DNA of 20,745 nt. Origin: Gammaproteobacteria bacterium. GTDB taxonomy: Bacteria > Pseudomonadota > Gammaproteobacteria > Thiohalomonadales > Thiohalomonadaceae. The translations under genes were made by a program, and so were the position numbers. The DNA is taken from assembly GCA_023228645.1 (NCBI GenBank), contig JALOAT010000060.1:1-20745 (forward strand). Direction: 5' to 3'. Each line of letters begins with the position of its first letter. Position 1 is the stretch's first letter. Of the stretch, positions 1 to 20,745 are shown piece by piece. Below the pieces are notes generated by a model. That model did not search any database. It saw nothing but the letters and a program-made list of their open reading frames with translations, and was not told where the DNA came from.

Positions 1-102
1 GCCAAATGGGTCAAGCAAGGCCATAGTCAAAGTCCATCAAATTGCCGACTTTTGTTGGCTGAAATCCAACGCCTACGAGAATTAGCGAACACACTACGAT
101 GA
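1..102 (+). CDS. 3' end of an upstream gene (partial, C-terminal ~33 aa). Its stop overlaps the next start as ATGA.
   Basis: Frame 1 is open from position 1 to the TGA at 100-102. The ATGA overlap with the next ORF suggests translational coupling. Confidence 0.3.
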   Translation, partial: AKWVKQGHSQSPSNCRLLLAEIQRLRELANTLR

Positions 103-332
103 ACGAGAAGCGATTCTATGTATATGCCAGTTTCTTTAATGGCAAACGCGGCTGGTATAGAATCCGTGGAGTAGATTCTGGTGGCAATTATATTGGCAAT
201 TTCCCTGAAGGTGTTGATAAATTACCAGGTATGAAGTTTTGCCAAGATAGACCAAAAGGCAAACAAGTTAGTGAACACGTGGTCAAAGAATATTTTGGAT
301 ATGTAGGCAAGGAGGTCGAAAATGTCAGTTGA
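99..332 (+). CDS. hypothetical protein (77 aa)
   Basis: ORF from the six-frame track. It is co-directional with its neighbours and packed tightly against them. Confidence 0.45.
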   Translation: MNEKRFYVYASFFNGKRGWYRIRGVDSGGNYIGNFPEGVDKLPGMKFCQDRPKGKQVSEHVVKEYFGYVGKEVENVS

Positions 333-531
333 GTATAGGTTTTCTGAAGAAGAAGTTCAGGAACGCTTTGACGAAATTATGGATCTAGTTGATAAAGAAC
401 GTGCCCACGTGATTATTACTCGCGATGGGGTAGATGTAGCTGCGCTAATTCCGTATGAAGATTGGGAGTTTTATCAATCACTAATTAATAGTGATTGGAA
501 AGAAGTTGGAGAGCGTAATGAAGAAGGTTAA
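322..531 (+). CDS. Phd/YefM-family antitoxin-like protein (69 aa)
   Basis: Strong SD (AAGGAGG) 8 nt upstream of the ATG. The sequence ...RAHVIITRDGVDVAALIPYEDWEFYQSL... matches the Phd/YefM core pattern (ITR-G-PvAVL-s-EeYE-L). Confidence 0.6.
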   Translation: MSVEYRFSEEEVQERFDEIMDLVDKERAHVIITRDGVDVAALIPYEDWEFYQSLINSDWKEVGERNEEG

Positions 532-727
532 TGTAGAAATTACCAATCGTGGCGCTGTTTATGTTAATGATACGCGGATCACAGGACGCCATACTAAATG
601 GGGTGTCCACAATGTCGTATGCAGGTTGGATAAAATTCGCCTTGATAGTGTCCGCCAAGCAATCATAGATGCCGGTTATGGTCATATTAGGCTTGATGAT
701 CAGTATTGTGAGGAAATGGGAATTTGA
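518..727 (+). CDS. hypothetical small protein (~69 aa) translationally coupled to the Phd/YefM-like gene; possible toxin partner or regulator
   Basis: An internal ATG at 518 (MKKVNVEITNRG...) overlaps the 3' end of the upstream ORF. The track start at 491 would overlap more. I recognise no toxin family. Confidence 0.4.
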   Translation: MKKVNVEITNRGAVYVNDTRITGRHTKWGVHNVVCRLDKIRLDSVRQAIIDAGYGHIRLDDQYCEEMGI

Positions 728-1116
728 TAGCTATGAATAGCTATGCTGATCTTAAAAAGAAATATGAAGATCAATTCAAAAATGGCGAACTTTTAGGCCA
801 TAGTGAATTAGCGGAAACTTATAGAGACAGTAACACGTTATGGTTAAAGATTAAAAACAGGCATTCTGGCAACATAGTGCAATCTAATGTTATTGAAGCT
901 ATTTTTGATTGGTCGGAATATGTTGGTATTAGAACTGAAAGCTCATTGTTGAGAAATCCACTTGGATGGCGACGTCATCCAAGTATTATGTTTTGTGATG
1001 AGTATTTTACTGCAATATTTCCAAGATATGATTGGCAGAAAACCGCAGCAATAATTACTTGGGGTGAGTATTTTACGACGAGAAAATTAAATGTTCCTTC
1101 GAGCCAAAGTTATTGA
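724..1116 (+). CDS. hypothetical protein (130 aa)
   Basis: ORF from the track. Its start overlaps the upstream stop (ATGA-type junction). Confidence 0.5.
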   Translation: MIAMNSYADLKKKYEDQFKNGELLGHSELAETYRDSNTLWLKIKNRHSGNIVQSNVIEAIFDWSEYVGIRTESSLLRNPLGWRRHPSIMFCDEYFTAIFPRYDWQKTAAIITWGEYFTTRKLNVPSSQSY

Positions 1117-1420
1117 AGTCAACAATCATTTCGATATTTCTATGATTTCATCTATTGTTATTGGTACTAATGATGCTGATGGTTTTAAGCGATGGATGGA
1201 TAGAAATTATTTGTTTATTACGCTTGGCAGTTTTGGCACGATGGTTTGTCCAGTTGCTAATTTTGATCAATATGTAAAGCTACTATACCAAAGAAGTAAC
1301 CAACCTAACATTGATAAAATTATTAAAAAGTGGGGAATTTATGACCCAAATCAAAAAACTTTTCTTGAAAAAACAAAAGGGTGGTTGACATTCAATTTTG
1401 GTTCGTTTATAGACGTGTAA
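1091..1420 (+). CDS. hypothetical protein (109 aa). It overlaps the upstream ORF by 26 nt in the +1 frame.
   Basis: ORF from the track. The overlap could be a later true start, a frameshift or a sequencing error. Confidence 0.4.
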   Translation: MFLRAKVIEVNNHFDISMISSIVIGTNDADGFKRWMDRNYLFITLGSFGTMVCPVANFDQYVKLLYQRSNQPNIDKIIKKWGIYDPNQKTFLEKTKGWLTFNFGSFIDV

Positions 1421-1421
1421 T

Positions 1422-1494
1422 GCCTCTGTAGCTCAGTGGATAGAGCGCCGTGCTTCGAACGCGGAGGTCGTAGGTTCGATCCCTACCAGGGGCT
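1422..1494 (+). tRNA. tRNA-Arg (anticodon TCG)
   Basis: Manual fold. Acceptor GCCTCTG/CAGGGGC (one G-U pair). D-arm GCTC-AGTGGATA-GAGC. Anticodon stem CCGTG/CGCGG with loop CTTCGAA, so U33 and anticodon UCG. Variable region AGGTC. T-arm GTAGG-TTCGATC-CCTAC. Discriminator T. CCA is not encoded. Confidence 0.9.
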
Positions 1495-1513
1495 CAAATG
1501 ATAGGAGAGAATA

Positions 1514-2215
1514 ATGTCAGTTAGAGCAGCTTTAGCAAAACTTGCCGCGTGTGCGTGTGGATGTGCGGTTATTGGCGGCGGCGCCGTTCACGTCGCTGAA
1601 GCACAACGCCCAGGTATTTTGAAAACTGTTAAGCCTGTCAAAACGGCTAAACATACTCCATCACGCACTGTTAGACGACACCGCACGGTTGTTACTTATA
1701 GACCAAGTCGTACAGAACCGGTTCAATCAGCCCAAGTTACTCAGGTTATAAATGTTATGCCGCAAGCATTGCCAGAGCAGCAAATGGTCAATGCTGGTGG
1801 CGGCGCGACGGCGACGGTTGTTAGTGGTAGTTCTGGTTCTTCTGGATTTTCTGGATCGTTTGGCGGCTTTGGCGGCGGCTTTTTTGGTGGTTCGAGTGGC
1901 GGTTCAGTAATCATATCATCCACCTCAAGTGGTAGTACAAGTACGTCGACTAGTTCTAGTTCTTCATCAAGTTCAAGTACATCAACGAGCTCGAGCACTT
2001 CTGGTGGTATTAGCACATCTGGTGGTTTTGGCTCGTCAAGTTCTTCGTCGAGTAGTACAAGTGGTGGGTGGTCAACTTCTACGTCAGGGGGATCGACTGG
2101 AAATCCACCAGTCGACGTTCCTGAACCGTCTTCAGTAATTTTGTTTGGATTGGGAGTTTTGGGTCTAATTGTAGGCAGGAAGCTTTCAACCCCCAAGAGA
2201 GATACCATAAGCTGA
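1514..2215 (+). CDS. secreted Ser/Gly/Thr-rich repeat protein with a C-terminal PEP-CTERM-type sorting signal (233 aa)
   Basis: N-terminal signal-peptide-like segment MSVRAALAKLAACACGCAVIGGGAVHVAEA. A long G/S/T low-complexity core. C-terminus ...PPVDVPEPSSVILFGLGVLGLIVGRKLSTPKR = a VPEP motif, a hydrophobic helix and a basic cluster. SD AGGAGAG upstream. GC is clearly higher than in the flanks. Confidence 0.6.
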   Translation: MSVRAALAKLAACACGCAVIGGGAVHVAEAQRPGILKTVKPVKTAKHTPSRTVRRHRTVVTYRPSRTEPVQSAQVTQVINVMPQALPEQQMVNAGGGATATVVSGSSGSSGFSGSFGGFGGGFFGGSSGGSVIISSTSSGSTSTSTSSSSSSSSSTSTSSSTSGGISTSGGFGSSSSSSSSTSGGWSTSTSGGSTGNPPVDVPEPSSVILFGLGVLGLIVGRKLSTPKRDTIS

Positions 2216-2541
2216 GCTATCGCGGGGCAACTCGAGGAAGTTCAGGATTGGCGTGGGAAACGAGTGGGAGAGGTAGTAGGCTTGGATCAGTATGTCAAGC
2301 CGAAGAATGCCATAGTAAGACGTATCGTTCTTTGCTATGGTTCTCGCTAATCACCACCGTGATTGAGCCAACAAGCCAAACAGGACCTGGCAATTTCCCA
2401 GTTATAGGTCCGGGTTGGTGCAGCCCTGAAGCGATAAGCTTCGTGGATAATTCCGGGGCCAGACGTATGTCTGAGACGAATGATAGCATAATACAGAATC
2501 CTGGCTATAGGCTTATGGTAACTTGAAAGAAAGGCAAATAA

Positions 2542-3042
2542 ATGTTTGGACGTAAAAAGAAAGAAATCAATACCGGATCCTACACTGTCGACTTTTCAGA
2601 TAAAACTCAATCAGTAAATAATACTGATACAGTTTTAGAATCATATTTCAATGATCCAGTTGAGGAAGATGGACCTCAAGAAGATTTCAATCCAATCGAC
2701 AAACTATACTATTTCCTGTCAGATTTGATGGATGTGTATGAGGATTGGTCTGTTTCTGAATCCGGAATCGACAATGAAGGATATACCAATTATACTGTAA
2801 TACATAGAACAAAACCAATAACTGTCAATTTTAACAGTTATAATAATGAAAATGAAGCAACAGTTTTAATTTCTGGTGAAGATGTTGAAAATATTATAGG
2901 ATATGATATGACAGCAGATTTGGCTGATAAAATATATGATATAATCAACGAGGTTGAGGAAAGATTGGAAGAAGAGCGCGAAGTTAGAAATAACGAATCA
3001 GCTCAACGAATTCTTGATATGCTTGGATATGGAGAAGATTGA
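2542..3042 (+). CDS. highly acidic hypothetical protein (166 aa)
   Basis: ORF from the track with SD AAAGGCAAA. The protein is very rich in D and E. Confidence 0.55.
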   Translation: MFGRKKKEINTGSYTVDFSDKTQSVNNTDTVLESYFNDPVEEDGPQEDFNPIDKLYYFLSDLMDVYEDWSVSESGIDNEGYTNYTVIHRTKPITVNFNSYNNENEATVLISGEDVENIIGYDMTADLADKIYDIINEVEERLEEEREVRNNESAQRILDMLGYGED

Positions 3043-3242
3043 TGAAACTTTCTGAAACACAGCTTGATCAAATGATCACACTCTGGCACGATGATAAATC
3101 AATTCTTTGTGAACTCCACGAATTTTTGGGTTTGTCTAAAGAAGATTATTCTAAATGGGTTAAAACTCCTAGTTTTCAACCTGAAAGTGATTTGGATGAA
3201 GATGAAGTTAATTTCATTCTGAGTATGAAAGGAAGATGTTAA
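3039..3242 (+). CDS. hypothetical protein (67 aa)
   Basis: Its start overlaps the upstream stop (ATGA). ORF from the track. Confidence 0.5.
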   Translation: MMKLSETQLDQMITLWHDDKSILCELHEFLGLSKEDYSKWVKTPSFQPESDLDEDEVNFILSMKGRC

Positions 3243-4468
3243 TGTCGGTTCACATTTTTGGCGGTGGAACCTTTTTTCACGTTCGCAACCATATGGCGCT
3301 TTGCGCACCAGCATTTGGTAAAACTGCTCGATATATTAATACCTTTTATGACGATGCATTCTTGCATTTGACAAAAATGGCTGATCCAAATTCAATTCTT
3401 GATACCAATGAAGATGTTGAATATAAGCTTGATAAGCTCATTGAGGATCCTTATTGCAAGATCATCTATTTCAATGTTGCACTTTGTGATTATGAGGGAT
3501 CTATCTTGGATGGCACTCTTGAAGATTGTATAACTCCATCAGGAAAATACGCTCCTCGACTTAAAACTCGAGAAGGTCTACAGCATATGCGCCTCACGCC
3601 GGCAGCTAAGTTGATTGGCAAGATTCGCAAGACTCGCAAGGATATTTTTGTTGTTGGATTTAAGACGACCTGCAACGCAACACCTGATGAGCAATATCTT
3701 GCAGCATTGAATATGTTGAAAGAAAATTCTATCAACTTGGTTCTCGCGAACGATACAGGTAATCGTCGAAATATGATTGTTGCTCCAGAAGAAACTCGCT
3801 ATTGCGTTACTACTGATCGAAATAAAGCACTTACAACTTTGGTAGAAATGACCAATAGCAGGTCTCGAAACACTTTTACCCGATCGACGGTAATTGATGG
3901 CGATCTTGTTCCTTGGAATTCAAATGAAATTCCTGACAATTTGCGACAGGTGGTCAATCACTGCATCAAAAGAGGAGCATACAAGCCCTTCCGGGGATCA
4001 ACTGCTGGTCACTTTGCAGTCAAGGTGAATGAACACGAAGTTTTGACATCTGTTCGCAAGACAAATTATAATGATTTGGATAAAAGCGGATTGGTTCGAA
4101 TTGAATACGACGGTCTCGATAAAGTCATTGCGCACGGCGCGAAGCCAAGTGTTGGAGGTCAGAGTCAGAGAATTGTGTTTGACGAGCATCCAGATTTGGA
4201 CTGTATTGTACATTTCCATTGTCCTACTAAGGAAAATGTTCGTGATTCGCTATCACACGTGGATCAGGCGCCATCAGAATGCGGGTCACACCAATGCGGG
4301 TCAAGAACATCAAAAGGATTAAAGTCTTTTGGGAATCTGGAAGCAGTGATGCTTGATAATCACGGGCCAAATATTGTCTTTTCTAAGGATACCCCAGCTC
4401 AAGAAGTTATTGATTTTATTGAAGCAAACTTTGATCTTGAAGCTAAGACTGGTGGCTTGGTAAGTTAA
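3236..4468 (+). CDS. two-domain enzyme: N-terminal CoaB/DFP-like (phosphopantothenate-cysteine ligase-like) domain fused to a C-terminal class II aldolase/adducin-like (FucA/MtnB-like) domain
   Basis: N-terminal IFGGGTFFHVRNHMALCAPAFGKTARYI is reminiscent of the CoaB motif [24 protein letters not shown]. Further on, DIFVVGFKTTCNATPDEQYLAALNMLKENSINLVLANDTGN is reminiscent of CoaB ...YVVGFAAETNNV...KNLDLICANDVSQ. C-terminal GSTAGHFAVKV...AHGAKPSVGG...HPDLDCIVHFHCP...LDNHGPNIV parallels the class II aldolase motifs GTAGNVSVR / KLPSSEW / AVVHNHAVH / LLQHHG. The His metal ligands are retained, but the conserved Glu is VGG here. The alternative start ATG at 3242 has better SD spacing. Confidence 0.6.
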   Translation: MLMSVHIFGGGTFFHVRNHMALCAPAFGKTARYINTFYDDAFLHLTKMADPNSILDTNEDVEYKLDKLIEDPYCKIIYFNVALCDYEGSILDGTLEDCITPSGKYAPRLKTREGLQHMRLTPAAKLIGKIRKTRKDIFVVGFKTTCNATPDEQYLAALNMLKENSINLVLANDTGNRRNMIVAPEETRYCVTTDRNKALTTLVEMTNSRSRNTFTRSTVIDGDLVPWNSNEIPDNLRQVVNHCIKRGAYKPFRGSTAGHFAVKVNEHEVLTSVRKTNYNDLDKSGLVRIEYDGLDKVIAHGAKPSVGGQSQRIVFDEHPDLDCIVHFHCPTKENVRDSLSHVDQAPSECGSHQCGSRTSKGLKSFGNLEAVMLDNHGPNIVFSKDTPAQEVIDFIEANFDLEAKTGGLVS

Positions 4469-4479
4469 TTCTTACCAAG
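4456..4479. terminator. 9-bp perfect hairpin (CTTGGTAAG-TTAATT-CTTACCAAG) spanning the convergent stop codons of 3236..4468(+) and 4465..5310(-)
   Basis: Inverted repeat seen directly. There is no clean T-run on either side, so its role as a bidirectional terminator is tentative. Confidence 0.35.
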
Positions 4480-5310
4480 CAACTCTTTCCAAGTAATTTG
4501 AATTCCGCGTTTTTTGTAAGCCTCGACTGGATTTGAATAAACTCCGGTTGGGGTTTCATTATTTCTAAAATATGTCAACCATTCTCTTGATGTTTTTGAA
4601 TTTGTTGATTTGAAATATTCTTTAAATTCATCCAATGGCATAATATTTTCCATATAACGTTGTGATAATGCTTCTTGTGCTTTAATTTGGGCCTCCGTTT
4701 TTGGCAATCCTTTTCTTTTTAAAGACCATCGCTTTTTAGTTTCTTCGGAATGTTTATAGCCTTTACGCTTTTCGGCAATTTCTTTATATTGCTCGTCAGA
4801 CAACAATTTTCGTCCCTTTAATGAATTGCTAATTTTTTTCTTTGTTTCTTCGGATATGGTGCGCCCTTTTTGATGTTGTGGGGCCGCCATCTGTGCTTCA
4901 GTTTTTGGTTTACCTTTTCGCTGTTGGCTTAATAATTGCTTGGTAGATTCTGAATGAATCATTCCAGCAGTGCTTTCGCCACCATTCGTTAAGTTACTCA
5001 ATGGCCCTAAATTTAAATTATATCTTCCAATAACTTTAATGAAATGTATTTCCCACAATTGTGCTTCTTGTTTGGAAAGATTTTCTTTTAATTTAATAAT
5101 TATCGGTTTCTGGCCTAAATCTAATATATGTTTAATTTTTCCATTTTTTATAGGATTACAATTAGAATTCAAGCTGTCAGTTTTTAAATGAGCTTGATAT
5201 CGTTTACCTTTGCCCATTCCAATATAAAATGGCTCAAAATCAAAATTTTCTCCATTATAAGAAAAATTTCCTGGCTTTCTTGGATCTAAATATGCGTAAA
5301 CATAAAACAT
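4465..5310 (-). CDS. GIY-YIG homing endonuclease with NUMOD3-type repeats (free-standing, opposite strand to its neighbours)
   Basis: N-terminus MFYVYAYLDPRKPG...PFYIGMGKGKRY carries the GIY...YIG motifs. Central repeats (SEETKKKISNSLKGRK; SEETKKRWSLKRKG) are NUMOD3-like. C-terminal tail NPVEAYKKRGIQITWKEL is shared with the second endonuclease. Confidence 0.8.
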   Translation of the reverse strand: MFYVYAYLDPRKPGNFSYNGENFDFEPFYIGMGKGKRYQAHLKTDSLNSNCNPIKNGKIKHILDLGQKPIIIKLKENLSKQEAQLWEIHFIKVIGRYNLNLGPLSNLTNGGESTAGMIHSESTKQLLSQQRKGKPKTEAQMAAPQHQKGRTISEETKKKISNSLKGRKLLSDEQYKEIAEKRKGYKHSEETKKRWSLKRKGLPKTEAQIKAQEALSQRYMENIMPLDEFKEYFKSTNSKTSREWLTYFRNNETPTGVYSNPVEAYKKRGIQITWKELLGKN

Positions 5311-5315
5311 TTTAC

Positions 5316-5344
5316 TTGACCTTTTTAGGTTATTTAGTTATAAA
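5316..5344 (+). promoter_or_regulatory. sigma70-like promoter TTGACC-17-TATAAA
   Basis: TTGACC at 5316-5321, a 17-nt spacer, TATAAA at 5339-5344, upstream of the 5374 ORF. Confidence 0.5.
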
Positions 5345-5373
5345 TGCGGTGCAAATACAAATTGGAGATATTA

Positions 5374-5613
5374 ATGTCAGATACTGAAAGTTATTATTCT
5401 ACCCATAATGCTGTTTGGAGCGAATCGAAGGGTGAATGGATTGAATATGAAAATTCAAATCCACCATTTCGAACCAAATTTCCAATGTGGCTTATTGTAG
5501 GAGCATATGAGATTTGGATTCTTCCAATTCTTCGCTTCCCTGCCAAGATTGAAGCTGCTATTACTCGAAAGCTTGATCGTATGGATGAAAACCATCAGAA
5601 TCGAGCCAGGTAA
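5374..5613 (+). CDS. hypothetical protein (79 aa)
   Basis: ATG at 5374 is preceded by SD TGGAGA. The track start at 5344 would overlap the -10 element. Confidence 0.5.
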   Translation: MSDTESYYSTHNAVWSESKGEWIEYENSNPPFRTKFPMWLIVGAYEIWILPILRFPAKIEAAITRKLDRMDENHQNRAR

Positions 5614-5879
5614 TGGTTACGTATCGAATTAAACGCCGCTCGTGCGGTGATTATGAAATTCACCGCAAGGTAGGCTTCTTTTTCTGGAAGCACGATGGTG
5701 GCGACCGCAGGCTAAAATCCGAAGACCGTTCGAGAGGGTTTCGATATTGGTACGACACATATGAACAGGCTAAGAGAGGCCTTGCTGCTCGAGAAGATTT
5801 TGACAAGCTTTCGGCAGCCGAAGGTGGTACTTTGGGTGAAAAGATTTTCTATAAACCTTTCCCTGAAAAGGAAGATTGA
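5613..5879 (+). CDS. hypothetical protein (88 aa)
   Basis: Its start overlaps the upstream stop (TAATG). Confidence 0.5.
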   Translation: MVTYRIKRRSCGDYEIHRKVGFFFWKHDGGDRRLKSEDRSRGFRYWYDTYEQAKRGLAAREDFDKLSAAEGGTLGEKIFYKPFPEKED

Positions 5880-5882
5880 TAG

Positions 5883-5911
5883 TTGACATAGTTTTGTCCA
5901 TTTAGTATAAA
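5883..5911 (+). promoter_or_regulatory. sigma70-like promoter TTGACA-17-TATAAA
   Basis: TTGACA at 5883-5888, a 17-nt spacer, TATAAA at 5906-5911, upstream of 5975. Confidence 0.55.
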
Positions 5912-5974
5912 TGGAATATTGATAAAAACCATACTGATCCAAACGTTGTAGGTTGTCAACAAAGGAGAAGTAAA

Positions 5975-6292
5975 ATGGTTAGATTATCAAAAGCTGTCCT
6001 AGCTCGTCAGATCAGGTCAGAAGTTCATTATCCAGATGATGGGGATACCCTCGGAATTATGGTAGAACGCTATGGCCCTGGCGCATATTTGGACATTGTT
6101 TACGATTATAGTGATGTGACTGTTCGTATCATTACAAATCGTGAAGAAACAGACGATGAATATAATGCTAGAATTGAAGCACACCGAGTAGCTTTGCAGG
6201 CTGAAACCGACAGGAAAAAGAAAGCAAAGGCGAAAAAGGAAGCTGAAGAACGAGCATTGTATGAAAAGTTGAGAGAAAAGTATGGAGAGTGA
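5975..6292 (+). CDS. hypothetical protein (105 aa) with a Lys/Glu-rich C-terminus
   Basis: SD AAAGGAGAAG precedes the ATG. A 7-bp hairpin (ATGGAGA-GTGA-TCTCCAT) overlaps the stop codon. Confidence 0.55.
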   Translation: MVRLSKAVLARQIRSEVHYPDDGDTLGIMVERYGPGAYLDIVYDYSDVTVRIITNREETDDEYNARIEAHRVALQAETDRKKKAKAKKEAEERALYEKLREKYGE

Positions 6293-6313
6293 TCTCCATA
6301 CTTTCTACTTTAT

Positions 6314-6378
6314 GCAGTCTTAGTTTAAGATAAAATATTGATTAATCAATGATCTAGGTTCAAATCCTGGCGACTGTA
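6314..6378 (+). other. tRNA-like degenerate element: acceptor-like stem, D-arm-like and T-arm present, but the anticodon arm is replaced by the palindrome ATTGATTAATCAAT
   Basis: 5' GCAGTCT-TA-GTTT-AAGATA-AAAT, then the palindrome (6337-6350), then CTAGG-TTCAAAT-CCTGG-CGACTGT-A. The acceptor pairs 6/7. There is no 7-nt anticodon loop. Confidence 0.3.
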
Positions 6379-6560
6379 CAAACAGACCAAAAAGGCGATA
6401 AGCCTGCAGGAAGGCAGAAACTGCGGCCTTGAATATGGAAGATACCTTTTCAGTCTTCTGTATAAAGTAGATCCGGAATATATTTGATATTCTCGGACTG
6501 GTATAGCTTTGTCGTGAAAAGGGGGGCTATACGAAAGACATAGGTTTTGGTTTGTTGATA

Positions 6561-6588
6561 GGGTGGCATTTGTGCCGCCCTTTCTTAT
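6561..6588 (+). terminator. rho-independent terminator (GGGTGGCA-TTTG-TGCCGCCC followed by TTTCTT)
   Basis: 8-bp stem with one G-U pair, a tetraloop and a T-rich tail. It closes the 6300-6560 non-coding unit. Confidence 0.55.
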
Positions 6589-6593
6589 TATGA

Positions 6594-6622
6594 TTGACAG
6601 GTAAATTGGTATCTGCTATATC
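6594..6622 (+). promoter_or_regulatory. sigma70-like promoter TTGACA-17-TATATC
   Basis: TTGACA at 6594-6599, a 17-nt spacer, TATATC at 6617-6622, upstream of the flotillin-like gene. Confidence 0.5.
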
Positions 6623-6681
6623 ATAACCAAGCTAACTAAGGTGGTTGGCTGTTCATTATTGTTTTCTTGAAAGGAAAATGA

Positions 6682-8061
6682 ATGTTTAGCACTATGACTT
6701 TGGCCATTGGTGGCATTGTCCTAGCAGCATTTGTAGGTATTCTATTTTTTGCTGCTTTGATTTTCCGCCGCGTGGTCCCAACAAATATGGTACATATCGT
6801 TCAGTCGTCTAAAAAGACTGTTTCATATGGCCGTGGACGTACTGAAGGTAATACGTATTACGAAATTCCTTCTTCGATTCCTTTTTTCGGTGTTACTGTT
6901 ACTCAGTTCCCAGAATCAGTTTTCGATATTAACTTGAAAGATTATGATGCTTACGACGTTGATCGTTTGCCATTCCTAGTCGACGTTCGTGCGTTCTTCC
7001 GCATTAGCGATTCACAGATTGCCGCCCAGCGCGTTTCGAACTTTAATGAGCTTCGTGACCAGCTTTCAGGTGTCCTCCAGGGCGCTATCCGTAACGTTCT
7101 TGCACAATATACACTTGATCACATTATGAGCGACCGCGCAACTCTTGGTAAACAGTTCTCTGATGTTGTTGATGGTGGCTTGACTGAATGGGGTGTTTCA
7201 ACCGTCAAGACGATTGAATTTATGGACATTCGTGATGCTCGCGATTCACAGGTTATCCACAATATTATGGCTAAGAAAAAGTCATTTATTGAAATGGAAA
7301 GCCGTATTGAAGTTGCTAACAACAAACAGGCTGCTGAATCAAAAGAAATCGAAGCTCAGCGTCAGATTGCCCTTTCAAAGGCAGAAGCTGAACAGACTGT
7401 TGGTATTCGCGAAGCTGAGCGTGACAAGACTGTTGGTATTGCTAACGAAAAGTCAAACCAGGAAGTTCAGGCTGAAGCAAAGGTGACTACTGAACGCCAG
7501 ATGGAAGTTCGCAAGGTTGCCGAAGTTAAGCAAGCTGAAATCAACCGCGATGTTGCTGCCGTTAAGGCAGAACAGGACCAAAAGGTTCAGGTCATTGCTG
7601 CTGAGGCTGATAAAGAATCACAGATTCAAATCGCCGAAGGTAAGTTGGAAGCTACTAAGAAAGAAGCACAAGGTGTTGAAGCTCTTGGTAACGCTAAGGC
7701 CGAGGCTGAAAAGGCACTGTTGCTTGCACCAGTTAACGCCCAGTTGACTCTTGCTAAGGAAATTGGTGAGAATGAAGGTTACCAGAAATATCTCATCGAG
7801 ATCCGTAAGGTTGAAGCTGGTGAAAATGTCGGTAAGGAAATGGCTGGTGCGATGTCACAAGCTGACCTTAAGATCATTGCCAACAGTGGTGATGTACAGG
7901 GCGGCATTGGAAAATTGGCTGATGTGTTTACCCCAGCCGGTGGAACCAGCCTTGCTGGTATGTTGAGCGCATTTGCTCAAACTCCTGAAGGCGCCGCAGT
8001 AGTTGAGGGTATCACAGCAAAGCTTAATGCCCCTGCTGAAACCGGTAAGAAAGCTAAGTAA
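6682..8061 (+). CDS. flotillin-like SPFH (band 7) domain membrane protein (459 aa)
   Basis: N-terminal TM helix (LAIGGIVLAAFVGILFFAALIF). An SPFH-like region. A long A/E/K/Q-rich coiled coil, typical of the FloT/YqiK family. SD AAAGGAAAATGAATG. Confidence 0.8.
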   Translation: MFSTMTLAIGGIVLAAFVGILFFAALIFRRVVPTNMVHIVQSSKKTVSYGRGRTEGNTYYEIPSSIPFFGVTVTQFPESVFDINLKDYDAYDVDRLPFLVDVRAFFRISDSQIAAQRVSNFNELRDQLSGVLQGAIRNVLAQYTLDHIMSDRATLGKQFSDVVDGGLTEWGVSTVKTIEFMDIRDARDSQVIHNIMAKKKSFIEMESRIEVANNKQAAESKEIEAQRQIALSKAEAEQTVGIREAERDKTVGIANEKSNQEVQAEAKVTTERQMEVRKVAEVKQAEINRDVAAVKAEQDQKVQVIAAEADKESQIQIAEGKLEATKKEAQGVEALGNAKAEAEKALLLAPVNAQLTLAKEIGENEGYQKYLIEIRKVEAGENVGKEMAGAMSQADLKIIANSGDVQGGIGKLADVFTPAGGTSLAGMLSAFAQTPEGAAVVEGITAKLNAPAETGKKAK

Positions 8062-8087
8062 AGCTTTTAAACCGAAAAAAAAACGAA

Positions 8088-8120
8088 AAGTGGCGGGGCT
8101 TGACCCTGCCACTTTTCTAT
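8088..8120 (+). terminator. rho-independent terminator (AAAAGTGGCGGG-gcttga-CCCTGCCACTTTT then TCT)
   Basis: Perfect GC-rich stem, A-tract before and T-tract after. A second hairpin follows (GTTAGTGT-CTGAA-ACACTAAC, 8120-8140). Confidence 0.8.
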
Positions 8121-8155
8121 GTTAGTGTCTGAAACACTAACAATAGGAGCGCAGT

Positions 8156-8509
8156 GTGAAATTCATCTTGGAATTCTCTGATTCAGATTTTGAAGAAAAA
8201 GGATGGGAACGTCCATCAACTGAATTTTCGTTCGACTTGAATCTACCATTTGATTATGATAGTGACGCTTGGTGGGATTGGGATGACAGTGTTCTTCTTG
8301 ATCAAGTTAGTGATATGGAAGAGTACGGCGTTCACGATTACACAGCTGGCGGCGATAAAGATGGAAATTGGACTCAATTTGGATATCATTCCTATGAAAT
8401 CAAGCAAGATAAATGGGAAGAAGTAGTTCAAAAATGGCACGAATGGTTTGTTGAGCAAGGTTTTCGGCCTGGTGAAATTACATCGGAAGAAATTAAGGAA
8501 GAAGAATAA
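8156..8509 (+). CDS. acidic, Trp-rich hypothetical protein (117 aa); GTG start
   Basis: SD AGGAG 7 nt upstream of the GTG. The protein is strongly acidic. Confidence 0.5.
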   Translation: MKFILEFSDSDFEEKGWERPSTEFSFDLNLPFDYDSDAWWDWDDSVLLDQVSDMEEYGVHDYTAGGDKDGNWTQFGYHSYEIKQDKWEEVVQKWHEWFVEQGFRPGEITSEEIKEEE

Positions 8510-8925
8510 TGGAAGTTTTAGTTACTACTGTTGGCGCGGTTCGTGATCACGGCGATACTCTTACTATCGTGACAGTTGGTGAGCACGAAGTTGTCGCTAA
8601 CAAGAAGGAAGATGGGACCCCGCGATGGACTGCTGGAGAACTTGTTGTTTATGTCCCAGAAGGGGCCATCATTCCAGATGATGTGCTCAAAGAGCGTGGA
8701 TATTGGGATGAAGTAAAGGGTAAGGGCTTGCTTGAAGGCAAGCGTGGAAATCGTGTGAAAATGCGTCGTTTTGCTGGCTTCGAATCTCGCGGTTTATTGT
8801 TCAAAGTTCTTCCATCAGTAGATGCGATTCCGGAAAATCATATTCAGCGTGGCTGTGATTACCAAGGCGTGAACTTGGGTGATAATGTTATGGAATTTCT
8901 TGGAATTACGGAGCATACTGTATGA
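8509..8925 (+). CDS. tRNA-binding OB-fold domain protein (CsaA/Trbp111/EMAP-like, tRNA_bind family), stand-alone (138 aa)
   Basis: VGAVRDHGDTLTIVTVGEHEVVANKK...GELVVYVPEGAIIPDDVL...KMRRFAGFESRGLLF follows the tRNA_bind pattern (vG-V...L-v-Vd-G...vVsGa...Ga-lP...klRGv-SeGML). Assigned from motif memory only. Confidence 0.5.
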   Translation: MEVLVTTVGAVRDHGDTLTIVTVGEHEVVANKKEDGTPRWTAGELVVYVPEGAIIPDDVLKERGYWDEVKGKGLLEGKRGNRVKMRRFAGFESRGLLFKVLPSVDAIPENHIQRGCDYQGVNLGDNVMEFLGITEHTV

Positions 8926-9155
8926 TTGAGAAATATACTGATACCGATCTTTACAGCCAGGAATGGCGGCCATCTGACGATCAAATCTTGGCTGCTGCCA
9001 GAGTTATAGATAGTGACCTTCGTTTCTACGGACTTCTTAGGGAGTATCCTACATACGAAGAAATGCTCATCAGTGATCCAATTGGAGCCAGCGAATGGGG
9101 TGGTACGATAGAACGAATGTTGCTTGCTGCCCACAAGGCCCAAAATGATGATTAA
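8922..9155 (+). CDS. hypothetical protein (77 aa)
   Basis: Its start overlaps the upstream stop (ATGA). Confidence 0.45.
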   Translation: MIEKYTDTDLYSQEWRPSDDQILAAARVIDSDLRFYGLLREYPTYEEMLISDPIGASEWGGTIERMLLAAHKAQNDD

Positions 9156-9504
9156 CTACGCAGGTATTCGTTCAGTCAAAGCTGGAGAAAAAATCATACC
9201 TATAGTTTGGGTGAAGGATATTGATATTTCGACCATAGAAGAAGGTCATATTACTATATCTACATATGAGGGAGAAATACATAAATCATATGGATTTGAT
9301 GCTATTGAAACCGTTATGGTTTTTAAGCCGAGTGCTCTTGAAGGTCGACGCCTAAAGTGGAAAAAGAATGCTTGGCGTTTTCATAACTTCATAATTCACC
9401 CACTTTTAGAAATCCTTTCAACATTAGGTTTCAAACGCCAAGCGGTGAGATTACACGATTGGGGTACTCCAACGCCTCGTGGATTTAAAGATACTTCTTC
9501 TTAA
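9124..9504 (+). CDS. hypothetical protein (126 aa)
   Basis: ORF from the track. Its 3' end overlaps the convergent endonuclease gene by 20 nt. Confidence 0.45.
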   Translation: MLPTRPKMMINYAGIRSVKAGEKIIPIVWVKDIDISTIEEGHITISTYEGEIHKSYGFDAIETVMVFKPSALEGRRLKWKKNAWRFHNFIIHPLLEILSTLGFKRQAVRLHDWGTPTPRGFKDTSS

Positions 9505-10369
9505 TTTCCATCCAAGATGTTTTAATTCCTCTTCTTGAATATGCCACTATCGGATTTCGTGGTATGTTGTTAGGAAGTGGATTGTTATTAATATATTCTT
9601 GCCATTTTGAATAACTATTGACATTGATAGATTTTAGAAAAAATAGAAAATCTTCGAAACTGATATAGTTTTCTCTTAATTTCTCTTTAGTCTCATCTGA
9701 AAGTTTTTTACCAAGATTGGCCTTTCGTAGTTTTTCTTTAACGCTGTCAGGTCTTGTTCTACCTGTCAATGCTACTCTTATCTTTTCAATAGACTCAGCT
9801 GATGGCTTGGCTCGATTTATTGCTGATCGTCTAAGTATTTCTTTGGTTTTTTCAGAAGCTTTAGATCCTTTTTTAGCCTTACTTATTTTGGCTTTAGCTT
9901 CATCAGTATGACCTTTGCCCAATCGCGCAGCTTGTATGGATAAAACTTGCTTTTCGCGATAAACTGGATCATTCCACTTGGAAGTTTGTATTTCACTTTT
10001 AGTTTTGGCAACATTATTTTTAGCGTAGTTCTTCTTATAAGTAGTTTTTTGTTTTTCGATACTACGTTCATCATTATAGAAATTAGTTCTACCGATTTGC
10101 TTATTAAGCCACTGGTTTGAACTGTGACAATGAAAACACTCTTGAAATTTAATTTCTAAATTTATGATCTGATCAACACCGCCAGCAGCTAAGATTTCAA
10201 TCACATCTGGCTCGCCATTAAATGCTCGGAATTCTTTCACATAATGACTTGATGTGAAATATGTTTTCCATAAATTTGATGGATGAGCACTTTTTCCATA
10301 TTGGCATCCAACATACCATTTGTCTATTTTAGACCATCCAATTATGTAAAGATAAGGCAAATTTTCCAT
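9485..10369 (-). CDS. second free-standing homing endonuclease (GIY-YIG-like N-terminus, NUMOD3-type repeats, C-terminal tail shared with the 4465..5310 endonuclease)
   Basis: N-terminus LYIIGW...KWYVGCQ. Repeats (SEIQTSKWNDPVYREK; DEAKAKISKAKKGSK; AESIEKIRVALTGRTR; DSVKEKLRKANLGKK; DETKEKLREN). C-terminal NPIVAYSRRGIKTSWMEI matches NPVEAYKKRGIQITWKEL of the first endonuclease. Confidence 0.7.
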   Translation of the reverse strand: MENLPYLYIIGWSKIDKWYVGCQYGKSAHPSNLWKTYFTSSHYVKEFRAFNGEPDVIEILAAGGVDQIINLEIKFQECFHCHSSNQWLNKQIGRTNFYNDERSIEKQKTTYKKNYAKNNVAKTKSEIQTSKWNDPVYREKQVLSIQAARLGKGHTDEAKAKISKAKKGSKASEKTKEILRRSAINRAKPSAESIEKIRVALTGRTRPDSVKEKLRKANLGKKLSDETKEKLRENYISFEDFLFFLKSINVNSYSKWQEYINNNPLPNNIPRNPIVAYSRRGIKTSWMEIKKKYL

Positions 10370-10461
10370 ATTTTAATCAACCATTCTATAGTTTAAATTT
10401 ATTTATAGACTTTTGAAATGATATAAAGTATAGTTAATGGCAATTAACTAAGGACAGAAAT

Positions 10462-10704
10462 ATGGCACATATATATTATTTTAAAGAAAAAAAGAGAAAC
10501 GAAGATTCTTACTCTGCCGGGATTCTTTCTATCCCTAAAGGCCCATATTGCTCCCCTGAATTATTGCCAGTGATTGGTAAAATTTTTCAAGATTCTGATC
10601 AAACCTTTTATGAAATTGTTGACATAAAATTTAATGCTAAAATGACAAGTCAAATTACGAACTCAATTGATCAAATTTATGATGTGTATTGTGATCAACT
10701 TTAA
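10462..10704 (+). CDS. hypothetical protein (80 aa)
   Basis: SD AAGGACAG upstream. ORF from the track. Confidence 0.5.
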   Translation: MAHIYYFKEKKRNEDSYSAGILSIPKGPYCSPELLPVIGKIFQDSDQTFYEIVDIKFNAKMTSQITNSIDQIYDVYCDQL

Positions 10705-10709
10705 ATCTT

Positions 10710-11084
10710 ATGATTGGACCACTCCAGTGCCGAGAGGTTTTAGAGATTAAAAAGATGACAGATTATTCCATATCAAATACTTTTACCTTTTTCGCAAATG
10801 GTGAAGCTGATATTCTTGAACTGCTTGAAATGGTTAAACGTTATGACGGCCCTGGACATATTGGAAATCAAATTAGAATCATTAATATGATTTACACCAT
10901 TAATATGTCAATTGAGATTGAAAAATATAGAAGAATAGCTGACCAATATCTTGCTTGGAAGGATCTATTAAGTATTTTAAATTCTTGGGAGGAAGCTTGG
11001 TTGGCGGTTGTGACGGCAAATCCAACCAGAGCTAAATTTTGCTGTAATGAAACTGTGATAAATTATACTAAGCTAATTTCTTGA
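10710..11084 (+). CDS. hypothetical protein (124 aa; an internal ATG at 10755 is an alternative start)
   Basis: ORF from the track. Confidence 0.45.
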   Translation: MIGPLQCREVLEIKKMTDYSISNTFTFFANGEADILELLEMVKRYDGPGHIGNQIRIINMIYTINMSIEIEKYRRIADQYLAWKDLLSILNSWEEAWLAVVTANPTRAKFCCNETVINYTKLIS

Positions 11085-11187
11085 TCAGGACCCTAATTAA
11101 ATAAGTATATAATATAGCAGAGGGAAAGAAAAATGAATTATAGGAATCTTGACATCTTCTAGTGATACACAACTAGGAGAATGACAG

Positions 11188-11670
11188 ATGAAATATACGT
11201 ATCCATTTACCGCAATTTTCAAATGCGGTTATACTACCGAAGTGAACAATTCTTCTGAGCTTCGAGCGCTCGTGAAAGAATATGGAGCATTTGGCTATGA
11301 ATGGATTGAAACATCATTTAGCCGAGCATATCGCTATAAGCCTTTTTGTGAAACATATCCAAAGGACTATGTTCCACGTTTCGAATCAGCTCACTATTTC
11401 GAATGGATCGTTCGAGATTTTTATGGTTTAAAAGTCGACTATGCTTTAGTTGAATTTGATGAAAAACCGTACCGAGCTTGGTGGGCTTCCGGTCGATATG
11501 AGGAACAGAGAAAGGCTGCTGAAAGAGGCCTGCCGATTCCATACGTTCGCAGCCGCTGGAGGGCAAACCGCAAATATCCAAAGAATGGCCGCCGCGGCGT
11601 CGCGGCAAGAAACAGCCAGGATAAAAAGATTTTTAATAAAAACAAGAGCCAAAATAATTTCGATGAATGA
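11188..11670 (+). CDS. hypothetical protein (160 aa) with a basic C-terminus
   Basis: SD TAGGAGAATG upstream. ORF from the track. Confidence 0.55.
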   Translation: MKYTYPFTAIFKCGYTTEVNNSSELRALVKEYGAFGYEWIETSFSRAYRYKPFCETYPKDYVPRFESAHYFEWIVRDFYGLKVDYALVEFDEKPYRAWWASGRYEEQRKAAERGLPIPYVRSRWRANRKYPKNGRRGVAARNSQDKKIFNKNKSQNNFDE

Positions 11671-11676
11671 TTTTGG

Positions 11677-11706
11677 TTGACAATGAACTAGTCCTTGTAC
11701 TATAAT
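11677..11706 (+). promoter_or_regulatory. consensus sigma70 promoter TTGACA-18-TATAAT driving the non-coding tRNA-like cluster
   Basis: TTGACA at 11677-11682 and TATAAT at 11701-11706. No ORF follows for about 370 nt. Confidence 0.65.
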
Positions 11707-11814
11707 GATCCAATAAGGGCTAGTTTAGAGGCGTAAGACACCTCGCTGATGACGCCAATCGAGAAGAACGGCAAACCGGGAGGGACCGGGAGTTTATCAG
11801 TAAAACGTTTGTTT

Positions 11815-11914
11815 AGGTCTTTAGTGTAATGGAAGCACTTTATTAGCAGGCACTTAATTTATTAGGACCTGGTAAGCGGAAATAAGAGTCACGGTTCGAT
11901 CCCGTGAAGACCTG
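11815..11914 (+). tRNA. tRNA-like gene with canonical acceptor, D- and T-arms but a 36-nt anticodon region (about 29 nt excess); anticodon not assignable, so either an intron-like insertion or a disrupted tRNA
   Basis: Acceptor AGGTCTT/AAGACCT, 7/7. T8 A9. D-arm GTGT-AATGGAA-GCAC. Anticodon stem TTATT (11840-44) paired with AATAA (11881-85), enclosing AGCAGGCACTTAATTTATTAGGACCTGGTAAGCGGA. Variable GAGT. T-arm CACGG-TTCGATC-CCGTG. Discriminator G. A direct repeat TTTATTAG occurs twice inside. Confidence 0.45.
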
Positions 11915-11949
11915 CAAAACCTAGTAGCGTAGGAATGAGATACTTCGAT

Positions 11950-11994
11950 AGGAAAACCTTCGTGTCGCTGGTTCGATTCCAGCTCTCCCCACCA
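11950..11994 (+). pseudogene. 3' half of a tRNA-Phe(GAA)-like gene with genomically encoded CCA
   Basis: Reads loop AGGAAAA, stem CCTTC, variable GTGTC, T-arm GCTGG-TTCGATT-CCAGC, acceptor TCTCCCC, discriminator A, then CCA. It is near-identical in layout to an enterobacterial tRNA-Phe 3' half as I recall it (GTGTC variable loop, TTCGATT T-loop, A73). Confidence 0.5.
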
Positions 11995-12002
11995 GCTTTT
12001 AT

Positions 12003-12045
12003 GGGGAGATAGCTCAGACGGTAGAGCAGAGGAAAGAAAAACTTG
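12003..12045 (+). pseudogene. 5' half of the same tRNA-Phe-like gene, lying 8 nt DOWNSTREAM of its 3' half (permuted or tandem-decayed arrangement)
   Basis: GGGGAGA-TA-GCTC-AGACGGTA-GAGC-A-GAGGA-AAGAAAA-ACTTG. The 5' acceptor is the exact complement of the upstream TCTCCCC. The anticodon-stem 5' strand GAGGA pairs 4/5 with the upstream CCTTC. The loop holds GAA at 34-36 but A33 in place of U33. Confidence 0.5.
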
Positions 12046-12087
12046 TTTCGCTTTTATCTCTAGGTTTCTTTTTTAGGATGTGGGAAG

Positions 12088-12459
12088 ATGGCAATTTCAA
12101 AGAGTCACGAAGAGAATAAACAGCGTTTAGATGAGTTGTCTGATCGACAGCAATATATGAATGAATTCTTTGATGAAATGATGACTTTGATACAACGTCC
12201 TTCCAACTTACACGTATTGAAGTCTCAGCCATATTTTAATATGATGAAAAAACTTACTTTTATACACGAATTGAGATCTAAAATCTCAAAGCGAGGAAAT
12301 GAATTAAGTTTAAAATCTATTCTAACATCGGAAGATTTGGAAGAACTGCATTCTATTAGAATTATAGACTCTGGCCATATTGATTGTATATGGATTTCTA
12401 TCAGAGAATTTTTAGCACAAACCAAATTAAAAATCAACATCGACGAACGCCGCACTTGA
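12088..12459 (+). CDS. hypothetical protein (123 aa)
   Basis: SD GGATGTGGGAAG upstream. ORF from the track. Confidence 0.55.
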   Translation: MAISKSHEENKQRLDELSDRQQYMNEFFDEMMTLIQRPSNLHVLKSQPYFNMMKKLTFIHELRSKISKRGNELSLKSILTSEDLEELHSIRIIDSGHIDCIWISIREFLAQTKLKINIDERRT

Positions 12460-12530
12460 TTGTTTAGTTGACACACACTTACAATTAGTGTAAAAGGTGT
12501 TGATTTGAAAACTTTCAAAGGAGAGAAGTC

Positions 12531-12743
12531 GTGATTGAACAGCTTCCAAAAAATATAGCAAAGGCTCGGAAAGAAGTCACCAATTTTCTAAGCAAGCGAT
12601 TGTCATTGCACGAGCTTGCGTCTTATCACAAATGTACTTCTGAATGGCACCAGCATAAGCCAAACGAATATAACAGCGAATGCCTGAGATTGCTAAATGA
12701 ATATTGCGCAGAACGTGGATTTAAAATTGAAAACTTTTATTAA
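12531..12743 (+). CDS. hypothetical protein (70 aa), GTG start
   Basis: SD AAAGGAGAG 6 nt upstream of the GTG. Confidence 0.45.
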   Translation: MIEQLPKNIAKARKEVTNFLSKRLSLHELASYHKCTSEWHQHKPNEYNSECLRLLNEYCAERGFKIENFY

Positions 12744-12744
12744 T

Positions 12745-12939
12745 ATGATTTATAATCAACAAACTATAATTAGTGAGAAATTTCGAGCTCAAATATCAGT
12801 TGATGAATTTCTTGATAGCCAGCCGTCTATTTTTGAAATTCAAGCATATATTCAAATGGCTCGTAACGACTTAGTAACTAATCCAAATGACATTTATGCA
12901 GCTCACGTAATTCGTCTATTATCTGGCGATACTGATTGA
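12745..12939 (+). CDS. hypothetical protein (~64 aa; the track ORF begins at 12697 and overlaps the upstream gene)
   Basis: An in-frame ATG sits immediately after the upstream TAA. Confidence 0.4.
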   Translation: MIYNQQTIISEKFRAQISVDEFLDSQPSIFEIQAYIQMARNDLVTNPNDIYAAHVIRLLSGDTD

Positions 12940-12995
12940 TTACTAGTTGGCAGTATGCTATAAAGATAGTGACAATACTAATGGAGTATAATTGA

Positions 12996-13505
12996 GTGAA
13001 AATTTTGACATCGCAAAGCTATTACGGTTATAACGTTGAAGTAAAAACGCCAGAAGCGCCGGAAGAATTGAATTATATTTGTAATTTGGCTATAGCTCAA
13101 AAATTATATGTAAATGAGGATTATACATTTTATAAACTATTGAATAATGAACGGCAATATATCAGACAGATGGCGGCGATGTCTATCCACGATGCTTTGT
13201 ATGGATTAGCCATTGTCTGGGATTATTCTAGACGAATTGTTGATCGCGGCTTCGCTGAAAGTATGGAGCAAATGGAATCTTTTGGTTTTTTGCCACAAGC
13301 TGTTGGCGTATTTGTACCACCACGCCAGCGTGGTGGTTTAATTGGATCATTAATGGTTAATAATATTTTGGATTCTTTTGCCCAGCCAGTATTTTGCATT
13401 GGCGATTCCCTACAGGAACAGGCATTTTGGATGTCAGATCGAGTAGATAAGACTTATATTAAATTTATGCTTACAGAAAAAGCAACAGTCCGGATCAATT
13501 TTTGA
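12996..13505 (+). CDS. hypothetical protein (169 aa), GTG start
   Basis: ORF from the track, with a GGAG about 9 nt upstream. Confidence 0.5.
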   Translation: MKILTSQSYYGYNVEVKTPEAPEELNYICNLAIAQKLYVNEDYTFYKLLNNERQYIRQMAAMSIHDALYGLAIVWDYSRRIVDRGFAESMEQMESFGFLPQAVGVFVPPRQRGGLIGSLMVNNILDSFAQPVFCIGDSLQEQAFWMSDRVDKTYIKFMLTEKATVRINF

Positions 13506-13519
13506 AAGGATATTGAAAA

Positions 13520-13954
13520 ATGTTAGATTCAATGATGGAATTATCAAAAGATAAGCTTTCAGAAATTATAAAAGAATATATTGAAGATTCTATCGCTCTA
13601 TTGAACCAAGAGAGACGGTCCTATGAAAAGCGAGCAATTGAAGTAGTAACTCGTCCACGCTTGTTCGGTCTTCGAGCCCCAATGGCGATTAATCCCACTC
13701 CTGAAGAGGCTGTCAGAATAGTCAAAGAAAGACTCAAATGGTATGGATATTCACGACATAGTTATATGGCTCGCAGAGTTCAAGCAACTATGTTTCAGGA
13801 TATGATTGACCGAGGCGATGCTGATTCGAAGTTTTTAATTTCGGTTGATGACCATTCAATGCTGATGAATTGTGACTATTCATCAAAAGCATCTTGGAAT
13901 GCAAACCGATGGGATGCTAAAAATGATCCAGAATTAGCTGATATGTTTAATTAA
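13520..13954 (+). CDS. hypothetical protein (144 aa)
   Basis: SD AAAGGATATTGAAAAATG upstream. ORF from the track. Confidence 0.55.
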   Translation: MLDSMMELSKDKLSEIIKEYIEDSIALLNQERRSYEKRAIEVVTRPRLFGLRAPMAINPTPEEAVRIVKERLKWYGYSRHSYMARRVQATMFQDMIDRGDADSKFLISVDDHSMLMNCDYSSKASWNANRWDAKNDPELADMFN

Positions 13955-14059
13955 AATCGACTTTGTATAATTTTTATAATATAGTCTAATAGTAAAAGTA
14001 TGTCCTGATTACAGGCTTGATAGCTTTTACCAATAAACCAGACTATAAGGAGATATGCT

Positions 14060-14305
14060 ATGTCTGATGAAGTAACATTTAATGATGAATCTGGCTTGAA
14101 TTGGAATGACATTTCAAGTGAAGATTATCGAGTTTATGAATTTGCTGATACTCAAATTAAGATCCAATCACCCTTAAAACTTAACGTAAGTAGGAGCGGC
14201 GGCCATCGAATTTTTGATGCGAATGGCGTTAGTCACTACATTCCTGGTGGATGGCGGCATCTCTATTGGGAAGCGCGCCCAGGAAGTCCAAATTTTGTGA
14301 AATGA
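14060..14305 (+). CDS. hypothetical protein (81 aa)
   Basis: SD TAAGGAGATATG upstream. Confidence 0.5.
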   Translation: MSDEVTFNDESGLNWNDISSEDYRVYEFADTQIKIQSPLKLNVSRSGGHRIFDANGVSHYIPGGWRHLYWEARPGSPNFVK

Positions 14306-14312
14306 TATAACT

Positions 14313-14347
14313 GCGGATGGTAGATAACTACCATCCGCATTTTTCTT
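14313..14347 (+). terminator. strong rho-independent terminator (GCGGATGGTAG-ATAA-CTACCATCCGC then ATTTTTCTT)
   Basis: 11-bp perfect stem plus a T-tract. It lies inside the 5' end of track ORF 14317..14526, so that ORF probably starts later. Confidence 0.75.
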
Positions 14348-14358
14348 GGGAGAAATAT

Positions 14359-14526
14359 ATGTGGGAATATGCTATTTGTGAACGCACTTGGAATGAACTT
14401 ATGAACGAGTCATCACTTAACAACTTTGGCAAAGATGGGTGGGAATTAGTTCAAGTCATTAAGTCAGGCCCACGGGAATCGGAACGTCAATATATCTTTA
14501 AAAGACTCAAGGGCAAAAATGCTTGA
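14359..14526 (+). CDS. small hypothetical protein (55 aa) with a GWELVQV...YIFKR motif (a DUF4177-like pattern, recalled from memory)
   Basis: ATG at 14359 with SD GGGAGA 5 nt upstream. The track start at 14317 would sit inside the terminator hairpin. Confidence 0.45.
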   Translation: MWEYAICERTWNELMNESSLNNFGKDGWELVQVIKSGPRESERQYIFKRLKGKNA

Positions 14527-14551
14527 CACATAGTATTGTCTATCATATATT
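14523..14551 (+). promoter_or_regulatory. sigma70-like promoter TTGACA-17-TATATT overlapping the stop codon of the upstream gene
   Basis: TTGACA at 14523-14528 and TATATT at 14546-14551. About 240 nt of non-coding sequence follows. Confidence 0.6.
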
Positions 14552-14557
14552 GGAATC

Positions 14558-14766
14558 GTCCGGTGGGAGGTTCGACTCCGCCCATCCAATGCTTGTCTGA
14601 AACCTGGTCAGCCGGCCCAGCGAGTAAGAAGTCTGGAGAGACTCGCGGAATATATAACCTTTATCCGTGCTAAGCAGCCTAAATGCCGTTTTAACTCTCC
14701 GGGGGAGATAGGTATTTAGAGTCCGAGGGTTCGATTCCTGATGGTAGGCGTGAGATTAATCTTGCG
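14558..14766 (+). ncRNA. promoter-driven non-coding region containing tRNA-derived fragments: a 3'-tRNA-like hairpin and an anticodon-arm-less acceptor/D/T mini tRNA-like element
   Basis: GTGGGAGG-TTCGACT-CCGCCCAT is an 8-bp stem with one mismatch and a T-loop-like loop. AACTCTCC-GGG-GGAGATAGGTATTTAGAGTCC-GAGGG-TTCGATT-CC shares GGGGAGATAG with the tRNA-Phe-like 5' half at 12003. A terminal hairpin CGTGAGA-TTAA-TCTTGCG lies at 14749-14766. No ORF of 60 aa or more. Confidence 0.35.
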
Positions 14767-14800
14767 AGGACACAAATTTTTCAAGTCATAGGAGAGCTAG

Positions 14801-15142
14801 ATGAGTAAATTGATCCCAAATCGTAAACTTGAATATGCAATTGAAGTGCCTATGACTAAAGCAGAGGCACGTAAAGACGCACTTAAAACATTTAAGACTT
14901 TTGGAAGCATTGTCCAAACATCTTTCGCCGCCCTTCTAATCGGGTTACTTTCTATTCCAGTTATCATTGCTGCTGAATGGGCAGCTTTAGTACCATTAGT
15001 TGGTATATTTCTATTCCTTCTTTATATTCAATATGATAATTATTATAGTTTCAATCGGAACCGAATCCTTTATAAGGATATAAAAGAAACTCGGGACCAG
15101 CTTGACGATTTTTTAAAGGAAAAAGGATATCTTGATACTTAA
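14801..15142 (+). CDS. small membrane protein (113 aa; TM segments LLIGLLSIPVIIAAEWAALVPLVGIFLFLLYI)
   Basis: SD TAGGAGAGCTAGATG upstream. A hydrophobic core. Confidence 0.55.
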   Translation: MSKLIPNRKLEYAIEVPMTKAEARKDALKTFKTFGSIVQTSFAALLIGLLSIPVIIAAEWAALVPLVGIFLFLLYIQYDNYYSFNRNRILYKDIKETRDQLDDFLKEKGYLDT

Positions 15143-15452
15143 TAAACATTTGGATCAGATTCCGGAGGATGCCATTTATATTGGAAGGGGATCAAAATGG
15201 GGTAATCCATTTAAGATAGGTGTTGATGGTAGCCGGTCTCAAGTTATTTTCCTATACGAAGAATGGCTTAAAACACAGGATGAACTTATTGATTCAATTG
15301 ATGAACTTAAGGACAAAAGTCTTGTATGTTTTTGCAAGCCAAAACCGTGTCACGGTGATATTTTAATTAAAGTTCAGCGTATGGATTTTAATGATAGGAA
15401 GTTGTGGAAAGAAAACTTTTTTGACCGTAGAAATTTTTTTCAAGGGGCATAA
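15132..15452 (+). CDS. DUF4326-family protein (GNP and CxC motifs; 106 aa)
   Basis: YIGRGSKWGNPF and SLVCFCKPKPCHGD match my recollection of the two signature motifs of DUF4326. Confidence 0.55.
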   Translation: MILNKHLDQIPEDAIYIGRGSKWGNPFKIGVDGSRSQVIFLYEEWLKTQDELIDSIDELKDKSLVCFCKPKPCHGDILIKVQRMDFNDRKLWKENFFDRRNFFQGA

Positions 15453-15453
15453 T

Positions 15454-15732
15454 ATGATATCTGATGATATAATTGGTAAACTTATCACATCTATACAGCG
15501 CAACACAAGTGAGTGGACTGTTGATAATGATCTTCTAATTCACAAATCTAGGATTTTTATCGGCAATTTTAATAATCCATCGTGTTTAATTATCCATATT
15601 GCTGGTATCAAATATGGAGTTATTTCTAATACCATTGATGCAAAACAAGCAAAAATGTTATCCGAAACTATTATGGAAATTTATAATAATACTGTTGACT
15701 TATACGTCAATTCAATCGTGGATCAGCTCTAA
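15454..15732 (+). CDS. hypothetical protein (92 aa; the track ORF starts at 15391 but the internal ATG follows the upstream stop)
   Basis: ATG at 15454 lies directly after the TAA at 15450-52. Confidence 0.45.
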   Translation: MISDDIIGKLITSIQRNTSEWTVDNDLLIHKSRIFIGNFNNPSCLIIHIAGIKYGVISNTIDAKQAKMLSETIMEIYNNTVDLYVNSIVDQL

Positions 15733-16043
15733 TGATGAGTCAGATTATAAAAATAATTGAAATTTTTGGTGCTGAAATAACAAGCACTGAATATTTTTGT
15801 CAAAAGGGTGAGAATTCAATCTTTTTAGATTTTGAAAATGAATTCTGCTGGGCATCAATATCATATAACAAAGATACTAAAGACTTATCAAGTGCAGCAA
15901 TTGAAGATAAAGGCCGTAAATTTTATTTTCAACTTAACATTCCTGGTTCTGTTTATGAAACAGATCCAGAAGCATCGCTTTTAGATAGCTATGAAGCTTA
16001 TCTTGAAAAATCGAAATTAATATGGGAAAATAAACTGACATAA
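15732..16043 (+). CDS. hypothetical protein (103 aa)
   Basis: Its start overlaps the upstream stop (TAATG). Confidence 0.5.
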   Translation: MMSQIIKIIEIFGAEITSTEYFCQKGENSIFLDFENEFCWASISYNKDTKDLSSAAIEDKGRKFYFQLNIPGSVYETDPEASLLDSYEAYLEKSKLIWENKLT

Positions 16044-16091
16044 ATTTCATTATGTATAAATAGACAGTTATATTCCTAATAGGAGACTATT

Positions 16092-16256
16092 ATGGCTTGT
16101 AAAAATTGTAAATGTCATATCACAGAAGATGATATTCGAAAAATGGACTACAAACGACTCAATCAGCTATTAAATGAAATGGTTGATGACGAAGTTTGCG
16201 ATGATACACAGGCTAACCTCCAAGGAATGATTGAAAAGGCTAAAAAAGTTAAGTGA
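16092..16256 (+). CDS. small Cys-rich hypothetical protein (54 aa, MACKNCKCH...); below the track's size cutoff
   Basis: AGGAG SD 6 nt upstream of the ATG. The frame runs open to the TGA at 16254-16256. Confidence 0.35.
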   Translation: MACKNCKCHITEDDIRKMDYKRLNQLLNEMVDDEVCDDTQANLQGMIEKAKKVK

Positions 16257-16266
16257 GGGTCTGGTT

Positions 16267-17262
16267 ATGCGCTCGAATGAAATTAAAAAACTAAAAGAAC
16301 AAATTGCTTTTTTGACTAAAAAGATTGAAGAGGATTTGATTCTCAAATCAGTAAAGCCGGGCGAGATTGTTTTAACTGATCCCACTAACGATGAAGTGCC
16401 TGTTTTACAAAAGGCTGATAATGAAGAGCGTATTAAAATTTTGGCCAGAATTGAAGATGACATTAAAGATGATGAAGATTTGAACGAAAAGAGCGGCTAT
16501 TCAGCTAAATCAGCTCATTCAGGCAAAGACCTCGGTAAGCCAGGTAAAAATTTCAAGAAAATTGCCGATAAAGCCGCCAAGGAATATGGCTCAAAAGAAG
16601 CTGGAAAGCGCGTCGCAGGTGTAGTCTTGGCCAAACTTAGAAAAGAATCAGTAGATCCTTCAAAGGCACTTATGCTTGAAGGTATGGAAATGGCCTTAAC
16701 TGGCGAGCTTGACGAAAAACTTAAACCATCAATGGGCGTTGGTGCTTACATTGACGACTTTGTCCATTCAAAGAATAAACGATTTGCTGGTAAATCAAAA
16801 GCTCAGCGTATCAAAATGGCTAAAGGTGCTTATTACGGTGCTACTAAAGAATCAGTAAATGAAGCAGGTGATGAGTGGTATCAAAAAGGATATCAGCATT
16901 ATAAAAATGGCGGTGAACCGAGAAGTCCAGCGTTTTTTGGTAAAATGGATTCGTATCATTCATTTAAAAAAGGTTTTGAAGCTGCTAAGAATGAAAAACC
17001 AGTTAATGAAGCTGCCGAAGATAGTGAACATTTTGTTATCACTCCAGAATTAATGCTCCGTTCAATGGAATGGGCAAAAGAAGATGCTGGAGAAGATATT
17101 CAACTTCACAAATATATTGAAGCGTTGTCAGAAATGATGGCTACCAAGGATGTTTTGGATAGTGATGATTATGAAGCTATTGTTTCAAAAGTTACACCAA
17201 ACGATCCTAATGTCAACGACAATGGACCGGAATCTCCACCAGAACAAGAAAGCACATATTAA
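16267..17262 (+). CDS. hypothetical protein (332 aa) with an N-terminal coiled coil and Lys/Gly-rich repeats
   Basis: SD GAGGG 7 nt upstream of the ATG at 16267. The track start at 16231 would overlap the upstream small ORF. Confidence 0.55.
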   Translation: MRSNEIKKLKEQIAFLTKKIEEDLILKSVKPGEIVLTDPTNDEVPVLQKADNEERIKILARIEDDIKDDEDLNEKSGYSAKSAHSGKDLGKPGKNFKKIADKAAKEYGSKEAGKRVAGVVLAKLRKESVDPSKALMLEGMEMALTGELDEKLKPSMGVGAYIDDFVHSKNKRFAGKSKAQRIKMAKGAYYGATKESVNEAGDEWYQKGYQHYKNGGEPRSPAFFGKMDSYHSFKKGFEAAKNEKPVNEAAEDSEHFVITPELMLRSMEWAKEDAGEDIQLHKYIEALSEMMATKDVLDSDDYEAIVSKVTPNDPNVNDNGPESPPEQESTY

Positions 17263-17534
17263 TGGATTACAGACAAGCATTAATGTACCATTTGGTACGA
17301 TATGAAATGATGGTGTCGTTAGTTGGTGGTTTACCACTAACGACATATACTAAGCAAGAATTGCAAGAATTTATTAAATTAACAATGGATAATATTGAAA
17401 ATTACCCATTAGAGAAGCTTAACCGTTGGTTTGGTTTTATCCAAGGAATTATTATAGCGTGTGGTTTTACAACAGTTCAAGCCGAACGTGATGCTACACG
17501 ACCACATTTTAAACATTTAGATTTTCCCGCTTGA
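17262..17534 (+). CDS. hypothetical protein (90 aa)
   Basis: Its start overlaps the upstream stop (TAATG). Confidence 0.5.
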   Translation: MDYRQALMYHLVRYEMMVSLVGGLPLTTYTKQELQEFIKLTMDNIENYPLEKLNRWFGFIQGIIIACGFTTVQAERDATRPHFKHLDFPA

Positions 17535-17574
17535 ATTTATCTTTTCTTTATGTTATATTGATTTAAATCAATAT
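17531..17574 (+). promoter_or_regulatory. putative promoter TTGAAT-17-TATATT overlapped by a 20-bp perfect palindrome ATATTGATTTAAATCAATAT (operator-like)
   Basis: TTGAAT at 17531-36, TATATT at 17554-59, and the palindrome at 17555-17574, immediately upstream of the SD and ATG of the HisRS-like gene. Confidence 0.45.
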
Positions 17575-17587
17575 TGAAAGGAAGAAA

Positions 17588-18343
17588 ATGATCCCGGTGT
17601 ATAATGTGAATGGCTTACCATTCTGGTCTCAAGAAGACATCAAACTTAGAAATTATCTGAAGGATCATTTTGCATCCAAAGTATTTGGAATTCTTGAACA
17701 GGAGAATCCAGCTTGGAAGATGCTTGAAATTGAAGCACCACTTCTAACACCAGTAAGTTTAATCAATCCAAACTACACAAATGAAGATGTGTGGATGCAA
17801 GAACGTATGGATAATGAGATTAACCATTTAGTTCTTCGTCCAGAAACGACTCCTGGTTCATATGCCTATGCTAAGCATCTTTTAGAATCGCATTCAATTT
17901 ACAAGCCACCATTTATTGTCTGGCAGGCAGGTAAAAGCTTCCGTCGCGAGCAGGACCAAGTTAGTAAGAATATGCGTTTGAAGGAATTCTATCAACAAGA
18001 ATTCCAGTGCATCTACACTGCTGACACTATGAATGATTATCACACTGCTGTTCTTGATCCAATCAAGGATATGTTGGCAGATGCCTGCAATCTAAGTGCT
18101 CGAGTGATTGCCAGTGACCGTCTTCCTTCATATAGTGAGATTACGATGGATGTTGAGGTATTCAACGGTGACAAATATATGGAAGTTTGCTCCATCAGCC
18201 GCCGCACTGATTTCCCAACTAAAGCAAGATTCCAAACCAAGAAAGGTTTGGTAGAGAAAGATTTGATGGTTCTTGAAATTGCTATTGGTTTGGACCGCGT
18301 GATCTATAATAGGAATCATATTGACAGATCACGCCCATTTTAA
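17588..18343 (+). CDS. truncated class II aminoacyl-tRNA synthetase-like catalytic core (HisRS/HisZ-like), lacking an anticodon-binding domain (251 aa)
   Basis: LVLRPETTPGSYAYAKH matches HisRS LTLRPEGTAGCVRAGIEH. FIVWQAGKSFRREQDQVSKNMRLKEFYQQEFQCIY matches motif 2 ([27 protein letters not shown]). C-terminal ...CSISRRTDF...AIGLDRVIY resembles motif 3 (GGGRYD...AMGLERLVL). All compared against HisRS from memory. Confidence 0.6.
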   Translation: MIPVYNVNGLPFWSQEDIKLRNYLKDHFASKVFGILEQENPAWKMLEIEAPLLTPVSLINPNYTNEDVWMQERMDNEINHLVLRPETTPGSYAYAKHLLESHSIYKPPFIVWQAGKSFRREQDQVSKNMRLKEFYQQEFQCIYTADTMNDYHTAVLDPIKDMLADACNLSARVIASDRLPSYSEITMDVEVFNGDKYMEVCSISRRTDFPTKARFQTKKGLVEKDLMVLEIAIGLDRVIYNRNHIDRSRPF

Positions 18344-18356
18344 TTAGAGTGGATAA

Positions 18357-20345
18357 ATGACGAAACTTAATAAAGAACAACAAGAAGCAGTAGATCACAA
18401 AGATGGGCCTTGTATTGTTTTGGCCGGGCCCGGCGCCGGCAAGACGGCAGTATTGACTCGTCGCACCGCAAAACTGGTAGATTCAGGCGTAGCACCTGAA
18501 CGAGTATTGTTATTAACGTTTACTCGTTTGGCTGCTAAGGAGATGCTTGATCGGGCAAAAGCCATCAACCCATTGTGCGAAAAAGTTGACGGCGGCACGT
18601 TTCACAGTCTTGCTACCCGCATAGTCAATCAAAATAATCATTTGTTTGGTAAAACCAAGCCATTTACTATTCTTGATGTTGAGGATAACCAGACAATAGT
18701 CAAACAGTTGACTAATGAAGTCAGAAATGGATCCACAGATGAGGATTGGCCATCGCCATCAATGATTCAGCGAATTATTAGTTTTTCAACTAACACTCGA
18801 ATGACTATTGCTGAATCTATTTTTTCAGTATCTCCTAATTATGTTCATCTCACCCAAAAACTTGAAACTATACGTGACAAATATTTTGATTATAAAATTG
18901 AACGTGGATTATTGGACTATGATGATTGTTTGGAATATTTTTCTGCACTCTTGAGTAATGAAGATATCGCTCCAGCAATTAGGGCCAAATGGGACTATGT
19001 CTTAGTTGATGAATATCAGGATACTAACCAACTCCAACTTGAGATCGTATATGGGCTGGTACACAAATCTAAAGCCAATATTATGGTTGTGGGTGATCCA
19101 GCCCAAAGTATATATTCTTTTCGTGGATCTGCCCCAGAAACTATGACGGGCTTTAGAAATCGTTTCCCTAAATCTAAAATAATCAATCTTGATACCAACT
19201 ATCGATCCACACCAGAGATTGTTGATGTGGTAAATTCAATTGATAAGCGACTTGGTATTGGTTTTAATAGAACATTACATTCATTTCAAAAGAGTAGTGA
19301 TGACTTACCTAACTTTGTTGAATGTGGAAATGTTAATTCGCAGGCTGTCACATTGGCTGATAATATACTTGAAAGCAAAAATTCAGGTAAATGTATGTTA
19401 TCTCAAAACGCTGTAATTGTTAGAGCTATGGCGTATGCTCGCCCTATTGAGATTGAATTTACAAAACGTAAAATACCTTATAAAATTGTCGGTGGATTGC
19501 GTATTGACGAGGCTGCCCACGTTAAGGATCTGCTCTCATTGGCCCGAATCGCAACGAATCCACAGCACGAACCCGCTTGGCTTCGAATATTGACGAGATT
19601 TAAAAAGCTTGGTGCAAAAACAGCAAATGAAATATCCAGTCTGATGGCTAATGCTGTTGGAATCCAGGATGTTGTTGATCAGCTTGAAAATTACCCTTCT
19701 AAGAAATTTGATTTTAAACCCGTGATCAATTCTCTAAAGGAGTTTGATAAAAGTGATCTAACTCCTGCTGAAAAACTAGAACTTTGTGTCCAATATATGG
19801 AACCAATTTGGTCTACCATAAAAGAATGGAAAGATGATTGGAAGGACCGTAAAAAGGATCTTGAATCTATAATATCAATAGCTAATGATCATTCTACTGT
19901 AGAATCGTTTCTATCAACTATTACTCTTGATTATTCCGTTGACAACAAAAAGATTCACGAAAAAGAACCAAGATATGAAGATGATATGATTACTATTACT
20001 ACTGTTCACGGTTCTAAGGGCCTTGAATGGCCAAGGGTTCATATTCCATCTTTTATATCTGGTCACATACCTTCAACTTATACTCTTGACACAAAAGAAG
20101 AAATGCGTATATTGTATGTCGCAGTGAGTAGAGCAAAGAAAGAATTGTTTATCTACAAACCGCTGTTCAATCCGCAAGGATCATTTTCACAAGAATCTGA
20201 ATTTGAACCGATGATTAAGCCACATTGTAATGTGGTTAGAGTTAAAAAGGGATCTCCTTTAGGGAGTGACAGAATAAATTCATCAACTAAAATTGATATG
20301 AAGGCAGTGCTGGCCGCGAAGATGAAAAAACGCCAAACTGCTTGA
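18357..20345 (+). CDS. UvrD/Rep/PcrA-like superfamily 1 DNA helicase (662 aa)
   Basis: Motif I GPGAGKT, Ia [43 protein letters not shown]. The C-terminal domain carries the [10 protein letters not shown] motif and a ...VAVSRAK... motif. Confidence 0.85.
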
Positions 20346-20400
20346 CTTGCTTTTAAGACAATACTATTATCAGTTAGAAATTAACACAGAAAGGAAATAT

Positions 20401-20745
20401 ATGACTCTTGTGCCAATGGTTGTAGAACAGACCAATCGCGGTGAACGTTCATACGACATTTATAGCCGACTCCTCAAAGAGCGAATTATCTTTATGAACG
20501 GCCAAGTTGAGGATCATATGGCTCAGGTCATTTGTGCCCAGCTTCTTTTCTTAGAAGCCGAAAGTCGAGAAAAGGACATCTATCTTTACATCAATTCTCC
20601 TGGTGGTGTAGTAACGGCTGGCCTTGCAATCTATGATACTATGCAATTTATCAAGCCTGACGTTTCTACTATCGTAATGGGCCAGGCTTGTTCAATGGGA
20701 TCATTTTTGGCACAGGCTGGTGCTCCTGGTAAGCGATTGGTCCTA
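20401..20745 (+). CDS. clpP: ClpP ATP-dependent protease proteolytic subunit (N-terminal 115 aa; continues past the window end)
   Basis: [17 protein letters not shown]...[16 protein letters not shown]...[26 protein letters not shown] matches canonical proteobacterial ClpP very closely as recalled, with the catalytic Ser in the SMG motif. SD AAAGGAAATATATG upstream. Confidence 0.85.

Follow-up and report, generated by a model that had tools for sequence, protein, structure and literature searches.

CoaB, or phosphopantothenate-cysteine ligase (PPCS, EC 6.3.2.5), uses an NTP to convert a carboxylate to an acyl-nucleotide, and Kupke in 2002 and Stanitzek in 2004 reportedly found that its Asn210 is needed to convert the acyl-cytidylate with cysteine. 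In CoaBC, this ligase is covalently joined to a second enzyme domain, the flavin-dependent HFCD decarboxylase CoaC; PPC decarboxylation requires flavin chemistry. The class II aldolase family (PF00596) holds FucA, RhaD, AraD, MtnB and OtnC, but also includes non-aldolase members, pyruvic oxime dioxygenase and HMPD decarboxylase. In NAD metabolism, NadE makes an amide via an acyl-nucleotide intermediate, and Osterman et al. reportedly described in 2024 two phage pathways, NARP1 (Adps/Namat) and NARP2 (NadV/NadM), that use ADP-ribose and nicotinamide to regenerate NAD+. NadE is a PP-loop ATPase, Adps is PRPP-synthetase-like, and Namat and NadV are NAMPT-like.

Here, we describe a gene of a huge phage whose product fuses a CoaB-like domain to a class II aldolase-fold domain. 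As an earlier note on this DNA had supposed, no characterised protein with this architecture appeared in the literature searched or in family libraries. The fusion resembles CoaBC in that a CoaB-type ligase is covalently joined to a second enzyme domain, and by analogy this design suggests two consecutive steps on one metabolite. However, the two domains come in the opposite order, and in place of the flavin-dependent CoaC the partner has a metal-dependent aldolase fold. Phage-borne rebuilding of NAD+, as in NARP1 and NARP2, is the kind of role that gene context suggests for the fusion, but its folds are unrelated to those of NadE and the NARP proteins: none of the NARP component folds (PRPP-synthetase-like Adps, NAMPT-like Namat/NadV, NadM) occurs in it.

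A conserved two-domain protein

The window analysed is a stretch of 20,745 nucleotides, in which a mechanically called ORF of 410 aa on the + strand occupies exactly 3236..4468, where the earlier note had placed the fusion. The true start is probably the ATG at 3242, which gives a 408-aa product (3242..4468, +). We prefer this start because a TAATG here makes the TAA of the preceding ORF overlap the ATG, because a Shine-Dalgarno-like AGGAAG lies 6 nt 5' of it, and because the database gene call (P0001) is also 408 aa, with 100% identity to the window protein. The preceding ORF encodes 67 aa (3039..3242, +), and the overlap of its stop with the fusion start codon makes translational coupling of the two genes probable. 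Residue numbers throughout are those of the 410-aa ORF. The protein has a near-neutral pI of 6.4 and lacks an RNA-binding domain and a signal peptide; both folds are of the cytoplasmic metabolic-enzyme type.

The predicted structure is confident (pLDDT 92.1, pTM 0.90), with both domains well modelled and packed rigidly against each other, and the two halves adopt the folds expected of them rather than unrelated ones. In an alignment of 150 sequences, 78 residues are at least 97% conserved, which places the reality of the fusion far beyond chance. Among representatives at 50% identity, the universal or nearly universal residues are GGT, H19, D85, R108, E185, H259 and R274, together with Q311, H326, H328, C349, C354 and H376. 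Thus, the alignments show the putative active-site residues of both domains to be under very strong purifying selection. The BFVD viral structure library returned no match at E<=0.001. A KTGG sequence near the C-terminus was considered as a ubiquitin-like tail and dropped, as it is neither family-universal nor at the true C-terminus.

The N-terminal domain (residues ~3-215; 3242..3880, +) adopts the Rossmann-like fold of CoaB, and fold and motif comparison bear out its earlier reading as a CoaB-like ligase. We mapped CoaB residues by HMMER alignment to 2gk4 and by comparison with the E. coli CoaB sequence. By this mapping, residues of the CoaB nucleotide site and flap are kept family-wide: G10-G11-T12 in the GGGT loop (3260-3271, +), D85 (3488-3490, +; equivalent to CoaB D279), R108 (3557-3559, +; equivalent to K289 in the CoaB KxKK flap) and A171-N172-D173. 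The domain also keeps FKTT and LANDT. Residues ~92-116 (3509..3583, +), modelled at a lower pLDDT of 69-80, vary in length, are indel-rich in alignments and end in a conserved SGKYxxRLKT; this segment is the likely counterpart of the CoaB flap, which is mobile and shuts over the acyl-cytidylate. These comparisons show that the predicted site keeps the motifs with which CoaB turns an NTP and a carboxylate into an acyl-nucleotide. They also show that it lacks the Asn210-Ser-Ser motif that CoaB requires for the cysteine-ligation half-reaction, as the CoaB N210-H-S-S-G position aligns to an invariant A24-P-A-F-G28.

The differences from CoaB/PPCS are substantial. Identity to the C-terminal domain of E. 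coli CoaBC, human PPCS (1p9o) and S. pneumoniae 2gk4 is 12-18%, and the fusion family has a universal P-E185-E motif of its own. Of the CoaB/PPCS models considered (PF04127, TIGR00521, TIGR02114, NF005231), the Pfam DFP model PF04127 gave no match to the fusion protein at E<=1, and the NCBIfam CoaB equivalogs all scored below cutoff (26.8 bits vs 265, 21.1 vs 219.7 and 21.5 vs 217.2). Standalone relatives alone exceed the Pfam DFP threshold. These are DFP-like proteins of phages (PHROG 35624), found in Pseudomonas Otagovirus PN09/phiPsa374 and Caulobacter Bertelyvirus CcrBL9, and they are likewise uncharacterised. They are homologous to the fusion N-domain at 34-44% identity and share with it GGGT, H19, LALAAPAFGxTA, LTKMAD, CD[FY], GFKTT and LAND, but lack the P-E-E motif and have an aldolase-fold domain neither fused nor adjacent. 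We considered whether the two domains are encoded by split genes in cultured phages and rejected this, as the genes 3' of the standalone N-domain genes are not aldolase-like, having instead a weak Prok-E2_A match, a DUF1360 match or an M23 peptidase match. The recognisable neighbours of the standalone genes are DUF4326, which adjoins the gene in phage PN09, or an M23 peptidase, whose gene follows it in phage Astolliot.

The C-terminal domain (residues ~220-410, ~190 aa; 3893..4465, +) has the class II aldolase/adducin-like fold that had been proposed for it, and passes the PF00596 gathering threshold (35 bits vs 22.2, E=1.7e-8). The family-universal H326-x-H328 (4211..4219, +) aligns to the metal ligands His92 and His94 of FucA, so the metal-binding histidines are kept, as the earlier note had claimed. 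H376, in an invariant H376-G-P-N (4361..4372, +), is the presumed third metal-ligand histidine; from the (L)LxxHG motif of class II aldolases, we assume that it corresponds to FucA His155. Together, the three universal histidines are predicted to form a divalent-metal site.

The claim that the catalytic Glu had been replaced also stands. Within the K-P-S-V-G-G-Q-S-Q-R motif (4142..4171, +), G307 occupies the position of FucA Glu73, which is catalytic and metal-binding in that enzyme, and it is Gly in 88/89 representatives. The acidic general base or fourth ligand of PF00596 members (FucA Glu73, AraD Asp76) is thus absent at the aligned position family-wide. At the neighbouring G308, Glu or Asp occurs only in a divergent subclade, and H352 covaries with G308 (Fisher p=2.4e-8), a pattern in which the catalytic residue appears to be relocating within the fold (G308/H352 vs E308/non-His352). 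H352 lies in a family-specific insert, E348-C349-G-S-H352-x-C354-G (4277..4300, +), in which C349 and C354 are universal. Compared with FucA, RhaD, AraD, MtnB and OtnC, the domain is shorter and is set apart by this insert (E-C-G-S-H-x-x-C in the family comparison) with its two universal cysteines. All equivalog cutoffs were missed: the best score was to OtnC (19.6 bits vs 250), followed by MtnB (18.7 vs 226 and 13.8 vs 137) and FucA (12.6 vs 264).

Distribution and gene neighbourhoods

The architecture proved to be common, with 3,539 word-index matches and 293 clusters at E<=1e-30, but every one is annotated as "hypothetical"; it is thus common but not also already annotated, the combination that the earlier note had named as refuting. 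The longer matches in this census either consist of these two domains plus insertions or are frameshift junk, and show no informative domain swap. Some homologs carry a fused XRE-HTH. The earlier note had placed the gene in a phage, and it does occur in huge phages, but it is not phage-specific: carriers include the chromosomes of Saccharibacteria and other CPR, Polyangiaceae, Bdellovibrionales and Alphaproteobacteria, with 50-60% identity among huge-phage, CPR, myxobacterial and alphaproteobacterial homologs. Predators and parasites of bacteria are over-represented in this spread. Misbinning of phage contigs was rejected as the source of many of the cellular loci, since their GC fits the labelled taxon, their genes are long and on mixed strands, and their neighbours are housekeeping genes (ClpB, ValRS, TsaD, Mur ligase, yfhM-pbpC). 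Some short or low-GC MAG contigs may be viral after all. PADLOC gave no defence-system match. The family is thus large and extremely conserved, with both catalytic-looking domains intact, yet nameless and without an assigned reaction. Knowledge of its substrate would probably reveal a new enzymatic reaction from two well-studied folds, would annotate thousands of "hypothetical" genes together, and would bear on the poorly understood metabolism of CPR.

Cellular copies are usually adjoined by a dedicated regulator. A TrmB-like regulator is found at 29 loci, at 25 of which it lies divergently within 300 bp, and a LysR regulator is directly upstream at other cellular loci. The C-terminal part of the TrmB-like regulator, where a clue to the effector might lie, had no PDB match. 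Phage neighbourhoods consist mostly of uninformative small ORFs of early type. The most frequent partner is u115, a protein of ~115 aa for which no known fold or family was found and which is often translationally coupled; its window copy (9148..9504, +) has the invariant pattern GFDAIE...KPSALEGRR...HN...HP...HD...TPxPR and lies next to an RNA-ligase-like ORF (8509-8925). An M23 peptidase gene is immediately 3' of the fusion in 10 cellular loci, limited to 1-2 lineages, and in two loci (L028, L056) the order is fusion, M23, u115. These commonest partners, u115 and the M23 peptidase, have no NAD connection.

NAD and ADP-ribose context

In four Saccharibacteria loci (L053, L055, L067, L079), the fusion gene lies within a complete NAD-salvage/ADP-ribose island that encodes NadD-like, NadE, NrtR, PnuC, NadR-like, PncA-like, NAPRTase, Nudix, ADP-ribosylglycohydrolase and His-phosphatase proteins. 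The gene orders are rearranged among the four, and the fusion stays in the island. A second Saccharibacteria arrangement brings together HIT, wHTH-Nudix, CYTH and a PRK-family kinase. The fusion gene thus does sit together with NrtR and genes of NAD biosynthesis/salvage, but in a minority of loci; NAD/ADPR-type neighbours occur in only 24 of ~150 loci (13 of 82 lineages).

The motif TTAGTGT-N7-ACACTAA, a putative NrtR operator of which a shuffled control yielded 2 matches in 1.05 Mb, precedes nadD/nadE, pnuC, arh-hisP and pncA-pncB. It is absent upstream of the fusion gene, in the TrmB-target intergenic region. The fusion is thus co-located but not co-regulated with the predicted NAD regulon, and its direct regulation by NrtR is not supported. 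A role as a NadD replacement was rejected because a NadD-like cytidylyltransferase is encoded in the same island. NadE, too, is already present beside the fusion; as the island covers all canonical steps of NAD salvage, there is no obvious missing step for the fusion to fill.

In phages, the gene recurs near genes for ADP-ribosylglycohydrolase, PARP, His-phosphatase, CYTH and DUF4326 proteins. Of 78 loci, 9 (4 of 52 lineages) have an ARH gene no more than 8 kb away, against a jumbo-phage background in which only ~5% encode any ARG (PMC9503650); this estimate of enrichment takes its background from a different dataset and is uncorrected for phylogeny. PARP+WGR is found in 9 loci, and a His_Phos_1 gene is the immediate neighbour (<=300 bp) in 5 loci of the phage and genome-collection sets. 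The window itself contains a DUF4326 gene (15150..15452, +), a possible loose functional neighbour whose domain is predicted to process ADP-ribose-derived phosphates (PMC9503650). A DUF4326 gene is present also in another locus (L167), and a NADAR gene is nearby on a contig near-identical to the window.

Possible function

Our leading explanation, to which we give a probability of about 0.4, is that the fusion is a bifunctional enzyme whose substrate is a phosphorylated, nucleotide-derived metabolite linked to the turnover of NAD/ADP-ribose. In this model, the N-domain would spend an NTP to activate its substrate by nucleotidyl transfer, with an acceptor or nucleophile different from that of CoaB. 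The metal domain would bind a sugar-like, phosphorylated part of the same metabolite or transform it through chemistry of the isomerase, lyase or decarboxylase type, and H352, or the Cys pair, may replace the missing Glu. The link of this nucleotide-derived substrate to NAD+/ADP-ribose turnover is suggested by gene context. TrmB-like and LysR regulators and the XRE-HTH fusions favour small-molecule metabolism. For CPR and predatory bacteria, we picture an inducible step of salvage or recycling under a regulator of its own. Huge phages would carry the gene as an auxiliary one that helps to sustain or exploit the NAD/ADP-ribose pool while infection proceeds, possibly directed against NAD-depleting host defences. 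A narrower version, which we hold to be doubtful, makes the fusion a hitherto unrecognised NAD+/ADP-ribose recycling enzyme, common to huge phages, CPR and predatory bacteria, that couples nucleotidyl-transfer activation to a metal-dependent sugar-phosphate step and that would serve in phages, with u115, as a third route beside NARP1 and NARP2. If so, phages would restore or divert the NAD/ADP-ribose pool by a route distinct from both. The recurrent siting by NAD-salvage and ADP-ribose genes connects the family to an active field, that of NAD-depletion defences and phage counter-measures.

Of the roles offered by the earlier note, context favours a nucleotide or cofactor pathway, that of NAD/ADP-ribose, over DNA modification, and leaves some room for an RNA role. 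An enzyme of RNA/tRNA repair or modification, whose ligase-like domain acts on RNA or on a repair by-product (ADP-ribose 1''-phosphate, cyclic phosphate) and whose metal domain acts on the ribose-phosphate, seems unlikely to us, although phage copies do neighbour Thg1 (9 loci, 6 lineages), RNA ligases (c23, c15) and PTH2, CYTH and HD_4 are frequent neighbours, aminoacyl-tRNA synthetases and tRNA arrays are near phage copies, and the RNA-ligase-like ORF of the window sits beside u115. RNA repair consumes NAD and produces ADPR derivatives (PMC9503650), so this explanation partly overlaps the leading one. However, huge phages are generally rich in translation genes and such proximity may be incidental, an RNA-binding domain is lacking and the pI is near neutral (6.4), and the cellular copies have metabolite-type regulators and sit in NAD-salvage rather than RNA-repair operons. 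We consider it improbable that the fusion does the work of CoaBC in a pathway like that of CoA or pantetheine, ligating an amine to a phospho-carboxylate and then decarboxylating the product with its aldolase-fold domain, whose superfamily includes decarboxylases. Here, the invariant Ala-Pro-Ala-Phe in place of Asn210-His-Ser-Ser, the best equivalog score lying so far below its cutoff of 265, and the flavin chemistry that an aldolase fold does not provide all speak against it. Moreover, no CoaC or other CoA-biosynthesis gene was found among the annotated neighbours of ~170 loci, where the sole possible candidate was the PRK-family kinase that neighbours the fusion in 4 loci.

An amide-bond ligase for a peptide or cell-envelope-related substrate, which would act alongside the M23 metallopeptidase and u115 and might relate to the bacteria-attacking lifestyle common to phages, CPR epibionts and predatory bacteria, has similarly low odds. 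It would account for the skew of carriers to predators and parasites, for the M23 genes 3' of the fusion in cells and after the standalone gene of Astolliot, and for the shared gene order with u115. But the M23 link is confined to so few lineages, the protein has no signal peptide and its folds are those of cytoplasmic metabolism, and we know of no peptide chemistry performed by a class II aldolase domain. As neither the canonical catalytic Glu nor Asn210 of CoaB is kept, the protein could be a non-catalytic sponge or sensor for an ADP-ribose-derived or other nucleotide signal, its aldolase fold providing a scaffold for oligomerisation or binding, much as the inactive head domain of adducin does. 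Phage anti-defence sponges against NAD-derived signals exist, and the gene lies among early-type small ORFs. Still, such a role is quite improbable given that metal ligands, flap, NTP site and Cys pair are extremely conserved in phages and cells alike, as is typical of catalysis, that chromosomal copies have metabolite-type regulators, and that a single-copy, two-domain protein of 408 aa is unlike the known small sponges. A phage DNA hypermodification enzyme is very improbable. DNA modification is frequent in huge phages, some thymidine hypermodification pathways use ligase-type chemistry, and a glycosyltransferase is nearby in one phage group; yet the annotated neighbourhoods hold no recognisable partners for DNA modification, such as hydroxymethylases and base-modifying kinases or transferases, and a 50-59% identical protein is encoded beside housekeeping genes in the chromosomes of CPR, Polyangiaceae and Alphaproteobacteria.

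The fusion gene and its two domains

The gene lies where the earlier note had placed it, as a 410-aa frame found by ORF calling at window 3236-4468 (+). Its 5' end reads AGGAAG-atgt-TAATG. Because the ATG at 3242 is overlapped by the stop codon (3240-3242) of a 67-aa ORF upstream, follows the Shine-Dalgarno-like AGGAAG by 6 nt and would give the 408 aa of the identical database protein P0001, translation most likely starts at 3242, coupled to the upstream ORF.

CoaB models in NCBIfam match residues ~97-198 (410-aa numbering) weakly, below threshold. The N-domain family retains a GGGT loop, GFKTT and LANDT, and D85 and R108 are invariant within (A/L)CD(Y/F) and the flap motif SGKYxxRLKT, respectively. 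In an alignment to an E. coli CoaBC sequence, in which N210 and K289 fall at the expected positions, GGGT, D85, R108, GFKTT and LANDT correspond to the GGT/GPT loop, D279, K289, GFAAET and ANDV of CoaB. Only one segment, the flap (residues ~92-116), is both modelled with lower confidence and rich in indels in alignments, which fits a mobile lid. The N210-H-S-S-G motif that starts helix 1 of CoaB is replaced by an invariant A24-P-A-F-G28. Asn210 is needed for the cysteine-dependent second half-reaction, so this domain looks able to bind an NTP and carry out nucleotidyl transfer, but not the canonical phosphopantothenate-cysteine ligase reaction.

The proposed class II aldolase half was borne out by Pfam (Aldolase_II, PF00596, residues 254-331, 35 bits where the cutoff is 22.2, E=1.7e-8). 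Alignment likewise bore out the retained metal-ligand histidines, with H326-x-H328 matching FucA His92/His94, and the loss of the catalytic Glu, with K-P-S-V-G307 matching L-P-S-S-E73 of FucA. NCBIfam models of OtnC, MtnB, AraD and FucA match residues ~237-331 weakly, below threshold. Residue 307 is Gly in 88 of 89 sequences representing 50%-identity clusters, among which H259, R274, Q311, H326, H328, C349, C354 and H376, the last within an invariant HGPN motif, are universal or nearly so. The insert E348-C-G-S-H352-x-C354-G is family-specific. The main clade has Gly at position 308 (window 4157-4159), where a divergent clade has Glu or Asp, and this position covaries with position 352 (window 4289-4291): His352 is present in 41 of 46 sequences with Gly308 and in 0 of 11 with an acidic residue there (Fisher p=2.4e-8, phylogeny ignored). 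This covariation suggests that a catalytic or metal-binding residue was relocated, H352 having assumed the acidic residue's function.

The fusion resembles a ligase of the CoaB type linked to a metalloenzyme with the class II aldolase fold. It falls short of the equivalog thresholds, each domain lacks one defining catalytic residue, and it belongs to no characterised enzyme family of either superfamily.

Distribution in phages and cells

A word-indexed search returned 3,539 homologs, and the claim that no characterised protein has this architecture held for the best 120, all 'hypothetical', full-length (400-515 aa, 56-100% identity) and many on contigs >200 kb. An exhaustive HMMER search over 1.84 billion cluster representatives gave 915 clusters at E<=1e-3, of which 293 reached E<=1e-30. 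Two-domain proteins predominate among them, standalone N-domain proteins are a smaller set, and C-domain-only entries may be fragments. Cultured phages (Pseudomonas Otagovirus-like and Caulobacter Bertelyvirus phages) carry the N-domain alone, as a gene of 209-318 aa. We found no description of the family in the literature, and a dedicated survey of viral NAD-ADPr systems makes no mention of an aldolase or CoaB/DFP domain (PMC9503650). The fusion is a novel, widespread domain architecture whose reaction is probably new.

GTDB species genomes hold 102 stretches encoding a relative, all in MAGs (45-59% identity in the 80 retained), mainly from Saccharibacteria and other CPR, Bdellovibrionales, Micavibrio, Polyangiaceae and other Proteobacteria. 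The family is not restricted to phages. Many of these loci are genuinely chromosomal: their GC fits the taxon (0.60-0.71 in Polyangiaceae), long genes lie on both strands, and the neighbours include housekeeping genes (ClpB, ValRS, TsaD, Mur ligase; also yfhM-pbpC).

Gene neighbourhoods

ORFs from 150+ loci were clustered by BLAST, HMMs served to extend the annotated clusters, and a cutoff of 70% identity divided the fusion into 82 lineages. No neighbour is universal among these loci. In CPR, a divergent TrmB-like HTH regulator adjoins the fusion in 29 loci, within 300 bp in 25; a LysR regulator lies directly upstream in Polyangiaceae, Bdellovibrionales and Rickettsiales-type loci, and in some homologs an XRE HTH is present at the N-terminus. 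Regulators arranged in this way are typical for genes of inducible small-molecule metabolism.

In viral loci, the genes that recur within 8 kb of the fusion, in several distinct arrangements, include ADP-ribosylglycohydrolase (ARH; 9 of 78 loci, from 4 of 52 lineages), PARP+WGR (9 loci) and His_Phos_1, which directly adjoins the fusion in several. ARH within ~15 kb, at ~8-12%, is strongly enriched over the ~5% of jumbo phages with ARG domains (PMC9503650), backgrounds that are not strictly comparable. DUF4326, predicted to process terminal phosphates of ADP-ribose derivatives (PMC9503650), lies 4 kb from the fusion in one locus (L167), in the window at 15150-15452 (+), and in Pseudomonas phage PN09 (L001:4684-4992) immediately upstream of the standalone CoaB-like gene. 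Phage Astolliot has an M23 peptidase (L003:5579-6253) after its standalone gene and CYTH 3.3 kb downstream; the neighbours in both phages mirror partners of the fusion. On a near-identical contig, NADAR and PTH2 lie ~9 kb past the window end (L172:21102-21695), forming with DUF4326 a loose cluster of ADP-ribose-associated domains in the source phage.

In four Saccharibacteria loci of differing gene order, the fusion and its regulator are surrounded by a complete island of NAD-salvage and ADP-ribose genes (NadD-like, NadE, NrtR, PnuC, NadR-like, PncA-like isochorismatase, NAPRTase, Nudix, ARH, His_Phos_1). A second Saccharibacteria arrangement places HIT, RlmH, wHTH-Nudix, CYTH and a PRK-family kinase nearby. 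Common to the island's intergenic regions is the 21-bp palindrome TTAGTGT-N7-ACACTAA, which is often paired in tandem at a spacing of ~49 bp (L055:954-1023 and 11166; L067:442-510 and 11227-11296; L079:3256-3327, 7066 and 9340-9409; L053:8462-8525), with 2 matches in 1.05 Mb of shuffled sequence. It precedes nadD/nadE, pnuC-nadR, arh(-hisP) and pncA-pncB, and is a plausible candidate for an NrtR operator in Saccharibacteria. As none of the four loci has it in the TrmB-target intergenic region, the fusion lies in the island yet is apparently controlled by its own regulator. Replacement of NadD or another known step was considered and rejected, because the island already encodes all canonical salvage steps.

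Possible functions

Our preferred reading, at a probability of about 0.4, is a bifunctional enzyme acting on a nucleotide-derived metabolite linked to NAD/ADP-ribose turnover, the enzyme part being much firmer than the NAD part. The CoaB-like domain would carry out NTP-dependent activation, and the three-His aldolase-fold domain would bind or transform the phosphorylated sugar-like part of the same metabolite, which gene context suggests is a nucleotide-derived compound tied to that turnover.

CYTH, HD_4, Thg1 and RNA ligases also recur within 8 kb in viral loci and could speak for a role linked to RNA or tRNA repair; given that cellular loci place the gene among NAD-salvage genes, we consider this unlikely. 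A CoaBC-like ligase-decarboxylase of a CoA-type pathway sits poorly with the replaced Asn210 motif and is improbable. So is a peptide- or envelope-related ligase acting with M23 and the ~115-aa recurrent partner u115: an M23 peptidase lies directly downstream in 10 cellular loci, which represent one or two lineages. A non-catalytic nucleotide sponge or sensor is slightly less likely again: 78 positions are at least 97% conserved in a 150-sequence alignment of phages and cells, and both domains are clearly under selection as predicted functional sites. DNA hypermodification, which would suit a phage gene, is very improbable for a family with so many chromosomal members.

Source of the window and other genes

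P0001 is encoded on a 465,559-bp metagenomic contig (ERZ27247376 k141_1276970), and the IMG/VR contigs with homologs measure 200-580 kb. Small ORFs follow one another on the same strand in the window region, which also holds a tRNA array, ClpP, a UvrD helicase and two genes resembling homing endonucleases. From these features, those contig sizes and a terminase in one relative's locus, the window is huge-phage DNA, although NCBI labels the contig a Gammaproteobacteria MAG and names the identical protein 'MAG: hypothetical protein M0R77_18405 [Gammaproteobacteria bacterium]'; given the huge-phage features, what was binned as this MAG is probably a phage genome placed there by mistake.

A GIY-YIG + NUMOD3 homing endonuclease (4465-5310, -) converges on the fusion with a 4-nt overlap at its stop codon, and its cluster (c24) also adjoins the fusion in some other phage loci; a second NUMOD3-like ORF (9485-10369, -) overlaps the end of u115. 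tRNA-Arg(TCG) (1422-1495, +) is the last of seven tRNAs (Gln x2, Lys x2, Thr, Val, Arg) on the parent contig (L004:988-8254), an array reaching ~6 kb upstream of the window. The product of 1514-2215 (+) has a long Ser/Gly/Thr-rich low-complexity region and a C-terminal PEP-CTERM sorting motif (Pfam E=1.8e-6); this exosortase signal is bacterial and may be a clue to the type of host. Further genes encode an SPFH/Band7 protein (6682-8061, +), an RNA-ligase-like 138-aa ORF (phrog_968; 8509-8925, +), a short class II aaRS-like protein (tRNA-synt_2b; 17588-18343, +) and the UvrD-family helicase (18357-20345, +).

What the first reader, a model, noticed from the sequence alone, without database searches (positions are those of the whole stretch)
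11815..11914. Otherwise canonical tRNA with an about 29-nt insertion in the anticodon loop
The acceptor stem is perfect (7/7). U8, A14, A21, the GG in the D-loop and a textbook T-arm are all present. Yet the anticodon stem TTATT/AATAA encloses 36 nt instead of 7. No contiguous deletion restores a loop with U33. Bacterial tRNA introns are large group I introns, and short introns belong to archaea and eukaryotes. This is therefore either a novel short intervening sequence, an unusual elongated anticodon-domain RNA, or a gene disrupted by insertion. The internal direct repeat TTTATTAG (x2) hints at a duplication event. The gene sits in the same promoter-driven transcript as the permuted Phe-like gene.
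Basis: seen in the sequence. Interest (0 to 1): 0.6.

Follow-up and report, generated by a model that had tools for sequence, protein, structure and literature searches.

The report
Phage tRNA mimic lacking an anticodon
A giant uncultured phage carries a conserved, tRNA-shaped small RNA whose anticodon loop is replaced by a long structured hairpin. It cannot read codons, it sits in one transcript with a Y-RNA-like tRNA mimic, and it is most likely a protein-binding or processing RNA rather than a broken or intron-containing tRNA.

Summary
Window 11815-11914 is a clean cloverleaf with a 7/7 acceptor stem, D arm and T arm. Its 5-bp anticodon stem encloses 36 nt, and no deletion restores a U33 loop.

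It is neither a pseudogene nor an intron. Eight diverged variants from related phage contigs all keep the 36 nt, although third codon positions of the flanking genes are near saturation. The insert folds into a covarying arm: 5 bp, a 9-nt purine-rich 3'-strand bulge (GURARCGRA), 4 bp, 5 bp, and a UYUA tetraloop. All 238 pair cells are standard pairs, and 7 pairs show compensatory change.

The "permuted Phe-like gene" downstream is a YrlA-type Y-RNA-like module. A third structured module lies upstream. All three sit behind a perfect sigma-70 promoter.

Best reading: a non-decoding tRNA mimic, probably cut out by RNase P and tRNA 3'-end enzymes. Its arm is a capped stem-bulge-stem with a CG(A/G)A bulge, like the Ro60-binding stem of Y RNAs. 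That would make it the tRNA-order counterpart of a permuted YrlA. The structure is shown. The processing and the protein partner are inferred. No Ro60, RtcB or complete RNA ligase gene lies within the 40 kb inspected.

Verdict: a new variant of a known kind.

The parts
11677..11706 (+). Sigma-70-type promoter (TTGACA, 18 nt, TATAAT) for the three-module non-coding transcript
   Evidence: 12/12 consensus match. A TTGACA / TATATT-type promoter sits at the same place in relatives, although the surrounding sequence is only 42-49% identical.
11728..11801 (+). Module 1: a conserved structured leader RNA. It has a hairpin at 11728-11744 and a three-way junction at 11745-11801. One hairpin loop carries AAUCGAGAAGAA.
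   Evidence: RNAalifold on 5 variants gives 23 pairs, 3 with compensatory change. It is 79-87% identical to relatives. No Rfam match.
11815..11914 (+). The finding: a tRNA-shaped RNA in normal tRNA order, with an open 7-bp acceptor stem, discriminator G11914 and no anticodon loop
   Evidence: Sequence. Rfam tRNA 39.4 bits. On 8 variants, 30 pairs with 238/238 cells paired, 7 compensatory pairs and 0/500 shuffles reaching the observed values.
11815..11821 (+). Acceptor stem, 5' strand. It pairs with 11907-11913. U at -1 (11814) is the expected RNase P site context.
   Evidence: One U-A to U.G change occurs in L026.
11824..11838 (+). D arm GUGU-AAUGGAA-GCAC, with A14, G18G19 and A21
   Evidence: Stem invariant in all 8 variants; the D loop loses one A in L027/L028, and G18 is A in L028. 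The same 15-mer is the D arm of a Y-RNA-like module in L025.
11840..11844 (+). Anticodon-stem equivalent, 5' strand UUAUU. It pairs with 11881-11885 (AAUAA).
   Evidence: U-A changes to C-G in L015 (compensatory) and to U.G in L027/L028. An alternative junction is equally compatible: 3 bp, then a 7-nt bulge GCGGAAA, then 3 bp.
11845..11880 (+). The 36-nt 'insert', which is the extended arm. It consists of AG, helix CAGG (11847-11850) / CCUG (11868-11871), CA, helix CUUAA (11853-11857) / UUAGG (11862-11866), tetraloop UUUA (11858-11861), A, then the bulge.
   Evidence: Three pairs in the inner helices show changes on both sides (G-C/A-U/G.U; C-G/U-A/U.G; A-U/G-C). All cells are paired. Single-sequence folds of all 8 variants give the same hairpin.
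11872..11880 (+). A 9-nt purine-rich bulge on the arm's 3' strand: GUAAGCGGA, consensus GURARCGRA. It reads CGGA here and CGAA in 4 of 8 variants. It is the candidate protein-contact site.
   Evidence: Alignment A4. The CGAA-in-bulge, stem-bulge-stem arrangement is the hallmark used for Ro60-binding Y RNAs (PMC4201824; PMC12135203).
11890..11906 (+). T arm CACGG-UUCGAUC-CCGUG
   Evidence: Three compensatory pairs. U54 U55 C56 and A58 are invariant.
11915..12074 (+). Its parts are: outer helix 11917-11924 / 12060-12067; internal loop UAGCGUA (11925-11931) / GCUUUUAUCU (12050-12059); second helix 11932-11939 / 12042-12049; V hairpin 11947-11966; T arm 11967-11983; 7-bp acceptor hairpin 11984-12009 with loop ACCAGCUUUUAU; D arm 12010-12028; U tail 12068-12074.
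   Evidence: Rfam YrlA 37.6 bits, E 1e-6 for the region and 3.9e-5 for the window, below the gathering score of 69. RNAalifold gives 39 pairs, 10 compensatory. A mycobacteriophage YrlA next to its Ro-like gene scores 39.8 bits.

Best explanation
The element is a functional, non-decoding tRNA mimic. It is neither a tRNA gene with an intron nor a damaged gene.

**Shown.**
- It folds as a tRNA cloverleaf with an open 7-bp acceptor stem and normal D and T arms.
- Its anticodon loop is replaced by a conserved, covarying arm of about 14 bp. The arm carries a 9-nt purine-rich bulge (GURARCGRA) on its 3' strand and ends in a UYUA tetraloop.
- It lies between two other conserved structured RNAs behind one strong sigma-70 promoter. 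The downstream one has the architecture of a YrlA-type Y RNA.

**Inferred, step 1.** Host RNase P cuts at 11814/11815 and tRNA 3'-end enzymes cut after G11914. This releases the roughly 100-nt RNA. It also creates the 3' end of module 1 and the 5' end of the Y-RNA-like module, 2-3 nt before that module's terminal stem.

**Inferred, step 2 (weaker).** The arm is a protein-binding stem-bulge-stem of the kind that binds Ro60/Rsr in Y RNAs, but capped by a hairpin. The RNA would then be the tRNA-order counterpart of the permuted YrlA next to it: acceptor open and stem capped, versus acceptor capped and stem open. It would tether a Ro60-like or other protein to factors that recognise the tRNA body.
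For: **Selection.** There are 8 distinct variants from contigs whose flanking proteins are 62-83% identical and whose third codon positions are 45-57% identical. The insert is 75-94% identical, and the promoter region only 42-49%.

**Structure.**
- 30 pairs, 238/238 cells paired, 7 pairs with changes on both sides: 1 in the anticodon stem, 3 in the arm, 3 in the T stem.
- 0 of 500 shuffles reach the observed values, and slid controls give 37-54% paired.
- The same arm appears in single-sequence folds of all variants.

**Not a decoder.** The terminal loop has 4 nt, and no deletion gives U33.

**tRNA body.** Rfam tRNA 39.4 bits, above the gathering score of 29. U8, A14, G18G19 (G18 is A in L028), A21, U54U55C56 and A58 are conserved, and position 48 is a pyrimidine in 7 of 8 variants.

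**Processing.**
- U is at -1.
- The 3' trailer is G-C(A/U/C)A. Several genuine tRNAs of this phage have an N73-CAA trailer.
- The next module's closing helix starts 3 nt after G73.
- No + strand terminator-like site lies between the modules.

**Y-RNA context.**
- Module 3 matches Rfam YrlA at 37.6 bits and has the YrlA architecture with 10 compensatory pairs.
- The YrlA next to the Ro-like gene of mycobacteriophage LeBron scores 39.8 bits.

**Arm compared with the Ro60 site.**
- The arm is stem, large bulge, stem, with CGAA in 4 variants and CGGA in 4.
- The bulge lies on the strand that runs into the T arm. This is the topological equivalent of the Y RNA 5' strand, which carries GNCGAAN0-1G (PMC4201824). 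In phage phiLo Yrl1/2 it is the 'large internal bulge harbouring the CGAA motif' (PMC12135203).
- The element's D arm plus 5 following bases recur in a Y-RNA-like module directly upstream of a protein with a Ro60 fold in L025.
Against: - There are no expression or end-mapping data. Every step after the structure is inference.
- No TROVE, DUF2828 or RtcB gene lies in the roughly 40 kb inspected. The rest of the 465-kb contig could not be read.
- The GNCGAA motif is matched only as RRCGRA (4-5 of 6 positions). A CGRA tetramer in a 9-nt loop has a chance expectation of about 5%.
- The sequence echo between the arm's 3' strand and module 3's 5' strand is not robust: shuffle p is 0.08 in the window, below 0.001 in L026, and not significant elsewhere.
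- By definition Y RNAs bind Ro60 on a stem made by their own 5' and 3' ends. This arm is a capped hairpin.
- All 8 variants come from one phage clade, so the covariation rests on few independent events.
- No copy was found in IMG/VR, INPHARED or GTDB genomes.
- RNase P and RNase Z need only the acceptor/T minihelix, so processing alone does not explain the conserved arm.
Confidence: 0.6

Rival explanations
1. It is only a processing handle. The tRNA-like body exists solely so that RNase P and tRNA 3'-end enzymes separate module 1 from the Y-RNA-like module, as with MALAT1/mascRNA or the MHV68 tRNA-miRNA genes. The released tRNA-like piece would have no function of its own.
For: It sits exactly between two structured RNAs. 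The Y-like module's closing helix begins 3 nt after the discriminator. A second anticodon-less tRNA-like RNA at 6314-6378 also abuts about 200 nt of conserved non-coding sequence.
Against: Cleavage needs only the acceptor/T minihelix and the elbow. Yet the 36-nt arm and its bulge are about as conserved as the tRNA body (75-94% against 84-92%) and are maintained by compensatory changes. That pattern implies the arm has a function of its own.
Confidence: 0.17
2. It is a decoy or sponge for host factors that recognise the tRNA body. Candidates are tRNA-targeting defence nucleases or nucleotidyltransferases, modification enzymes, the CCA-adding enzyme and EF-Tu. The arm would make it useless to the ribosome.
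For: The elbow nucleotides and the open acceptor end are intact. The phage invests heavily in tRNA biology: at least 13 genuine tRNAs nearby, plus PTH2 and an aaRS-like core. Jumbo phages are known to counter attacks on tRNAs (PMC7824862).
Against: Most known tRNA-directed defence nucleases cut anticodon loops, and this RNA has none. A decoy does not explain the specific conserved bulge sequence. No cognate system has been identified.
Confidence: 0.1
3. It is a chargeable, non-ribosomal adaptor. An enzyme that ignores the anticodon would aminoacylate the free acceptor end, for example the phage's 251-aa GlyRS-like class II core at 17588-18343. The product would be used outside translation.
For: It has an open 7-bp acceptor stem with a discriminator. 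A class II catalytic core with no detected anticodon-binding domain is encoded 5.7 kb downstream. The window holds two anticodon-less tRNA-like RNAs.
Against: No CCA is encoded, except by chance in L027/L028. From general knowledge, the acceptor (A1-U72, G73) does not match bacterial tRNA-Gly identity (G1-C72, U73). There is no linkage beyond being in the same genome region. The activity of the aaRS-like protein was not tested.
Confidence: 0.06
4. It is a tRNA gene with a short intervening sequence that is removed to give a decoding tRNA. ARAGORN in intron mode proposes tRNA-Leu(UAA) with a 7-nt intron at position 31/32 and a 25-nt variable arm.
For: ARAGORN -i returns that model. A protein resembling the N-terminal OB domain of DraRnl-type RNA ligases is encoded at 8509-8925.
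Against: - ARAGORN's anticodon stem is only 76% paired across the variants, shows no compensation, and has one position never paired. Its loop has C33 in most variants.
- The covarying pairs tie the 'intron' to the 'variable arm'.
- No contiguous excision yields U33.
- There is no bulge-helix-bulge geometry, and the insert is too short for a group I intron.
- The ligase-like protein lacks any nucleotidyltransferase domain, in the window and in relatives.
- No endonuclease or RtcB lies within 40 kb.
Confidence: 0.04
5. It is a tRNA pseudogene disrupted by an insertion or duplication.
For: TTTATTAG occurs twice in the window copy.
Against: The insert is present and under purifying selection in all 8 variants, with compensatory substitutions. 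The repeat is not conserved. A conserved strong promoter drives the locus.
Confidence: 0.02

Closest known systems
YrlA (bacterial and phage Y RNA-like A; Rfam RF02553; Chen et al. 2014, PMC4201824; Wang et al. 2018, bioRxiv 10.1101/312249)
   Same: Both are tRNA mimics with conserved D and T arms and an L-shape core, and both lack an anticodon loop. In both, a long irregular stem with a CGAA-type motif on the strand entering the T arm takes the place of the anticodon arm. YrlA is found in phages and is co-transcribed with other small RNAs. The immediate neighbour (module 3) is of this type.
   Different: YrlA is circularly permuted: its acceptor stem is closed by a loop and its 5' and 3' ends form the Ro60-binding stem. 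This element is in native tRNA order, with an open 7-bp acceptor stem and a hairpin-capped arm. The motif is only RRCGRA. No Ro60 gene was found nearby.
Deinococcus radiodurans Yrn1 (PMC4201824)
   Same: It is a Y RNA that can be drawn as a tRNA in non-permuted order, with a T arm and an 'anticodon arm' that does not decode (5-bp stem, 6-nt loop).
   Different: In Yrn1 the Ro60/Rsr site is in the terminal stem at the acceptor position, and the anticodon-like arm is short. Here the acceptor stem is an ordinary tRNA acceptor, and the elaborated part is the anticodon arm.
Thermus phage phiLo Yrl1/Yrl2 with phage Ro60 (PMC12135203)
   Same: These are phage-encoded small RNAs defined by a stem, a large bulge containing CGAA, and a second stem. 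They bind a phage Ro60 and host PNPase. This gives a precedent for a phage hijacking host RNA decay through Y-like RNAs.
   Different: The phiLo RNAs lie directly upstream of the Ro60 gene and are not described there as tRNA-shaped. Binding is shown there and not here.
mascRNA/MALAT1 and MEN-beta tRNA-like elements; MHV68 tRNA-miRNA (TMER) genes (general knowledge; the lncRNA case is also summarised in bioRxiv 10.1101/312249)
   Same: These are cloverleaf tRNA-like elements without a working anticodon loop, embedded in longer non-coding transcripts. RNase P and/or RNase Z cut them to mature the flanking RNAs, and CCA is added afterwards.
   Different: They are eukaryotic or herpesviral. Their anticodon arms are short and poorly conserved, not an elaborated conserved arm.
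Phage T4 RNAC and RNAD, small stable RNAs from the tRNA gene region (PMC3014915)
   Same: They are small RNAs of unknown role transcribed from a phage's tRNA gene region.
   Different: T4 has no reported Y RNA link.
tRNA introns: archaeal/eukaryal bulge-helix-bulge introns and bacterial group I introns in tRNA-Leu(UAA) and tRNA-fMet (general knowledge)
   Same: They place extra sequence inside the anticodon arm of an otherwise normal cloverleaf.
   Different: Those introns leave a 7-nt loop with U33 after removal. They also have defined splice-site structure or a catalytic core of more than 200 nt. None of this applies here.

Membership tests
Canonical (decoding) tRNA | 7-bp acceptor stem, D and T arms with conserved core nucleotides, score above the tRNA model threshold | tested here: met
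   Sequence. Rfam tRNA 39.4 bits against a gathering score of 29. The core nucleotides are conserved in the 8 variants, except G18, which is A in L028.
Canonical (decoding) tRNA | 7-nt anticodon loop with U33 and a purine at position 37 | tested here: not met
   The stem encloses 36 nt. The arm ends in a 4-nt loop, and no variant has a 7-nt loop. Default ARAGORN does not call it.
Intron-containing tRNA (bulge-helix-bulge type) | Removing the intron restores a 7-nt loop with U33. The splice sites lie in two 3-nt bulges on opposite strands of a 4-bp helix. | tested here: not met
   No contiguous deletion gives U33. The 4-bp helix CAGG/CCUG is flanked by 2/9-nt and 2/1-nt internal loops, not 3-nt bulges. 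ARAGORN's intron model is contradicted by covariation.
Intron-containing tRNA (group I intron) | A self-splicing core (P1-P9) of more than about 200 nt inside the anticodon loop | tested here: not met
   The insert is 36 nt. No intron family matches in Rfam.
Intron-containing tRNA (any) | The mature RNA lacks the intervening sequence | not testable with these tools
   This needs RNA-seq or a northern blot.
Y RNA / YrlA (asked of the element itself) | A long stem formed by the RNA's own 5' and 3' ends that carries the Ro60 site; a permuted order of T arm, closed acceptor hairpin, D arm | tested here: not met
   The element is in native tRNA order with an open acceptor stem. The long stem is a capped hairpin.
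Y RNA / YrlA (asked of the element itself) | GNCGAAN0-1G / CGAA motif in a bulge on the strand leading to the T arm | tested here: inconclusive
   The bulge is GURARCGRA on the correct strand. CGAA occurs in 4 of 8 variants and CGGA in 4. The full 6-mer is matched at 4-5 of 6 positions.
Y RNA / YrlA (asked of the element itself) | Encoded next to, and bound by, a Ro60/Rsr (TROVE) protein | tested here: not met
   Adjacency is not met. No TROVE or DUF2828 gene lies in the roughly 40 kb around the locus. The rest of the 465-kb genome, and binding itself, cannot be tested with these tools.
YrlA (asked of the neighbouring module 3, 11915-12074) | Permuted tRNA-like domain (V, T arm, closed acceptor hairpin, D arm) on a long terminal stem; Rfam gathering score | tested here: inconclusive
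   The architecture is met, with 10 compensatory pairs. The Rfam YrlA score is 37.6 bits, E 1e-6, below the gathering score of 69. A phage YrlA beside a Ro-like gene scores 39.8 bits. The motif is GCGUA rather than GCGAA, and no Ro60 gene is nearby.
tRNA-like processing element (mascRNA / TMER type) | A cloverleaf without a functional anticodon loop, embedded between other non-coding RNA segments of one transcript | tested here: met
tRNA-like processing element (mascRNA / TMER type) | Cleavage by RNase P at the 5' end, by RNase Z or exonucleases at the 3' end, and CCA addition | not testable with these tools
   Only the substrate features are visible: a 7-bp acceptor stem, U at -1, an intact elbow, and a G73-C-N-A trailer like those of the phage's own tRNAs.

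The most novel reading that the evidence does not exclude
The element would be a third topology of Y RNA: a Ro60-type (or other) protein-binding stem-bulge-stem grafted onto the anticodon position of a tRNA that keeps a free, processable and possibly CCA-tailed or chargeable acceptor end. It would be the un-permuted form from which permuted YrlA RNAs could arise by tandem duplication, or the reverse. Together with modules 1 and 3, it would form a phage-encoded three-RNA set that captures host Ro60/PNPase or tRNA-handling enzymes during infection by a 465-kb phage.
Probability: 0.3. Interest if true: 0.7.

Novelty: new variant of a known kind. Interest (0 to 1): 0.52.

Why it matters
tRNA mimics are a small, well-defined class that includes tmRNA, viral tRNA-like structures, YrlA and mascRNA. 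Each has shown how cells and viruses reuse the tRNA fold.

This element is a phage-encoded mimic under clear selection. It keeps the tRNA ends but swaps the decoding loop for a conserved arm, and it is made together with a Y-RNA-like mimic of the opposite topology. If the arm binds a Ro60-like protein, the pair would document both circular permutations of one design in a single operon. It would also give a simple system for asking what the tRNA module of Y RNAs recruits.

There is a practical point as well. Standard tRNA finders either miss such genes or, in intron mode, mislabel them as tRNA-Leu with an intron. tRNA counts and 'suppressor or intron' calls in huge-phage genomes therefore need this check.

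Tried and rejected
**Searches for the locus elsewhere.**
- Nucleotide searches of the locus and the whole window against 50,697 phage records found nothing.
- Five pattern or protein scans of IMG/VR found no copy. They gave nothing, or only 4 coding-sequence false positives.
- One scan of GTDB genomes found nothing.
- The single metagenome scan returned one contig, L025. It is not a homologue of the element. It is a Y-RNA-like array that shares its D arm.

**Structural alternatives.**
- ARAGORN's intron model, tRNA-Leu(UAA), was rejected by covariation.
- Two-piece or permuted tmRNA was rejected. Default ARAGORN finds none, and the Rfam tmRNA_permuted match is only 21 bits and covers only the T arm and acceptor hairpin of module 3. 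At a relaxed threshold ARAGORN reports a tag with 'Tag not identified'.
- By inspection, the 2/9 internal loop fits neither a K-turn nor a sarcin-ricin motif (AG rather than GA on the short strand).
- I considered base-pairing between the arm's bulge and module 3's CGCUU loop. L015 and L026 give it no covariation support, so I dropped it.

**Sequence echo.** The similarity between the arm's 3' strand and module 3's 5' strand is significant only in L026, so it is kept as a lead and not as evidence.

**Candidate partner proteins.**
- The flanking 160-aa and 123-aa proteins have no Pfam, NCBIfam or PHROG match.
- Pfam gene tables show no TROVE, DUF2828 or RtcB within about 40 kb. tblastn with the L025 DUF2828 protein also found nothing.
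- The 'RNA ligase' hit at 8509-8925 covers only the N-terminal OB domain. Neighbouring ORFs, here and in L005, have no ligase domain.

**Paralogues.** The covariance model of the element found none in 157 kb of session loci.

**Not possible.** I could not read the other roughly 425 kb of the 465-kb source contig.
Full report
**1. The observation.**
- acceptor AGGUCUU/AAGACCU (11815-11821 / 11907-11913), 7/7;
- U8, and D arm GUGU-AAUGGAA-GCAC;
- a 5-bp stem UUAUU/AAUAA (11840-11844 / 11881-11885) enclosing 36 nt (11845-11880);
- a 4-nt variable loop;
- T arm CACGG-UUCGAUC-CCGUG;
- discriminator G11914.

Default ARAGORN and the Rfam gathering run miss it. With permissive filters the Rfam tRNA model matches 11815-11914 over its full length at 39.4 bits (gathering score 29), with 38 nt in place of 9 consensus positions. 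No contiguous deletion leaves a 7-nt loop with U33.

**2. Source and relatives.**
- The window matches no deposited phage.
- Exact-protein look-ups place it on metagenomic contigs of up to 465,559 bp (ENA ERZ27247376 k141_1276970). NCBI labels one as a Gammaproteobacteria MAG.
- The gene content is that of a very large phage. It has small same-strand ORFs, GIY-YIG/NUMOD3 homing endonucleases, UvrD, ClpP, PTH2 and a GlyRS-like class II core. At least 13 genuine tRNAs lie within 10 kb of the window.
- Homologues of the downstream 123-aa protein (70-83% identity) led to related contigs with the same gap of about 415 nt between the same two genes.
- These gave 8 distinct versions of the element.

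**3. The insert is selected and structured.**
Between the window and its relatives, third codon positions of the flanking genes are 45-57% identical and the promoter region 42-49%. The 36-nt insert is 75-94% identical, about the same as the tRNA body.

The arm runs as follows:
- anticodon-stem equivalent, 5 bp;
- internal loop, AG on the 5' side and the 9-nt GUAAGCGGA on the 3' side;
- helix CAGG/CCUG;
- small internal loop, CA / A;
- helix CUUAA/UUAGG;
- tetraloop UUUA.

On the 8 variants, the cloverleaf plus this arm has 30 pairs and 238 of 238 cells are standard pairs. Seven pairs show changes on both sides: 1 in the anticodon stem, 3 in the arm helices and 3 in the T stem. None of 500 shuffles reaches the observed values, and slid controls give 37-54% paired. 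Each variant folds into the same hairpin on its own.

A slightly different junction fits equally well: 3 bp, a 7-nt bulge GCGGAAA, then 3 bp.

ARAGORN's intron-mode model is tRNA-Leu(UAA) with a 7-nt intron at 31/32 and a 25-nt variable arm. Its anticodon stem is only 76% paired and shows no compensation, so I rejected it.

No variant has a 7-nt loop or an uninterrupted tRNA. The TTTATTAG repeat is not conserved. The pseudogene and intron readings therefore fail.

**4. The surroundings.**
- A 12/12 sigma-70 promoter (11677-11706) precedes three conserved structured modules, with no + strand terminator-like site between them.
- Module 1 (11728-11801) is a hairpin plus a three-way junction with compensatory changes.
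- Module 3 also has the YrlA architecture: a terminal stem with internal loops, a V hairpin, a T arm, a 7-bp closed acceptor hairpin and a D arm, with 10 compensatory pairs.
- For calibration, the YrlA directly after the Ro-like gene of mycobacteriophage LeBron scores 39.8 bits. Sub-threshold scores are therefore normal for phage YrlA RNAs.
- YrlA RNAs are circularly permuted tRNA mimics that partner Ro60/Rsr, and they are known in phages (PMC4201824; bioRxiv 10.1101/312249; PMC7824862).

**5. How it most likely works.**
*Shown:* a conserved, non-decoding, tRNA-shaped RNA with an elaborated arm.

*Inferred, processing.* Four features fit release by RNase P and tRNA 3'-end enzymes:
- a 7-bp acceptor stem stacked on a normal T arm;
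- an intact elbow;
- U at -1;
- a G73-C-N-A trailer like the N73-CAA trailers of several of this phage's own tRNAs.

The same cuts would define the 3' end of module 1 and the 5' end of the Y-like module, whose closing helix starts 3 nt after G73.

*Inferred, the arm.*
- Processing does not need the arm, so its conservation implies a function of its own.
- Its layout is stem, large purine-rich bulge, stem. The bulge reads CGAA in 4 variants and CGGA in 4.
- The bulge lies on the strand that runs into the T arm, which corresponds to the Y RNA 5' strand. That strand carries GNCGAAN0-1G in YrlA (PMC4201824). In the phage phiLo Y-like RNAs it carries the 'large internal bulge harbouring the CGAA motif', and those RNAs bind phage Ro60 and host PNPase (PMC12135203).
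- Topologically, the element is the neighbouring YrlA with the opposite end closed.

This reading is attractive but unproven, for four reasons:
- The motif match is partial.
- A sequence echo between the arm and module 3 is significant in only one variant.
- No Ro60-like, RtcB or complete ligase gene lies within about 40 kb.
- I could not read the rest of the genome.

**6. A side result that bears on context.**
- The one metagenome hit to the element's D arm plus 5 following bases (L025) carries two tandem YrlA-like modules. They sit directly upstream of a DUF2828+DUF7788 protein.
- A model of that protein (pLDDT 86) matches only Ro60/TROVE structures at the top of a PDB fold search, including the phiLo Ro60.
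- Relatives of this protein occur in 706 phage records, often annotated 'RNA-binding protein'. In Felixounavirus Alf5 the gene sits directly upstream of the tRNA cluster.
- Ro60-like proteins are thus common in tRNA-rich large phages. This makes a partner elsewhere in the 465-kb genome, or in the host, plausible.

**7. Comparison with known families, and novelty.**
- The element fails the defining test of a decoding tRNA, because it has no anticodon loop.
- It fails the tests for tRNA introns.
- It fails the formal definition of a Y RNA, because its stem is not made by its own ends, it is not permuted, and no Ro60 gene is adjacent.
- It works most like a YrlA or Yrn1-type tRNA mimic, and its position resembles the mascRNA type of processing element.
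- I found no description of such an RNA in the searchable literature.
- I rate it a new variant of a known kind, of moderate interest. The structure is solid, the function is inferred, and all evidence comes from one phage clade.

Noticed in passing
window 6314-6378 (+), and the conserved non-coding stretch to about 6590: This is a second anticodon-less tRNA-like RNA (Rfam tRNA 40.5 bits). Its anticodon stem UUGAU/AUCAA closes a 3-nt loop UAA, and its trailer is A-CAA. L005 keeps the cloverleaf with compensatory changes but has a non-canonical T loop. About 200 nt of conserved non-coding sequence follows, ending in a terminator-like hairpin.
   Followed up: partly
Its 7-bp acceptor hairpin has a loop that begins A-CCA in the window and L026, and A-CAA in the other variants. 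It could therefore be cut by RNase P into a two-piece RNA, as M. smegmatis YrlA is.
   Followed up: partly
window 11728-11801 (+): Module 1 of the same transcript is a conserved hairpin plus three-way junction with covariation and no Rfam match. One hairpin loop, AAUCGAGAAGAA, is invariant in 4 of the 5 variants compared.
   Followed up: partly
L025 (OIYR01007851.1) 2127-2353 (-) and 754-2058 (-): Two tandem YrlA-like modules lie directly upstream of a DUF2828+DUF7788 protein whose predicted structure is a Ro60/TROVE + vWA ring. Homologues occur in 706 phage records, including Lak megaphage, Felixounavirus, KVP40-like, Listeria, Staphylococcus and mycobacteriophages. I found no paper linking DUF2828 to Y RNAs.
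   Followed up: partly
window 8509-8925 (+): A 138-aa protein matches only the N-terminal OB domain of DraRnl-type RNA ligases (PHROG 968, E 2e-9; TIGR02306, E 7e-6). It is conserved as a stand-alone gene in L005, and no nucleotidyltransferase domain is encoded nearby.
   Followed up: partly
window 17588-18343 (+): A 251-aa class II aminoacyl-tRNA synthetase catalytic core is closest to GlyRS (NF003211, E 1e-15; PDB 8u2q, E 3.5e-10). No anticodon-binding domain was detected.
   Followed up: partly
L023 4131-4215 (+), about 6-7 kb upstream of the window start: ARAGORN calls an 85-nt tRNA-Gln(UUG) with a long GC-rich variable arm, which is unusual for a Gln tRNA. Several phage tRNAs and tRNA-like RNAs have an N73-CAA trailer where others encode CCA.
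   Followed up: no
window 4465-5310 (-) and 9485-10369 (-): Two free-standing homing-endonuclease genes (GIY-YIG + NUMOD3, and NUMOD3) lie on the opposite strand. Both are absent from the corresponding places in the L005/L006 relatives.
   Followed up: no
L031 (Escherichia phage Alf5, NC_031082.1) locus 4167-4240, 4992-5065 and 5394-5472: Rfam tRNA matches of 48, 55.6 and 31.7 bits are not annotated in the record. They lie in the tRNA cluster directly downstream of the phage's Ro60-like 'RNA-binding protein' gene.
   Followed up: no
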